A DNA stretch of 64,000 nucleotides, from assembly GCA_963668025.2 (NCBI GenBank), contig CAXXTH010000008.1, positions 98,383-162,382 on the forward strand, read 5' to 3'. Each line of letters starts with the position of its first letter. Within the stretch, counting starts at the first letter, position 1. The notes beneath the pieces are model-generated. The model worked only from the letters and a program-made list of their open reading frames with translations. It made no database searches and was not told the DNA's origin. The position numbers and the translations under genes are program-made. Shown in pieces: positions 1 to 64,000 of the stretch. This DNA comes from Candidatus Hydrogenedentota bacterium (GTDB lineage Bacteria; Hydrogenedentota; Hydrogenedentia; Hydrogenedentales; SLHB01).

Positions 1-441
1 AAACCATTGAATGCCCCATTGGCCCGCTTCATTGCGATGCAACGCAATAGCGCCACCCTTTTGAAATAATACCAGTTCACGGCCTTCATCGCCAACCAAG
101 AGCAGCGAAGCCAGCCGGGAAAGATGGGGGAGATGCCCCACGATCACCAAATCCGCCTCGCGGGCGCGCAATTCATGCGCCATATGGTCGGCTGGATCCT
201 TGGGCTCGAGGCCAGGCCGCAAACAACACTGCCCTCGGGGCGCCATAGCGGGGAGCAACAGCTCAGCCGTTTGCAGACTGCGGGCTTTGCTGCTATGCCA
301 TATCTCTGGCACGCTTAACGCAAAACGAGAAAGAATGTTCGCCATGGCCGCCACATCGCGCATGCCGCACGGCGTGAGAGGGCGTTCAGAATTTTCACTC
401 TTCTCATACGCCTCTCCATGCTGGACCAGATAGAGGTTCAT
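1..441 (-). CDS. sixA: Phosphohistidine phosphatase SixA (3' end runs off the window)
   Basis: Not in the ORF track. Manual translation from ATG 441 gives MNLYLVQHGEAYEKSENSERPLTPCG...IWHSSKARSLQTAELL...VIVGHLPHLSRLASLLL (histidine phosphatase motifs). GGGAGG RBS upstream. Confidence 0.85.
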   Translation of the reverse strand, partial: MNLYLVQHGEAYEKSENSERPLTPCGMRDVAAMANILSRFALSVPEIWHSSKARSLQTAELLLPAMAPRGQCCLRPGLEPKDPADHMAHELRAREADLVIVGHLPHLSRLASLLLVGDEGRELVLFQKGGAIALHRNEAGQWGIQWF

Positions 442-458
442 GAAGACATCCTCCCAGG

Positions 459-818
459 TTATGCAACGGTTTCACCGAGAATCCCGAACTGGACCAGCGC
501 TTCCGCAAGCCTATCCGCGTGAATGCCATAATGAGACGTGTTCCATATCGCGACGCCGTCTCGAACCAATACGATTTGAGGAGATTGATGGGGCACTCCC
601 AAACACATGGCGATCTCAGTGGATACCTGGCGCTCTTCAATAACTCTTACCATGTATACCTCTGGATGCCCGCTGGCGCCAGCGTCAAACTGAGAAACCC
701 GCTGGAAAGCGTCAGCCGATATAGGGCACTTCGTGCTGTGTTTGAATATAAGCACCGCCGATTCAAACGACTGCTCGATGCATGCCCGCAATTCCTCAAC
801 GCTTGATAATGTCTTCAT
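459..818 (-). CDS. ytxJ: YtxJ/DUF2847 family thioredoxin-like (bacillithiol-system) redox protein
   Basis: FKHSTKCPIS and GVPHQSPQ motifs. Start moved to ATG 818 (GGAGG RBS). Confidence 0.85.
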   Translation of the reverse strand: MKTLSSVEELRACIEQSFESAVLIFKHSTKCPISADAFQRVSQFDAGASGHPEVYMVRVIEERQVSTEIAMCLGVPHQSPQIVLVRDGVAIWNTSHYGIHADRLAEALVQFGILGETVA

Positions 819-873
819 GGAGACGCCTCCCGTAATGCTGAAAAAAGTCTCCAGCAACTATTTGCCTGCGGTT

Positions 874-902
874 ATGATAGAGACGCTTCATTGGCGGGTC
901 AA
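874..902 (-). promoter_or_regulatory. Predicted sigma70 promoter for ytxJ-sixA
   Basis: TTGACC-17 bp-TATCAT on the minus strand. Confidence 0.55.
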
Positions 903-1011
903 GCATCTATTTAAAATGATGAAAAATCGAGCTTTGCCCAATAAGTCCATTATTATCTGGCGCCATTCAAATGGTAGAGAATATGATCTTCAAGTTGCGT
1001 GTTTTCACGTA

Positions 1012-1040
1012 TTGACAGGCCTAAAAACAGGCTCTAGACT
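1012..1040 (+). promoter_or_regulatory. Predicted sigma70 promoter for the DJ-1 gene
   Basis: TTGACA-17 bp-TAGACT. Confidence 0.6.
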
Positions 1041-1107
1041 AAGCATTGCCCGGCCGTAGGCAGCCAGCGGCGGCATATAGCGGTTATAGAAGGAGGGACA
1101 GCTTTCC

Positions 1108-1659
1108 ATGAAACGTGTTCTAGTGCCTTTGGCGGAAGGATGTGAAGAACTCGAAGCGGTCACGATCATCGACCTGTTGCGGCGTGCGGAATTTGAAGTG
1201 GTGTCGGCCAGTTTGGATGGGCGCGCCGTGAAAGCATCGCGTGGGGTGGTGCTGGTTCCAGATAAATCCCTCGATGAAGCGCTCCAGATGGACTATGATA
1301 TGGTGGCGCTGCCGGGCGGCATGCCCGGAGCTGTAAATCTGGATAATGATGCGCGCATTCATGCGGTGCTGAAAAAGACGGCCGGGAGCGGCAAATTCGT
1401 AGCGGCCATCTGCGCGGCGCCCACGGTGCTCGCCCATGCGGGCCTCCTGAATGGCAAAAAAGCCACCAGTTACCCAGGATTTCTCGACAAAATGAATTTG
1501 CCCGAAGTAACGTTCACAGGCTCGCCCGTCGAACGTGATGGGCAGGTTATAACATCCCGGGGGCCCGGTACGGCCATGGATTTTGCCCTCGAATTGATTG
1601 AGGCGTTGGAAGGCCTAGAACGGCGCAAAAAAGTAGAGAATGCGCTATTCCGTCCATAA
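1108..1659 (+). CDS. DJ-1/PfpI (YajL/ThiJ) family protein
   Basis: GCEELEA, LPGGMPGA, AAICAAP (nucleophile Cys) and ITSRGPGTA motifs. AGGAGG RBS. Confidence 0.92.
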   Translation: MKRVLVPLAEGCEELEAVTIIDLLRRAEFEVVSASLDGRAVKASRGVVLVPDKSLDEALQMDYDMVALPGGMPGAVNLDNDARIHAVLKKTAGSGKFVAAICAAPTVLAHAGLLNGKKATSYPGFLDKMNLPEVTFTGSPVERDGQVITSRGPGTAMDFALELIEALEGLERRKKVENALFRP

Positions 1660-1713
1660 TGGACATGCGGCTCTAACCAAATGTGCTCTGCACAAAAAAA
1701 CAGGGGAAATGCA

Positions 1714-2580
1714 GTGTTCTTCTCAGGCATTGCGGATGAAGCCGGGCACGCTATCGAGCGGCAAATACAAGCGCATAAAGAGCTAGGCTGGAAGCACATC
1801 GAGCTTAGGCTCGTGGATGGCGAAAACCTCACCGCTATTCCGCAAGCCCGGTTTGAATACGTGTGCGAAAAATTAGCGGAAGCCCGCATCGAGGTGTCTT
1901 GCTTCAGTTCGGCCATCGCCAATTGGGCGCGGCCCATCACAGGAGATGCCAATATCGACATCCAAGACCTCAAACAGGCTATCCCGCGTATGAAACGCCT
2001 GGGAACGCCCTATATCCGGGTGATGAGCTATCCAAACGATCCTCAATCTCCATTGACGGAAAAAGAATGGCGCGCCGAGGCTATCCGGCGCATGAAAACA
2101 CTGGCTCGAATCGCGGAAGATGGGGGGGTGGTCCTGGCTCATGAGAATTGCAGCGGCTGGGGCGGTTTGTCTGGCGGGAATGCCAATATCTTGCTGGGGG
2201 AAGTGAATAGCTCCGCCCTGAAAGTGCTCTACGATACGGGAAATCCCGTCAGTTATGGGCAGGACTCCTGGGCGCATTACCAGGCGGTCCTCAAAGATAT
2301 CGTGTATGTTCACATCAAAGACGCGAAGAAAGAAAACAACACGAGCGTCTATACCTATTGTGGAGAAGGCGAAGGCCGTGTGCGCGATATTGTGCGCGAT
2401 CTCTTGTCGCATGGGTACGATGGCGGATTTTCCATCGAGCCCCACGTAGCGGCGGTCATCCATACAAAACAGGATGATGACAACGACGCCCATCTATACA
2501 ACACTTATATCGAGTATGGCCGCCGCTTCATAACCATGATGAAAGAAATCCAAAGCGAAACCGGTCTTCCGCCCGCCTGA
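1714..2580 (+). CDS. Sugar phosphate isomerase/epimerase (xylose-isomerase-like TIM barrel)
   Basis: FSGIADEA, LAHEN, YDTGN, VHIKD and FSIEPH motifs. GTG 1714 preferred (ATG 1681 possible). Confidence 0.85.
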   Translation: MFFSGIADEAGHAIERQIQAHKELGWKHIELRLVDGENLTAIPQARFEYVCEKLAEARIEVSCFSSAIANWARPITGDANIDIQDLKQAIPRMKRLGTPYIRVMSYPNDPQSPLTEKEWRAEAIRRMKTLARIAEDGGVVLAHENCSGWGGLSGGNANILLGEVNSSALKVLYDTGNPVSYGQDSWAHYQAVLKDIVYVHIKDAKKENNTSVYTYCGEGEGRVRDIVRDLLSHGYDGGFSIEPHVAAVIHTKQDDDNDAHLYNTYIEYGRRFITMMKEIQSETGLPPA

Positions 2581-2965
2581 ATAGGTTGCCTGAAAAGAAA
2601 AGGCCTTTTTGCTACAATCGGAAGGCGCTTTTCTCCCTGAAAGCCGGTAAGTTATTAGTTTGAAACAGGTTGGGCGATGCAGCGCCGCATAGAAGTGTAG
2701 CGCCTGATTCTCAAATCTACTCTTCTCATGATGCAGCAGGAGATGGCAACCCATTTTTTCAGTGTTTCATAATCCGTGCAGCAAAACATCGCCCTTGATT
2801 CCCTAGGTGCGATATGTGCAAAATACGGCAGATGTGAACTCTTGTAGAAGGTGTGTTTTATATTTCGCTCCGAGGCCGTGCTTTGCAAATTGGGGATAGT
2901 GAAGCAATGCCTTCGGCAAGCGGTTAAAGATAACATGCGAGGGGAACCTCGTTGAGGGTGGCCTT

Positions 2966-3742
2966 TTGAGATATGCTTTTATTTCCGACCTTCACGCTAA
3001 TCTGGAGGCCCTGGAGGCCGTTCTGAGCGCGATTGACGAATCAAGCATCGATCAGGCTGTATGTCTGGGCGATGTGGTCGGATACAATGCCAATCCCAAT
3101 GAATGCATTGCATTCATACGCGAGCGCAATATCCCTACCATCTGCGGCAATCACGACGCCGTGGCCTGTGGACTTGAAGAGCCATGGGGCTTTAACCCGA
3201 TTGCCTTGGCCGCGGCGCTATGGACACGGGACCACCTAGAACCCGATAATATACAGTGGCTCAAAAAACTGCCGGTTAATCTTTCTTTCGAGCATTTTCT
3301 TGCGGCCCATGGCTCTCCCACGGATCGCGATTGTTATATATTCAATTGGGAAGACGTGCTTCCGCATTTTCCTTATGTGGCGGAACAGAATCGCACCTTA
3401 TGCTTCTTTGGCCATACCCACTGCCCCGGGATTTTCTCTTCCGATGGCATGTACGCGGTGGATGCGCATTCACGGTTTCTGTTTTGTCCAGAAACAGCAA
3501 GCCGCGAGGAAAAACAGGCCGTCTTCCATCTGGAAACAGGCCGGAAAATCTTCTTCATTAATTCAGGTTCAGTAGGCCAGCCAAGAGATGGGGATCCGCG
3601 CGCGGCGTTTGGCATTCTAGATACTGAGGCTTGTTCATATGAACTGGTGCGCGTGTCTTATCCCATACAACAAGCGGCGGAACGGATTATTGCGGCGGGT
3701 TTGCCGAGTTTCCTCGCCGAACGGCTTTTCCTCGGCAGATGA
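2966..3742 (+). CDS. Calcineurin-like metallophosphoesterase
   Basis: SDLHAN, LGDVVGY, GNHD, AHGSP, FGHTH and GSVGQPRDGDPRAA motifs. Confidence 0.92.
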   Translation: MRYAFISDLHANLEALEAVLSAIDESSIDQAVCLGDVVGYNANPNECIAFIRERNIPTICGNHDAVACGLEEPWGFNPIALAAALWTRDHLEPDNIQWLKKLPVNLSFEHFLAAHGSPTDRDCYIFNWEDVLPHFPYVAEQNRTLCFFGHTHCPGIFSSDGMYAVDAHSRFLFCPETASREEKQAVFHLETGRKIFFINSGSVGQPRDGDPRAAFGILDTEACSYELVRVSYPIQQAAERIIAAGLPSFLAERLFLGR

Positions 3743-3875
3743 TATAGGAAGCTCATCCCGCACGGCCAGCAGCATGCAATTATCCAATGCCTCCGTTTTG
3801 ATGTTCATAGCCAGTATTTTGTTTGTGTAGTAATAGAGAGTAGTAATTGTAGTCTGTTTATGTGGAGGGCGCGCC

Positions 3876-4466
3876 ATGCGCACCAGTCAAATACGGCGTG
3901 ACACCGCCGAAACCCAGATCATGGTTTCGATAAACCTAGATGGAGCCGGAAAAGCCGATGTGGATACGGGCATTGGCTTCTTCGATCATATGCTCAGCCA
4001 AATCGCCCGGCATGGCCTTTTCGATATCACCGTAAAAGCCGCCGGTGATCTCCATATCGATGCGCACCATACCGTGGAAGATGTCGGAATTGTGCTGGGG
4101 AAAGCATTTCTAGAGGCCTTGGGCGGCTGCCAGGGCATTACGCGTTACGGCCATGCTGTAATTCCCATGGACGAAGTGCTCGCTGAAGTGGCGGTGGATT
4201 TTAGCGGACGTCCCTGCCTCGTGTTCCAGGCCGAATTAGGGCATGGCGTTTTAAATGGCTTTGATGCGGAGCTGGCCGAAGAATTCTTTCGAGCTTTCGC
4301 GGTGAACGCCCGCGGCACGGTGCATGTTATCTTGCGATATGGCGGCAATCTACACCATTGCATCGAAGGGCTCTTCAAAGCCTTCGCGCGGGCCTTGGAT
4401 GCGGCTTCACGTATTGACCCGCGCATTTCCGGAGTGCTATCAACAAAAGGCATGCTCGAAATTTGA
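3876..4466 (+). CDS. hisB: Imidazoleglycerol-phosphate dehydratase
   Basis: TGIGFFDHML, DAHHTVEDVG, NLHHCIEGLFKA and STKG motifs. Confidence 0.97.
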   Translation: MRTSQIRRDTAETQIMVSINLDGAGKADVDTGIGFFDHMLSQIARHGLFDITVKAAGDLHIDAHHTVEDVGIVLGKAFLEALGGCQGITRYGHAVIPMDEVLAEVAVDFSGRPCLVFQAELGHGVLNGFDAELAEEFFRAFAVNARGTVHVILRYGGNLHHCIEGLFKAFARALDAASRIDPRISGVLSTKGMLEI

Positions 4467-4494
4467 CAACCAACAACAGGACCAAATCCCAACA

Positions 4495-5367
4495 ATGACT
4501 GATATAGCATTAGTGGAAGATGTTGTAGAACGAATTGGTGAACTCCCCGTGATGTCCGCGGTAGTGGGCGAGTTTGTCATGCGAGCCGATGATCCATCCA
4601 CTACTATGGATGAGCTTGTGCATGTGATCGAGCGGGATCCGGTCCTTGCCGCCAAAGTGCTGCGTGTGAGCAATTCCCCCTATTACGGGATGCGCCAGCA
4701 TGTCGGAACGCTCAAACTGGCTCTAGTCATTCTGGGCAGCCGCGAAGTCCGGAATCTGGTCTTGGGCCTTTCCGTCACGGACATGGCCGGCATGGAGCAT
4801 ATAGACCCCATATTTGCAAAAGGCTACCGTTTGCATTCCTATCTAGTGGCCGCTCTTACGCGCAGGCTGGCCAATGAAGTAGCGGGAGTGGATGCTGGCG
4901 AAGCATTCGTCGGCGGCCTGCTGCATGACATCGGCAAAATCGTGCTCGCCCGGCGTTTTGGCGCGGAGTACGCCAAAATACATAACGATAACAAAGCCTT
5001 CTCGGAGCAGCTTTGCGCCGCGGAACGCAGCCAGTATGGCTTTTCCCATGCCGAAGTCTCAGCGGCGCTCTCGATTACATGGAGCTTTCCAGAATCCTTG
5101 TCAGACGCCTTATGGCTGCACCACTATGATCCAAAATTCAGCATGGAACAGGCAAAAAATCGCAAGCTGGCTGCGGTGGTCCGCGTCGCTAACTATTGCG
5201 CCCGCAATTCGGAGCCAAATGCCGCGAAGGATATTTGGGAAGAACCAGATATGGCAGCCGTTTGGCGTTGCCTAGGAATCCTTGAACCGGATGCCTGTCG
5301 AGCGCTTCTCCAAAGCATCCACGAAGAGATGATTGCTGAAGCAGAAACCCTTGCAGCTATCTTCTAG
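4495..5367 (+). CDS. HDOD domain-containing protein
   Basis: IERDPVLAAKVLRVSNSPYYG, GLLHDIGKIVL and W-x-FP motifs. Start moved to ATG 4495. Confidence 0.9.
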   Translation: MTDIALVEDVVERIGELPVMSAVVGEFVMRADDPSTTMDELVHVIERDPVLAAKVLRVSNSPYYGMRQHVGTLKLALVILGSREVRNLVLGLSVTDMAGMEHIDPIFAKGYRLHSYLVAALTRRLANEVAGVDAGEAFVGGLLHDIGKIVLARRFGAEYAKIHNDNKAFSEQLCAAERSQYGFSHAEVSAALSITWSFPESLSDALWLHHYDPKFSMEQAKNRKLAAVVRVANYCARNSEPNAAKDIWEEPDMAAVWRCLGILEPDACRALLQSIHEEMIAEAETLAAIF

Positions 5368-5408
5368 CATTGCAATAACCAAAACAACAATCAAGGTACG
5401 CGAATAGC

Positions 5409-5627
5409 ATGGCGAAGAAAGAAAAAATAGAAATCCGCAGGGACGAAAATCTGTCAGAAATCGACGCGGAGCTAGATGATGCATTAGTCAAGCTCGAAGC
5501 CGCCAATTTCCGGATTGGCGAATTGCTGGGTTCGATTGAACCAAAATCAGAGAATGCCTCGCCCCCCAGCTCCACGGAGCAGCCGGAAACCAGCGAGACC
5601 CCTTCCAGTTCCGAAGAGGCGGGTTAA
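5409..5627 (+). CDS. Small acidic hypothetical protein
   Basis: 72-aa ORF that fills the gap in a co-oriented run; helical acidic N-terminus. Confidence 0.55.
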   Translation: MAKKEKIEIRRDENLSEIDAELDDALVKLEAANFRIGELLGSIEPKSENASPPSSTEQPETSETPSSSEEAG

Positions 5628-5690
5628 AAGCGTGTTAAAACTAAAATGGAGCGGCCGCCATGGGCGAGGGGAAATGGGGCTTCTTGTCTA

Positions 5691-6848
5691 ATGAAGATTG
5701 TGCTTAGCGATCCGCATTCCTGTGGCGGCGGCCAGGTGCGGTATGTCGCGAATCTGGCGAGTGAGCTGGTGCGCCGGGGGCATGGCGCCGCCATCGCCTG
5801 CCGCCCTGACAGCGTCCTCATTCAAACTGCCAGCCAGGCAGGCGCAGCCTTATGCGGCCCCATGCATTTCCCTCGCGGATTGCGGTTGGCGCGTTGGTGC
5901 GCGGACTTGCGGAGCGCCTTGCGGTACATTCAACAAGAGAAACCTTCCATTATTCATGTGAGCGGTTCGCAAGATCATTGGCTTTTTTCCCTCGCCAATA
6001 TGTTGGCGGGCTTTCCCGCATGCGTCATACGCACCCGCCACAACACCTATCCCGTCCGGAATACCTTCATGAACCGCTTGCTTAACCAGCGCTGGACGGA
6101 TTTTCAAATCGTCGTATGTGAAGAAGTCCGCGCGGAGCTTGCACGCCAGCCAGCTTTTGATCCTCAGCGCATGTCCGTTATTCATAACGGAGTGGATGCC
6201 GAGGCTTTCAAGCCCGATCCCGATATGCGAAAGGAAGCGCGCGCTGAATTTGGTTACGCCCCCGGTGACTTCGTGTGCGGCATAGCCGCGCGGTTGGTAA
6301 AGGCAAAAGGGCACGCCTACTTGTTTCGCGCCGTTCAACAACTGCTCCATACAATGCCCCAGTTGCGCATACTCGCATTAGGAACCGGCGTACTAGAGCA
6401 TCAATTGCGTTCCTTGGTGGATGAACTTGGCATCACGGCCTGCGTGCATTTTGCCGGATTCCGTGATGACATGGCCCGATGCGTTCACGCCTTTGACATT
6501 GGCGTACAACCCTCGATAGACTGCGATACTTCCTCATTTAGCCTCAAGGAGCAAATGGCGGCAGGCATTCCCGTGGTGGCTTCAAACTACGGAGGCCTTC
6601 CAGAGATCATTCAAGACGGTGTGGAAGGCTATATCATTCCCGCTGGTTCCGTCGAGCCTCTAGCGGACGCCATCGCACGGCTCGCGTCCGCTCCCGGTTC
6701 GATGGCGCGCATGGGGGAGGCGGGAAGGCTCCGGGTATTGCGTGAATTCACCATCGATAGTTTCGCGTCGAAGACCATCGCGGCATATGAACGCGCCCTG
6801 GCCATTCACCAGGAGCGGCGGCCTTCGGGCTCCAGGAAAGTACAGTGA
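5691..6848 (+). CDS. Glycosyltransferase family 4
   Basis: GGGQ, IHNGVD, ARLVKAKGH and GIPVVASNYGGLPEII motifs. Confidence 0.9.
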   Translation: MKIVLSDPHSCGGGQVRYVANLASELVRRGHGAAIACRPDSVLIQTASQAGAALCGPMHFPRGLRLARWCADLRSALRYIQQEKPSIIHVSGSQDHWLFSLANMLAGFPACVIRTRHNTYPVRNTFMNRLLNQRWTDFQIVVCEEVRAELARQPAFDPQRMSVIHNGVDAEAFKPDPDMRKEARAEFGYAPGDFVCGIAARLVKAKGHAYLFRAVQQLLHTMPQLRILALGTGVLEHQLRSLVDELGITACVHFAGFRDDMARCVHAFDIGVQPSIDCDTSSFSLKEQMAAGIPVVASNYGGLPEIIQDGVEGYIIPAGSVEPLADAIARLASAPGSMARMGEAGRLRVLREFTIDSFASKTIAAYERALAIHQERRPSGSRKVQ

Positions 6849-7942
6849 TATCTCTGCATATCGATGAGCAGTCAGGCTGGCGCGGCGGCGAGCAACAAGC
6901 CAGCTATCTCGTCCATGGCCTCGCCGCTCGCGGGCATACCGTCCTTATCGCTGGCAGGCCCGGCAGCCCCTTTATGACACATCAACATGAAGCGCCCGGC
7001 CTTATCCGGATCAAAGCCCCATTTTTAGGCGAGTTCGATGCGTATACCATATGGAAGCTCGCCCGCGCCATTCGCCGTTATAATGTCGATATCATCCACG
7101 GCCATACAGGACATGCCCATTTTTACGCCAGCATGGCAAGATTGTTGGCGCGCAAAGGCTTGGTGATCGCATCGCGCCGGGTGGATTTTGTTCCATCGCA
7201 AAACTATATCACGCGCTGGAAATATGCCCAGCCAGACCATTTCATCGCAGTCTCAGACTGTGTCGCCCAGGTTCTGTTAGCGTATGGAATCGAGCCTTCC
7301 CGGGTCACGGTGGTGCATAGCGCACAAGATGCCGTACGGCTCGACACGCCGCCTGTTAGCCGGGAATCCATAGGCGTTCCAGAACATGCGCCCCTCCTGG
7401 TATGTGTGGCCGCTCTCGTGGGGCACAAAGACCATAAAACACTGATATCCGCTATGCCTGTGTTGTTGCGGGCTTTTCCTGATGCACACCTGGCGCTGGT
7501 TGGCGAGGGTGGTTTGCGTCCGGAGATTGAAGCGCAAATCGCCGCACTAGGCCTGGCTTCCCACGTGACATTGCTGGGCTATCGCGAGGATGTTATTTCT
7601 ATCATGCGTGCGGCGGATGTTTTCGTGTTGCCCAGCAAAATGGAAGGGCTGGGCAGCGCCATCATTGAAGCCATGATGTGCCGGATTCCCGTGGTGGCTT
7701 GCGCTTCCGGCGGGATCCCCGAAACCGTCATGCATGAAACCACCGGGCTGCTCGCTCCACCGGAACAGCCCCAGGCATTGGCCGAAACCTTAATCCGCCT
7801 GCTCACCGACCACGCCTTGGCCGGACAGCTTGTCTGCCAGGCCTATGATTTTGTCACTCAGCAGCGTAGCGCTGACGCCATGGTAGAGAACACCCTGCGG
7901 GTGTATGAGCGCCTGCTGGGCGTTTCCATGCCTTCTCAATAA
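6845..7942 (+). CDS. Glycosyltransferase family 4
   Basis: WRGGEQQ, HKDH and PSKMEGLGSAIIEAM motifs. GTGA start/stop overlap with the upstream GT. Confidence 0.92.
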   Translation: MISLHIDEQSGWRGGEQQASYLVHGLAARGHTVLIAGRPGSPFMTHQHEAPGLIRIKAPFLGEFDAYTIWKLARAIRRYNVDIIHGHTGHAHFYASMARLLARKGLVIASRRVDFVPSQNYITRWKYAQPDHFIAVSDCVAQVLLAYGIEPSRVTVVHSAQDAVRLDTPPVSRESIGVPEHAPLLVCVAALVGHKDHKTLISAMPVLLRAFPDAHLALVGEGGLRPEIEAQIAALGLASHVTLLGYREDVISIMRAADVFVLPSKMEGLGSAIIEAMMCRIPVVACASGGIPETVMHETTGLLAPPEQPQALAETLIRLLTDHALAGQLVCQAYDFVTQQRSADAMVENTLRVYERLLGVSMPSQ

Positions 7943-7984
7943 ACAAGGTGTGGAACCCGCGCCCTCGCCGGCCATCCGTTGCCC

Positions 7985-10900
7985 CTACCAATAAATGTAC
8001 TTCAAGAAGGTCGAGCGGCTGGCGGCGTCTAACGCCTCGAGATCCTCGATCTCATACCGGTTGTTATCCACATCGACGATAATATGCCCATTTACGGGGC
8101 CTTCAATGACCGAGTTCGTTTCAAAGCGGCGCGTCAGGAACTCCATTACCCCCTTGTCCGTCTCGACATTCCAGATAAGGAATCCCATCTCTTCCTTGAT
8201 ATCGTCGATTTTCTTGATATAGTGGATAAAGTAGCGCTTGCTCAGTTCATGCTCGACCGCCATACGCGAACTAGGCAGCAGCTCCTTCAACCGGCGGATC
8301 ATCCCCACTTCCTTATGCTCGAGGGCGGAGTCACCCGTCCATAGAGCGACAAACTCGCTCGGCCGTGTGATGGGGAAGCACCGGTATGCGCGCACATTTT
8401 CATAGACATCTTTATGGTATTCGACGCGCATGCCGCCTTCATCCTTCGAATAAATGCGCATCTCTTTCGGATCAAAATAGCGGATTTTCGGCGCCTCGAG
8501 CCGGCGGCGCTGATCACGTTTAGTCTTTACGCCTCTCCGTTCCTTTTCTACCCGGTTGATCTCCTGGATGGCTTGTAATCCATCGACGGATTCCACATCA
8601 CTCGTAAGCTGGGTCTGAATCTCCACCAGCCGTTTATAAATGCCATCTTGCAGAAGCAATTCCTCGTGGGTGCCCTGTTCTCGAATCGTTCCCTCCTCGA
8701 AAACGATGTTGCGGTCGCAGTTGCGCAAGGTCGACAACCGGTGGGCAATGGCCACCGTCGTGCGGCCCACGCTCAGCGCCTCGAGGGCGTTCTGAATCTC
8801 ACGTTCCGAGATGGTGTCCACGCTCGAGGTGGCCTCATCGAGAATCAACACTCGAGGATTGTTCAACAATGCCCGCGCGATGGCCACCCGCTGGCGTTCG
8901 CCGCCCGACAAGCCTGAACCGCGTTCGCCCAGCATCGAATCATATCCATCATGGTTGCGCGTGATGAACATGTGGGCGTTGGCCGCCAATGCTGCGTTCA
9001 ATATCTGTTGCATCGCCACGCCCGGATTGCCGTATGCGATGTTTTCCGCTATGGTGCCCCGGAACAGGAAAGGATCCTGGGCCACCATGCCGATCTGCCG
9101 GCGCAGGCAATGCTTGCGGATCTTACGCACATCAATGTTATCGACGCTCACCTCGCCTTCGGTGGCTTCATAATAACGCATGATGAGATTAATAGTGGTG
9201 GATTTGCCACAGCCGCTATGGCCCACGATGCCCACCATCTCGCCCGGTTCTACACTAAAACTCACGTCGTGCAGCACCGGTATGTGGGGATCATATCCAA
9301 ACGAGACATTCTTAAAGCGGATGCCCCCCTGGATTTCAATATCCACCGCCTTGTCATCTTCAGTGACTTCCGGCTCTTCATCCATCACTTCAAACACACG
9401 GTGCGCCTGCGTGATGAACTGGGTGAACCACGTGGACATCTGCGTCAGCGAGTTGATGGGGCCGTAAAACCATCCTAAATACCCCAAAAACATGATCAGC
9501 GTGCCGGTGGTCAGGCCTCCCACTTGTTGGGTGAGCCAGTTTCCAAAGCGCGCATACCAGGGGCCAGAGCTTTGCGGCGCTTGCAGGCTGGCCTCTTCTC
9601 CGATAGGGGCAGGCGTGTCCTTTCCTGTAGCGGCTTTGGCTGCCGTGGCATCCAGGGCTTTTCCATCGACTGTCTGCTGGACGCTTACGCCCGGCGCAAC
9701 GCTGGTGTTATCTATTGGAGCCGAGTTAAAAGACATGGCCAGCACCGCCAGCCCGCCCAGCACCCAAATGAAATAACTGCCCAATTGGAATACCCAGCCC
9801 ATGGTCGGGTAAAACCACGCGTTGGCGTATCCTACATCCAGTCCCGCATTGCGGAACCGGCCGCTATACCCATCAAAGCGCTGTAATTCACGCGATTCCT
9901 GCGCGAACGCCTTCACCACCCGGACCCCGTTCAGCGCCCCATGCAGCATGTTGGATAGGCTCGACCGGGTCGTCCAGTACCGCCGCCATCTCGGGACGAT
10001 ATAGCGGTAGTAAAACACCGTGCATCCCGAAACAAAGGGCACTGGCAGTACGGCGATCAAGGTGAGCAACGGATTGATCATGAGCATATAGACCGTCACC
10101 ACCACCAGCATGATCAACTGATACCCGAAGCCCGCCGTAAGCTGGTTGATGAATCCCTGAAGCGCCTCGATGTCTTGCGTGCACCGGGTCATGAGCGTGC
10201 CCACCGGATGGGTGTCATGATATCGCACCGCCAAATCCTGCATCTTCGAGAAGACTTCCCGCCGTAGCTCGAAGCCCAAGCGGTTATTGATATACACCGC
10301 CATATGCTCGCGCAGCCAGGCAATCACCGCACCAATGGCCGTGGTGGCGGCCAATATGCCCACTACCAATAGCAGCCACCAGTCTTTATGATAATTCCCA
10401 TCGGACCGCAAGGTGTCGAAACCAAGATGAGACACCATCATGCGGAACCAGCCGTCAGGGGCGATATTACCCAACACATTATCCAGCAACACTTTCGTGA
10501 GCTGTTGGGGAACCAGCGTGATCAGGATATGTAACACCACCAAGACCATGGCCAGCACGGTAAAAAACCAATATTGTTTCGTGTGCTTGAGGAAGCGTAA
10601 AAGCACCGTGCCGCGTTTCAGGCATTTCGGGCATACGCGCATATACCGGTCCGGCAGGCGCACCCCGCAGATCTCGCACCGGTCGCTCGGACGCTTCTCC
10701 TCCGTCTCGCTCATCACCTGGCGGCCTTCGGCAAGCTGCTTCAGGCGGATCGCCACCTTCGCGAATTTATCGGCGTTCTTGTTCGAGAAACGTATCAATT
10801 CCTCGAAGACGCCTTGCATCTTGATTTCGATGAAGCCCGAACCCACCCGCGTATCCGTGCGGGCCGTCTCAATATCCGAAAACGGGATATCTTTCAGCAG

Positions 10901-11113
10901 CAGCGCTTCATTATCTTCCTCGTCCATGAAGAATACTAAGACCCGCTCCGTCGTGGCGATGATCCACGACTCGGCGTATTCTCCAGAGATCTCGAGGTCC
11001 GTGTCCGTCGCGACCAATAAATTATCGCTAGACACGCCGCGCTCTTCGAGGGCTGCTTGGACCAACGGGGGCAGGGGGCGTTTGATTTGTGAGTTATCGT
11101 CTGGCTCTAACAT
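7985..11113 (-). CDS. ABC exporter (fused membrane domain + ATPase) with an N-terminal extension carrying CxxC...CxxC and a C-terminal DUF1854-like domain
   Basis: Walker A GHSGCGKST, LSGGERQR, ILDEATSS and IAHRLST. CEIC...CPKC lies before the membrane domain. C-terminal RCFPITRP...WNVETDKG...DVDNNRYEI recalled as DUF1854. Confidence 0.88.
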   Translation of the reverse strand: MLEPDDNSQIKRPLPPLVQAALEERGVSSDNLLVATDTDLEISGEYAESWIIATTERVLVFFMDEEDNEALLLKDIPFSDIETARTDTRVGSGFIEIKMQGVFEELIRFSNKNADKFAKVAIRLKQLAEGRQVMSETEEKRPSDRCEICGVRLPDRYMRVCPKCLKRGTVLLRFLKHTKQYWFFTVLAMVLVVLHILITLVPQQLTKVLLDNVLGNIAPDGWFRMMVSHLGFDTLRSDGNYHKDWWLLLVVGILAATTAIGAVIAWLREHMAVYINNRLGFELRREVFSKMQDLAVRYHDTHPVGTLMTRCTQDIEALQGFINQLTAGFGYQLIMLVVVTVYMLMINPLLTLIAVLPVPFVSGCTVFYYRYIVPRWRRYWTTRSSLSNMLHGALNGVRVVKAFAQESRELQRFDGYSGRFRNAGLDVGYANAWFYPTMGWVFQLGSYFIWVLGGLAVLAMSFNSAPIDNTSVAPGVSVQQTVDGKALDATAAKAATGKDTPAPIGEEASLQAPQSSGPWYARFGNWLTQQVGGLTTGTLIMFLGYLGWFYGPINSLTQMSTWFTQFITQAHRVFEVMDEEPEVTEDDKAVDIEIQGGIRFKNVSFGYDPHIPVLHDVSFSVEPGEMVGIVGHSGCGKSTTINLIMRYYEATEGEVSVDNIDVRKIRKHCLRRQIGMVAQDPFLFRGTIAENIAYGNPGVAMQQILNAALAANAHMFITRNHDGYDSMLGERGSGLSGGERQRVAIARALLNNPRVLILDEATSSVDTISEREIQNALEALSVGRTTVAIAHRLSTLRNCDRNIVFEEGTIREQGTHEELLLQDGIYKRLVEIQTQLTSDVESVDGLQAIQEINRVEKERRGVKTKRDQRRRLEAPKIRYFDPKEMRIYSKDEGGMRVEYHKDVYENVRAYRCFPITRPSEFVALWTGDSALEHKEVGMIRRLKELLPSSRMAVEHELSKRYFIHYIKKIDDIKEEMGFLIWNVETDKGVMEFLTRRFETNSVIEGPVNGHIIVDVDNNRYEIEDLEALDAASRSTFLKYIYW

Positions 11114-11202
11114 TAGTACTGTTCTCGGCTATCGAAGCCCGAGTCAATCCTCATTCAGTACCTTCGTCATATTTTTGAAATAAAAGTTTGTGAACTCCGC
11201 GA

Positions 11203-11231
11203 ATGCTACTCCCGACAAACTGGAAAGTCAA
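11203..11231 (-). promoter_or_regulatory. Predicted sigma70 promoter for the ABC exporter
   Basis: TTGACT-17 bp-TAGCAT. Confidence 0.55.
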
Positions 11232-11363
11232 GACAAAATCACTAAAAAATACGGTTTTTTTCCATCCAGACAGAAAAAAATGCCGATACGCCATCCTCTA
11301 CCTATAACTTTTATGCACACCTTGCTTCCCTTTTCACAAATCGCCTCGCGTATTGCTCTGTGC

Positions 11364-11416
11364 GGCAGGGCAAGCCCTCCCCTACATATTTTCGTGTATT
11401 TCATGTATTTCGTGGT
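11364..11416 (-). repeat. Composite repeat: 9-nt periodic tract plus GTAG-type REP hairpin
   Basis: Minus strand reads CCACGAAATACATGAAATACACGAAAATAT-GTAGGGGAGGGCTTGCCC. Homologous to 33020-33079 (+). Confidence 0.7.
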
Positions 11417-11439
11417 CTCCATTTATTTACTGGCATCCC

Positions 11440-11487
11440 GTAGCATGGGCGTCCCGCCCATGCACATGGCCGGGACGGCCATGCTAC
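11440..11487. repeat. GTAG-family REP doublet
   Basis: GTAGCATGGGCGTCCCGCCCATG plus inverted CATGGCCGGGACGGCCATGCTAC. Same family at 62884-62956. Confidence 0.8.
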
Positions 11488-11533
11488 AGCAAGTGATTAT
11501 CATTTTATAGGCGACTTGGGCGTATATGGCCTC

Positions 11534-11578
11534 TTGACTTTTCACCTAAATTGTATCATAATATCGATACGGTGATAC
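11534..11578 (+). promoter_or_regulatory. Predicted promoter and overlapping GntR operator
   Basis: TTGACT-17 bp-CATAAT, overlapped by inverted half-sites GTATC(A)...GATAC...TGATAC just upstream of the GntR gene. Confidence 0.6.
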
Positions 11579-11595
11579 CGACGGAGGACTTATAC

Positions 11596-12003
11596 ATGCT
11601 CCACCTCAATTTCAACCAGGGCGACGGCGTTCCTCTCTATCTTCAACTCGTCCGCCAAATCAAACACCTCATCGCTACCGGACGCCTCGACCCAGATACG
11701 GAACTGCCTCCTGTCCGCCAGCTCGCCCAGCAGCTCGTCATCAATCCCAATACGGTCGTCCGCGCCTACCGCGAACTCGAAACCGCTGGACTCATCTACA
11801 AACGCCGGGGCGCGGGCACATACGTTTCAGACCGGGGGAGCCCATACGCCGACGTGGAGCGGAGGCGCTTGCTGGCCGAACGGGCCGATGCACTCCTCGT
11901 CGAAGGACGCAATCTGGGATTTGACCTTGAAGAAGTTTTCGAACTCTTGCGGGAACGTGATCAACAGCTTATCCGGGAACAATCGGAAGAGAAGGGAGTC
12001 TGA
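11596..12003 (+). CDS. GntR family transcriptional regulator, YtrA subfamily
   Basis: PLYLQL...LPPVRQLA...INPNTVVRAYRELE...GAGTYV with a short C-terminal domain; lies directly upstream of an ABC ATPase. GGAGG RBS. Confidence 0.93.
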   Translation: MLHLNFNQGDGVPLYLQLVRQIKHLIATGRLDPDTELPPVRQLAQQLVINPNTVVRAYRELETAGLIYKRRGAGTYVSDRGSPYADVERRRLLAERADALLVEGRNLGFDLEEVFELLRERDQQLIREQSEEKGV

Positions 12004-12006
12004 AGA

Positions 12007-12918
12007 ATGGCATCGATGGAAACTGTAATACAAGTCGAGAATGTGTCGCGTTGGTTCGGACACAAACAGGCCCTGGACAATGTGAGCCTGTCAGTCCAAA
12101 AAGGCCGGGTCTTCGGCCTCGTAGGCGAAAACGGCGCGGGAAAGACCACCCTCATCAAACACCTATTGGGTTCCCTCGTGCCCAAGACCGGCGGCGTCCA
12201 CGTCTTCGGCGTCGATCCCGCGTATGACCCGCCCGCCGTCCTGTCGCGCATCGGCTATCTGTCCGAAGACCGCGACTTGCCCGGCTGGATGCGCGTGGGC
12301 GAGCTGATGCGCTACACCCAGGCCTTCTTCCCCGATTGGGACCAAGACTACGCCGAACAATGGCGGCAGCGCCTCGAATTGCCCATCGACGCCAAATTAC
12401 GCACCCTCTCTCGGGGCGAAAAGGCCAAGGCCGGACTCCTTGCGGCCTTGGCCCATCGCCCTGAATTACTGCTCCTGGATGAGCCCTCCTCGGGGCTCGA
12501 CCCTGTGGCCCGGCGCGCGATACTCGAGGCCGTGGTCCGCTCCGTGGCCGAAGAAGGCCGCACCGTCTTCTTCTCGTCCCACCTCCTCGACGAGATCGAG
12601 CGCGTGGCCGACGACGTAGTCATGCTCCACCACGGGCGGGCGATACTCGATATGACCATGGAAGAACTTAAATCCAGCCACCACCGCTTCATCATCCGCT
12701 TCGAGGACGCCCAAGCGGAATTCCCCCTCGTCCCCGGCGTATTGCACGCCGAAGGCGAAAGCCGCGAATGGGCCGTGGTATGCCAGGGCGAGAAAGAAAT
12801 TCTCGAACAAGCCTTCCGCAACGCAGCCGGACAGATCACCGAATACAGCGAGCCATCGCTCGACACCATATTCGTGGCGCATATCCAAAACAACAAATCG
12901 CCTTTGCTCAAGCCATAA
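12007..12918 (+). CDS. ABC transporter ATP-binding protein (YtrB-like)
   Basis: GENGAGKTT, LSRGE, LLLDEPSSGLDP and FSSHLLDE motifs. Confidence 0.95.
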   Translation: MASMETVIQVENVSRWFGHKQALDNVSLSVQKGRVFGLVGENGAGKTTLIKHLLGSLVPKTGGVHVFGVDPAYDPPAVLSRIGYLSEDRDLPGWMRVGELMRYTQAFFPDWDQDYAEQWRQRLELPIDAKLRTLSRGEKAKAGLLAALAHRPELLLLDEPSSGLDPVARRAILEAVVRSVAEEGRTVFFSSHLLDEIERVADDVVMLHHGRAILDMTMEELKSSHHRFIIRFEDAQAEFPLVPGVLHAEGESREWAVVCQGEKEILEQAFRNAAGQITEYSEPSLDTIFVAHIQNNKSPLLKP

Positions 12919-12944
12919 CAAATGAAAGTTTCTAAGAAGAGGGT

Positions 12945-13010
12945 CTGGGAGAACCCCTCTTAATAAAGAGGGTTTCTCCCAGTGAAGCAGTACAACGGGA
13001 GGTTTTCCCC
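12945..13010 (+). repeat. Conserved hairpin + leader upstream of paralogue 1
   Basis: CTGGGAGAACCCCTCT-TAATA-AAGAGGGTTTCTCCCAG, then TGAAGCAGTACAACGGGAGGTTTTCCCC-ATG. Repeated before paralogues 2 and 3; only the leader part precedes paralogue 4. Confidence 0.8.
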
Positions 13011-16000
13011 ATGAACACCAAAGTCCGTGCGCTGATTTGGGAAGAATGCCGCGTCTCCGGCGTGCTGGCGATATATAACCTGGCTTTGGGCGCGTTGCTA
13101 CTAGCGCTCTCCTGGCTGGGCGATTATGGATATGAATGGAATTTCTACAGGGGATTCGCGTCGTGTATCGTGCTAGGCATTCCCCTCCTGAGCGTTATGC
13201 TCTTCACCCTGGGCGTGAACAACTCCGGCCATCTCACGGCGGGCTTTCCCCGTCGCATCCTCAATCTTCCCGTGCGGACCAGCGCCGCCGTTTCGATCAC
13301 ACTGACCATGCGTACGCTCTTCTTGCTCCTGCTTGGATTCGGATTGCTGGGCGTCTGCGCCTTGCGTTTCGGCAGGGCTCCCTGGAGCGCCGCTATTCTG
13401 TTCATTGTGTCGCTGTATATATGCGTCCAGATGCTCGACTGGGTGCGCCAGCCTATATCTGGAATGGCGAGTCTGCTCATTCTGTTCCTGCTGGCCCTGC
13501 TCGTTCTAATGCTGGGCAATATGATGGATGTAATACGTTCCTTTAAACAAACGGGCTTCTTTTCGGAACTTGATATATCAACTTACTGGGCCTCTGTGCG
13601 TCTATGCGTGTTATATGCCGCAGGGCTTGTCATCTCCATTGTTGCTGTGCGCGCCACCCGGCGCGGCAAGCGCGTCGGCCCGCCCGAACTATGGGAACTG
13701 CCCGCTCTATGGTCACAGCACCGCCATGCCCGGCAAGAACCGTTCTCTTCACCAATGGACGCCGCGGTATGGTTCGAGCGCAAACGCTCGCCACTCGTCA
13801 TGCCCGGGCTTACGCTGTTGATTTTCTCCATGCTATTTACAGCCATATGGCTCGGTACGGACAGAGTGAAGGACACGAGTGCCAATCCAGACTGGACTAT
13901 CTACAGCAGCCTGGATTGCGTCCTTCTTGGCTCTTTTCTATTAGCGGCTATGGGATACGGTTTATATCGTGGAGCTTTCAGGCGGAAGCACATTTCCACA
14001 CCTCGCATGCTCCCGTACCTCTATCCCGCCACGGCAGCAGAGATAACCAGCGCGCGCATCCGGGCAGGCGCGCTCCAGGCTGGCATGGCTCTGCTTCTGA
14101 TCGGATTGCTTTATCAAGGCAGCTTTCTACTGCGTTATGATGGGTTAGCGTCGAGCGTGTTCTCAGCCGCCCTACGGGAAGGCTATGTCTCTTGGCGCGA
14201 AGTGCTCTGGTCTTTCTTATCGCCCCTTTTCCTCACGGGCCTGGTGGCTTGGGCGTTTCTGTCGCCCAACTGGCTCTTCTGGATTGCCTATATCTTCTTG
14301 CCCATAGGAGCCTCCATTTTAGTGGTTATTTGCGGATTCGAGGATGTAGATGGCGTCATGAATGCAGCCAATTGCCTGGTGATCATTAGCGCCATCACAC
14401 TTGCTGCGATTCTGGCATGGCGCAAAGGCCTGATGCAAGGCCGCACGCTCGCGGAAGTTTTCGGCGTTTGGCTGCTGCTGGCTTGGCTGCTCTATCCCAT
14501 GGATGTGATGGCGTCAATTGATTCTAAAGCTATATCAGCATATAACATGCTACAGTTGTTGTTATCAAGCCTGGCGTGGGCCAGCCTCGGGCCCATGCCG
14601 TTTATCGGCACCCTCATCTTCTCGAATGCCATGCGGCACAGTGGACTCAATTGCCGCCAAGATCCCCGGCAGCACACGCGCCGCCCTTCAGGCCACCGCG
14701 TCCGGAACGCCTTGGCGATAGCAGCAGTGATTGCGTTAAGCCTGTGGTTCAAATGGCCCGTGGAACCCGCCTGGCGCACCTATCTGCATGAAAAAGGTTT
14801 CACTACATCCACTCATGAACTCCATGCGCGCCGCGAACCAGTGCCCGATGATGAAAACTTAGCGCTACGCTACAAAGCCGCAGGAGAAAAATTCGATGCC
14901 TGCACAGCAGAATTGGAAGCACGGCTAGATGCGGATCAGACCCACTATACAGATTCCTACGGCCAGTCAATCAGCGCGTTTGATCACTTCATGGAACAAT
15001 TGCCCATCGTTGGTAAAGGGCTTCAGAGTCTCTCAAACCTTCCGATATCGCCGGAGCAAGTGCCAATCACCCGGATCTATTGGGATGCCGTGGGCAAAGA
15101 AGTAGCTCCCATGTTGCACGCGGCGGCGGCATCCGGTTTGACGCGCGGCTATAACCCGGATCCCAGCGAGTATTCGCCATCCGATGACTACATAACCTAT
15201 CTCAACAAGGCTCGAACACTAGGCCCTCTACTCAACCTGGAAGCGCTCTGGGCTTGCGTGGAGAACCGCCCGCACGATGCCGTCCAAGCCATTAATGCCA
15301 TTTACCCGCTTTCATTCGCTCTAAGACAGGATAAACTAATACTGTCATATATAAATGCAGACGTTCTAATGCGCATGGGCATCAATGCACTTGAAAGCAC
15401 ACTCCATGGCATTGTCTTGAGTGATTCAGAGCTGGTTTCGCTGGACCATTCCCTGCCATCCGCGCAAGCCATGGAACAGGACGACGCACTCCAGCAATTC
15501 CTTATAGGCGAATCCATGAAATTCCTCAATCTTTACGCTCACGGCTGGATTGAAGACGATCTTTTTCAAAATATGACAGACGCCCTTCCCATGCCTTGGA
15601 GGCTTGTGAAACCACCACTTTTCGAGGATGCTTTTTTGCTTCATGAAATTAACAAGAATAGCAACCGGAGTTTCCCGCTGGTTGGCGATAGAAACGAAGA
15701 ACAAACGGACGAAAACGATTCCACACGCGCCTACATATATAAATGGATGCGTGTTTCCGGCTATTTCGGAGTCGAATGGCGCGCCCGAACCTATCTTGAC
15801 CTTGCCCACATCGGAATAGCAGTCGAGCGCTACCGCCTGGCTACGGGCCATTTCCCTGAAAAACTGGAGGAACTGGTGCCCACCTATATCAGCACCATTC
15901 CTCAAGACCCCTATACCCAAATGGCCGCACCATTGCGGTATCTGCTTAAACCAGACGGCTCATGTATCGTCTACAGCGTGTTTGAAGACGGAACAGACGA

Positions 16001-16115
16001 CAACGGCGCTTCTTTTGACAGAGGAACTGAGAAAGGCGATCTGATTTTCACACTCCTGCCGCCCGAGCAACGCACGACAGTGACGCCTGCAACAAACAAT
16101 GCGGATGGAGTATGA
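13011..16115 (+). CDS. Large membrane protein paralogue 1 (putative double ABC-2-type permease + extracytoplasmic domain with GspG-like C-terminus)
   Basis: Many hydrophobic segments in residues ~15-580. C-terminal AVERYRLATGHFPEKLEELVPTY...DPY...YSV..DG.DD.G. Follows the ABC ATPase. Confidence 0.8.
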   Translation: MNTKVRALIWEECRVSGVLAIYNLALGALLLALSWLGDYGYEWNFYRGFASCIVLGIPLLSVMLFTLGVNNSGHLTAGFPRRILNLPVRTSAAVSITLTMRTLFLLLLGFGLLGVCALRFGRAPWSAAILFIVSLYICVQMLDWVRQPISGMASLLILFLLALLVLMLGNMMDVIRSFKQTGFFSELDISTYWASVRLCVLYAAGLVISIVAVRATRRGKRVGPPELWELPALWSQHRHARQEPFSSPMDAAVWFERKRSPLVMPGLTLLIFSMLFTAIWLGTDRVKDTSANPDWTIYSSLDCVLLGSFLLAAMGYGLYRGAFRRKHISTPRMLPYLYPATAAEITSARIRAGALQAGMALLLIGLLYQGSFLLRYDGLASSVFSAALREGYVSWREVLWSFLSPLFLTGLVAWAFLSPNWLFWIAYIFLPIGASILVVICGFEDVDGVMNAANCLVIISAITLAAILAWRKGLMQGRTLAEVFGVWLLLAWLLYPMDVMASIDSKAISAYNMLQLLLSSLAWASLGPMPFIGTLIFSNAMRHSGLNCRQDPRQHTRRPSGHRVRNALAIAAVIALSLWFKWPVEPAWRTYLHEKGFTTSTHELHARREPVPDDENLALRYKAAGEKFDACTAELEARLDADQTHYTDSYGQSISAFDHFMEQLPIVGKGLQSLSNLPISPEQVPITRIYWDAVGKEVAPMLHAAAASGLTRGYNPDPSEYSPSDDYITYLNKARTLGPLLNLEALWACVENRPHDAVQAINAIYPLSFALRQDKLILSYINADVLMRMGINALESTLHGIVLSDSELVSLDHSLPSAQAMEQDDALQQFLIGESMKFLNLYAHGWIEDDLFQNMTDALPMPWRLVKPPLFEDAFLLHEINKNSNRSFPLVGDRNEEQTDENDSTRAYIYKWMRVSGYFGVEWRARTYLDLAHIGIAVERYRLATGHFPEKLEELVPTYISTIPQDPYTQMAAPLRYLLKPDGSCIVYSVFEDGTDDNGASFDRGTEKGDLIFTLLPPEQRTTVTPATNNADGV

Positions 16116-16222
16116 CCATGCATAATCGATACTTATTGTAAAGGTGTGTTATTTTATTATTGAAGTGTAAAAATAAATAACTTATACATATATACAGAAT
16201 AAAAAACACGAAGCCACTAATC

Positions 16223-16288
16223 TGTCATCCCCGCGAAAGCGGGGATCCAGGACATTTGCGCTGGATTCCTGCTTTCGCGGGAATGACA
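16223..16288. repeat. Palindromic repeat TGTCATCCCCGCGAAAGCGGGGATCCAG...CTGGATTCCTGCTTTCGCGGGAATGACA
   Basis: 28-bp near-perfect inverted arms, each with an internal hairpin. Fragments at 19704-19714 and 23112-23128. Confidence 0.85.
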
Positions 16289-16535
16289 ACGAGGTAGATT
16301 ATGGGGTTTTATACAACTGATGTTATTACGCAGTGGAACACGTTCACCATGCACGTTGCTTTTTTTAGCGCGCCCAAGAACAGCTCCAATTGAGTTGCAT
16401 TTATGACTCGTTACGGCGAATGGTGCGTTAGCATCCGTATAACTTGAAAGTGCTTCAACGAAACCAGAGTGGGAGAGGCCTTCTTCCAAAAGAAGGTTCT
16501 CCCCAGTGGAAGCAGTACAACGGGAGGTTTTCCCC

Positions 16536-19500
16536 ATGAACACCAAAGTGCGCGCATTGATTTGGGAAGAATGCCGTGTCTCCGGCGTGCTGGCCCTGGT
16601 TTGCTTCTCCTTGGGCGTCTTGATCCTGGTTGTCTCGATGCTTGGAGACGATCCCTATACGTGGTGGTACTACAAAGACTACGCCTTACTGGTCGTACTG
16701 GGTATTCCTATGGTATGCGCCCTGTTGTTTGTCCTGGGCCTAGATTACTCCGGCCATCTCACCGCAGGCTTTCCCCGGCGCATCCTCAACCTGCCTGTAC
16801 AGACCCATACCACGGTCGCGATTACATTCACTCTTCGCACGTTCTTTATGTTTCTCCTTGGGCTAGGATTGCTGGGCGCTTGCGCCGTACGTTTCGGACA
16901 AGCGCCCTGGCTTTCCAGCATTCTGCTGATCATTACGTTATATTTGTGTATTCAGGTGCTCGATTGGCTGCGCCAGCCTATCTCCGGCCTGGCAAGCGCA
17001 ATCATCCTTGCACTGCTGGGGCTATTAGTCCTGGCATTGGGTAACTTTGAAGTACTCATTAATCACTTTGCCAAACAGAATCTGGGTATCCTTGAGGCTT
17101 CCATAGCACTATGTACATTGTATGTGCTTGGACTCGGCGTCTCGATTGCCGCCGTAAGCGCCACCCGGCGCGGCAAACGCGTCGGCCCGCCGGAACTCTG
17201 GGAACTGCCCGCTTTGTGGACACAAAACCGCCACGCCCGCCAAGAGCCGTTCGCATCACCCATGGACGCCGCGGTATGGTTCGAGCGCAGCCGTTCACCG
17301 TTTGTCATGCCCGGCCTTACGCTGTTAATTTTCACCATGCTATTCGCGGCGATGTGGCTCGGTACGGACAGAGCAACGGGAACGAGTTTCAATAACGGTT
17401 TTCCAGACTGGACTATTTACAGCAGCTTGGATTGCGCCCTTCTTGGTTCGTTCCTATTAGCGGCCATCGGATACGGCCTGTACCGGGGAGCTTTCTGGTG
17501 GAAGCGCGTTTCCACGCCACGCATGATCCCGTTTCTCTATCCCGCCACGGCGGGGGAAATCACCCACGCGCACCTGCGCGCAGCCGCGATTCAGGTGGGC
17601 ACGGTTTTGCTCTTGGTTGGGCTGATTTTCCAAGGCAGTTTTCTGCTACGTCACGGCGGTTTCACGTCGAGCGTGTTCACGGCCGCCCTGCGAGAAGGCT
17701 ATGTCTCCTGGCGCGAGTTGATATGGTCCTTTCTTGCACCGATTCTCCTGACCGGCCTTATGGCGTGGGCTTTTCTATCGCCCAATTGGCTCTGGGGAGC
17801 CTATATCTTCTTGCCCATAGGAGCCTCCATTTTACTGGTTATTTGCGGATTCGATAACGTGGATGGCGTCATGAATGCGGCCATTTGTCTGTCCATCATC
17901 GCCGTCATCGCACTTGCAGCGATTCTGGCCTGGCGCAAAGGGCTGATGGCTGGCCGCACCCTCGTGGGGCTCTTCGGCATTTGGCTGCTGCTGGCTTGGC
18001 TGCTTTTCCCCATGGACCTGGTGGCGACCATCGGGGCGCAAGATGTCACCAGATACGACCTGCTGCAATTGGGATTGACGAGCCTGGCATGGGCCAGCCT
18101 CGGGCCCATGCCATACATTGGCATCCTCATTTTCACCAATAGGCTGCGCCACGGCAAGAGGAATTACCCGCAAAATCCCAGTCTGCACAAGCGCCGCCCA
18201 TCAGGCCACCGCGTCCGGAACGCCTTGGCGATAGTAGGAGTGATTGCGTTAAGCCTGTGGCTCAAATGGCCCATGGAACCCACCTGGCGCATGTATCTCC
18301 ATCAAAAAGGATTTGCCACCTCTATCCGGGAACTCAACGCACGCTATCCGGAAGTGCCGGACGATGAGAATCTGGCGCTGCGTTACCGGACGGCCTGGGA
18401 GAAACTCGACGCCTGTGCAGCGGAACTGAAAACGCAACAAAACGCTGATCACACCCAATATACAGATTCTAATGGAATTCCAAGCGACGCGGCTACGCTC
18501 TTTATGCAGCAATTGCCGATCATGGGTTTTGCCGATGTTCGTTCAGATGCTCCCATGACGCCGGAGCAAACGCAAGCCATCCGAACCTACTGGGACGCCG
18601 TGGGGAAACACGTGGCTCCCATGCTGCACGCGGCGGCGGAATCCGGCTTGACCCGCAGCTTTTATAGTCCAGTAGATCCTATGGGAGCGGTTGTGTCGGG
18701 AGGCCATCTCGCTAGAACTCGAGAATTAGCCCGTTTGCTCAGCCTTGAAGCGCTGTTAGCGTGTGTGGAGAACCGCCCGCACGACGCCGCCCAAGCTATT
18801 TGCGCCATTTACCCATTGTCATTCACGGCGCGGCAAGAACCGCTGATTATCTCTCACCTCGTCTCAGTGGCGATCATGAGCATAGGGGCTGGCGCGCTTG
18901 AAGACACATGCAAAAGCATTGCCTTGGATGATTCGGCTCTTGCCGCCTTGGACCATTGTTTGCCATCCGCACGAACCTTGGAACAGAGCTATCAGCTCGA
19001 ACAAGCCATAGTGGGGGAATCGGCATATTCTCTTAATTACCAATCTCAACTCTGGTTTGGAGTGAATCACCACTTTTCAACAAAGGATATGTTTTTCCTC
19101 ACGCTTTTGCAGGTGTTTTGGCAGCCTCATTATGAAGAGATCTTCTTTATTCATGAGTTTAACGAAAAAAATGGAAGAAAATATCCCGTCATTGAAGCAG
19201 GAAATCAAGGACCCGTTGCAAAATGCGATTTGACTCGCGTTTTCTTCTTCCAATTGCTCAGTAATCTTCGTGTCGTAAACGCTGAATGGCGAATCCGCAC
19301 CATGATGGATCTTGCCCATGTTGGGATTGCAGTCGAGCGCTATCGACTGGCGGCGGGCCACTTCCCCGAAAAACTAGAAGAACTGGTTCCGGCCTATATC
19401 AGCGCCGTACCCTTGGATCCCTATACGCAAATGGCCGAACCATTGCGATACCTGGCCAAACCAGACGGCTCGTACATCATCTACAGTGTATATGAGGATG

Positions 19501-19640
19501 GAGAAGATGAGAAAGGTGCGCCCTATAGCTATAACGGAAAGGATAGAAAAGGCGACCTGTCTTTCACCCTCTTGCCGCCCGAGAAGCGCATGGCGACGGC
19601 CTACCTCATGGACCAACCATTAAAAAACGTAGCGCCGTGA
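16536..19640 (+). CDS. Large membrane protein paralogue 2
   Basis: Same MNTKVRALIWEECRVSGVLA start, RBS and domain layout as paralogue 1. Confidence 0.85.
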   Translation: MNTKVRALIWEECRVSGVLALVCFSLGVLILVVSMLGDDPYTWWYYKDYALLVVLGIPMVCALLFVLGLDYSGHLTAGFPRRILNLPVQTHTTVAITFTLRTFFMFLLGLGLLGACAVRFGQAPWLSSILLIITLYLCIQVLDWLRQPISGLASAIILALLGLLVLALGNFEVLINHFAKQNLGILEASIALCTLYVLGLGVSIAAVSATRRGKRVGPPELWELPALWTQNRHARQEPFASPMDAAVWFERSRSPFVMPGLTLLIFTMLFAAMWLGTDRATGTSFNNGFPDWTIYSSLDCALLGSFLLAAIGYGLYRGAFWWKRVSTPRMIPFLYPATAGEITHAHLRAAAIQVGTVLLLVGLIFQGSFLLRHGGFTSSVFTAALREGYVSWRELIWSFLAPILLTGLMAWAFLSPNWLWGAYIFLPIGASILLVICGFDNVDGVMNAAICLSIIAVIALAAILAWRKGLMAGRTLVGLFGIWLLLAWLLFPMDLVATIGAQDVTRYDLLQLGLTSLAWASLGPMPYIGILIFTNRLRHGKRNYPQNPSLHKRRPSGHRVRNALAIVGVIALSLWLKWPMEPTWRMYLHQKGFATSIRELNARYPEVPDDENLALRYRTAWEKLDACAAELKTQQNADHTQYTDSNGIPSDAATLFMQQLPIMGFADVRSDAPMTPEQTQAIRTYWDAVGKHVAPMLHAAAESGLTRSFYSPVDPMGAVVSGGHLARTRELARLLSLEALLACVENRPHDAAQAICAIYPLSFTARQEPLIISHLVSVAIMSIGAGALEDTCKSIALDDSALAALDHCLPSARTLEQSYQLEQAIVGESAYSLNYQSQLWFGVNHHFSTKDMFFLTLLQVFWQPHYEEIFFIHEFNEKNGRKYPVIEAGNQGPVAKCDLTRVFFFQLLSNLRVVNAEWRIRTMMDLAHVGIAVERYRLAAGHFPEKLEELVPAYISAVPLDPYTQMAEPLRYLAKPDGSYIIYSVYEDGEDEKGAPYSYNGKDRKGDLSFTLLPPEKRMATAYLMDQPLKNVAP

Positions 19641-19825
19641 AGAAGGCGTTACCGTGGTGAATATCCAGAGAATTCACTACGCAGGACACAGAGATCATAG
19701 AGAGCGGGAATGACGGAACTGCATTTCAACACTTGAACGTAAATGAACAAAACCAGAGTGGGAGAGCCCCTCTTCCAAAAGAAGGTTTCTCCCCAGTGGA
19801 AGCAATACAACGGGAGGTTTTCCCC

Positions 19826-22800
19826 ATGAACACCAAAGTGCGCGCATTGATATGGGAAGAGTGCCGCGTCTCCGGCGTGCTCGCCCTACATAATCTAGTG
19901 CTGGGGGCCTTGCTCTTGGTATTTTCGTTCTACGCATATGAACACGATTCGCCTTTATGGGGTGATTATGAAGATGCCGCTTTCTTTATCGTAATTGGAT
20001 TTCCCCTGATGAGCGCCGTGCTATTCGTCTTGGGCAAAGATAACACCGGCCATCTCATCATGGGATTCCCCAAGCGCATTCTCCATCTGCCCGTGCATAC
20101 CCATACCACCGTTGCGATCACACTTACATTTCGTATGCTCTTTTTATTGTTGCTCGGATTCGGATTACAGAGCGTATGCACATTGCGTTTTGGCGTAGCG
20201 CCCTGGAACGCCAACATCCTGTTCATTATGTCACTGTATCTACTCATACAGGTTTTCGATTGGCTGCGCCAGCTCATATCCGGCCTTGCAAGCGTGCTCG
20301 CTATCGCATTGTTAGCCATTCTCGTGTTGGTCTTGGGCAACATGAAGAACATCATGCAAAGCTTATTACAAGCGGATTTGAATACATTTTGGGCTTTTAT
20401 TTGCATATGTGCGTTATACGCCGCCGGACTCGGCGTCTCGATTTGGGCCGTGCGAGCCACCCGGCGCGGCAAACGCTTTGGCCCGCCCGAACTCTGGGAA
20501 CTGCCCGCCCTGTGGACACAAAATCGCCCCGCCCGGCAAGAGCCGTTCGCTTCACCCATGGACGCTGCGGTGTGGTTCGAGCGCAAACGCTCCCTCCTTC
20601 TGATGCCCACGCTCACGTTACTGTTTTTTAGCCTCCTACTCGCCGTGATATGGATAGGCACGGATGATGTAAAGCCGCCGCGTATGTGGGATAACTATGA
20701 CCTCTTTACTTCCGATTGGACTATTTACAGCAGTCTCTATTGCGCCTTTCTTGGCTCTTTCCTCTTAGCCTCTGCGGGATACGGTATATACCGTGGCGCT
20801 TTCTGGCGAAGGCGTGCCGCCTCCACACAGATGATTCCATATCTTTGTCCCACGACCACGGCGGAGATCACGGCCTCGCGCATGTTTGCGGGAGCGCTCC
20901 AGGCTGGAATGGTCCTTTTTGTGATGGGTTTGCTCTACCACGGCGTCTTTCTGGCGCGGTACGATGGGTTCGCGTTCCGCGTGTTCACCAGTGCTCTTCA
21001 CGAAGGCTTTCTCTCCTGGCGCGAACTCAGTTGGGCCTTTCTCTCTCCATTGGTATTAGTGGGCCTTGTCGCATGGGCCTTTTTATGGCCCAGTTGGCTG
21101 ATATGGCTTTATATCGACGCTGTTATCATCATATATTTCTTCGGTGCCTCGCATGTGGGCGGCTTGGTCAACATATTGAGCTGTTCCTTTATCATTGTGG
21201 GTATCGCATCGGCGGCTGTATACGCTTGGTTTAGAGGACTGATGTCCAATCGCCATGCCGCCTGGCTATTTGGAGCCTGGCTGTTGCTGGCGTGGCTCGT
21301 GTTCCCTGTGGATGCCATGGCATTCTCCGGCCGTGCAGGCTTGTCCGCTTACGCGTGGCTTCAAATCGGCCTTCTGAGTTTGGCTTTGGCCAGCCTGGGG
21401 CCCATGCCCTATATCGGCATGCTCCTGCATACGAACGAGAAGCGTCATAGTCAGAAATGTACACAAAATCCTCTCCAGCACAAGAGGCGTCGCTCCGGCC
21501 ATGGCGCACGAAACCTGGCGGCGGTGGCTGGTGTAGTCGTATTCTGTCTATGGCTTAGATGGCCCATAGAGCCTACCTGGGAGGCGTATTTGCATCAACG
21601 GGGTTTCCCCACCACCATCCAAGAGCTCTACGCCATGTATGGGCCGATCCCGGATGACGAGAACCTGGCGTTACCGTACAAGGCGGCCTGGGAAAAATAC
21701 GATGCCTACGAGAAAAGACTGGCTGCGGAACTAGATACCGGCCCTACTCATTATACAAATGAGATCGGCGTCCCGATCAGTGCGTCCCTGTATTTCCGAG
21801 ATCAGCTTCCCTATCTCGGCAGCGTCGAAGTGGACGACGGCCCGATAACAACCGAGCAGGCACAGATTGCACGCCGGTATTGGCAGGAAGTAGGCAAGGA
21901 AGTAGCCCCCATGCTGCACACGGCGGCGGAATCGGGCTTGACGCGCAGTTGTTATTGGGCACCCGCAAACTTCATGGAACAAATATCTCCAAACATCGAT
22001 CATCATTCAAAAGTTCGCGCGCTGAGCCGCGTGCTTATGTTTGAAGCATTCATGGCGTGCATGAATCAGGAGCCTCATGAAGCCGCAAAAGCCATCGCCG
22101 CCCAGTTCCCGATGGCCTACTCATTAGAACAGGAACCAGGGCTCATTTCCTATCTGGTGTCGATTGCAGTGCTGCAAATGGGCGTTGGCTCTCTGGAAGA
22201 TACACTCAAACACATTTCCCTGCCTGTAAGTGATCTGCAGTACATCGACAAGTCCCTGCCGGAGCCCGGCGATCTCCAGCATTTGGAACGGGCCGAGTTA
22301 GCCGAATCCGTGGATTATCTGCGTTATTTCTACGAAGGCCGATTTTTCGGAAAATCCATGACCTCGGAATCCGTTGCCCCTTACCTTCTAGTCTGGCAAC
22401 TGGCGAAGCCTTCCGTGGAAGAGGAAATCTTTCTAATACATCGCTTCAACCAAGGGAAAGAAAAAAGACAGGAGCCATACTGTGAAGCGCCTCGGGTATT
22501 CCTGTCCAAACTCTCGCTCAGCATTCAACTGGATGAAGTCGAACGGAATCCACGCACCGGTGTTGCGTTCGCCCGCATCGCAATCGCCATCGAGCGGTAT
22601 CGTCTAGCTACAGGCCATTTTCCGGAACATCTCGAAGAGCTTATTCCGGCCTACATGAAGGAGGTTCCGGAAGACCCCTTCGCGCAGCCGCCCGCGCCAA
22701 TGCGATACCTGCTCAAACCGGACGGCTCGTGCGTCATCTACAGTGTCTCTATGGACCACAAGGACGATGGAGGCGCGTCTTTTAACGGACAAACTGGAGA

Positions 22801-22876
22801 TCGGGCTTTCACGCTCTTGCCGCCCGAAAAACGCACGGCGGTGGCTCCAGCAACAAACCATGCGGATGGAGCCTAA
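19826..22876 (+). CDS. Large membrane protein paralogue 3
   Basis: Same start, leader and motif order (GPPELWELPALW, PDDENLAL, ERYRLATGHFPE). Confidence 0.85.
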   Translation: MNTKVRALIWEECRVSGVLALHNLVLGALLLVFSFYAYEHDSPLWGDYEDAAFFIVIGFPLMSAVLFVLGKDNTGHLIMGFPKRILHLPVHTHTTVAITLTFRMLFLLLLGFGLQSVCTLRFGVAPWNANILFIMSLYLLIQVFDWLRQLISGLASVLAIALLAILVLVLGNMKNIMQSLLQADLNTFWAFICICALYAAGLGVSIWAVRATRRGKRFGPPELWELPALWTQNRPARQEPFASPMDAAVWFERKRSLLLMPTLTLLFFSLLLAVIWIGTDDVKPPRMWDNYDLFTSDWTIYSSLYCAFLGSFLLASAGYGIYRGAFWRRRAASTQMIPYLCPTTTAEITASRMFAGALQAGMVLFVMGLLYHGVFLARYDGFAFRVFTSALHEGFLSWRELSWAFLSPLVLVGLVAWAFLWPSWLIWLYIDAVIIIYFFGASHVGGLVNILSCSFIIVGIASAAVYAWFRGLMSNRHAAWLFGAWLLLAWLVFPVDAMAFSGRAGLSAYAWLQIGLLSLALASLGPMPYIGMLLHTNEKRHSQKCTQNPLQHKRRRSGHGARNLAAVAGVVVFCLWLRWPIEPTWEAYLHQRGFPTTIQELYAMYGPIPDDENLALPYKAAWEKYDAYEKRLAAELDTGPTHYTNEIGVPISASLYFRDQLPYLGSVEVDDGPITTEQAQIARRYWQEVGKEVAPMLHTAAESGLTRSCYWAPANFMEQISPNIDHHSKVRALSRVLMFEAFMACMNQEPHEAAKAIAAQFPMAYSLEQEPGLISYLVSIAVLQMGVGSLEDTLKHISLPVSDLQYIDKSLPEPGDLQHLERAELAESVDYLRYFYEGRFFGKSMTSESVAPYLLVWQLAKPSVEEEIFLIHRFNQGKEKRQEPYCEAPRVFLSKLSLSIQLDEVERNPRTGVAFARIAIAIERYRLATGHFPEHLEELIPAYMKEVPEDPFAQPPAPMRYLLKPDGSCVIYSVSMDHKDDGGASFNGQTGDRAFTLLPPEKRTAVAPATNHADGA

Positions 22877-22954
22877 TAGTTAAGATTTCCAATAACCGAA
22901 GCTGGAAAGCCAAAACCAGCAGGAGCCGGTGGTATGCACGAAAAAGAGAACAAT

Positions 22955-23040
22955 AAAGCGGGAGCAAGCTACCGCATTCCATACGCGCTCCACGTTTTAC
23001 TTATATGTAAATTTGGAGTGCGGCAGCTTGCTGCCGCTTT
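22955..23040. repeat. GGAG-type REP-like inverted pair
   Basis: AAAGCGGGAGCAAGCTACCGCATTCCA (22955-22981) and TGGAGTGCGGCAGCTTGCTGCCGCTTT (23014-23040) are near reverse complements, each with an internal hairpin. Confidence 0.75.
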
Positions 23041-23158
23041 GGGCGTGCGGATTCCGCTGGAATGGCCTTTTTTGACCCAACGGCGGCACAAGAGCCTTTT
23101 TTGAAAGACCCCTTTCGCGGGGATAACAGTGGAAGCAGTACAACGGGAGGTTTTCCCC

Positions 23159-26100
23159 ATGAACACTAAAGTGCGTGCATTGATATGGGAGGAATGCCGC
23201 GTCTCCGGCGTCCTCGCCCTATACAATCTGGCGTTGGGGGCCTTGTTCTTCGCCCTTTCCTTGTTTGAGGATTCATCTGTCCCGTGGAAAAACGGGAACG
23301 ATGATTTCGCGTTCTGCATTGTGCTCGGATTTCCACTATTAAGCGCCCTGTTGTTTGTTTTGGGCATGGATAATTCCGGCCATCTCACCATGGGATATCC
23401 CCGGCGCATTCTCAATCTCCCCGTCCACACCCATACGACCGTCACGGTCACGCTGGCGTTCCGCACCCTCTTTTTACTGCTTCTCGGATTTGGATTGCTG
23501 GGCATATGCGCCTTGCGTTTTGGCCAAGCGCCCTGGAGCGCTGCCATTCTGTTTGTTGCGTCCCTGTATGTGCTCATACAGTTGTTCGATTGGCTGCGCC
23601 AGCCGGTGTCCGGATTGGCTAGCTTGCTCCTGGTGTCTGTACTGGCCTTGCTTGTGTTGCTGTTGGGCAATATGTACGACGTCATGCTCTCTCTAGTAAA
23701 AATGGATTGGAATATCTACTGGGCGCTTCTATGTGTAGGTATCTTGTTTTCTACAGGACTCGGCATATCGATTCTGTCGGTGAGCGCCACCCGGCGCGGT
23801 AAGCGCTTCGGCCCGCCCGAGCTATGGGAATTGCCCGCCCTATGGACGCGGAACCGCCATGCCCGGCAAGCATCCTTCAACTCCCCGCTGGACGCCGAGG
23901 TCTGGTTTGAGCGCAAACGCTCGCCATTGGTGATGCCCGGCCTCACGTTGTTGATTTTCGCACTCCTGTTCTCGGTGGCCTGGATAAGCGGAGGCAAATC
24001 CAGCGTGTTGGCCAACCAAGACCTATGGAATATCCACAGTAAATTTGATCTTTCACTCATGGCCTCGTTCCTGCTTGCCGCCATCGGATACGGCATGTAT
24101 CGCGGGGCCTTCTGGCGAAAACGCGTTTCCACCCCCCATATGATCCCGTATCTCTATCCCGCCGCCACGGAGGAGATCACCCGTGCACGCATCGGCGCGG
24201 GAGCAATCCAGGCCGGCGCGGCCCTCCTGCTCATGGGCTTGGCCTATCAAGGCAGTTTTTTGCTGCGGCTCAACGGATACGCAACTGGCGTGTTCGAGGC
24301 CGCTCTAGGTGAAGGCTACGCCACTTGGCGCGAAATGATTTGGTCCTTCCTTTCGCCCCTGTTTTTAGTCGGCCTTATCAGTTGGGCGTTTTTATGGCCC
24401 AACCGGCTATTGGCGTTCTACTTCGTCATTCCCATGGGAGTTACGATAGTTGCACTCATATGTGGAAAGGAAAAATACGCCGAATTCATTAGCTGCTTGC
24501 TGATCATCCCCATCATCGCCTTCGCCGCGTTCCGCGCTTGGCGCAGAGGGCTGATGCCGGGGCGCGCCCTCGCTGGCGTGTGCGGAGCCTGGCTGCTCCT
24601 AGCCTGGCTCTTGTATCCAATGGACATGCTGGCGTCCTTTGCACAAGAGGATTTCTCGATATATGAAGGCGTATCGAGCCTGGCATGGGCCAGCCTCGGG
24701 CCTATGCCGTACATCGGCATGCTCTTCAGCATCAATCGTAAACGCCATGGCCAGCGTGGTCCCCAGAATCCCCTCCAGCATGCGCGGCGCATCTCAGGCT
24801 ATCGCGTCCGCACTGCACTGGCGATAGCCGGAATCGTCGCATTAAGCCTGTGGCTCAAATGGCCCGTGGAACCGGCCTGGCATACATATCTACATGAGAA
24901 GGGTTTTGCCACATCGCTTCGAGAACTCGATGAACGATATGCGCAAGTGCCCGATGATGAAAATCTGGCGCTGCGGTATCAAGCGGCTTGGGAAAAGCTA
25001 GGCGCTTGTACGGCAAAACTGACAACGAAATTAAGCGCGGATCACACCGAGTATAAAGATGCCGATGGAATCCCAATCGGTTCCGTTCAACGTTTTTTTG
25101 GTCAATTGCCTATCATGGGTATTGGCGGTAGTTTTTTTGAATCAATCTCACCTCAATCATATCTGAATGATCCTGCTTCTGAATCCATCTCTCCCACACA
25201 AGCGCAAACTGCGCAAACCTACTGGGATGCAGTCGGAAAAGAAGTCGCGCCTATGCTCCATGCGGCCGCGGAGTCGGGTCTGACGCGCAGCCGGTACCCA
25301 ATCGATTTATCACAGATAGAGATAAACAACCCGCCGCATCTCGGTGAATTGGGCCGGCTTGCCAATCTGCTGCGCCTCGAAGCGCTCATGGCCTGCATGA
25401 ATGACCGTCCTCACGACGCCGCCGAGGCCATTCGCGCGATGTTTCCATTGGCGTCTTCTCTCGAATCAGAACCGTTTCTTCCCTCAAAACGCCAATATTC
25501 TTCAATCCGTCTTTTAATCGTCGAAGCGCTTCAACACTCATTGGACCATCTTTCTATGGACAATTCGGATCTTGCCGAACTAGACAACTGTCTGGCTACC
25601 ACCCAATCACTAGAGAATCAGGCCTTACTCTATGAGCAGGCTGCAGTTGGTCAGGGACTAGATAGCTTGATTCCAAATTCGTACGGATTAGTACGCTATC
25701 GAAACACTTTGCGCAAGGCGGATACTCCATTATTTCCATGGCGCTTAGGAAAGCCGCCTATTCACGAGATGATGTTTTATATACATAACCTGAATAGAAT
25801 AGAAAATTCATATTCCGAAACTGGCCCAGCTAGGTTACAGAGGACTGGTTTTTTACGCCAGGAATTTGCGGAACCCACTTACTTTCCACGTGTGTTTTTC
25901 TATTCGATATTGGGTATGTATTCACCGGATGCACATAAAGAGATTTCTAATACCCAAACAAATATCGATCTTGCCCGTGTCGGAATCGCCGTTGAACGCT
26001 ACCGTCTAGCCGCGGGCCATTTCCCCGAACGCCTGGAGGAACTCGTCCCTGCTTATATCAAAGCCATCCCGAAGGATTTTTTCGCACCAAGACGCACCGC

Positions 26101-26305
26101 GCCTCTGCGATACCTGCTCAATTCCGACGGTTCATGTGTTGTCTACAGTGTAGGCATGAATCGACAAGATGACGGCGGTGTGCCTTCTGTATCAAAATAC
26201 ATGAAATGTGACGATATACCCTTCAGCCTTTTGCCACCCGGGAAACGCACATCACTGGCCCCGCCGGACAAGGCCGTGGCGCCATCCACATACCTGAATA
26301 AATAG
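23159..26305 (+). CDS. Large membrane protein paralogue 4
   Basis: Same start, leader and motif order as paralogues 1-3. Confidence 0.85.
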   Translation: MNTKVRALIWEECRVSGVLALYNLALGALFFALSLFEDSSVPWKNGNDDFAFCIVLGFPLLSALLFVLGMDNSGHLTMGYPRRILNLPVHTHTTVTVTLAFRTLFLLLLGFGLLGICALRFGQAPWSAAILFVASLYVLIQLFDWLRQPVSGLASLLLVSVLALLVLLLGNMYDVMLSLVKMDWNIYWALLCVGILFSTGLGISILSVSATRRGKRFGPPELWELPALWTRNRHARQASFNSPLDAEVWFERKRSPLVMPGLTLLIFALLFSVAWISGGKSSVLANQDLWNIHSKFDLSLMASFLLAAIGYGMYRGAFWRKRVSTPHMIPYLYPAATEEITRARIGAGAIQAGAALLLMGLAYQGSFLLRLNGYATGVFEAALGEGYATWREMIWSFLSPLFLVGLISWAFLWPNRLLAFYFVIPMGVTIVALICGKEKYAEFISCLLIIPIIAFAAFRAWRRGLMPGRALAGVCGAWLLLAWLLYPMDMLASFAQEDFSIYEGVSSLAWASLGPMPYIGMLFSINRKRHGQRGPQNPLQHARRISGYRVRTALAIAGIVALSLWLKWPVEPAWHTYLHEKGFATSLRELDERYAQVPDDENLALRYQAAWEKLGACTAKLTTKLSADHTEYKDADGIPIGSVQRFFGQLPIMGIGGSFFESISPQSYLNDPASESISPTQAQTAQTYWDAVGKEVAPMLHAAAESGLTRSRYPIDLSQIEINNPPHLGELGRLANLLRLEALMACMNDRPHDAAEAIRAMFPLASSLESEPFLPSKRQYSSIRLLIVEALQHSLDHLSMDNSDLAELDNCLATTQSLENQALLYEQAAVGQGLDSLIPNSYGLVRYRNTLRKADTPLFPWRLGKPPIHEMMFYIHNLNRIENSYSETGPARLQRTGFLRQEFAEPTYFPRVFFYSILGMYSPDAHKEISNTQTNIDLARVGIAVERYRLAAGHFPERLEELVPAYIKAIPKDFFAPRRTAPLRYLLNSDGSCVVYSVGMNRQDDGGVPSVSKYMKCDDIPFSLLPPGKRTSLAPPDKAVAPSTYLNK

Positions 26306-26382
26306 CTTAACCGTACCAATAAAACATATATGCATTTATAAACTTCTTGCGCTTTTCCTTAACGTTTGGGGAGAGGATAGCT

Positions 26383-27255
26383 ATGAGAATTAGGGCGGTT
26401 TCCATGTCTGTTTTAGTGTTGGCGGCGGTATCGCTGATGGTCAACATTTCCGAGGGCGGCGGAATGGGTAAAGTGCGCCACGTGGATATGGGTGGGACCC
26501 TGAGCATGGAACTCGTGTGGATCCCGCCCGGCGAATTCATGATGGGCAGTCCAGAAGACGAATCAGAACACAGAAGAGATGAAGTGCCTCAGCACCGAGT
26601 GATCATCACACATGGATTCTGGATGGGGAAATACGAAGTGACCCAGGCGCAGTGGCGGGTGGTGATGGGGAACAATCCGTCTTGCTTTAGCGGTGATGAG
26701 CGGCCGGTGGAACAGGTGTCATGGGATGATTGCCAAGAATTTATCTCCCGATTGAACGCACGAGTTCTCGAAGGCGGTTTCCGTTTGCCGACAGAGGCGG
26801 AATGGGAGTATGCCTGCCGGGCGGGAACCACTTCGGCGTTCCATATGGGGGATGCCATCTCCACGAAGCGGGCGAATTTCAACGGAAACGCAGTATATGG
26901 CCTAGGAAGCAAGGGGATATATCGCAAGGAGACGACGCCGGTAGGTAGTTTTTCTGCGAACGATTTGGGATTGTACGATATGCATGGGAATGTTTTTGAA
27001 TGGTGCCAAGATAAATATTGTATCTACTCGAACGATGCAGCCATCGATCCGAAGGGTTCTGAAGCAGGCGTTTTCCGGGTATATCGGGGTGGTAGCTGGA
27101 GCCGATGTCCAGGAAACTGCCGGGCTGCGTATCGAGGTGGGAGCATGCCGGATACCCGGCGCAGCAACCTGGGTTTTCGTGTCGTGCTATCCCAACTCTC
27201 AGAACCGGAGATTGTTGACATGCCTCCAAGCAAAATAGCATCAATAAAAAGATAG
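26383..27255 (+). CDS. Formylglycine-generating enzyme/SUMF1 family (CLec fold) protein with signal peptide
   Basis: GEFMMGS, YEVTQAQW, RLPTEAEWEYACRAGT, GLYDMHGNVFEWC and RGGSW...GFRVV motifs. Confidence 0.93.
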   Translation: MRIRAVSMSVLVLAAVSLMVNISEGGGMGKVRHVDMGGTLSMELVWIPPGEFMMGSPEDESEHRRDEVPQHRVIITHGFWMGKYEVTQAQWRVVMGNNPSCFSGDERPVEQVSWDDCQEFISRLNARVLEGGFRLPTEAEWEYACRAGTTSAFHMGDAISTKRANFNGNAVYGLGSKGIYRKETTPVGSFSANDLGLYDMHGNVFEWCQDKYCIYSNDAAIDPKGSEAGVFRVYRGGSWSRCPGNCRAAYRGGSMPDTRRSNLGFRVVLSQLSEPEIVDMPPSKIASIKR

Positions 27256-27305
27256 CTGCATCGGGGCTGTGTCATGAGTACAAATAAGCCTTCTCAAGTA
27301 ATTTC

Positions 27306-27334
27306 TTGACTCTACAGTTCAGCTATGGTAGCTT
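27306..27334 (+). promoter_or_regulatory. Predicted sigma70 promoter
   Basis: TTGACT-17 bp-TAGCTT with a TG extension. Confidence 0.45.
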
Positions 27335-27405
27335 AAACACTTGAGAGTGGATAACTTGGGATATATCCGCCCTTACAGAATCTGCGGTTTCCGAGGGACG
27401 GAGCA

Positions 27406-28344
27406 ATGCGCCTAGTAGAAGAACAACCGCTTGCCGCGCCATGCACCACCGCCACACCGGAAATCCTCGTCGTAGGCGGGGGGAAAGGCGGAGTGGGGAA
27501 GACCTGCTTTTCCGTCAATATCGCCGTCGAGATCGCCCGCAAAGGCTGGCGCGTCATCCTGGTCGACGCCGACCTGAGCTGTTCGAATATCGAGACTGTC
27601 TTAGGCGCCCGGTGCGACATCAAGCTCGATGATTTCTTCTATCAAAAAGGCAGCAAGACCCTCGACCGGGTGTTGTGCCCCACGCCCTATGATAATTTGT
27701 CGCTTATTCCCGGCACCACCGGCCTGCTCGATGTGGCCAATCCCCGTTACCAGCAGAAAGTCGCCTTCATCCGGGAACTCAAGCAGCTCGACGCGGACCT
27801 GATCATCATCGATCTCGACGCCGGGGCGCACCTCAATACGCTCGATTTTTATCTTCTGACCGAGACCAACGGCGTCCTGGTGATCACCCCGGAAAAGACC
27901 AGCATCGACAACGCATTCAAGTTTCTCCGCGCCGCCTTGTTCCGGCGCATCGAGCGGTTCTACCAAAGCCCGGAAGTCGCATTGTTGCTCAAGCGCAACG
28001 AAACCCTGACCGAGTTCATCTCATGCGTCCAAAAATCCGAAGTGCTGGACGAAGTGGCCGTGAAGCAGATCTGCCGCGAATGCGTCTCGCTCGCCAAGGC
28101 CATCAAGCCCAAGATCGTCGTCAACCGCGCCACGAACTCCTACGAGGCACAGATCGCCGCGAATATCCTGGCGAAATACGCCCGCCAGAAACTCATGATC
28201 CAGCCCGAAAGCCTCGGCTTCCTATATTTTGATAAGTGTGTTTCCGATGCGGTAAACTCCGGCGTGCCCTTCATCATCGGGTATCCGAACCGGAAGATTA
28301 CGGCCTGTATAGCCGACATTGCCAGTCGGCTTGGATTTTTCTAA
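27406..28344 (+). CDS. MinD/FlhG-like P-loop ATPase
   Basis: Deviant Walker A GGKGGVGKT, LVDADL, IIDLDAG and VITPEKTSI motifs. Confidence 0.88.
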   Translation: MRLVEEQPLAAPCTTATPEILVVGGGKGGVGKTCFSVNIAVEIARKGWRVILVDADLSCSNIETVLGARCDIKLDDFFYQKGSKTLDRVLCPTPYDNLSLIPGTTGLLDVANPRYQQKVAFIRELKQLDADLIIIDLDAGAHLNTLDFYLLTETNGVLVITPEKTSIDNAFKFLRAALFRRIERFYQSPEVALLLKRNETLTEFISCVQKSEVLDEVAVKQICRECVSLAKAIKPKIVVNRATNSYEAQIAANILAKYARQKLMIQPESLGFLYFDKCVSDAVNSGVPFIIGYPNRKITACIADIASRLGFF

Positions 28345-28346
28345 TC

Positions 28347-29060
28347 GTGCTAGACAGTAAAGATAGAGAGAGTCTCAAACCTACTCGAGCGTTCAGAACG
28401 GATTTTTCCACTTCCGATGAATCGGTTCCCGATACATTCGAGGAAATGGAAAAGGCCAAGCACGGTTCGTTGCTCGGGCGCATGAACCAGCGCTTTCAGG
28501 ATGTGCTCCAGAGTAGCCGGGGTTCTTCCCGTTCACGTGATGCGGCCCGCGAGAGCGCGGGCGATCCCATGGTCACTGCTGACGACCTCGCGATCCGCCG
28601 CGCCCGCAGTATTAAGCCCCAGCGCATGACCGTCCCCGAAGGCGTAATTATCGGCGGCTCCTTGACCAGCGGCTCCGAAACCGAGATTGCCGGGCGCGTC
28701 GAGGGCGATGTCGTGGTGGACGGCCACCTGATCCTCGAGGCCAGCGCCCTGATCTCTGGGAATGTGCGGGCCTCTTCCTGCCGCGTCGATGGCTTGGTCG
28801 AAGGCAAAGTTGAATGCTCCAACGACCTCGAACTCGGCCCCACGGGCCGGTTGAACGCCGATGTCGTGGCGGGCAAACGCATGCAAGTGGGCGGCCAAGT
28901 CTTTGGCAACATTACCTCGGGCGGCCTAGTCCGTATCGGAGCCACCGCCCGGGTCAACGGCGACATCCGCGCGCGCGCCATCATCATAGATGAAGGCGGC
29001 GTCTTCAACGGCAGATGCACCATGCGCCCTCCCGCACAGCGCAACGGCATCGCTAAATAG
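28347..29060 (+). CDS. Bactofilin (polymer-forming cytoskeletal protein), extended beta-helix
   Basis: Repeated G-x-V-x-G-x-I/V beta-helix units and C-terminal IIDEGGVFNGRCTM. Start uncertain (GTG 28347 or ATG 28446). Confidence 0.85.
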   Translation: MLDSKDRESLKPTRAFRTDFSTSDESVPDTFEEMEKAKHGSLLGRMNQRFQDVLQSSRGSSRSRDAARESAGDPMVTADDLAIRRARSIKPQRMTVPEGVIIGGSLTSGSETEIAGRVEGDVVVDGHLILEASALISGNVRASSCRVDGLVEGKVECSNDLELGPTGRLNADVVAGKRMQVGGQVFGNITSGGLVRIGATARVNGDIRARAIIIDEGGVFNGRCTMRPPAQRNGIAK

Positions 29061-29133
29061 CCGGGCTGGCCGTTGTTCCCATTTGCGCCATCGCGCTTGC
29101 GTATCATCAACCAGCGCTTCTTGGAGAAACAAG

Positions 29134-30231
29134 GTGTTCAATTCCACGGTCATATGGCTGGCCCTATCAGTGGGTTTGGCCGCGCCTCCATCCACTACCA
29201 TATATCGCATGGAAGGCGCCGCGCCGGGCCTGGGCCGGGAAGCGGGAACGGCGGCGGTCAACAACGCCGAAACGAACATCATCATCAGTATTCTCGAATC
29301 CATGACCGGCTCCAGCGATTTCGCCTTATATGCACCCATCCTGGATCGCGCTCCCGAGTATATCCGGTCGGTCCATGTGCTGAGCCGGACGCCCGATGCG
29401 GACCAGACTCAGGTCGAGATCGAAGCCTATGTCTATGAAGAGCAGTTGCGCCGCGATGTGTCCGCGTTGATTCTAACCCGGCTGAATGTGAAACCCTCCG
29501 TGCTGCTCGTGCTGCTCGAAGAACCTGCGCCAGGCCAGCCATATATAGGGATTCGGGAAAATCCCATATTGGAAGGGGTGAAAAAAACGCTCGAAGACAA
29601 ATTCTTCACCGTCATGGGGCCGATGTGGGAGCTGTATGATGAACAGAGCCTTGTCTCCAGGTTGCGCGGAACGCCCGAAGAAGCGGCGCGCGTGGGGCTT
29701 GAACATAAAGCTGGCGTCATTCTAGAAGGAGAGATCACCCGCATTTCCACTCAAGAAGCGCCTAGCTCGAATATCTCCCGCAACGAAATTGCACTCAAAC
29801 TGCGCGTGATTCTATCCGAGACGGGCACGCTCCTAGACACCATCGAAATACGCCGGGCGGTATCCAGCACGGAGCCGGAAGAAGGGTATAAACAAGCCGC
29901 CACAGATGCCGGGGAGAGCGTTAAAGATCGGGTCTTGACATCCACGACCATCGCCGCCGCAGGAGCCAAACCTTCCAGCGATGTCTACATCGACATCGAG
30001 CAGCTCGGCGAATCCGCCCGCATGGAGGCGGTTACCAAAGTCTTAAATGGCATTGAAGCCGTTCAAGGAGTGGACGTGCTGCTTAGCGCTGCCTCGTTAG
30101 GCCGCCTTCGCATCAAATACGAAGGCCCCATGGCGCCTCTAGTTGACTTCCTCGTCAATCAAAACTATGCCGGATTTCACCTCGAACGCCGCCGTGTCGT
30201 GCAGCGCGAAGCCATCTTGCGTGTTCAATAA
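29134..30231 (+). CDS. Exported hypothetical protein
   Basis: N-terminal hydrophobic signal after GTG 29134 with GGAG RBS; long open ORF. Confidence 0.7.
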   Translation: MFNSTVIWLALSVGLAAPPSTTIYRMEGAAPGLGREAGTAAVNNAETNIIISILESMTGSSDFALYAPILDRAPEYIRSVHVLSRTPDADQTQVEIEAYVYEEQLRRDVSALILTRLNVKPSVLLVLLEEPAPGQPYIGIRENPILEGVKKTLEDKFFTVMGPMWELYDEQSLVSRLRGTPEEAARVGLEHKAGVILEGEITRISTQEAPSSNISRNEIALKLRVILSETGTLLDTIEIRRAVSSTEPEEGYKQAATDAGESVKDRVLTSTTIAAAGAKPSSDVYIDIEQLGESARMEAVTKVLNGIEAVQGVDVLLSAASLGRLRIKYEGPMAPLVDFLVNQNYAGFHLERRRVVQREAILRVQ

Positions 30232-30264
30232 AAAAAGCCGGGATGCCTCGCGGATCCCGGCTTT
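30231..30264. terminator. Intrinsic terminator between convergent genes
   Basis: AAAGCCGGGAT-loop-ATCCCGGCTTT with an A-run on the left (T-tail for rpmB). Confidence 0.8.
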
Positions 30265-30276
30265 CAATATTCTTTC

Positions 30277-30537
30277 TTAAACAGCTTTCCGTACTTGGCG
30301 CACATGTGGCGCTTTCTGGAATTTCCCTGCTTTGATGTAACGCGCACACACCTTAATCGTATGTACCCTGCCATTCTCTTCTATGACGCGAATCTTCTGT
30401 AAATTGGGCTTCCAGCGGCGTTTCGATATTCCGGTGACGTTCTGGCCGATACCGCCCTCGCGCTTGGCTTTACCCCGGCGCACCACTTGTTTGCCCACTT
30501 GCGGGCGTTTCCCGCTATAATCGCACACTCTCGACAT
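30277..30537 (-). CDS. rpmB: 50S ribosomal protein L28
   Basis: MSRVCDYSGKRP...KRRWKPNLQK...KVCARYIK. Confidence 0.95.
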   Translation of the reverse strand: MSRVCDYSGKRPQVGKQVVRRGKAKREGGIGQNVTGISKRRWKPNLQKIRVIEENGRVHTIKVCARYIKAGKFQKAPHVRQVRKAV

Positions 30538-30623
30538 GATTCTCTCCTGGTAACCGCATTTAAAAGCGCGAACTCGTATTGGCTTGAGAACTGCTTCGTG
30601 CTATACTTCTCAAAAGCCGCGAA

Positions 30624-30652
30624 AGTCTACCATATAAAGAGTCAGAATTCAA
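30624..30652 (-). promoter_or_regulatory. Predicted rpmB promoter
   Basis: TTGAAT-17 bp-TAGACT with a TG extension. Confidence 0.55.
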
Positions 30653-30707
30653 GAAAATGGCCCCCATAGGATTTCTGCTTTTGTTATCCTGAAAGGAATT
30701 TCTTTGC

Positions 30708-31481
30708 ATGCATGTGTCCGTTCGTCATTCAGCAAAATACTGGATAAGCGTACTTGGCGCCATCTGCTTAGCCGGATGCGCAACCCATCGCGCGGCGCAA
30801 TTAGAACATAAAATCCCGGATGCGGATGCTAAAAAACAAGCGATCCTGGCGGATATCCAGACAAATGCGGCCCAGCTCCAATCCATGGCGGCCTTGGCGA
30901 ATTTCACCTTCGTCCAGCGCAAAGACGACACCCGTTCGTTCCAAGGCTCCGTGATGTTCAAACAGCCCGATAAGCTCTATGTCCGCGGCAACCATTATCC
31001 CTCCGGCGCGAAGATTTTCGAGATGGCGAGCAATGGCTCCCAATGGTACGCCGATTTTGCCATGGACAACCAGTTTTACTCCTCGCGACAAGAGCATGCC
31101 GGATTGGCGGTGACGCCTCTCGACATTGCACGGGAACTCTTTTTCCCGGATGACTGGAAAGACGCCGCCCAAATCATACTCACGAAATACGATACAAATA
31201 CAGGCCAAGCCGAATTGCTCATCCGTGCAAAAAAGAGCCTTGTGCGTAAAGTGGCGCTGGCGGGGCCGCCATGGACGGTCGTGGAAAGCGTCATGCTTGA
31301 CCACCTAGGCCGGGAAGTGGTAAAAACCTCCCGTGGAGCGTATCACGAAGAGAATGGCATCCGTTTTCCATTCGATATCCGGGCGGAATTCCCTACCGAA
31401 AACGCATCGGTAACCTGCATCATTCGTAAAGCCAAGTTCAACTCTACGGATATCCCGGAAGACCTTTTCATAACCCGATGA
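30708..31481 (+). CDS. Lipoprotein, possibly LolA/LolB-like fold
   Basis: Lipobox LAGC; beta-rich body; GIRFP near the C-terminus. Confidence 0.65.
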   Translation: MHVSVRHSAKYWISVLGAICLAGCATHRAAQLEHKIPDADAKKQAILADIQTNAAQLQSMAALANFTFVQRKDDTRSFQGSVMFKQPDKLYVRGNHYPSGAKIFEMASNGSQWYADFAMDNQFYSSRQEHAGLAVTPLDIARELFFPDDWKDAAQIILTKYDTNTGQAELLIRAKKSLVRKVALAGPPWTVVESVMLDHLGREVVKTSRGAYHEENGIRFPFDIRAEFPTENASVTCIIRKAKFNSTDIPEDLFITR

Positions 31482-31491
31482 CAGGAACCCT

Positions 31492-32565
31492 ATGAGCATT
31501 CATCTCGCTGAGCTTATGCCAGAAGAAATTGCATCGAGCCTAGGTTTGAAAGCATTTCAAGGCCGGCAAATCTTTCATTGGATTCACGCCAAGCAGGCTA
31601 TCGATTTTGAATCCATGACCGATTTGTCGAAGTCCCTGCGCCAAACGCTGTCTGAACAATGCACGGCGTCCGTGCTCGAAAAAATGGCTGCCTCTACGTC
31701 TCGCTCGCAAGGCACCCGTAAAGTGCTGTTTCGCCTTCCAGATGGGGAAACAGTGGAATCGGTTTGGATTCGAGACGATGAGCGCGCCACCATATGCCTC
31801 TCTACCCAGGTGGGTTGTGCGGTCAAATGCGCATTCTGTGCAACCGGCCTTTCTGGCTTTAAGCGTAATCTCTCCCCGGGCGAAATCGTCGAACAAGCAT
31901 TGCGCATACTTGAAGATGAAAATGATTGGACCGAGCGAAATCCAAACATCGTCTATATGGGCATGGGCGAGCCTTTCCGCAACTACGACGCCACCTTGCG
32001 GAGCATCCGCTTATTGATGGCTAAAGAAGGCCTTAACATCGGCGCGCGGAAGATCACCGTGTCAACGGCTGGCGATATCGAGGGCATCCATCGTTTCGCC
32101 GCCGAAGGCCTTCAAGTCCGGCTCAGCATCTCGCTGCATGCCGCCGAGGATGAATTGCGCTCGCGGCTCGTGCCGCTCAACCGTAAATATCCGGTGGATA
32201 TGCTCCTAAACGCAGTGGCAGATTATATCGCCAGCACAAGTCGGCAGGTGACATTTGAATACACCCTAATCAGTGATGTCAATGATTCGCTTGAACAAGC
32301 CCAACTCCTCGCCAAACGCATACGCCCGCTTAAGTCCACGGTCAACCTAATTCCACTCAATCCTGTCGAAGAGACCGGTTTTACACCGCCAAACCGGGAG
32401 CGCTGTGAAGCGTTCCAAGCGGTGCTTACCCGCTACGGCATTAAAAGCACTTTACGCAGAGAGCGGGGACAGGATATTCACGCGGCTTGCGGCCAGCTTC
32501 GACGCCAGATAATTGATGCTGAATCTATCTCTAGCGCCGAGGAGTATCATGACGGTCTAGCGTAA
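31492..32565 (+). CDS. rlmN: 23S rRNA m2A2503 radical SAM methyltransferase RlmN
   Basis: CLSTQVGCAVKCAFCATG, YMGMGEP, ISLHA and IHAACGQL motifs. Confidence 0.96.
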   Translation: MSIHLAELMPEEIASSLGLKAFQGRQIFHWIHAKQAIDFESMTDLSKSLRQTLSEQCTASVLEKMAASTSRSQGTRKVLFRLPDGETVESVWIRDDERATICLSTQVGCAVKCAFCATGLSGFKRNLSPGEIVEQALRILEDENDWTERNPNIVYMGMGEPFRNYDATLRSIRLLMAKEGLNIGARKITVSTAGDIEGIHRFAAEGLQVRLSISLHAAEDELRSRLVPLNRKYPVDMLLNAVADYIASTSRQVTFEYTLISDVNDSLEQAQLLAKRIRPLKSTVNLIPLNPVEETGFTPPNRERCEAFQAVLTRYGIKSTLRRERGQDIHAACGQLRRQIIDAESISSAEEYHDGLA

Positions 32566-33019
32566 AGAAACACAGGAAGGATGCTGGCGCCCATTCTGTT
32601 TCGGGATTACTTGGTATGTTTTAGCTTACATCCAGAAGCAAAAACTGGGTGAGGGCTTAGCGTACAAGAAGTTCAAAAATGTAATCCTGTTCACAGCAAT
32701 TTTCCCGCCAAACAACCACTACTTTCATTAATCCCTCGTATTTGCAAATGAGTTATTCGGCCACTCCGTGGCCGTTTATTGTATGGAGCGCATATTCGGG
32801 AATAGCTCAGCTTAAGAAATTAAGTTCATATAGTGTATGAAGTTGTTGGATTCGGTGTAATGTATTCTTTACTAGCCGCCCGCACAAAAATGGTACTCAT
32901 GTCTGCTGCATTGTCTGCTCCTGTGAAATTGTAGTGCCATTCGCAAGATGACGTTTTCCCGCATTTTGTCGTAGGCAAGATGCGGGAGTGTTGCCTTCCC
33001 CATTCATTTCTGTTTCAAG

Positions 33020-33079
33020 CCACGAGTATGCTGAATACACGAAATACACGAAAATTGGTAGGGTGGGGCTTGCCCCACC
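33020..33079 (+). repeat. Composite repeat: 9-nt periodic tract plus GTAG REP hairpin
   Basis: GAATACACGAAATACACGAAAATTG-GTAGGGTGGGGCTTGCCCCACC; homologous to 11364-11416. Confidence 0.7.
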
Positions 33080-33656
33080 ATTCAACAGATACATCCACCA
33101 AAATATGGTTGCCTCTCAAAACAGTATTTACCCCATGATATTATGAATAACATCCACAGAAAAAACTTCGTTTCCTTCGTATCTTCGTAGTGAAAAATCC
33201 ATATCTTTAGTTGCGGCTAAGCTGCTCCGCGTTTATTCGCGTCTATTCGCGGTTAAAAAAAAGCAGGTCCTTTGATTACGGGTCATGCCAATTCGGTCAA
33301 AAATATAGTGGCCTTAGTTCCGAGCGGTGAATTCACTGCCTGTTTTTTCGACTGCAACATAGAGAATAATGCGTATTAGTTGTAAAACTTGCCATTCGTG
33401 CTAAAATGGAGGTTTAATGTGTGTAGAGAAATCCTATATCAGGCAATTTATTGAATTTTTCGAGGGTTTTTACATTTATAAAAGAAGGGCCTGTCTTGTT
33501 TTTTAATAGCATGTTTAGATGGTGAGATGCGTTGTGGCTTAATAAAACAGGCCATAGCGGAGAGAAGCAAGTTGTTCAAAAATAAAAACGGCTTTTGGCC
33601 TCTGTTCAACAGATAAATAGACTTTTGAGAGTCGGTATGTAAAATATACTATGCTT

Positions 33657-34541
33657 TTAGCCTCGTTTAATCCGTTCCAAGCCCTTTACCAGTTGCCATA
33701 CGACGCGGGTGCGGGGCATTTGAAGCCCTGCAAGCTGCCCGCGGCGCAAGATCTCTCCACTGATGGCATCGATTTCCGTGAGCTTTCCCGCCCGAATATC
33801 TTGGAGCATGGAGGAAATATTGTCTCCCGTCAGTTCACAGACTTCCTCTGCTTTTTCGACGAGGCTATATGGGAAGCGATACCCTTCGGTTGCGGCGACT
33901 TTTGCGGCTTCCACAACCAAGTCACGCAACAATTGGCGAACCTCGGGAGTTTTCAATAATACTCGATTGGGTATATTCAAAAGCGCGGTAAGAGGATTTA
34001 TTCCTGCATTCAAAGACACTTTTTCCCAGATAACCTGGCCAGGAGCATCTGTTCTTTCAACATTAAATCCTCCAGCCGAGAGGGCTTCAAAAGCAGGTTG
34101 AATGGGGCAAGAAGTCCAAGCGCCAACTTTGGTCACTCCTGACCCCGTATGAATGGAGTGGCCTTCGGCATGGAGAATAGCCCCTTCCGAAGTCGTACCG
34201 GCGAGCACATTGGCGCTCCCCGCTCTAGTGCAAATGATTTCTACGTTCCCAAGTCCGTTTTGCAGAGTAAGAACCGGAGTGTCAGGAGGAAATACGAGAG
34301 ATGAGGTGGCGTTGGATTTCACCAACACGATGATGAGATCCTGGCGCTCAGATAACGAAGAAACAACAGGCAAGGTATATGATTCTACCGTGTCTCCTGT
34401 CTGCAATCGAATACCCGTGCTTTTGAGCCGTTCTATTCGTTCAGCATGGTGATCAACCAGTGTGGTGCGAATGCCGCCCTTGGTGAGCCGGACGGCAAAC
34501 AGACATCCCAGTGCTCCTGGCCCGATAATTGCAACTTTCAT
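33657..34541 (-). CDS. panE: 2-dehydropantoate 2-reductase
   Basis: GPGALG, LQNGLGN, WEKVSLNAGINPLTAL and SSMLQDIRAGKLTEIDAISG motifs. Confidence 0.95.
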   Translation of the reverse strand: MKVAIIGPGALGCLFAVRLTKGGIRTTLVDHHAERIERLKSTGIRLQTGDTVESYTLPVVSSLSERQDLIIVLVKSNATSSLVFPPDTPVLTLQNGLGNVEIICTRAGSANVLAGTTSEGAILHAEGHSIHTGSGVTKVGAWTSCPIQPAFEALSAGGFNVERTDAPGQVIWEKVSLNAGINPLTALLNIPNRVLLKTPEVRQLLRDLVVEAAKVAATEGYRFPYSLVEKAEEVCELTGDNISSMLQDIRAGKLTEIDAISGEILRRGQLAGLQMPRTRVVWQLVKGLERIKRG

Positions 34542-34574
34542 TTTTCTCTCTCCTCGTCTTCCTTGACGCGTTCA

Positions 34575-35492
34575 TTATTCCGATGTACGCACCCAGCATG
34601 CAGAGAAGTCGGGACCAAGCTTCTTTAATTCATCCCGTTTAGCAGTGGCGGCTTCGCGATTTTGGAAGCTGCCTACGACGATCCGCAGCCATTTGCCATC
34701 CGGAGATTCTTTTATTTCTGGCGCAACATCCTTATGCCGGCGTATAAAATCTTCTGCTTCACCGCGTTTTGCAACAGGAATTGCAGCTATTTGGACGGTG
34801 AAGGTCGCAGCGCCAGTTTTCTTGCTTGATGCGGCAGGCGTCGTGGTGGCGGCTTCTTGAATAGGCGGCCCGGTTGCAGCGGAAGGCGATGCGCTTGTTG
34901 GTTCCGCCGCAGGTGTTGTCTTTTCCACTTGCGGGCTGGCGGCGGCAGGAGGCTCCACGGGTTTTGCTTCGCTTGTCTCCGTGGCGCTGGTGGGGATTTC
35001 GAGCGGCTCGAGATCCACGACAGGAGCCGATGATGCGCTGGCGGTTTGGTTCGGTGCAATCGGCTCTTTTGATGGAGAAGGTGGCAAGGCCGGGGTGTTT
35101 CCAGTTGGCGCTGCCGTGGATGTTGGACCCTCCACCGCGGGCGCAGGCGCTGGAAAGTCTTTGTATGGCTTGTTCGCACCAGTAGTGGATCCAGTAGCTA
35201 ATTTTTGATTGGGCATAATGCTTGGCACTGGGCTAAGCTGAATGCCTTGTCCTGCCGGGGAAGGCGTTGTACCCGTAGTAGGTTCCACTGTAGGTGAAAG
35301 CGCCGTCGTATCTCCTGGCGTGGCCGCTGTTTTTTTAGACTCGAACCGTCCAACTTTTACGGCCACGACAAACAATACGGCGGCAAGGACGAGGAATAAC
35401 GCGAACACTAATACGAGCTGGCGCGAAGTGAGCGCCAAGACCGGCTTGCTTTCGCTATCTGAGTACTCCGAATCATTGGGATTGGACATCAT
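34575..35492 (-). CDS. SPOR domain protein (single TM, Pro/Thr-rich linker; FtsN/DedD-like)
   Basis: TM helix, low-complexity linker and C-terminal FTVQIAA...WLRIVVGSF. Confidence 0.85.
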   Translation of the reverse strand: MMSNPNDSEYSDSESKPVLALTSRQLVLVFALFLVLAAVLFVVAVKVGRFESKKTAATPGDTTALSPTVEPTTGTTPSPAGQGIQLSPVPSIMPNQKLATGSTTGANKPYKDFPAPAPAVEGPTSTAAPTGNTPALPPSPSKEPIAPNQTASASSAPVVDLEPLEIPTSATETSEAKPVEPPAAASPQVEKTTPAAEPTSASPSAATGPPIQEAATTTPAASSKKTGAATFTVQIAAIPVAKRGEAEDFIRRHKDVAPEIKESPDGKWLRIVVGSFQNREAATAKRDELKKLGPDFSACWVRTSE

Positions 35493-36006
35493 CTTTTTTC
35501 TCTTCTTCGCTGCTTTCAAGCGCCTCGAGCTGCGCTTGAAGCTCAAGTTTGGCCTGTTGCAGTTCACCAAAGGTTAAATTGGGATCGCGAACCTCGATCA
35601 ATCGATTTCCTACACGATCCACAAATAGGGCCACACTGGCTTCATCTCCACGTTCTGATTCTTTTATTAATCGAAACGCCTTTTGCCGGCGGAGTAACTG
35701 GGCGGCAAGAAACGCTCGAGCCAGGTCCGGCCGTTCTTCAGAAGCTACCGCCTCATAAAAAATGGTGCGCAACGGAGAAGCCGCTTCCTGTTCTTGCTCT
35801 AGCTCCGCGTTTGGATCATGATACCGCGTGGTCCAAACGGCTACAGCCCCCTTGCCTAGTTCGTCATTCCAGGCGCTTTGGGCGTAATCCTCTCGAATAA
35901 ATGCAGTTCCATCACTTTTCACAAGCGATACAACTTCATCGCCATGTTCAAAAGGCTTTCCCGTGCGCAAACAAATCTTCGCGCTTTTGCCAATCTTGAC
36001 TTCCAT
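35473..36006 (-). CDS. Hypothetical protein
   Basis: 177-aa ORF overlapping the downstream gene in a co-oriented run. Confidence 0.75.
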   Translation of the reverse strand: MEVKIGKSAKICLRTGKPFEHGDEVVSLVKSDGTAFIREDYAQSAWNDELGKGAVAVWTTRYHDPNAELEQEQEAASPLRTIFYEAVASEERPDLARAFLAAQLLRRQKAFRLIKESERGDEASVALFVDRVGNRLIEVRDPNLTFGELQQAKLELQAQLEALESSEEEKKDDVQSQ

Positions 36007-36042
36007 AATGAAGCGGCAACCCCTTACCTGAGCAATGAGCGC

Positions 36043-39000
36043 TTACTCTTGTTTCGGCGCTGGGGCCGTTGTTTTTGGCGCCCCCAAAATTCCACCACCC
36101 ATTTTAAGCAAATCCACAAGCACTTTTCTAGGGATATCTACAACCTTGACCGCTTCACTCATCACTTCGAGCCCGCCAGTCACCAGCGTAACACTAAGGG
36201 AAGGCGCCTCGGCCAATGTGCTTTGCGGTTTGAGCGTGGGGCCTGACAGCCGTAAAGATAACTCGATATCTTGCTGGGCGAGGCGATGGCCCTCCAAATT
36301 CAAATACTGTTGCAATACCGGCATCTGCTCCGCAGTGGATGGCGCGATAGCCAGCTTTACATTATATGCCATTTCTCCGCCTGGCTGGAATTGCCCGTCG
36401 GCCGTGACTTTGACGCCTTCGGATTCCAGATTGATTCGTGGCGTCTCGATAGCACGGCCATTCAAATTTACGTCGCACGACAATGTCGAAAATCGGAGAG
36501 AAGGCGGCAGGGAGGAAGTATCTCCATCCGTTTTTCCCCCGCCAAACTCAAAAAGCAAAAAGTCCGCGCTGAATTGGCCCTCCGTGATATCAAAGGAGCC
36601 AGAACCTTTCAAGGTGTTTGGGTCATTTTTCTCTTTTTCATACGAAACATGGCCAGTTATGTTCCCGCGCAACACTTCTGGCAGGCGAAGGTATTGGATA
36701 AAATAATCGCACGGAATATTCTCCCATGTATTGCTGGCGCGCGATGTCTCCGCTTTCCGCTCTCGGTTGTATTCGCCTTTCATGTGTCCTTTTTCTATAT
36801 CCACTTCATAAGAAGTAAAACCGGCTTCACGGTCATTCATGTAGGCTTTTCCTACAAAATTCGCACCTTTCCATGGCGGCAGATCTAGCGAGTCCGTCGT
36901 AAGATTATAGGTGTAATCTCGCTTTTCCAAAGGATATTTAGCCAAAAGCTCAGGAGGTATTTGGTCAGGAACGAAATAAACCGCATCTAAAGGCGGCATC
37001 GAACTCTTGCCCGCATGTATGGTGAGGTCCCCTGTGCTTCGCTCCCCATTGGCCATGGCGCTATCTAGCGTAACATCCTGTAAATGCATGGGATACGTAG
37101 CCCCATTCGCCAGGATGCGCATATCATCCATACGGCAATGCCCCTTGGAATGCCAGAGCATGGAGCCATCAGGCGCTGCTCCCGGATCCCGTATCCATTC
37201 ATACTGGCAATCGGTGGCGGTTCCGCCGATAATAGTATAAGGCATGCGCAAGCTTTTACCTACGGTGGCGATATCTAGAGATTCAGCTTTAATGAGCGCA
37301 TGCATTAATCGCATCATCTTTCCATCATGGACCATGGAAAGCTCGATATTGCTCGAGGTGCCTGCGGCGCTCACTTGTGCATCTAGCTTGAATGATTTGC
37401 GAAGCTTCAATGTCGCGGTGAGATTGGCGTTGCCCGCCAAGCCCGAAGGTTTTAAAAACCAGGTCCGATATAATACTTCGGTTTGCCCGGCATTTACGGA
37501 GCCGCTAAATTGTATTATTCCCGGCTTGAGCTGGGCCTCAATATCGCCGGTCACGGAGCCAGACAATTCCGTGTGGCGGATTGCGGTGGCCAGCGCCGTT
37601 TTTTCAATGGCCGTAAGGGTGCCGCTGGCGCGGGCTTTTCCCGTTTTCTTCACCAGATCATACTGCAATGATCCGGAAAATGGACTGCCATTTACAAGCG
37701 CCGCCAGTGGCGTGATTTCCAGTTGAGTATTGTTAAGATGGACTGTTCCCGTCAGATTCGTGGCGGAAAAACCAGATGAGCCCGAATCGATGCTTCCACC
37801 TACAAGATTGACAGTCCCGGATATGGTTTTATCTCGATAATTCCATGACGCCTCCAAGGGGCCAAAAGCAAGTTCGCCTTTTGGGTATCGTTTGTCTTGC
37901 GGAACAAAATGGGCCGCACCCGAATGGCCAGTAAGCCGGGCTGTCAATTGAGGCTGGGTTAGTGTGCCTGAAACGAAAAGAGAAACCGGCTCAATCTCAG
38001 GAAAGTCCAAACGGAGTTCGCCATACGATTGAATCGGGCCTCCATACTTCGCAAACAGGGCATCAAATAGCTCCTGGGAACCGAGTAGCTGGACTTCTGA
38101 GGCCAAATCCAGTTCGATTTCGGGGGAGTTCATATCTACTTTGCCTCGAAATGATGCAGCCGCCAAATCCGTACTGAGTTGGGCGCTTGTAATCGAAAGC
38201 ATTTTTTCTCCCAGGGCATATCGCGCTTGAACCAGAAGATGGCCTGATGGGGGAAGAGGAATATCAGTGGTAACCGTAGTGGCGATTTGCTCGGCTGAAG
38301 CATCGAGTTCAATTGCGATAGGTTCGCCTTGCTGCCGTTCCAGGCGAAGACTGGCTTGAATGGAGCCTTCGGTAATAACCTGTTGAGCAGACGGCAGAAA
38401 TGGATTAATGTCTTGAGCAGTCAAGCCGGAGCATTGCATACGCACGAAAAAATCATCCAGAGATGTAACGTAAGCTTTACTTTGTATGCGTTTGTAAGGA
38501 TCGCCAGCCCAATCTCCGTTGAGTTCTGTTTCTAGTTGGCCGTACCGAAGGGGGCTGCCCAAACGGAAACCCACATTTTTAAGACGTATTGGAGGATATC
38601 CGCTTTCCGGCATCTGGAGTTCTATACTGCATTTTTCCCCGCGAATATCGAAAGGCAACGCATTCAACAGCACCATTGCATCGAAGTGGCTATTCGAAGG
38701 CCTAAGACTTCGGATTGGGCTGGGAGGAAGGAGCACTTGCAAGGTGGCGCCATCTAGATGGATGGTATCCACGGATACTATGCCTGATAATAGGTCAATG
38801 AGATGGACTTGCGCTACGGCGAGCGGCAAGTCCAGTTTTACAACAGCCCCTGAGGCGAATTGTTTGCATATGGAAGGCTCTTCAATCCGAAGCCCCTTCA
38901 TGCCCACGAGAGAGAGCGATTTGAATGCGACTTGGGTGCCGGTCTGGCGTTCCAGTTCACGGATAACGGTCTCTCGGAGCGTATCCAAATTATGGCGCGC

Positions 39001-39087
39001 CAGCAACGCGCCAGCGGTGCATAAAATCGATAAAACTAAAAACACCCCTACCCATAGCCGTGCTGCACGGCTGTACGTATTAAGCAT
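36043..39087 (-). CDS. AsmA-like protein
   Basis: N-terminal TM anchor, long beta-rich body and C-terminal L-S-G-P-T-L-K-P motif typical of AsmA C-termini. Confidence 0.75.
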   Translation of the reverse strand: MLNTYSRAARLWVGVFLVLSILCTAGALLARHNLDTLRETVIRELERQTGTQVAFKSLSLVGMKGLRIEEPSICKQFASGAVVKLDLPLAVAQVHLIDLLSGIVSVDTIHLDGATLQVLLPPSPIRSLRPSNSHFDAMVLLNALPFDIRGEKCSIELQMPESGYPPIRLKNVGFRLGSPLRYGQLETELNGDWAGDPYKRIQSKAYVTSLDDFFVRMQCSGLTAQDINPFLPSAQQVITEGSIQASLRLERQQGEPIAIELDASAEQIATTVTTDIPLPPSGHLLVQARYALGEKMLSITSAQLSTDLAAASFRGKVDMNSPEIELDLASEVQLLGSQELFDALFAKYGGPIQSYGELRLDFPEIEPVSLFVSGTLTQPQLTARLTGHSGAAHFVPQDKRYPKGELAFGPLEASWNYRDKTISGTVNLVGGSIDSGSSGFSATNLTGTVHLNNTQLEITPLAALVNGSPFSGSLQYDLVKKTGKARASGTLTAIEKTALATAIRHTELSGSVTGDIEAQLKPGIIQFSGSVNAGQTEVLYRTWFLKPSGLAGNANLTATLKLRKSFKLDAQVSAAGTSSNIELSMVHDGKMMRLMHALIKAESLDIATVGKSLRMPYTIIGGTATDCQYEWIRDPGAAPDGSMLWHSKGHCRMDDMRILANGATYPMHLQDVTLDSAMANGERSTGDLTIHAGKSSMPPLDAVYFVPDQIPPELLAKYPLEKRDYTYNLTTDSLDLPPWKGANFVGKAYMNDREAGFTSYEVDIEKGHMKGEYNRERKAETSRASNTWENIPCDYFIQYLRLPEVLRGNITGHVSYEKEKNDPNTLKGSGSFDITEGQFSADFLLFEFGGGKTDGDTSSLPPSLRFSTLSCDVNLNGRAIETPRINLESEGVKVTADGQFQPGGEMAYNVKLAIAPSTAEQMPVLQQYLNLEGHRLAQQDIELSLRLSGPTLKPQSTLAEAPSLSVTLVTGGLEVMSEAVKVVDIPRKVLVDLLKMGGGILGAPKTTAPAPKQE

Positions 39088-39109
39088 TTGGCCTGGATGT
39101 GTTGTCGTG

Positions 39110-40177
39110 TTAATCGCCGGTCTCGGCCTCCGATGACTCCGCAGCCTCATCGGATGGTTCATGAATCCAAGGCGCGTGTATGGTCTTCAAAATCTGATCC
39201 CGTAATGTCTGGCAGACATCTTGGTGCGCTTTGAGATACTGGCGCGTAACCTCACGCCCTTGCCCGAGGTTTTCTCCGTTCATGGAAAACCAAGCGCCGC
39301 TTTTCTGAATGAGCTTATGTTCAATGGCTAAGTCTAGTATATCGCCTTCTTTAGAGATCCCTTCATCAAACAAGATGTCAAACTCACCTTGCTTGAAAGG
39401 AGGGCTCAGCTTGTTTTTGACTACTTTAGCCCGCACCCGGTTGCCCACATTCTCGTCGCGATCTTTAACGCCAGAAACCCGGCGTATATCAATCCGAATG
39501 CTCGAGTAAAATTTGAGCGCTCTGCCCCCGGTCGTCGTTTCCGGACTGCCAAACATTACACCTATTTTTTCACGAATTTGATTGATGAATATGACGAGCG
39601 TTTTCGAGCGGCTTATCGAAGCGGTGAGCTTGCGCAGAGCCTGCGACATAAGCCGTGCCTGAAGGCCCATGAAGCTGTCGCCCATATCTCCTTCGACTTC
39701 CGCCTTGGGCACCATAGCGGCCACGGAGTCGATCACGACAACATCCACCGCATTACTTCGAACAAGGGCTTCACAGATTTCAAGTGCTTGCTCCGATGTG
39801 TCCGGCTGCGAAACCAAGAGGTTATCAATATCCACGCCAATCTTCGCCGCGAAACCGGGATCGAGGGCATGTTCAGCGTCAATGTAGCAAGCCACGCCAC
39901 CGTTCTGTTGTGCGGTAGCGACCACATGCAAGGCTAGCGTCGTCTTACCAGATGACTCTGGACCAAAAATTTCCACGACACGTCCTGCGGGAAGGCCGCC
40001 TAAACCGGTGGCAATGTCTAAAGAAAGGCTTCCTGTGGATATGGCGGGCACATGCTGCTCAAAATGATCATCTCCAAGACGAAGCAAAGTTCCCCGCCCA
40101 AATTGTTTTTCCAACTGGGCGACGGCGATGTCAAGAGCTTTTTTCTTTGAGTTGGCGTCTTCCGCTTTTGTGGCCAT
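39110..40177 (-). CDS. recA: Recombinase RecA
   Basis: [28 protein letters not shown] and GGRALKFY motifs. Confidence 0.99.
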
Positions 40178-40201
40178 TCTGGTGACTCCTTTATGGGAAG
40201 C

Positions 40202-40254
40202 TGAATAAACATTCATGTCTGCCGCATCATGTCACATTCCATCTTTCTTGTCAA
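40202..40254 (-). promoter_or_regulatory. Predicted recA promoter with downstream palindrome (candidate SOS box)
   Basis: TTGACA-17 bp-CATGAT (40254-40226); TGAAT-N4-ATTCA at 40202-40215. Confidence 0.55.
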
Positions 40255-40366
40255 GCTCTTTCGTATTTTCCTATGCCTGGCGCCAAGGCCGTGAGTATTC
40301 GGAGCCAGACGCATATACCGGATTAGCTCCTCCTGCTGGGAATGGTGAGTTTCGCGGGAAAATGAA

Positions 40367-40442
40367 TGGAGCGGGATACGGGGTTCGAACCCGCGACATC
40401 CAGCTTGGGAAGCTGGCACTCTACCAACTGAGTTAATCCCGC
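40367..40442 (-). tRNA. tRNA-Gly(CCC)
   Basis: GCGGGATTAACTCAGTTGGTAGAGTGCCAGCTTCCCAAGCTGGATGTCGCGGGTTCGAACCCCGTATCCCGCTCCA: 76 nt, cloverleaf, encoded CCA. Confidence 0.97.
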
Positions 40443-40461
40443 TCATGTTGACAACGCGCTA

Positions 40462-40490
40462 AGTCTAGCATCTGTGGTTTCGAATGTCAA
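40462..40490 (-). promoter_or_regulatory. Predicted tRNA promoter
   Basis: TTGACA-17 bp-TAGACT. Confidence 0.7.
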
Positions 40491-40944
40491 TAGCGGCCAT
40501 GGTGGGGGAGAAAGAAGAATTTCTGTAAATCACTGCAATATTCTATTTTAAATCAAACAGCTAGGTTAAATATGTTTTACGTGCTTAAAATTGCATATAT
40601 GGTCATTTCATATTTCAATATAGGTTTTTAATTTTGTGTATAAATAGAAAATTTCTAAAAAGATTTCGTTTTGAAATAAAGAATTCATAATGGAGCAAAT
40701 TCATATGCGGTGGTTGGGCTTCTGTAAACCACTGAAAATGCATGAATATTGCCGAAGTTTAGTCTCGTTTTTATGTGTGTAAAGTATTTATTTTTAATTA
40801 GATGCAGCAATATGTAAATAAAAAATATTAGGTCAATATATGACATCACTGGATGAGGATGCAAATAGATAGAAACCGATAGGCAGGCTAAATGCCAGAC
40901 TTTTGGATGAGGGGATGATATATAAGACATAATATATATTATCG

Positions 40945-41066
40945 GACGTTAAATGCTGCCCTTGAATTCGCCCTCTGTTACATCAAGTTCCCTGCTCTCT
41001 AGGGCTGCATGTTGTGTTTGGCTAACGTGTATTTTTCACGATTGGCTGGACAGGCTACCGGCGGGT
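40945..41066 (-). ncRNA. Possible 6S RNA (ssrS)-like sequence
   Basis: Directly downstream of zapA, a common 6S location, with 6S-like words (TTAGCCAAAC, CAGGGAACTTGA, TTCAAG). I could not find the closing stem. Confidence 0.3.
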
Positions 41067-41068
41067 AT

Positions 41069-41359
41069 TTAGAGGGATTCAATAATCTGTTGTAATGAGT
41101 CAGAAATTCGACTAAGCGCCTTGACCAGCTCTTTAGTTTCCTGGCTAGTTTGCCGCTTTAGTCCCTCCCACTCGCAGGCAAAATGCATGGCTGCAAGGAG
41201 GGCAAATCGGTGGGAGTCGATGCGGGTGCTTTGATTTTCGATTACTTGTAATCGCTCATTGAGCATGTCTGCGATCTGCAGCGTGGTTTCTTGGTCAATG
41301 AAAACGGGAACGGAAATGTTCTGATTGCCGATTCGGACCGATATCGTTTCGGCGCTCAT
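41069..41359 (-). CDS. zapA: Cell division protein ZapA
   Basis: ISVRIGNQ...IADMLNERL...FALLAAMHFA plus a coiled coil; pheT-zapB-zapA synteny. Confidence 0.8.
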   Translation of the reverse strand: MSAETISVRIGNQNISVPVFIDQETTLQIADMLNERLQVIENQSTRIDSHRFALLAAMHFACEWEGLKRQTSQETKELVKALSRISDSLQQIIESL

Positions 41360-41652
41360 TCATGGAACTCCATGCCCAGAGCCTTTGTATGCGCCAATAT
41401 TTTTAAGAGGCGCGCACGCAATTCGGCATGTAACGACTGAAGCTTTTGATTCTCCGCCAAAAGGCCGTCATATTCTTGGGAAGCATGCTGATGGGTGGAT
41501 GTTTCTTTCTTTAAGCGCCAATTCTCCTGTAGCAATTGTTCCCGTTCAGCGTTTCGCCGGTGTCCCTCTTCCTTGATTTCATACAAGGCCGCCTGCAAAT
41601 CACGCAGGCCTTGCTCGATAAGGCTCACCTGTGTGGCTACCAAAGGTTTCAA
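41356..41652 (-). CDS. ZapB-like coiled-coil protein
   Basis: All-coiled-coil ORF between pheT and zapA with start/stop overlaps. Confidence 0.65.
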   Translation of the reverse strand: MKPLVATQVSLIEQGLRDLQAALYEIKEEGHRRNAEREQLLQENWRLKKETSTHQHASQEYDGLLAENQKLQSLHAELRARLLKILAHTKALGMEFHE

Positions 41653-44054
41653 CGCAGTTCCGCACCAAATCGTTTACGAAGCTCTTCCAAGATGCTGTCA
41701 CAAGCCTTTTGAGTGACCTTTTCCGTTAATGTATGGTCTTTTGATAGAAATACTAAGCTTAATGCTACGCTTTTTTTGTTTTCCGCGACTTGTTTGCCCG
41801 TATATACATCGAATAAATCCGCCTCGAGCAGGTATTTACCCCCGGCTTCCAACGCTGCCTGGCGGATGTCACCTGCCGAAACTGCACGATCAACCACCAC
41901 CGCCAAATCACGTAATGATGGCGGGAAAGTGGGAATAGTTTGAAATTGTGAAATAGTGGTTTTGATCTCCATGAACGGTTCAAGCTCCAGTTCAAGGGCG
42001 AAAACCGGTTTCTCGATATCATTATACTTCAAAACGGGTGCGCTGATCGGGCCCATTACGCCAATGGCCTTTTCCTCTGCGCCACGAGAGATACATGCCG
42101 AGCAATCAAAAGTACTTAAATCACTCGTTTTTAGAGAGAAAGCTTCGACGTCTGCGCCAAAATACTGTAAAATATCTTCATATATACCTTTCAGATCATA
42201 GAAATCGTAGGATTCCTTTGGCCGACTCCAGTGCTTATGAGCGGGGCCTCCAGTCAGAACCACACCGATATGGATGGATTGCCGTGGGAGTTCGCCTTCC
42301 GTATTCACGGAATAAACCGGTCCAATCTCAAAAAGGCTCAGATCGGATGCGCCAAAACGGATGTTATCGGCGATGTTATGAAGCAATCCAGGCAGGAGCG
42401 CGGTGCGCATGCCCGCATAGTTCTCCGTCAGCGGATTCTGAAGCATGACCATCTTAGGTATGTCGTTTTCCATACCCGACTTAGAAAGATCCTTCGGCGA
42501 AGAGAAGGTCATGTTGAGCACTTCGATAAGTCCTCGATTAACCAAATAACGGCGTAAGCCTCGTTGGGCCGTCTCCGCGGGAGAATATTCCCTATCGGAT
42601 GGGTGAACACGGGGCAGCGTCGCGGGAATTTTCTCATATCCATGAAGGCGGGCCACCTCTTCTATAAGGTCGGCTTCGCGTTTGCAGTCATGACGCCAGG
42701 TGGGCACGCGGAACACGCACGAGTCCGCTGTTTCCTCCATGGGTTCAAAACCCAGGCGGCTCAAGTGCTCTTTTTGTTCAGTAGCAGCAATAGATGCGCC
42801 TAGCACTTGGTTTGCCCGGGCATACCGGAAAGAAATGGAGGTGCGCGATAATGGGCTGGGGTGGGCGTCAATGACACCCTGGGCGATATCAGCGCCCGCC
42901 AATTGTTGCATCAATTGCGCCGCCCGATCGATGGCGTAACGCGCCATTTCCGGGTCCGCGCCGCGCTGGAAACGTTGTGAAGCTTCTGTCGCCATGCCAA
43001 AAACGCGGGCTGTTTTGCGGATGGACACCGGATTGAAAAATGCGCTTTCCAAGAAAACCCGGGTGGTGCTCTCCCCTACTTCACTGTCGTGTCCGCCCAT
43101 GATTCCAGCCAGCGCCACCGGATTTTTTGCGTCGGCGATCACGAGCATATCAGGCGTAAGCATGCGCTCCGCTTCGTCAATCGTCACTAGATGCTCGCCT
43201 TCGTTGGCGTTGCGAACGACGATGCGGTGCTCGTTGAGCTTATCATAATCAAAGGCATGCAAGGGGTGTCCCGTCTCCAACAGGACATAATTGGTGATGT
43301 CCACTATATTGTTAATAGGCCGTTGTCCGGCGGAAATGAGGCGCTGAACAAGCCATTGTGGAGAAGGCGCAATGTTAATGTTGGTTAACACGCGCCCGAT
43401 GTAACGCGAGCATAATTCGGCTGATTCGATATCCACGGAAGAAAGAGATTCGACGGAAATTTCAGATTCTTTTAGGTCTATCTGGGGCACACGAAATGGA
43501 ATTTGAAACCGCGCCGCCAATTCCCTCGCCACGCCGATCATGCTCGACCAGTCGTTTCGGTTAGGGGTCACTTCGATCTCATAAATCACATCGTCAAGGC
43601 CCAGCAACACACGGACATTTTGGCCTATTGGAGCGCTTGGTTCAAGGATGAACAAGCCCGCATGGTCGTCGCCCATGCCCAATTCCCGCTTCGAGCACAT
43701 CATGCCGAAGGATTCAAAGCCGCGCATTTTGCGCTTCGTTATTTCGAATCCGCCAGGTAATCGCGCGCCTATTTTGGCCGTGGGAACCTTGTCGCCGGGC
43801 TTCATATTCTTAGCGCCGCAGATGATTTGAAGAGGCTCACTCTCCCCCACATCCGTCTTGCATACGGTCAAATGATCGGCGTCCGGGTGGGGTTCCATGG
43901 ACAGAATATGCCCGACCACCACGCCTTCCACTTCCGCGCCCGGCCGTTCCATCGCCTCGATTTCGAGGCCCAGCATGGTGAGCTTTTCTCCCAGCTCTTC
44001 AGGAGCCATGTCAATGGCAATGAATTCTTTTAACCAATTTAGTGATATTTTCAT
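41649..44054 (-). CDS. pheT: Phenylalanine-tRNA ligase beta subunit
   Basis: MKISLNWLKEF, HPDADHL, EVTPNR, RFQRG and FDVYTG...KKSVA motifs. Confidence 0.98.
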   Translation of the reverse strand: MKISLNWLKEFIAIDMAPEELGEKLTMLGLEIEAMERPGAEVEGVVVGHILSMEPHPDADHLTVCKTDVGESEPLQIICGAKNMKPGDKVPTAKIGARLPGGFEITKRKMRGFESFGMMCSKRELGMGDDHAGLFILEPSAPIGQNVRVLLGLDDVIYEIEVTPNRNDWSSMIGVARELAARFQIPFRVPQIDLKESEISVESLSSVDIESAELCSRYIGRVLTNINIAPSPQWLVQRLISAGQRPINNIVDITNYVLLETGHPLHAFDYDKLNEHRIVVRNANEGEHLVTIDEAERMLTPDMLVIADAKNPVALAGIMGGHDSEVGESTTRVFLESAFFNPVSIRKTARVFGMATEASQRFQRGADPEMARYAIDRAAQLMQQLAGADIAQGVIDAHPSPLSRTSISFRYARANQVLGASIAATEQKEHLSRLGFEPMEETADSCVFRVPTWRHDCKREADLIEEVARLHGYEKIPATLPRVHPSDREYSPAETAQRGLRRYLVNRGLIEVLNMTFSSPKDLSKSGMENDIPKMVMLQNPLTENYAGMRTALLPGLLHNIADNIRFGASDLSLFEIGPVYSVNTEGELPRQSIHIGVVLTGGPAHKHWSRPKESYDFYDLKGIYEDILQYFGADVEAFSLKTSDLSTFDCSACISRGAEEKAIGVMGPISAPVLKYNDIEKPVFALELELEPFMEIKTTISQFQTIPTFPPSLRDLAVVVDRAVSAGDIRQAALEAGGKYLLEADLFDVYTGKQVAENKKSVALSLVFLSKDHTLTEKVTQKACDSILEELRKRFGAELR

Positions 44055-44056
44055 GG

Positions 44057-45043
44057 CTAGAATTGCTCCAGGAACCGCAGGTCATTATCGTATAAATGGT
44101 GAATACTGTCAATGGAATGGCGCACCATGGCGATGCGGTCGAGGCCCATGCCGAAGGCGTAGCCGGTATATTTTTCCGAATCATATCCCGCATATCGGAA
44201 GACTTCCGGATGCACCATGCCGCAGCCGAGGATCTCGAGCCAGCGGCTTCGAGAGCCTGCCGACCAGTAGATGTCCACTTCCGCCGAAGGTTCCGTAAAG
44301 GGGAAAAAGTGAGGGCGGAACCGCACCCGCACATCCGGTCCAAACAGCTTGCGAATAAACATCATGAGCGTGCCTTTAAGGTCCGCAAAGGTCACGTCGG
44401 TGTCCACCAGAAGCCCCTCGAGCTGCCAAAACATGGGGCTATGCGTGGCGTCGGCGTCCACACGGTACACCCGGCCGGGCGCGACAATAGCCACGGGGGG
44501 CTGGTTGGCCTCCATGACGCGCATCTGGACGGGGGATGTCTGCGTACGCAGCACCACGCCAGGTTTCACAAAGAACGTGTCGTGCAGGTCGCGGGCGGGA
44601 TGATCCGCAGGCGTGTTCAGACTGTCGAAATTGTAATATTCCGTCTCGATATCCGGCCCGGCTGCTACCTGGAAGCCTAATTCGGAGAATATATCCAGCA
44701 GGTCTTCAAGGAGCTTGGAGATAGGATGCATATAGCCTTGCGGAATACGCCGGCCAGGCAAGGTAAAATCAAGGCTGGTGTCGGCCTTCCCCATGTTTTG
44801 ACCTTCAAGCGCCTCCTTGCAGGCGTCCAGGGCTTCCATGATAGCCTGTTTCACCGTATTGGCCGCTTGGCCGATAATCGGCCGCTCTTCAGGCGATATT
44901 TGGCTGACGCCGCGTAGGATTTCGGTCAGTATCCCTTTTCGTCCGAGCGCCTTAACGCGGATCTCCTCGAGTGTGGGCAGCGAAGCGCATTGCTTGATTT
45001 CCGCCAGCACTTGGGCCCGGATGGCTTCCAGTTTTTCTCTCAT
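44057..45043 (-). CDS. pheS: Phenylalanine-tRNA ligase alpha subunit
   Basis: HPARDLHDTF, LRTQTSPVQ, FPFTEPSAE and GCGMVHP motifs. Confidence 0.98.
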   Translation of the reverse strand: MREKLEAIRAQVLAEIKQCASLPTLEEIRVKALGRKGILTEILRGVSQISPEERPIIGQAANTVKQAIMEALDACKEALEGQNMGKADTSLDFTLPGRRIPQGYMHPISKLLEDLLDIFSELGFQVAAGPDIETEYYNFDSLNTPADHPARDLHDTFFVKPGVVLRTQTSPVQMRVMEANQPPVAIVAPGRVYRVDADATHSPMFWQLEGLLVDTDVTFADLKGTLMMFIRKLFGPDVRVRFRPHFFPFTEPSAEVDIYWSAGSRSRWLEILGCGMVHPEVFRYAGYDSEKYTGYAFGMGLDRIAMVRHSIDSIHHLYDNDLRFLEQF

Positions 45044-45084
45044 GTATATACCTCGTCGTGTGTATTCCTGTGCGGGACCGCGCA

Positions 45085-45762
45085 TTACACTTCTTGAAAT
45101 AACGCAGTTCCTATGCGTACTTGGGTCGTGCCTTCTTGAATGGCGGCCTCAAAATCATTTGTCATCCCCATGGACAGCTCAGTAAGTTGATGGCGAACGG
45201 CGAGTTCGCGTAATGCGGCGAATAAGGGGCGCGTCTTGTCTGGATCGCTTACGAAGGGCGCCATGGTCATCAAGCCGCATATTTGAATGCGGCTAAATGT
45301 GTTGATGCGCTCAATGGCGGCGGGCGTCTCATCTGGACAGAATCCATGCTTGGTGTCCTCGCCGGATACATTCACTTCCAGCAATACCGGCAATGCCGCC
45401 CGATTGAGCGCCTCGCATTTCTGTTCCAGTGTTTCGGCAAGCGCTATCCGGTCCACGGAATCCACCATATCGAACAAGCGTACAATGTCATCCGTCTTAC
45501 GGCGTTGAACCGTGCCGATCATGTGCCATGAGATGTCTTCATGCATGTGTTCGATCTTGTTTTGAGCGGCCTCGACCCGATTTTCACCAAAGTGGCGGAT
45601 GCCCAATTGATGCAATACGCGCACTTCTTCAATGGAAACGGTCTTTGTGACAGCGATGAGCTTTACCGCATCTGGAGGACGGGACGCCCGTACAGCAGCT
45701 TCAGCAATACGATCGAGAATCCGCCTTAGGTTCTCTTTAATTCGTTGTGGAGGAATATGCAT
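45085..45762 (-). CDS. yggS: YggS/PLPBP pyridoxal phosphate homeostasis protein
   Basis: LIAVTK, FGENRV, WHMIG, GLMTMAP, LSMGMTND and VRIGTALF motifs. Confidence 0.95.
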   Translation of the reverse strand: MHIPPQRIKENLRRILDRIAEAAVRASRPPDAVKLIAVTKTVSIEEVRVLHQLGIRHFGENRVEAAQNKIEHMHEDISWHMIGTVQRRKTDDIVRLFDMVDSVDRIALAETLEQKCEALNRAALPVLLEVNVSGEDTKHGFCPDETPAAIERINTFSRIQICGLMTMAPFVSDPDKTRPLFAALRELAVRHQLTELSMGMTNDFEAAIQEGTTQVRIGTALFQEV

Positions 45763-45830
45763 CAATCCTGAAGGCGCTGCTTCTCCATTCCTCTTGTGCT
45801 GCAAGGCCATGAAAAGCGGTGACGCTTCCC

Positions 45831-47666
45831 CTAAGACTTGGCGGACTCGCGGTATTCATACCACGTGTCATCCACTTTAAACAGGACGCGATCCCCCAGA
45901 TCCAGCGTGTCCTTCAAATCGGGATACGCTTGATTCAATCGCGCCATTGCAAGAATATCATCTAGCCCAGGTAATGATTGTTTCAAGGTAGAGAGCTGCG
46001 GCGATACATCCGATATCATCGTGGGTGCTTGTCCGGAATATTCCATTTGATACCAGCCATCATCGCGGAATTGGAATAGGCGTTCTCCAACTTTTCGATC
46101 CGCGACAGCTTCGATCAAATGGCGGCGCGCTACAGCCATCTTTTCAGAGGCGTTTAGCGGGCTTCCTTCCATTTGGCGGATGTCAATCATTAGATCCGAA
46201 AATTCGGTGAATACTTCATCACTCTCGAACCGGGCATAATCGAGCAAGGCGAGTGCTTCGGTATATCGTTTCTGTGCAACGAGTTGCATGGACTCGATAT
46301 GGAGCAGTTTGGCCCGCGCCAGCGGATCATCATACTGATCGCGGATCTCTTCCCACAGCGTTTTTGCTTCCGTGCGGTATGTATCGGCTTGCGTCCGAAG
46401 CGCATCCGCTTGCGCATTCAATTCCGCGTATGCGGCTTGAGCTTGTTGTGCGGCGGCTTGATCGCCAGCGGCCATGGCGTCCGTAGCTTTTTGCTGTGCC
46501 TGGCTGGCCGCCTTTTCCGCATCACCCACCGCTTTCATCGTTTTCTTGGTGCGATCTTCGGCAAAATATGCTTTGGTGTATGCAATCAATCGAGGCCCTT
46601 GCTCGAAGGTGGGATTCTTTTTCATATAATCGTCATAGCCTGCCAGCGCATCTTCATATTGGCCATTGAGACGCATCGCTCGGTATAGCATGCGCTCGAC
46701 CCAGCTATCATGCGGATAGCGGAAAGCTTCTGAGAGATATTTGACGGAATTGGCGTAGTCTTCTAATTTCTGTCCATATATGGCAAAGCCTAAATCAAAG
46801 TACAATTTGTAGTTAGATGGATTCTTCTGGATGCCGTCCAGGAGGAAATTCACGCCCATATAATAGAGCCTTTCCTTCTCCCCCACGCGCTTTCCATATT
46901 CCGCATCGTACTTGCGTAATTCGACAGGCGTGTCCGGCAGTTCCGCGGTAAAGTTATAGGACATGTGCCACGCGCCAACCAGGTATGCGTCCACAAAGTT
47001 GGGATCCAAGGAGACCGTGGTTTTCATGACGGGTATCATGCGGTAATACTCGCCTTTATGCCACATCTTATCTGCTTGAAGCCATAATAGGTTCGCTGCC
47101 ATTTTGCGGAACCCAAAAAAGATATTGCTTAGGCTGACCAGTGTATCTTCGTTGCTGTATATCTGGCTGATGTCAAATTGCGAGCCTATGCTTATAAGCT
47201 GCTTATTGCGAAGATAGGTTTCAAAATCGTGGCGCTGTTGCTTGAGCGCCGGGCTTTTGAGCACTTCCCAAAGCGCTTCGAGGCGGTTCTGCTCCTCTTC
47301 AGGATCGGGTGCATCGAGTTCGCTGCCTTCTTCCGAGGTTTGCTTCGCTTCCGGTGCAATGGCGTATTGGACCAATTTCGGAAGCTTCCCATCAGCAGAA
47401 CCGGTGTCCGGCAGATCCGGCAAGGATTGCTCAATGGCCGCTTCGATGCTCTCGAACAACTCTTGATCCTTGGAAACGACGCCATCGGGCAGCTCCACCT
47501 GGGGCTTCAGGCTCCCCTGGAGACGGTATTGATTGGCGGCGCTCAAGATCCAATTGAAAAAGCGATCCGAATCACGCAAATGGTTCACCTGGTTTCCTTG
47601 CAGGACACCCAATGCGATGACGGCCGCTAAGAGCAGGCCTAATATGAAGTTAGCGCGCTGTTTCAT
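45831..47666 (-). CDS. Membrane-anchored TPR-like protein associated with the ABC transporter
   Basis: N-terminal TM; helical repeats (SLDPNFVDAY, KNPSNYKLYFDLG). Confidence 0.75.
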   Translation of the reverse strand: MKQRANFILGLLLAAVIALGVLQGNQVNHLRDSDRFFNWILSAANQYRLQGSLKPQVELPDGVVSKDQELFESIEAAIEQSLPDLPDTGSADGKLPKLVQYAIAPEAKQTSEEGSELDAPDPEEEQNRLEALWEVLKSPALKQQRHDFETYLRNKQLISIGSQFDISQIYSNEDTLVSLSNIFFGFRKMAANLLWLQADKMWHKGEYYRMIPVMKTTVSLDPNFVDAYLVGAWHMSYNFTAELPDTPVELRKYDAEYGKRVGEKERLYYMGVNFLLDGIQKNPSNYKLYFDLGFAIYGQKLEDYANSVKYLSEAFRYPHDSWVERMLYRAMRLNGQYEDALAGYDDYMKKNPTFEQGPRLIAYTKAYFAEDRTKKTMKAVGDAEKAASQAQQKATDAMAAGDQAAAQQAQAAYAELNAQADALRTQADTYRTEAKTLWEEIRDQYDDPLARAKLLHIESMQLVAQKRYTEALALLDYARFESDEVFTEFSDLMIDIRQMEGSPLNASEKMAVARRHLIEAVADRKVGERLFQFRDDGWYQMEYSGQAPTMISDVSPQLSTLKQSLPGLDDILAMARLNQAYPDLKDTLDLGDRVLFKVDDTWYEYRESAKS

Positions 47667-47674
47667 ACGCGGGA

Positions 47675-48520
47675 TCAAAGCTCCTTCCGGCGGAAAATCC
47701 AATAGGCGATGATGTATCCCGCCGAGGCATAAATAAGGCTATACAAAACCAAGCTGATGAGCTGCTGGCTCAGTACGGACTCGATAGGCTGGGAGTAGAT
47801 TACTTGGTTGCTGAGGCTAAACGCGCTCAGGTTGGGGAGGAAATGGTACAGGCCAAATGCGATTTTTCCCGTGATTTCATCCAGCCATTGTCCTGTTTGG
47901 CCTGCCCGCTCATACACATCCTTCAAATACTCGGTCAATAGACCCGTGATGTAAATGAAGAGCCCCGCGATAGTCGGCAGCACGGAAGAAGAGGATGTGC
48001 AAGATATGGCGAATGTGAACGCGGACACAATCAAAAACATACAATACGTGAGCAGCAATGAGGGAAGCAAGATAAAGGGATAGGTGCCTTCTTTGAAGAA
48101 TATGGCGAAGAAGAACAACACGCCCATTAACACCAAGTTTATCAACACGATAAGCTGAATGCCTATAAACTTGCCCGCCAGGTATTGGAAGCGGCGCAAC
48201 GGTTTGGACAAAATGGTGTACACCACCTTGTTGTCCACTTCCGTAGGCACAACGGATGCTGATATGAAGATCGTAATCAAAATGCCGAAAATAGAAATGG
48301 CCGTGATGCAGATATCCTTGATGATTTTAACATCCACATCCGTGGGCGAATTGTCTTGCGAGACGCTTTCCTGCAAAAACGCGGTAATGAAGTTGGAGCC
48401 GAAGATCACCAGCAAACTGAGGATCAGGAATCCAATGAGGGTCTTTTTGCGCATGCCTTCGCGCAACGTATACATGGCGATGGCCCATGGGCCTCGGACA
48501 AGTGCAAGCACCTTGGTCAT
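47675..48520 (-). CDS. ABC-2-type transporter permease
   Basis: AIAMYTLREG and TILSKPLRRFQYLAGKF motifs; about 6 TM helices. Confidence 0.9.
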   Translation of the reverse strand: MTKVLALVRGPWAIAMYTLREGMRKKTLIGFLILSLLVIFGSNFITAFLQESVSQDNSPTDVDVKIIKDICITAISIFGILITIFISASVVPTEVDNKVVYTILSKPLRRFQYLAGKFIGIQLIVLINLVLMGVLFFFAIFFKEGTYPFILLPSLLLTYCMFLIVSAFTFAISCTSSSSVLPTIAGLFIYITGLLTEYLKDVYERAGQTGQWLDEITGKIAFGLYHFLPNLSAFSLSNQVIYSQPIESVLSQQLISLVLYSLIYASAGYIIAYWIFRRKEL

Positions 48521-49467
48521 ACAGCAAGCGCCCTTTCCTTAACGGCGTCGCCCACGACGCGTACGAAGAGTTCTTCCAGAGTTTCCCTACGGGGCCGGAT
48601 ACCGACGAGTGTGACATGCTGCTCTTTGCAGATATCCAAGGCGTCGTAGAGAGATACATGGGTGGGGACGCGGAGAATCGAGATATTCTCGATGTTATCT
48701 TCGGTGGTTATACCCGCGTTTGTCAGTTTTTCCATGGCCGCAGCGTTGACATTTTGCACCTGAAGTGTCGTTTCCCGCTCGGTCAGAAGTTCATCAATCG
48801 CACCTTGCGCTTTAAGAGCGCCTTCGAACAAAATAGCCACGCGATTGCTGATGAGTTCCACCTCGAGGAGTTCATGGCTCGAAATCAGCAATGTTTTGCC
48901 TTCATCACGCAGCCGGACCAAGATATCGCGAATTTCTTTGCGCGCAATCGGGTCGAGTCCAGTGGTGGGCTCATCAAGAATAAGGAGTTTCGGATTGCTG
49001 ATGAGGGCCTGGGCCAAGCCGATGCGCTGGCGCATCCCTTTCGAATAGCCGCGAATGAGGCGGCGGCGGGCATGAGTCATGCCTACAATCTCGATGACTT
49101 CCGAGATGCGCTTCTCGAGGAACTTCCCTCCCATCCCATAAAGCTGGCCATAAAAGCGCAGCACTTCCTCCCCACGAAGGAATTCGGGGTAATAGGCGCC
49201 TTCCGGAAGATATCCGATGTTCTGTTTCACCTGGTTCGAGCCTGTATTCGCGCTCCCCAGGATCTTGAGGGTGCCCGATGTGGGAAAAATAAGCCCCAAC
49301 AGGAGCTTGATAGTGGTCGTCTTGCCGGAGCCGTTCGGACCCAGGTAGGCGAGTATCTCTCCCTCATTGACATTTAGGTTGAGGCTCTTGAGGGCCAGCA
49401 CATCCTGGCCTTTCAGCGCCCCCTCATACACTTTCGTGAGGTCGTGGGTTTCTATGACAACAGACAC
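48517..49467 (-). CDS. ABC transporter ATP-binding protein
   Basis: GPNGSGKTT, YSKGMRQR and LDEPTTGLDP motifs. GTG 49467 with GAGG RBS. Confidence 0.95.
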   Translation of the reverse strand: MSVVIETHDLTKVYEGALKGQDVLALKSLNLNVNEGEILAYLGPNGSGKTTTIKLLLGLIFPTSGTLKILGSANTGSNQVKQNIGYLPEGAYYPEFLRGEEVLRFYGQLYGMGGKFLEKRISEVIEIVGMTHARRRLIRGYSKGMRQRIGLAQALISNPKLLILDEPTTGLDPIARKEIRDILVRLRDEGKTLLISSHELLEVELISNRVAILFEGALKAQGAIDELLTERETTLQVQNVNAAAMEKLTNAGITTEDNIENISILRVPTHVSLYDALDICKEQHVTLVGIRPRRETLEELFVRVVGDAVKERALAV

Positions 49468-49568
49468 GTGTTCTACCGCCTCTTGTTTGTGCAAATGCAC
49501 TGCCCAGATGCTGAGCGCCCAGACCGGCATCGGGGCCGCCCGCGGAATTGGCCTGGCAATTTCACCAA

Positions 49569-49597
49569 ATGATAGCAGAGCGCCAAGAGCTAGTCAA
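49569..49597 (-). promoter_or_regulatory. Predicted sigma70 promoter of the ABC operon
   Basis: TTGACT-17 bp-TATCAT with a TG extension; -35 lies 16 bp from the IS left end. Confidence 0.65.
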
Positions 49598-49700
49598 TCC
49601 TTCGGAGATGCAAGGGTGTGCGCCATGATTGTGTTTCGTTGCGTCCAGATGTTTTTTGCGGTATAATTTTGTGTCTGTATAGACACAAATGGAGGCCGCC

Positions 49701-50051
49701 ATGAACATTGAGACGATTGAAGCGCAACGGGAATGTATTTTGGGGCAGATGCGCGCCATTCGAAGCGCCCACCCGGGCGGCGTGTCGGAGCAAATGGTCA
49801 AGGGCACACGCAAGGACATGCCGGAGGCCGTGGAACGGGGACCTTATTACTCCCTGCAGTGGTACGAGCAGGGAAAGCCCCGGCGGCAGCGGCTGCGAAG
49901 TCCCGAGGACGTGCGGCGCGCCCGTGAACAGACGGACAACAGCAAGCGTATTCACGAACTCGCCGAACGCTTTTGCGAGCTGACACAACAGCTCGGAGAG
50001 CTTGAGCGCGACAAGGAGGCCGCCCACGAGCGGCAAAAAAAAGGGCTCTAG
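49701..50051 (+). CDS. IS accessory ORF (DUF6788-like)
   Basis: GGAGG RBS; G.V.EQ...GPYYSLQW...GK motif; present in both IS copies. Confidence 0.75.
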   Translation: MNIETIEAQRECILGQMRAIRSAHPGGVSEQMVKGTRKDMPEAVERGPYYSLQWYEQGKPRRQRLRSPEDVRRAREQTDNSKRIHELAERFCELTQQLGELERDKEAAHERQKKGL

Positions 50052-50074
50052 TCGAACTGGAAAGGTCCGCGGAA

Positions 50075-51388
50075 ATGTCGCGGGCGCTGGCGCTAGTCCG
50101 CCGGGACCGCGGCGTGGACTTTGAAGCAACGGAGAAACTCATCCGCACCGCCGCCCTGGAAGGCGCGGGAAAGACGCTGGCCGTCCTGTTCGACAAGGCA
50201 AACGCCATTGTCCAGGGCCAGGAGCATGCGTGCCCGCTGTGCGGCCATCCCATGCGCCGCGCGGGCATGCGGGCCAGGCGCATCACGACCATTCTGGGGA
50301 ACGTCACGCAGGAGCGCGCGATGTACCGCTGCCCATGCGGGGCCACCGCCTATCCAGCGGACGAACTGCTGGATGTCGCGGGCACTTCGCGTTCGCCCGG
50401 CGTCAGGCGAATGACGGCGCGCCTTGGCGCGCGGGAAAGCTTCGCGGACGCCGCCGGGGATCTAAAAGAACTGGCGGGCATCAGCGTGAGCGCCAAGGAC
50501 TGCGAGCGGTCCAGCGAGCAGACGGGAGCGGACGTGGCCGCGTGGGAAAAGCAGCGGCGCGGGCATCCGTCAAACCCCGCGCAGCCCAGCACCGGCGATG
50601 AGATTCCCGTCCTGTACATCGAAATGGACGGCACGGGGGTTCCCGTCGTCAAGTCCGAAACGGACGGGCGCAAGGGAAAGGCGCAAGACGGATCCGCCAA
50701 AACCCGTGAGGCCAAAATCGGATGCGTCTTCACACAAACCAGCACGGACGAGAAGGGGGAGCCGGTGCGCGACCCCGGCAGCACCACCTTTTCCGGCGCC
50801 GTGGAAAACGCCGAAGCCTTTGCAGGCCGCATCTTCGCCGAAGCCCAGCGCCGTGGACTGGAACGCGCGCAAAAGGTGGTGGTCCTTTCCGACGGCGCGC
50901 AATGGATAGCGAACATCGCCGCCGACTACTTCCCCGGGGCCGTTCACATCCTCGACCTGTATCACGCACTGGAACACCTGGCGCTGTTGTGCGCGCTGCT
51001 CTTTGGGAAGACCACTGAGCTGGGGATGCGGATGCGCCAAAGCCTCAGCGAACTCGTGCGGCAGGGAGAGGCCGCGCAGGCCCTGGAGCTACTGCGGCCA
51101 CACATGCCCAGCCACGACGATGACGGCAAGGCGGCCTGGGAACATTTTCTGTATCTGGGCAGCCGCGCCCACATGATGCGCTATGCCGAATTCCGGGAAC
51201 AAAAACTGTTCGTCGGCTCCGGCGTCATAGAGGCCGGCTGCAAAAATGTTGTAGGAAAACGGCTCAAGCAGTCCGGAATGAGATGGACGGTCAACGGTGC
51301 AAACAAGATCATTACGCTACGATGCGCCTTCTTGAACAGAGACTTCGAAGACTTCTGGGCCGACAGAGCTAGGAAAGATGCCGCATGA
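50075..51388 (+). CDS. ISKra4-family DDE transposase
   Basis: CPLCG Zn motif, [25 protein letters not shown] and [10 protein letters not shown]...RLKQSGMRW motifs. Confidence 0.92.
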   Translation: MSRALALVRRDRGVDFEATEKLIRTAALEGAGKTLAVLFDKANAIVQGQEHACPLCGHPMRRAGMRARRITTILGNVTQERAMYRCPCGATAYPADELLDVAGTSRSPGVRRMTARLGARESFADAAGDLKELAGISVSAKDCERSSEQTGADVAAWEKQRRGHPSNPAQPSTGDEIPVLYIEMDGTGVPVVKSETDGRKGKAQDGSAKTREAKIGCVFTQTSTDEKGEPVRDPGSTTFSGAVENAEAFAGRIFAEAQRRGLERAQKVVVLSDGAQWIANIAADYFPGAVHILDLYHALEHLALLCALLFGKTTELGMRMRQSLSELVRQGEAAQALELLRPHMPSHDDDGKAAWEHFLYLGSRAHMMRYAEFREQKLFVGSGVIEAGCKNVVGKRLKQSGMRWTVNGANKIITLRCAFLNRDFEDFWADRARKDAA

Positions 51389-51411
51389 AAGCACAATTGG
51401 GACGCACACCC

Positions 51412-52419
51412 GAGATGCAATATCCCAGCCAGATCGGGCATCTTCCTCGGAGATAAAGGGTTGTTCCGCCAAAATGCGCTTTCAGGAAGCGGAAATACCC
51501 GCAGTTCCAATATTGGAAAATGGTTTTCAAGCGGCCTCACGTTGCCGCAGAGCGCTGCAAAATTGTTCGCTAAGTTAAGCTTGGGCATTTCCAAGCGGCC
51601 ATCTACAAGCCAAGACGCAAGGCCGGGTACACTGTATGAGGCTGGCGTTCCAGCTAAGTGGGCGCTGTAGATTTCTTTGGAAGGTTCTAGCTTGATTTGT
51701 AGAGGCTTTATGGGCAAATCCCTCAAACTTTGCCTCATATGCCAATTATCGTTGCCTGAGCCATTGGCGTTTGAATGCATTCCTAATTGCAGTTGCATGC
51801 CCATGATAATGGGCGAAGCGGATGCTGGCTGGCCTTCTTCAGACTCAATGGAGAGGGCATTTCCCCAGAGGAGGGTGCGCAACGCGTCCGCCAAGGGATC
51901 GGTGTGCTCTTTTCCCAAATGCAGCTTGCGAATAGATGGCGGGCCTCCCAGAGAAGCGAGGCGTTTGCGGAGTTGCTCTTCCGCGGGAGGCGTTTGAGAG
52001 GCCAAGGGAAGCTCGCTAGGTTTGAGCTGTAACGATTGTTGAAGCTCCGCCGCCACGGATACCGTTTTGATGACCTGCGCTAAGTCCACGGGGATGGATT
52101 GGTCCTCATTTGCGGTGCGGATATGCTGTGCGCCATCTTCAACGGTAAAGCGCCCAATCCATTTACGCTCATCGTTCAGCGTGATGGTGAAATAGGCATC
52201 GCTGGCCACCCAAGCGGCTTCGTCAATCGGGATGATCATTAAGCCGGCGTAGGCGGTTCGAAATACGAGCGTGCCGTCGGCGATCTCGATAAGCGCGCCG
52301 GATAAGGTGTCTCCACCTTTCAAGGCAAGGGAGTCGGCCGTCGCCCATCCTGATGCGAATAGGATAGTGAATAGCGGGCCTATGACCCAGAGCCGATATT
52401 TTAACGTGATGTGTTTCAT
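51412..52419 (-). CDS. Exported hypothetical protein, interrupted by IS copy 1 four codons before its stop
   Basis: Signal peptide, then ADSLALKGGDTLSG...LVFRT. Removing the IS and one target copy restores ...GILHL-RRID-stop (TAG at 49590-49592). Confidence 0.65.
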
Positions 52420-52519
52420 AGATGCTCTGCCGCCATGGTAGAATCCTCCGAAGGTCTTTGCAAGCGCCAGATAAGGATTGCATAGGTGTTTGCATTGGGG
52501 CGTATGGGAGGACGCGAAT

Positions 52520-53728
52520 ATGCTGGAGACGGTGCTAAAAAATCCATGGGTGCGTGCGGCGGGGCTTCTGGCTGCGATTGTATTCTTGTGCATTTTGGCG
52601 TACTTCATGAGTTTCGTGCTCATACCGCTTTTCATGGCGTTTTTCGTCGCATATTTGTTTGATCCGGTCGTGGATTTCTTTGAGCGCCGCAAAGTGCCGC
52701 GCGGTGCGACCACGGCGGCGCTGGCCGTATGCGGCGTGGTGATGCTGTTAAGCGTTCCTATTATTCTGGCGCCCCGCGTATTGACGGAGGCGAATGCGCT
52801 CATGCAGAGCGCGACGGCGCAGCGCACCGAAACCGGGCAAGGCCGGCTGGCGCGTGTGGACGCATGGGTGAATTCACTGCCCTTGCGGCATCTGTGCGAG
52901 ATCATGGATTGGGGAGACCCTTCCTCGCCGAATTTCGATGCGCGCGCCGTCGCGGCGGAGAACGTGGGCCGCTATGTGAAAGAGAATGCGGAGCAATTTT
53001 TCAAAGCGAATACGGATGGTTTGCTTCAAGCCGGACGCAATGCCGGTTCGAGTCTCGCGCAGGTGGCTTCCAGCGTAGGCCGCGGGCTGGTGGGGACGAT
53101 TGTCTTCATTGGCAATTTCGCCCTATTTGCTTTTGTGGCCGGGTATCTGCTCAAGGATTTTGACGGGCTTATCGCCTCGATACGCGAATTGCTGCCCCGC
53201 GAATATGCGCCGCATGCCGACCGCATCATGGGGCAGATTGATGACCAGTTGCGGTGCTTTTTACGCGGGCAGGTGACGGTGGCGCTGTGCTTAGGCGCGA
53301 TGTATGCAACCGGCCTGCTCATCGCGGGAACGCCTTTCGCGTTGCTCATTGCGTTTTTTGGAGCCGTAGCTGGTTTTGTGCCCTACTTGGGCATTGCATT
53401 AACCGTACTGCCTTCTCTCGTGCTCACCCTGCTCAAATATCAAGGCATCGATTGGCATATCGGGGCTGTTGTGATGACGTTTGTGGTCGCCCAAGCCCTT
53501 GAGGGAAATGTATTGACGCCGCGTATCGTGGGGACGAAAGTGGGGCTTCATCCCGTGTGGGTGATTCTTGCGATTCTGGTATTCGGAAATGTATTTGGCT
53601 TTCTAGGCCTCTTACTTGCCGTGCCTAGCGCGGCGGTGCTTAAAGTATTGGTGGCGGAAGCGGTGGCATATTATAAACGCTCGGATTTCTTTCGCCATCA
53701 ACAAAAGCCCGGCGGCTCCTCCTCATAA
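52520..53728 (+). CDS. AI-2E family transporter
   Basis: AYLFDPVVD, FLRGQ, FVPYLG and EGNVLTPRIVGTKVGLHPVWV motifs. Confidence 0.93.
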   Translation: MLETVLKNPWVRAAGLLAAIVFLCILAYFMSFVLIPLFMAFFVAYLFDPVVDFFERRKVPRGATTAALAVCGVVMLLSVPIILAPRVLTEANALMQSATAQRTETGQGRLARVDAWVNSLPLRHLCEIMDWGDPSSPNFDARAVAAENVGRYVKENAEQFFKANTDGLLQAGRNAGSSLAQVASSVGRGLVGTIVFIGNFALFAFVAGYLLKDFDGLIASIRELLPREYAPHADRIMGQIDDQLRCFLRGQVTVALCLGAMYATGLLIAGTPFALLIAFFGAVAGFVPYLGIALTVLPSLVLTLLKYQGIDWHIGAVVMTFVVAQALEGNVLTPRIVGTKVGLHPVWVILAILVFGNVFGFLGLLLAVPSAAVLKVLVAEAVAYYKRSDFFRHQQKPGGSSS

Positions 53729-54587
53729 AGCGGTGTCAGCCGGTTCTGAGCGATGGTTTTCTTCTTCACTTTGAAGGGGTTCGGGCTGGGGGGCATGCCG
53801 CCCCCGCTTGCGAATCCGAAAATACACTTCATCCGCTACGCCAAAGAGCACATAGGCCGCCGCAGTGGGGAACAATACCAGCGCGGGCGATTTCTGAAAC
53901 GCATAATGCAGCACGGCAATAAGCACCGCCACCAGAAAGAGCCACGGGAAGGCATTGCGCGGTGTGAGCACCATGGCCTTCATTTTATCTTTTGGATAGC
54001 GCACCGTGCTTACCATGAGATACGCAAGCCCCAGCGTCAAAGGGCTTAGTATGCAAAACGCCACATGCCAGTCGAAGAAATGAGTGAAGAGTACGAATGA
54101 GGCGATTGTTCCGGCTGCGGCTGGTATGGGCAGCCCCGTAAAATACTCTCGAACGCCTGCTTGATAGACATTAAACCGAGCCAGGCGCAACGCACCGCAA
54201 ATCACGAAAATGATCGCCATGATAGCGCCATAATGGCCTACGGGCGAGCCTTCCGCCCGCTCTTCCGCCAAATAGGCGGTGTAAATCAATACGGCGGGCG
54301 CGGCGCCAAAGGAAACGAGGTCGCACAGGCTGTCAAGCTGCTTGCCGAATTCGGACGTGGTTTTAGTAAGCTTGGCCACGGTCCCATCCAGGATGTCAAA
54401 GACGATCGCGCCGAAAATGAGATAAGACGCTTTCACATATTGCTGGTCAATGGCGGCGAGAATGCTGGCCATGCCGCAATACAGCCCGGCGCATGTCAAC
54501 GCACTGGCGAGCACATTAATGGGCCGCCGCCGGGCGGAAAAAACGCCTTTTCCGGTTGCGCCGCTGTTTGAATGGTAATCTACGCAT
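53723..54587 (-). CDS. pssA: CDP-diacylglycerol-serine O-phosphatidyltransferase (apparent +1 frameshift near the 5' end)
   Basis: DILDGTVAK...GKQLDSLCDLVSFG motif. ATG 54587 overlaps the psd stop and is in frame if one base is removed from the A6 run at 54538-54543; GTG 54514 is the alternative start. Confidence 0.9.
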
Positions 54588-55239
54588 GTGTTGTAAAGCG
54601 CGCCACCACGGTGGCTCCCGCGCGCACCTTATCGTTTAACCGAACGCTCACCTCAGTTCCCGGGGGCAGATACAGCTCTGTCCTCGAACTGAATTTGATC
54701 ATACCAAATTTCTCGCCTTTTTGCAGCGTGTCGCCAGGTGCCAGCCGGCAGACGACGCGGCGCGCCACAAGCCCAGCGATCTGGCGGACAGTCACCGGTC
54801 CATGAGGCGTATCGAGCCATACGGCATTGGCTTCGTTGGTGTCGGTCGTTTCAGCGCCCATGGCGGCGCGGAAAGCGCCCGGTTTGTACCGGATGTCCCG
54901 CACCGTTCCCTCACAAGGGGCGCGGTTAATGTGGACATCGAACAGCGAGAGGAAAATCGAGATGCGCTTGCAGGGGCCATCGTAATGCGGGCTGCTATCC
55001 AGGTCTTCAATGCCCACGATTTTGCCGTCCGCTGGGGCGACGGCTTCATCCGGTGCGGCGTTTGTGCGGCGGGGCGGATCACGGAAAAAGCATAGGACGC
55101 CGCAGCCTGCGGTGAAGAAAAGCCAAGCAAGAATCTGAAGCATCGGCTGGCGCGCGGACAACGCGAAGAACAAGCCAACAGCCATCCATGGCAAATACAG
55201 GATGGCCCCTTCTTTCCATGCATTGAAACGCGGCCTCAC
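54580..55239 (-). CDS. psd: Phosphatidylserine decarboxylase proenzyme
   Basis: FFRDPPR, APADG, FDVHINRAP, QIAGLVARR and GMIKFSSR motifs. Confidence 0.95.
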   Translation of the reverse strand: MRPRFNAWKEGAILYLPWMAVGLFFALSARQPMLQILAWLFFTAGCGVLCFFRDPPRRTNAAPDEAVAPADGKIVGIEDLDSSPHYDGPCKRISIFLSLFDVHINRAPCEGTVRDIRYKPGAFRAAMGAETTDTNEANAVWLDTPHGPVTVRQIAGLVARRVVCRLAPGDTLQKGEKFGMIKFSSRTELYLPPGTEVSVRLNDKVRAGATVVARFTTHA

Positions 55240-55931
55240 AATTGCCCCCTCTCCGCCAGGCTGATGTAACGTCCATCGCCGAACACCACATGGTCGAGCA
55301 GCCGCAGGCCCAGAAGCTGGGCCGATTCCGCCAATCGCCGGGTGATGGCAGTGTCTTCCCGGCTGGGTTCTGGGTCGCCGCTCGGATGGTTATGGCATAC
55401 AATGACCGCGCTGGCGCCATCGCGGACGGCTTGCCGGAAGACATCCCGTGGCAGGGCGTCCGTCGAGTCAATACCGCCGCTTGATACATCCACGATTTTC
55501 ATGACTTCATTCTTGGTATTCAATAAAAGCGCCTTGAACTGTTCGGTTTCACAATCCTTGAAGCGCACCATCAAGAGGGCCGACACGTCTTCCGCGGATG
55601 AAATGCGCGGCTTTCGGGCTTCGGTGTGCAACGCCAGGCGTTTGCCCAATTCCAAGGCCGCCTTGATCTCGATGGCTTTGACGGCTCCTAATCCTTTGAC
55701 TTGCTGTAATTCATCCAGCGATACCCGCGCCAAGCCGCGCAGGCCGCCGAAATGGTGGATTACCCGTTCGGCTAGCGCCACCGCTCCCACTTCACGCGTG
55801 CCCGTGCGCAACAGCACGGCGATCAATTCCGCATCGCGCAATGCTTCCGGGCCAAGGCGGCTCAACCGCTCCCGTGGCCGTTCCTCGGGTGGCAGCTCGC
55901 GTACGGCGGTTGGATATATGGGTGCGGCCAT
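55236..55931 (-). CDS. radC: RadC family (JAB domain) protein
   Basis: PRERL, ELIAVLLRTG, HNHPSGDPEPSRED and LLDHVV motifs. Confidence 0.95.
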   Translation of the reverse strand: MAAPIYPTAVRELPPEERPRERLSRLGPEALRDAELIAVLLRTGTREVGAVALAERVIHHFGGLRGLARVSLDELQQVKGLGAVKAIEIKAALELGKRLALHTEARKPRISSAEDVSALLMVRFKDCETEQFKALLLNTKNEVMKIVDVSSGGIDSTDALPRDVFRQAVRDGASAVIVCHNHPSGDPEPSREDTAITRRLAESAQLLGLRLLDHVVFGDGRYISLAERGQL

Positions 55932-55956
55932 ACGGAACACCCCTCTTGCTCAACGG

Positions 55957-56860
55957 TCAGGCCTGTTCGCCGTCCGTTTTCTTTATAGTGGAACTCAGTT
56001 CACCCGGTTTCCGCGCGATGGCGATCCGGGGTATGCCGGCCAGATCGGGCTTAAAATCCACATCCACGTACCCGTTCTCCTTCAAGAGAGCGAGCACAGC
56101 CTCATATTGCCCCATTCCGATCTCTAACGCAAGCAATCCGCCTGGCTCAAGAAACGGCATCGCCTTTTGGACCAACTGGCGGATGATGTCAAGGCCGTCG
56201 GCGCCCGCTAAAAGGGCTTTGGGATCTTCATGCAAACGGATGACGGGAGGCAATTGAGGCCACTCATTTTCTTCCACATAAGGCGGATTCGAGCAGATGG
56301 CCGTAAATTGCTCTTTCGCACGGATAGGCTCGAACAAGGAGCCTTGCCGGAATTCAATGCGTTTTTTCCACCATCTGGTATTCCGCATTATGCCGCGCCA
56401 AACTGAGCGCTTGCGGATTGATATCCGTGGCGACTACGTGCGCATCGGGGGCATGGGCGGCCAACGCCACAGCGACACATCCCGAGCCCGTGCCAATTTC
56501 GAGTATGCGGCTGCCGGGATGGGTTTCCACGACCTCAAGCACCGCCTCGACCAGATGCTCCGTCTCCGGACGCGGGACGAGTATGGGCGCGCGGCATTTC
56601 AGCGTCATGGAAAAAAACTCCCATTCGCCTAAAATGTACGCGATAGGTTCATACGCCAAGCGCCGCTCCATCAAGGCGTCGAATTGGGGCGAGTTTGGCG
56701 TCTCTCCCAGCCGGGCGAAAAGCTGCGCGCGCGTCCAGCCCAAGGCGTGGGCCATAAGGATTTCCGCATCGAGCCGGGGCGTCTCCCCCACGCTGGCCAA
56801 TGCAGTGGCGGCGGCGTTTAGGCGTTCTCCAACGGTTGAAGGCTTTTGGGGGGCTTTCAC
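55957..56860 (-). CDS. prmC: Release factor glutamine methyltransferase (apparent +1 frameshift)
   Basis: EPIAYILG, LVPRPETE and EIGTGSG in one frame; SNPPY and GADGLD in another. Joined by removing one T from the T6 run at 56362-56367. Confidence 0.92.
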
Positions 56861-57940
56861 TACTCCGCTTGGGCGAGTTTCGCCGCCCTGTCGGCCGCGA
56901 TCAGTGCGTCGATGATCTCCCCGAGTTCGCCTTCGAGGATCTGTTCGAGCCGATGAATGGTCAGGTTGATCCGGTGGTCCGTTACGCGGCTCTGCGGGAA
57001 GTTGTACGTTCGGATTCTTTCGCTGCGATCCCCGCTGCCCACTTGGTTTTTCCGATTTGCGGACCGCTGCGCCTCTTCCTCCTCCTGTTTGCTGGCCAGC
57101 AGCCGGGCTCGGAGGACGGACAGGGCTTTTGCCTTGTTCTTGTGTTGTGATTTTTCGTCTTGGCATGTCACGATGAGTCCCGTGGGCAGATGGGTGACGC
57201 GCACGGCGGAGTCTGTCGTGTTAACACTCTGGCCGCCCGGGCCAGAGGAGCGGCAGACATCAATGCGCAGTTCGCTGGGGTCAATTTGTATATCCACTTC
57301 ATCGGCTTCCGGCAGCACCGCCACCGTTACCGCCGACGTGTGGATGCGCCCCTGGGCTTCCGTCTCGGGAACGCGCTGCACACGATGGACGCCCCCCCTC
57401 GAATTTCAACTGGCTATAGACATAGTCGCCCACGATGCGGAACGAAATCTCTTTATAACCGCCGATTCCCGTGGGATTGGAGCCCATGACTTCGACTTTC
57501 CAGCCTTTGAGTTCCGCGAAACGGCCATACATGCGGTAGAGGTCGGCAGCGAATAAAGCCGCCTCATCGCCGCCCGTGCCGGCGCGAATTTCCATGATGG
57601 TGTTTTTGGCGTCGAAGGGGTCATTGGGCAGCAAAAGCACCTTGAGGCGCTGTTCCTGCTCCTCCATGGCCTCCTCAAGGTCATGCTTATCCTGTTCCGC
57701 CAATTCGCGCAGCTCGCCATCGCTTTCTTCACGAAGCATGGCTTCCGCCTCTTCGAGGCGCTGTTCGCTTTGTTGATACTCCCGAAAACAGCTCACAATA
57801 TCGGCGATTTGGGCTTGCGCCTTCGCCAGCTTGCGGTACTGCTCCGGATCAGAAGCGACTTCCTGCTTCGACATTTCGGCGGTCATACGGCCAAACTCCT
57901 CCGCGATGCGGAGGAGTTTCTCATACATGACCTTTTCCAT
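56860..57940 (-). CDS. prfA: Peptide chain release factor 1 (apparent +1 frameshift)
   Basis: [27 protein letters not shown] and RIRTYNFPQ motifs. [12 protein letters not shown] is restored by removing one base from the C7 run at 57392-57398. Confidence 0.95.
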
Positions 57941-57949
57941 AAATCAGGC

Positions 57950-58156
57950 TTAGCTGCTCTTGCGGCCGTATTTACGGTTGAAGCGGTCGACGCGGCCTTC
58001 ACTATCGATGAGCTTCTGCTTGCCCGTAAAGAAGGGATGGCAAGACGAGCAGATTTCCACATTGATGGCGGGCTTCGTCGAGCGGGTCTCGAAGTGATTG
58101 CCACAGGCGCACGTGACCTTCGCATTCACATACTTCGGGTGAATATCCTTTTTCAC
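57950..58156 (-). CDS. rpmE: 50S ribosomal protein L31 (Zn-binding type)
   Basis: MKKDIHPKY...CACG...[15 protein letters not shown]; GTG start with AGGAG RBS. Confidence 0.96.
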
Positions 58157-58230
58157 ACCAATTCTCCTAACTCTTGGGCGGCGCCAAAGGCGCATTTCGC
58201 CGGTTTTTTCCACTACAAGCGCGAAAAGAG

Positions 58231-58260
58231 ATGGTAGCACAAGCCGCCTCCCGCACGCAA
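58231..58260 (-). promoter_or_regulatory. Predicted promoter of the rpmE-prfA-prmC operon
   Basis: TTGCGT-18 bp-TACCAT with a TG extension; -35 lies 16 bp from the IS left end. Confidence 0.5.
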
Positions 58261-58363
58261 ATAGGCGATTCATTTTGGGTGTGCGCCATGATTGTGTTTC
58301 GTTGCGTCCAGATGTTTTTTGCGGTATAATTTTGTGTCTGTATAGACACAAATGGAGGCCGCC

Positions 58364-58714
58364 ATGAACATTGAGACGATTGAAGCGCAACGGGAATGTA
58401 TTTTGGGGCAGATGCGCGCCATTCGAAGCGCCCACCCGGGCGGCGTGTCGGAGCAAATGGTCAAGGGCACACGCAAGGACATGCCGGAGGCCGTGGAACG
58501 GGGACCTTATTACTCCCTGCAGTGGTACGAGCAGGGAAAGCCCCGGCGGCAGCGGCTGCGAAGTCCCGAGGACGTGCGGCGCGCCCGTGAACAGACGGAC
58601 AACAGCAAGCGTATTCACGAACTCGCCGAACGCTTTTGCGAGCTGACACAACAGCTCGGAGAGCTTGAGCGCGACAAGGAGGCCGCCCACGAGCGGCAAA
58701 AAAAAGGGCTCTAG
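58364..58714 (+). CDS. IS accessory ORF (DUF6788-like), copy 2
   Basis: Identical translation to 49701-50051. Confidence 0.75.
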
Positions 58715-58737
58715 TCGAACTGGAAAGGTCCGCGGAA

Positions 58738-60051
58738 ATGTCGCGGGCGCTGGCGCTAGTCCGCCGGGACCGCGGCGTGGACTTTGAAGCAACGGAGAAA
58801 CTCATCCGCACCGCCGCCCTGGAAGGCGCGGGAAAGACGCTGGCCGTCCTGTTCGACAAGGCAAACGCCATTGTCCAGGGCCAGGAGCATGCGTGCCCGC
58901 TGTGCGGCCATCCCATGCGCCGCGCGGGCATGCGGGCCAGGCGCATCACGACCATTCTGGGGAACGTCACGCAGGAGCGCGCGATGTACCGCTGCCCATG
59001 CGGGGCCACCGCCTATCCAGCGGACGAACTGCTGGATGTCGCGGGCACTTCGCGTTCGCCCGGCGTCAGGCGAATGACGGCGCGCCTTGGCGCGCGGGAA
59101 AGCTTCGCGGACGCCGCCGGGGATCTAAAAGAACTGGCGGGCATCAGCGTGAGCGCCAAGGACTGCGAGCGGTCCAGCGAGCAGACGGGAGCGGACGTGG
59201 CCGCGTGGGAAAAGCAGCGGCGCGGGCATCCGTCAAACCCCGCGCAGCCCAGCACCGGCGATGAGATTCCCGTCCTGTACATCGAAATGGACGGCACGGG
59301 GGTTCCCGTCGTCAAGTCCGAAACGGACGGGCGCAAGGGAAAGGCGCAAGACGGATCCGCCAAAACCCGTGAGGCCAAAATCGGATGCGTCTTCACACAA
59401 ACCAGCACGGACGAGAAGGGGGAGCCGGTGCGCGACCCCGGCAGCACCACCTTTTCCGGCGCCGTGGAAAACGCCGAAGCCTTTGCAGGCCGCATCTTCG
59501 CCGAAGCCCAGCGCCGTGGACTGGAACGCGCGCAAAAGGTGGTGGTCCTTTCCGACGGCGCGCAATGGATAGCGAACATCGCCGCCGACTACTTCCCCGG
59601 GGCCGTTCACATCCTCGACCTGTATCACGCACTGGAACACCTGGCGCTGTTGTGCGCGCTGCTCTTTGGGAAGACCACTGAGCTGGGGATGCGGATGCGC
59701 CAAAGCCTCAGCGAACTCGTGCGGCAGGGAGAGGCCGCGCAGGCCCTGGAGCTACTGCGGCCACACATGCCCAGCCACGACGATGACGGCAAGGCGGCCT
59801 GGGAACATTTTCTGTATCTGGGCAGCCGCGCCCACATGATGCGCTATGCCGAATTCCGGGAACAAAAACTGTTCGTCGGCTCCGGCGTCATAGAGGCCGG
59901 CTGCAAAAATGTTGTAGGAAAACGGCTCAAGCAGTCCGGAATGAGATGGACGGTCAACGGTGCAAACAAGATCATTACGCTACGATGCGCCTTCTTGAAC
60001 AGAGACTTCGAAGACTTCTGGGCCGACAGAGCTAGGAAAGATGCCGCATGA
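58738..60051 (+). CDS. ISKra4-family DDE transposase, copy 2
   Basis: Identical translation to 50075-51388. Confidence 0.92.
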
Positions 60052-60084
60052 AAGCACAATTGGGACGCACACCCATTCATTTTT

Positions 60085-60190
60085 CACCACAACGGCACGA
60101 AGACACAAGGAACCGGAAGCAATTCCTTGTGCCTTGGTGTCTTTGTGTTGCAAAAATCACAACACCTTTCTGCTGCTGCCATCGCGCATT
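60085..60190. repeat. Long palindrome P1 (60085-60150) plus remnant of a GxxExxY 3' end
   Basis: CACAACGGCACGAAGACACAAGGAA-CCGGAAGCAA-TTCCTTGTGCCTTGGTGTCTTTGTG. The minus strand of 60157-60189 encodes MRDGSSRKVL*, versus MRDGISRKVL* in the full copies. Confidence 0.85.
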
Positions 60191-60310
60191 ACCCGAGGGA
60201 GCGTCGTTTTCGCTTTTTTCGGATAAACAGGTTTGCCGGGTTGGTTTGTGGGACCAGCGCCCTCGCCGGTCATTCATCACCACTTGGCCAAAATGTTACG
60301 AACAGTGTCC

Positions 60311-60712
60311 TCACGCCTCGCCCACGGCTTCCAGGATGATGGCGCGTAACTCTTTTGGTTCTATAGGCTTATTGACGAACGCCTGCGGCGGGGCCGTCCG
60401 AAATTGCTCCGCCAGCGACTCCGCCGTCTCCGGGGAGCCCAGTTCATAATCATTCACTGAACTCAACATGATGATAGGCGTATGCGCCAAACGCGCATCG
60501 CGCCGCATCGCCGCAAACACTTCCCGCCCATCCATCCCCGGCATCATGATATCCAGCACCACCAAATCCGGCAGCATCCCCGCCGCCACATGCAGCGCCT
60601 CCTCCCCATTCTCCGCCTCAGCCGCCTCCCACCCCATACGCATCAACACTTCCACCACAACGGCCCGCACATCCGCCTCATCATCCACCACCAATGCTTT
60701 ATTTGCTGGCAT
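60311..60712 (-). CDS. Single-domain response regulator (receiver)
   Basis: LVVDDE, DLVVLDIMMPGMDG, IIMLS and NKP motifs. Confidence 0.92.
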   Translation of the reverse strand: MPANKALVVDDEADVRAVVVEVLMRMGWEAAEAENGEEALHVAAGMLPDLVVLDIMMPGMDGREVFAAMRRDARLAHTPIIMLSSVNDYELGSPETAESLAEQFRTAPPQAFVNKPIEPKELRAIILEAVGEA

Positions 60713-60753
60713 GTTTACCTTTCTGAAAACAAAAAACACTCGAACCAATATTT

Positions 60754-60823
60754 ACCACAAAGACACCAAGACACAAGGAACACGGAAGAAGCAATTCCTT
60801 GTGTCTTGGTGTCTTCTTGTGGT
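60754..60823. repeat. Long palindrome P2 at the 3' end of GxxExxY copy 1
   Basis: ACCACAAAGACACCAAGACACAAGGAA-loop-TTCCTTGTGTCTTGGTGTCTTCTTGTGGT. Confidence 0.88.
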
Positions 60824-60830
60824 GAAAAAA

Positions 60831-61228
60831 TCACAACACCTTTTCTGCTGATGCCATCGCGCATCAAGGGTACATTGAAAATTGACCAGCAATCCGAGCC
60901 GTTTTCCCGCCAGTTTCAGGTAGGTCAATAACTGCGCCTCATGGATGGGAAGGGTCTTTTCCATTGCCTTGAGTTCCACCACCACCCGGTCATCCACCAG
61001 CAAATCCAGCCGCAGTCCCGCATCTAACTTGACGCCATCGTAGATGATAGGCGTTGTTACTTGCGATTGATAGTGAATGCCTTGCTTCGTAAGCTCGTGG
61101 CATAAGCACGCTTCATATACGCATTCCAGCAGCCCTGGCCCCAATGCCCGATGCACCTGGATGGCGGCATTCACCACGGCGTTCGCCGCTTTCTCCGTAC
61201 GCTCGGGAATTGGCTCAAATTGCTGCAT
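60831..61228 (-). CDS. GxxExxY protein (PD-(D/E)XK-like nuclease), copy 1; two apparent extra bases near the 3' end
   Basis: VHRALGPGLLECVYEACL, LRLDLLVDDRVVVELKA, HEAQLLTYLK and GLLVNF motifs; corrected end NVPLMRDGISRKVL*. GGGAGG RBS. Confidence 0.9.
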
Positions 61229-61250
61229 TCACCCTCCCCTTTTCTTTTTT

Positions 61251-61300
61251 CAACACAAAGGCACAAAGACACAAGGAATTGTTTTCGGTTCCTTATGTCT
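61251..61300. repeat. Palindrome P3 (right arm truncated) at the 5' end of GxxExxY copy 1
   Basis: CAACACAAAGGCACAAAGACACAAGGAA-TTGTTTTCGG-TTCCTTATGTCT. Confidence 0.85.
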
Positions 61301-61393
61301 GTATTATGATAGTGAATTTGAAACGATTGTGATATTTTGCTCCTTTACATTGGGCCAGTTGGGACGCAATTACTCAGATGAGGAGACGTAGGA

Positions 61394-61641
61394 ATGAAAG
61401 TGACTTTTGTTGTTGGAATTATTGCCTTCGTAAAGGCAATACGGATAAGATCATGGGATGGGCACGCAAAGAATTGGACTTAAATTTCCCGCCTTTACAA
61501 GGCATGGATGTTGAGGATACTGCATGGCAGCAATCACGGAAAATAACTGGCATATCGTTTGATCTATGCAATAAATCTATGCGAATTAGTCTTGGGGATG
61601 AAATAACTGTAGATAAAGACCCACTTGGAAAGCACAGTTAA
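61394..61641 (+). pseudogene. Short AT-rich hypothetical gene or fragment, probably frameshifted
   Basis: AGGAG RBS and ATG 61394 (MKVTFVVGII); the continuation KGNTDKIMGWARKELDLNFPP... is in another frame. Confidence 0.35.
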
Positions 61642-61682
61642 GGCGTACAAGCTTAGCGAATGGCAAGTGGATGTAGATGATA

Positions 61683-61787
61683 TCTGAAAACCCTTCAGAG
61701 TGCATGCCTTTGGTGAACTCGATGCAGGCGCCGCGCGGCGTCGAGCATGTCCCAGAGGCGGGCCATGTCTTTGATGTCAGGCGGCAT
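61683..61787 (-). pseudogene. Truncated HEPN/DUF86-like toxin N-terminus
   Basis: MPPDIKDMARLWDMLDAAR...IEFTKGM overlaps the MNT gene stop, then similarity is lost. Confidence 0.55.
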
Positions 61788-62086
61788 AGAGCACCTCGCG
61801 GGTGCGCAGGATCTCCTGGATGCGCCACGGGATTGCGCAACGCTTCTCGTTCCACGAGGTCGATGGGGCGCTCGTAACGCGCTTCGAGTTCCTCTTTCAT
61901 TGTTAGCAGGGCATCGAGGTCTAGAGAGGTTTCAGGCTCGAAACTCACGAGGAAAATCGAGGTCGCTATCTGGTTTGAAGTCGGACCGAAGGGCGGAGCC
62001 GAAAAGGGACAACTCTTTGATGCGCCATTTTACAGCAGAACTGGGCCAGCACATTCATTGGTCTGAGAACACATCTCCGCGCTCAT
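61777..62086 (-). pseudogene. Minimal nucleotidyltransferase (MNT) antitoxin with several frameshifts
   Basis: Assembled across frames: [36 protein letters not shown]...IDLVEREALRNP..EVLYAA*. GGAGG RBS. Confidence 0.75.
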
Positions 62087-62196
62087 TGTCAGGCCTCCTG
62101 TTCGGCTCCCGCTTTCTACGTGGTATACATTAAAAACATACGAAGACTTTTACATGGATACTTGAAGCGATTCAAGATAGGCGTACGATTCATTTT

Positions 62197-62263
62197 CAAC
62201 ACAAAGGCACGAAGACACAAGGAACATGGAAGCAATTCCTTGTGCCTTGGTGTCTTTGTGTTG
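62197..62263. repeat. Long palindrome P4 at the 3' end of GxxExxY copy 2
   Basis: CAACACAAAGGCACGAAGACACAAGGAA-CATGGAAGCAA-TTCCTTGTGCCTTGGTGTCTTTGTGTTG. Confidence 0.9.
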
Positions 62264-62268
62264 AAAAA

Positions 62269-62671
62269 TCACAACACTTTCCTGCTAATTCCGTCGCGCA
62301 TCAGGGCCACGTTGAAATTGACCAGCAATCCGAGCCGTTTTCCCCGCCAGTTCTCAGGTAGGTCAATAACTGCGCCTCATGGATGGGAAGGGTCTTTTCC
62401 ATTGCCTTGAGTTCCACCACCACCCGGTCCATCCACCAGCAAATCCAGCCGCAGTCCCGCAATCCAGCTTGACGCCATCATAGATGATAGGCATTGTCAC
62501 TTGGGATTGATAGGGAATGCCTTGCTTCGTAAGCTCGTGGCATAAAGCACGCTTCATATACACATTCCAGCAGCCCCGGCCCCAATGCCCGATGCACCTG
62601 GAATGGCGGCATTCACCACGGCGTTCGCCGCTTTCTCCGTACGCTCGGGGATTGGCTCAAAATTGCTGCAT
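62269..62671 (-). pseudogene. GxxExxY protein, copy 2 (about 7 extra bases; pseudogene or sequencing errors)
   Basis: Colinear with 60831-61228 from ATG CAG CAA to NFNVALMRDGISRKVL*. Confidence 0.85.
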
Positions 62672-62695
62672 TCACCCTCCCCCCTTTCCTTTTTC

Positions 62696-62759
62696 AACAC
62701 AAAGGCACAAAGACACAAGGAATTGTTTCCGGTTCCTTGTGTCTTCGTGCCTTTGTGTT
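62696..62759. repeat. Long palindrome P5 at the 5' end of GxxExxY copy 2
   Basis: 27-bp arms with one mismatch around the loop TTGTTTCCGG. Confidence 0.9.
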
Positions 62760-62883
62760 AAAAAATCCGGATCTTCATAGTTGCTCAATTCTCGCGCTCA
62801 TTGCCAGGCCTCCTTTGGATTTGCTATTATACTATACGAAGAATACAGGAAAAACCACACAGAAATCCATAAAAAGTGCTGAA

Positions 62884-62956
62884 CGTAGCATGGGCGTCTC
62901 GCCCATGAAGCAAGTGCTATAGCCCATTGAATCATGGGCGAGACGCCCATGCTACG
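62884..62956. repeat. GTAG-family REP doublet
   Basis: CGTAGCATGGGCGTCTCGCCCATG and its perfect inverse CATGGGCGAGACGCCCATGCTACG. Confidence 0.85.
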
Positions 62957-62962
62957 TTTTGT

Positions 62963-63994
<1,032 letters not shown>

Positions 63995-64000
63995 GGCAGT

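Follow-up and report, generated by a model that had tools for sequence, protein, structure and literature searches.

Inverted arrays of short repeats enclose GxxExxY nuclease genes in what looks like a small, widespread selfish DNA element

Two copies of a small gene encoding a GxxExxY protein, each set between long palindromes, raise the question of whether gene and palindromes belong together as a mobile unit or only share a crowded stretch of chromosome. They lie in a window (the whole stretch of DNA that was analyzed) of 64,000 nucleotides from a Candidatus Hydrogenedentota bacterium, in which a first-pass annotation had noticed palindrome-bracketed GxxExxY copies and a third remnant. The basic observation is real: five palindromes of ~75 nt, p1 to p5, to which no strand is assigned, bracket two genes and one remnant of 45 bp. 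Their arms are 30 to 33 nt long and 82 to 100% complementary, with loops of 10 to 14 nt, and each arm is built of three tandem 8-nt units (CACnAAGr) that read CACAAAGG/CACGAAGA/CACAAGG. Palindrome p1 (60080..60155; 33-nt arms, 82% complementary, in the order arm, 10-nt loop CCGGAAGCAA, arm') adjoins the end of an insertion sequence (IS) copy of the ISLre2/UPF0236 type, which ends at ~60075-60081 and whose end occurs in 8 more copies in the genome. After p1 comes the remnant (60156..60200, minus strand), the 3' end of a third GxxExxY copy, which aligns with units 1 and 2 over the ...MRDG.SRKVL* region and the stop. Palindromes p2 (60751..60828) and p3 (61246..61300, lacking the outer half of one arm) lie 3' and 5' of gene copy 1, and p4 (62193..62267; 32-nt arms, 91%) and p5 (62690..62765; 33-nt arms, 94%) take the same places around gene copy 2.

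The loops give each palindrome a direction. Those of p2 and p4 are length variants of CCGGAAGCAA and share the orientation of p1, and those of p3 and p5 read TTGTTT(T/C)CGG, the reverse complement of that loop. The 3' and 5' hairpins of each gene are therefore mutually inverted, as had been claimed. The units had also been described as free of transposase and integrase; the transposase part of that claim is confirmed, since PF13366 is the sole Pfam match of the gene and no recognized transposase is encoded inside the units. Among 30 relatives searched, all of other genera, none had synteny with the window across 59900-63100.

Could the duplication itself be a mis-assembled repeat? As assembled, copy 1 (60831..61228, minus strand) has a shifted tail that yields a 158-aa open reading frame (ORF), and copy 2 (62269..62661, minus strand) falls into three ORFs. 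Copy 1 carries two extra bases (~60841 and 60878) without counterpart in read contigs, where the p2 loop is also shorter (letters missing at 60782-60786 and 60815). Compared to copy 1, copy 2 contains seven additional single bases; read contigs lack the one at 62461, and the six others have no coverage among the contig matches listed. Once gap columns are removed, both copies run for 131 codons to the same stop, and we regard the frameshifts of both as mostly or wholly 1-nt assembly insertion errors. An artifact reading can point to 21 single-base insertions in the window that are absent from public-run contigs (12 among those listed). Against it, contigs of public run X1 hold sequence specific to unit 1 (depth, 33 to 65) and to unit 2 (depth, 38), with 30 of 30 bins covered; 17 codon substitutions separate the units, in a pattern of purifying selection; and the relative G051 shows the same tandem layout. 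As far as the contigs show, with both units at similar depth, the duplication is not an artifact, and we consider that explanation extremely improbable. The codon differences comprise 14 synonymous and 3 nonsynonymous changes, indicating purifying selection on both copies and bearing out the suggestion that they are under selection.

The product belongs clearly to its family. Copy 1 matches PF13366 (PDDEXK_3) with an E value of 2.2e-39 (134.9 bits; cutoff, 22) and TIGR04256 with an E value of 2.5e-41 (140.7 bits; cutoff, 35). The G-x-x-E-x-x-Y motif appears as GLLECVY, within GPGLLECVY, and its G33, E36, and Y39 are invariant among 28 homologues; the catalytic D...(D/E)-x-K motif of this PD-(D/E)XK protein reads RLDLLV...VVELK, with D76 and K88 invariant and E86 conserved to ≥90% across 28 sequences. 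An AlphaFold model (pLDDT, 94.7) has the alpha-beta-beta-beta-alpha-beta fold of restriction endonucleases, and the fold matches listed are mostly PD-(D/E)XK enzymes, among them the BpuSI nuclease domain (Z score, 7.6), Cas4 SSO0001 (7.6), BglII (6.8), and Hjc (6.2), all with Z values below 8, which places a subfamily assignment beyond reach. Foldseek against the PDB gave no match at an E value of ≤0.001, its weak rows being PD-(D/E)XK nucleases; a sequence search of solved structures gave no relevant match; and PADLOC found no defense system other than a marginal Cas4 (E = 0.008). The family is large, spans many phyla, and often has several copies per genome. It is tabulated as of unknown function (PMC3424549), and a search of full-text literature found no paper on its role.

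If the palindromes were ordinary abundant intergenic repeats, such as REP-like stabilizers or terminators, in permissive junk regions that happen to house GxxExxY genes, their position would be coincidence. The locus is indeed a junkyard, where an IS lies together with a gene remnant and disrupted reading frames, and the arm family of the window has ~30 further sites beside unrelated genes. Genome-wide, palindromes with arms of at least 20 nt number 266 in 6.15 Mb, or 0.043 per kb, yet one lies within 100 bp at 11 of the 13 PF13366 loci, and on both sides at 6 of the 13, an enrichment far above repeat density that excludes chance. The remaining two loci have imperfect arms, as judged by eye. 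Of 15 loci for Y1 transposases (PF01797), taken as a control, one was within 200 bp of a tandem-subrepeat palindrome. The arms directly adjoin the start and stop codons. On either strand a T run comes before the stem and an A run after it; with no U run behind the stem, this is not a canonical terminator. Rfam returned only subthreshold look-alikes of microRNA precursors for the hairpins and no known RNA family, and a search of public runs listed no RNA run that contains the stretch.

Within the genome, each gene lineage has its own arm family: CACAAAGG, CGCAAAGG, CACAGAG, ACACGAAAT, ACAAGAT, or CGCGAATGG. Families were delimited by modularity clustering, as single-linkage clustering chained them together. 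The arms are not the private property of these genes: the enrichment at GxxExxY loci speaks against generic repeats, but the arm family of the window also flanks a sulfatase gene, a CAP12/Pycsar-type TIR-domain gene, and others. In this genome, which is 94% complete, there is no GxxExxY gene beside five of the tandem-subrepeat hairpin families, a point against a nuclease cassette.

The association extends to other phyla. A strict palindrome search recovered only ~10 of 46 foreign loci, because most of them have a single arm per side, and it was replaced by an inverted-repeat score of flank against flank. By that score, 32 of 44 loci in other phyla lie above the 95th percentile of 176 displaced control windows (median, 16.75 versus 8.0), and at those 32 loci the inverted arms abut start and stop. 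The loci counted are not independent, as some of them are orthologues from Bacteroides, Methylophilus, or Geomonas. Two complete palindromes per gene, as first described, is thus true of the window, but many other genomes have the simpler form arm-gene-arm'. Among relatives, 15 of the 16 closest homologues are arm flanked, and G051 repeats the arrangement hairpin-gene-hairpin-gene-hairpin.

Arm type also follows the protein. In a tree of 63 proteins, built by a quick rather than a careful tree search, CRCNRAG arms occur in 41 of 51 clade I rows and 0 of 12 clade II rows, and the arm labels require 11 changes compared to a shuffled mean of 20.5, with none of 200 shuffles as low. The subclade of the window, which includes a Zetaproteobacteria metagenome-assembled genome, has CACnAAG arms in six of six rows. 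Protein similarity does not strictly fix the arm type, since G055 and G064 have proteins 63 to 64% identical and yet CACnGAG-type arms. The co-phylogeny of protein and repeat called for by the first-pass annotation is therefore present, and its claim of an association holds as both specific and general, in this genome, in relatives, and in other phyla. Judged by these comparisons, gene and arms are evidently inherited and transferred as one unit, crossing phyla. Enrichment in the home genome, the cross-phylum flank score, and the protein tree largely refute the coincidence reading, which we now think very improbable.

Presence/absence polymorphism was found in another genus. At an orthologous Methylophilus site, 20 sequences comprise 5 with the full cassette, 8 empty, 2 with gene-less hairpins of the same family, and 5 with hairpins of another family. 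In the empty state the two flanking genes abut, and in the filled state the cassette lies between them; in the full cassettes the stop codon falls inside the 3' arm, a placement that is again hard to ascribe to coincidence. One of the two same-family gene-less hairpins retains both gene ends in its loop, and in G036 an internal gene deletion leaves a short arm-loop-arm' derivative. Such gene-less arm-loop-arm' hairpins are dispersed in the manner of MITEs and REPINs: the Methylophilus arms recur at ~9 other places in that genome, and the arm pattern of the window has 70 matches in its own genome and 99 in the relative G054. The pattern is patchy, with a match in 18 of 61 relatives (reversed-pattern control, 0 to 1). 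Of the empty sites and target duplications that had been named as signs of mobility, the former were found and the latter were not: neither a target-site duplication nor a clean excision footprint is recognizable between filled and empty Methylophilus sites, and no target-site duplication is recognizable around the dispersed hairpins. One hairpin, ACAAGAT, has near-identical dispersed copies (99.4%), which we rejected as a case of recent hairpin mobility; their flanks are also conserved, placing the copies within a larger composite repeat and leaving movement of the hairpin itself unproven.

The conserved feature of the arms appears to be the repeated motif rather than hairpin pairing, as variation is mostly uncompensated: 14 variable positions are compensated between the two arms and 50 are changed in one arm only, and on the sense strand G-U-type mismatches (38) are about as frequent as A-C-type mismatches (39). 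This bears on a reading in which the arms serve mainly at the RNA level, as in the intervening sequences (IVS) of 23S rRNA. A stem of ~30 bp in a read-through transcript would let RNase III free the cassette RNA and keep the host operon functional, the GxxExxY protein would be cargo with a role of its own (e.g., defense or addiction), and the arms would be moved by another enzyme or by recombination. A Coxiella study describes a 23S IVS with a 28-bp inverted-repeat stem, three tandem heptamers (GACAGAT x3) next to the start codon, an ORF of ~120 aa, and RNase III excision, in an element regarded as selfish (PMC4990558). In the genome of the window, a four-helix-bundle gene of the IVS family (S23p, PF05635) lies between tandem TAGGGTY arms in a cassette of the same build. 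This non-nuclease cargo, together with arms that bracket TIR-domain, sulfatase, and other unrelated genes, means that the arms could be the vehicle of some other factor.

Position and orientation are likewise what insulated passengers would be expected to have. The upstream neighbor is co-oriented at 37 of 43 loci and the downstream neighbor at 32 of 41, and the Methylophilus cassette separates genes that abut in its absence. A passenger of this kind nevertheless leaves unexplained why the diversity of arm families parallels the GxxExxY clades and why one genome has many of them, each tied to a different paralogue. Pairing is not visibly selected beyond motif conservation, and the marginal Cas4 match is all that PADLOC offers for a defense role. 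We therefore think this account unlikely, though worth keeping in view. The likeness to the IVS of Coxiella and Leptospira, with their S23p ORF, lies in an ORF of ~120 aa within inverted repeats of ~28 bp that hold tandem short repeats. The differences are that an IVS occupies helix 25 or 45 of 23S rRNA (45 in the elements compared here) and the GxxExxY cassettes of the window lie between protein-coding genes, ORFs and not rRNA being the neighbors at 46 of 46 fetched loci, that the IVS ORF is a four-helix bundle and not a PD-(D/E)XK nuclease, and that RNase III excision is demonstrated for the IVS and predicted for the cassettes. In this genome, the 23S rRNA (3,006 nt against a 2,925-position model) shows only small insertions and no sign of an arm-type IVS in the part of the alignment covered.

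Promoter-less, co-oriented single ORFs, each followed by an imperfect palindrome, also recall integron cassettes, and the palindromes could be attC-like sites for a recombinase encoded elsewhere, with the small genes as exchangeable cassettes. The attC core-site consensus is RYYYAAC/GTTRRRY, and the outer ends of the window family, TTTCAAC...GTTGAAA, agree with the attC core at six of seven positions. Different cargo genes between arms, hairpin-gene-hairpin arrays, and the direct hairpins of the CGCAAAGG family fit as well. In the window, though, palindromes stand on both sides of the gene and are inverted rather than direct; the ends of other arm families are different (TAGCCAC, TCTCACGC), which leaves no shared core site; and in many phyla the cassettes occur one at a time between housekeeping-type genes and are not arrayed beside an integrase. 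We know of no link between GxxExxY cassettes and an integrase, and this reading seems to us improbable.

Kinship with REP/RAYT systems, proposed at the outset, held in one respect, as the genome has dispersed hairpins of the same arm family that lack a gene, but the 23S rRNA IVS is a closer analogue than REP/RAYT alone. As in REPIN-RAYT systems, a small gene is flanked by inverted palindromic repeats that are also dispersed as gene-less doublets, and a genome contains several pairs of gene and repeat, every pair with a sequence family of its own, as abstracts on REPIN/RAYT systems describe them. The enzyme differs, being PD-(D/E)XK (PF13366) and not an HUH Y1 transposase (PF01797); the arms consist of three tandem subrepeats, which the Y1 genes of this genome lack (the 1 of 15 above); and gene and arms cross phyla, whereas RAYTs are mostly vertically inherited according to the same abstracts. 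Terminal inverted repeats of ~30 bp around a single gene, short derivatives formed by internal deletion, and dispersed, nested copies are shared with IS elements and MITEs, but the unit lacks a DDE, serine, tyrosine, or HUH transposase, its gene has only ~125 codons, and the Methylophilus site showed no target-site duplication. Free-standing PD-(D/E)XK homing endonuclease genes are likewise small selfish nuclease genes, and the weak fold matches include the I-Bth0305I catalytic domain; the GxxExxY gene differs in being bounded by repeats and in having no intron or intein.

The reading that we favor, with about even confidence, is that the locus carries, in two copies where there once were three, a selfish, horizontally moving cassette bounded by inverted repeats and accompanied by MITE/REPIN-like derivatives, with a nuclease that probably acts on its own arms. 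Each copy would be a promoter-less GxxExxY gene packed between inverted arms of three tandem 8- to 9-nt units, CACnAAGr here and CRCNRAG in general form. The protein may act as a multimer that binds the tandem units of its cognate arm family and nicks or cuts at the arm boundary, after which the unit and its gene-less derivatives could spread through host repair, recombination, or replication, in a relationship of the REP/RAYT type with a different enzyme. To our knowledge, a single-domain nuclease of 120 to 130 aa cannot carry out strand transfer alone, which counts against this selfish cassette. The co-orientation of the upstream neighbor at 37 of 43 loci speaks for it. A second role, compatible with the first, is likely by analogy with the IVS: the arms would pair in a read-through transcript and RNase III would cut the cassette out, which would make insertion between genes harmless.

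The package of gene and repeats has the look of a small selfish DNA element, of a kind that is widespread and not yet described. More tentatively, GxxExxY proteins may be the dedicated nucleases of ancient, pan-bacterial mini mobile elements that terminate in inverted arrays of three short repeats to which the protein binds, with scattered gene-less hairpins and 23S rRNA IVS as members or derivatives. If this is true, they would constitute a new system, transposon-like or homing, that uses PD-(D/E)XK chemistry and also cuts itself out of transcripts. Tandem-subrepeat inverted arms, as a defined DNA partner, give the GxxExxY family a testable function. The proposal would also account for one class of long palindromes between genes, which clutter many genomes and yield spurious short ORFs and false N-terminal extensions (e.g., MNHQVTKTPRK), and it would tie the cassettes to the IVS of 23S rRNA, for which neither origin nor spread has an explanation. 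Should each nuclease be specific for its arms, natural protein-arm pairs would be ready orthogonal modules for sequence-specific DNA recognition.

The five long palindromes of the window, p1 (60080-60155), p2 (60751-60828), p3 (61246-61300), p4 (62193-62267) and p5 (62690-62765), have arms of 30-33 nt, TTTTCAACAC-AAAGG-CACGAAGA-CACAAGGAA, that consist of three 8-nt CACnAAGr units and enclose loops of 10-14 nt. Between p2 and p3 and between p4 and p5 lie two minus-strand GxxExxY genes, copy 1 (60831-61228) and copy 2 (62269-62661), with matches to PF13366 (E=2e-39) and TIGR04256 (E=2.5e-41). The loop reads CCGGAAGCAA in p1, recurs as length variants in p2 and p4, and is the reverse complement in p3 and p5, so the hairpins at the two ends of each gene are opposed, as the first-pass annotation had claimed. 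Directly after p1 comes what is left of a GxxExxY gene, 45 bp from its 3' end, and a minus-strand response-regulator gene (60311-60748) occupies the space between p1 and p2. Just before p1 ends an insertion sequence encoding a 437-aa ISLre2/UPF0236-family transposase (58738-60081), and the last ~180 bp of this element has 8 further copies in the genome at 99-100% identity; because its end lies within about 5 bp of p1, the element may have landed next to or inside a unit bounded by hairpins. A nested palindrome of another kind (AACGTAGCATGGGCGTCTCGCCCATGA...) is found at 62882-62958, and none of the 47 copies of its family in this genome adjoins a GxxExxY gene.

In the assembly, the C-terminus of copy 1 is shifted and copy 2 falls into three pieces; aligned with each other, the coding parts of the two show nine single-base insertions, of which copy 2 has seven and copy 1 has two. 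One public run holds 59% of the stretch, and its contigs lack the extra bases at 60841 and 60878 in copy 1 and at 62461 in copy 2, with single bases absent or added at no fewer than nine other places. Because these contigs lack the extra bases, the window's assembly carries single-base insertion errors; since the run may come from the source sample, the comparison serves as a consensus check rather than as an independent genome. With gap columns removed, both copies have 131 codons and a common stop, with 14 synonymous and 3 non-synonymous codon differences between them, which indicates purifying selection since the gene was duplicated and bears out an earlier suggestion made from a few synonymous sites. 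Sequence specific to each unit was found at similar depth in the public-run contigs, so at the contig level the duplication is not an assembly artefact. Over 60000-63000 the assembly and these contigs show at least 12 single-base differences, many of them insertions, and reads should be checked before frameshifts elsewhere in this genome are called pseudogenes. The stretch at 61586-62133, which has ~70% DNA identity in 8 relatives (conserved part, query 1789-2153 of the relatives search), consists as assembled of broken, overlapping ORFs without a Pfam match, and probably represents two small conserved genes damaged by the same insertion errors.

Rather than being generic repeats scattered at random, such palindromes are enriched at GxxExxY genes. 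Across the 6.15 Mb and 24 contigs of the organism's own genome there are 266 palindromes with arms of at least 20 nt, or 0.043 per kb, yet one lies within 100 bp of 11 of the 13 PF13366 loci, and six of the 13 have them on both sides; the other two loci have imperfect arms, as judged by eye. As a control, the 15 loci of Y1 transposases, whose genes are of comparable size, had no flanking palindromes, the nearest being 188 bp away at one locus. Palindrome sequence differs by gene lineage on a common build of three tandem 8-10-nt units, with arm families represented by CACAAAGG (that of the window), CGCAAAGG, CACAGAG, ACACGAAAT, ACAAGAT, CGCGAATGG and TTCGCGCC. Five tandem-subrepeat families in this genome have no adjoining GxxExxY gene.

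The association extends well beyond this genome. A cross-phylum scan, in which each species was represented by one genome, found 46 loci whose homologues show 34-69% identity and come from many phyla, the best from a Hydrogenedentota MAG, and at most of them an arm could be seen by eye directly before the start codon, with its complement directly after or overlapping the stop. When each locus was scored by the best local alignment of its 5' flank to its reverse-complemented 3' flank, 32 of the 44 loci that could be scored exceeded the 95th percentile of 176 control windows shifted 0.8-1.1 kb inside the same loci (median, 16.75 versus 8.0; Mann-Whitney p=1e-14, which overstates the evidence because several loci are orthologues). 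Arms also flank 15 of the 16 best homologues fetched from 60 relatives of the window's genome. An arm-gene-arm' layout occurs in Bacteroides, Methylophilus, Sulfuricella and the relatives G078 and G054, and a hairpin-gene-hairpin layout in the window, locus L001, Geomonas and the relatives G045 and G051, the last of which repeats the window's order of hairpin-gene-hairpin-gene-hairpin. At four loci (L002, L003, L024 and L044), arms upstream of the start translate in frame as false N-termini (for example MNHQVTKTPRK and MNHEDTKS), and automatic calls in this gene family will often begin within an arm.

Arm type follows the protein tree, as the proposed co-phylogeny of protein and repeat would have it. 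Built by a quick maximum-likelihood search, the tree of 63 proteins splits into two clades with 99% support: at least four C[AG]CN[AG]AG matches, the threshold for that label, were present in the flanks of 41 of 51 members of clade I and of 0 of 12 in clade II, where 8 of 12 had A[ACT]ANGAT. The labels need 11 changes on the tree; shuffled labels needed 20.5 on average, and none of 200 shuffles came down to 11. The window protein clusters with those of L001, G078, G054, G051 and a Zetaproteobacteria MAG, and CACnAAG arms are found in every one of them; because G055 and G064 (63-64% identity) carry CACnGAG arms, arm type can shift within the clade. Gene and arms thus travel together, between phyla too, and as shared descent alone could yield this pattern, it demonstrates a unit rather than a biochemical interaction.

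Presence and absence of such a unit could be read at one site in Methylophilus, where a 1.2-kb stretch around a cassette, the gene between its inverted arms, served as query against 41 genomes of the genus, and the sequence was read at 20 sites. The complete cassette is present at five of these, as TAGCCACAGAGG-GCACAGAGC-TCACAGAGAAAA, the gene and then a complementary arm that contains the stop codon, and eight are empty, with neighboring genes that abut or overlap. Two (G036 and G007) hold a gene-less hairpin with the same arms; the 26-nt loop in G036 still has the bases with which the cassette interior begins and ends, which marks this hairpin as an internal-deletion derivative. The other five have a hairpin of another family, with ACGCnGAT units. 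The expectation of empty sites therefore held in this genus, but no target-site duplication was recognizable among the 20 sites. Methylophilus arms recur at about nine other places in the cassette-bearing genome. In G007 (L063, G007:C1:320650-321500), four tandem gene-less hairpins each carry ~90 bp of the upstream gene's 3' end, which suggests hairpin-associated local duplication.

Arms without the gene, and arms around other genes, are also present in the window's own genome. Its arm pattern has 70 matches there and the reversed pattern none, and about 30 sites distant from any GxxExxY gene form hairpins with loops of 7-120 nt. Arms of this family also enclose a sulfatase gene, a gene for a CAP12/Pycsar-type TIR protein and tandem 431-aa genes. 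The last form three tandem ~1.64-kb units (L088, G000:C23:323100-328130), each with one signal-peptide-like protein without a Pfam match, bounded by CACnAAG arms that meet as arm'-23 nt-arm. Tandem-subrepeat arms enclose the gene of the CAP12/Pycsar-effector-type TIR protein (PF10137, E=6e-37; L086, G000:C17:1301538-1302545) and likewise each of two paralogues whose nucleoside-deoxyribosyltransferase-like matches are weak (L084, C10:210840-212013; L085, C10:468503-469570), so defense-like genes travel in the same frames. Repeats can also be nested: at G000:C18:220281-220641 an ACAAGAT hairpin sits inside an inverted-repeat element of the GTAACACTTTAGCGGACTGAAG type, which is itself framed by a pair of CACAAAGG arms, and the composite recurs at nine loci with 85-99% identity.

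The arms may be a target of the protein or may act in the RNA. Across 28 GxxExxY sequences the three residues that name the motif (G, E and Y), a glutamate in a helix, D76 and K88 do not vary and E86 hardly does, and a confident AlphaFold model (pLDDT 94.7) best matches the BpuSI nuclease domain, Cas4, type II restriction enzymes and Hjc; with all Z scores at or below 7.6, a PD-(D/E)XK assignment is supported at the level of the predicted fold rather than of subfamily or substrate. The relevant entry of a PD-(D/E)XK survey gives PF13366 as 'Unknown' (PMC3424549), and full-text literature searches, with supplements outside their scope, returned no statement on GxxExxY function or flanking repeats. 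The main alternative, that the arms serve excision at the RNA level and the protein is cargo, finds a precedent in the Coxiella 23S rRNA intervening sequence, which one report describes as a 428-nt selfish element with a 28-bp terminal inverted-repeat stem and three tandem GACAGAT heptamers before the S23p start codon, excised by RNase III (PMC4990558); the cassette shares this architecture and differs in its ORF and location. A PF05635 four-helix-bundle (23S_rRNA_IVP) gene (E=5.5e-24; split in the assembly) has the same cassette build here, with tandem TAGGGTY units making up its inverted arms (L087, G000:C18:379096-379430). By crude ORF calls, the upstream gene has the orientation of the GxxExxY cassette at 37 of 43 loci and the downstream gene does so at 32 of 41, which fits read-through expression and such an RNA fate. 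In 21 hairpins of the window's family, arms are complementary at 87% of positions, but at the free positions (4, 8, 12, 16 and 22) we counted 14 compensated changes, 50 in one arm and 11 that differed between arms; random re-pairing of arms gave almost as much complementarity, 411 versus 422 observed (reached in 32 of 2,000 permutations). Sense-strand mismatches in 37 gene cassettes comprised 38 of G-U type and 39 of A-C type, and the stems would still pair at ~89%. Because free positions vary independently and G-U mismatches equal A-C mismatches, what is conserved is a repeated CRC-N-RAG motif in both arms, which fits candidate repeated protein-binding sites better than selection on an RNA stem.

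What the first-pass annotation observed is confirmed, and the window holds a local case of a general, apparently undescribed association between gene and arms. We would set at about even chances the full chain in which gene and inverted arms form a selfish cassette bounded by terminal inverted repeats, gene-less hairpins would be its MITE- or REPIN-like derivatives, and the PD-(D/E)XK protein probably acts on the arms of its own cassette. The main alternative, in which the arms serve RNA-level excision and the protein is cargo, seems to us clearly less likely, and the two may both be true. Support for gene and arms as a mobile, co-inherited unit is far stronger than that for the enzymology.
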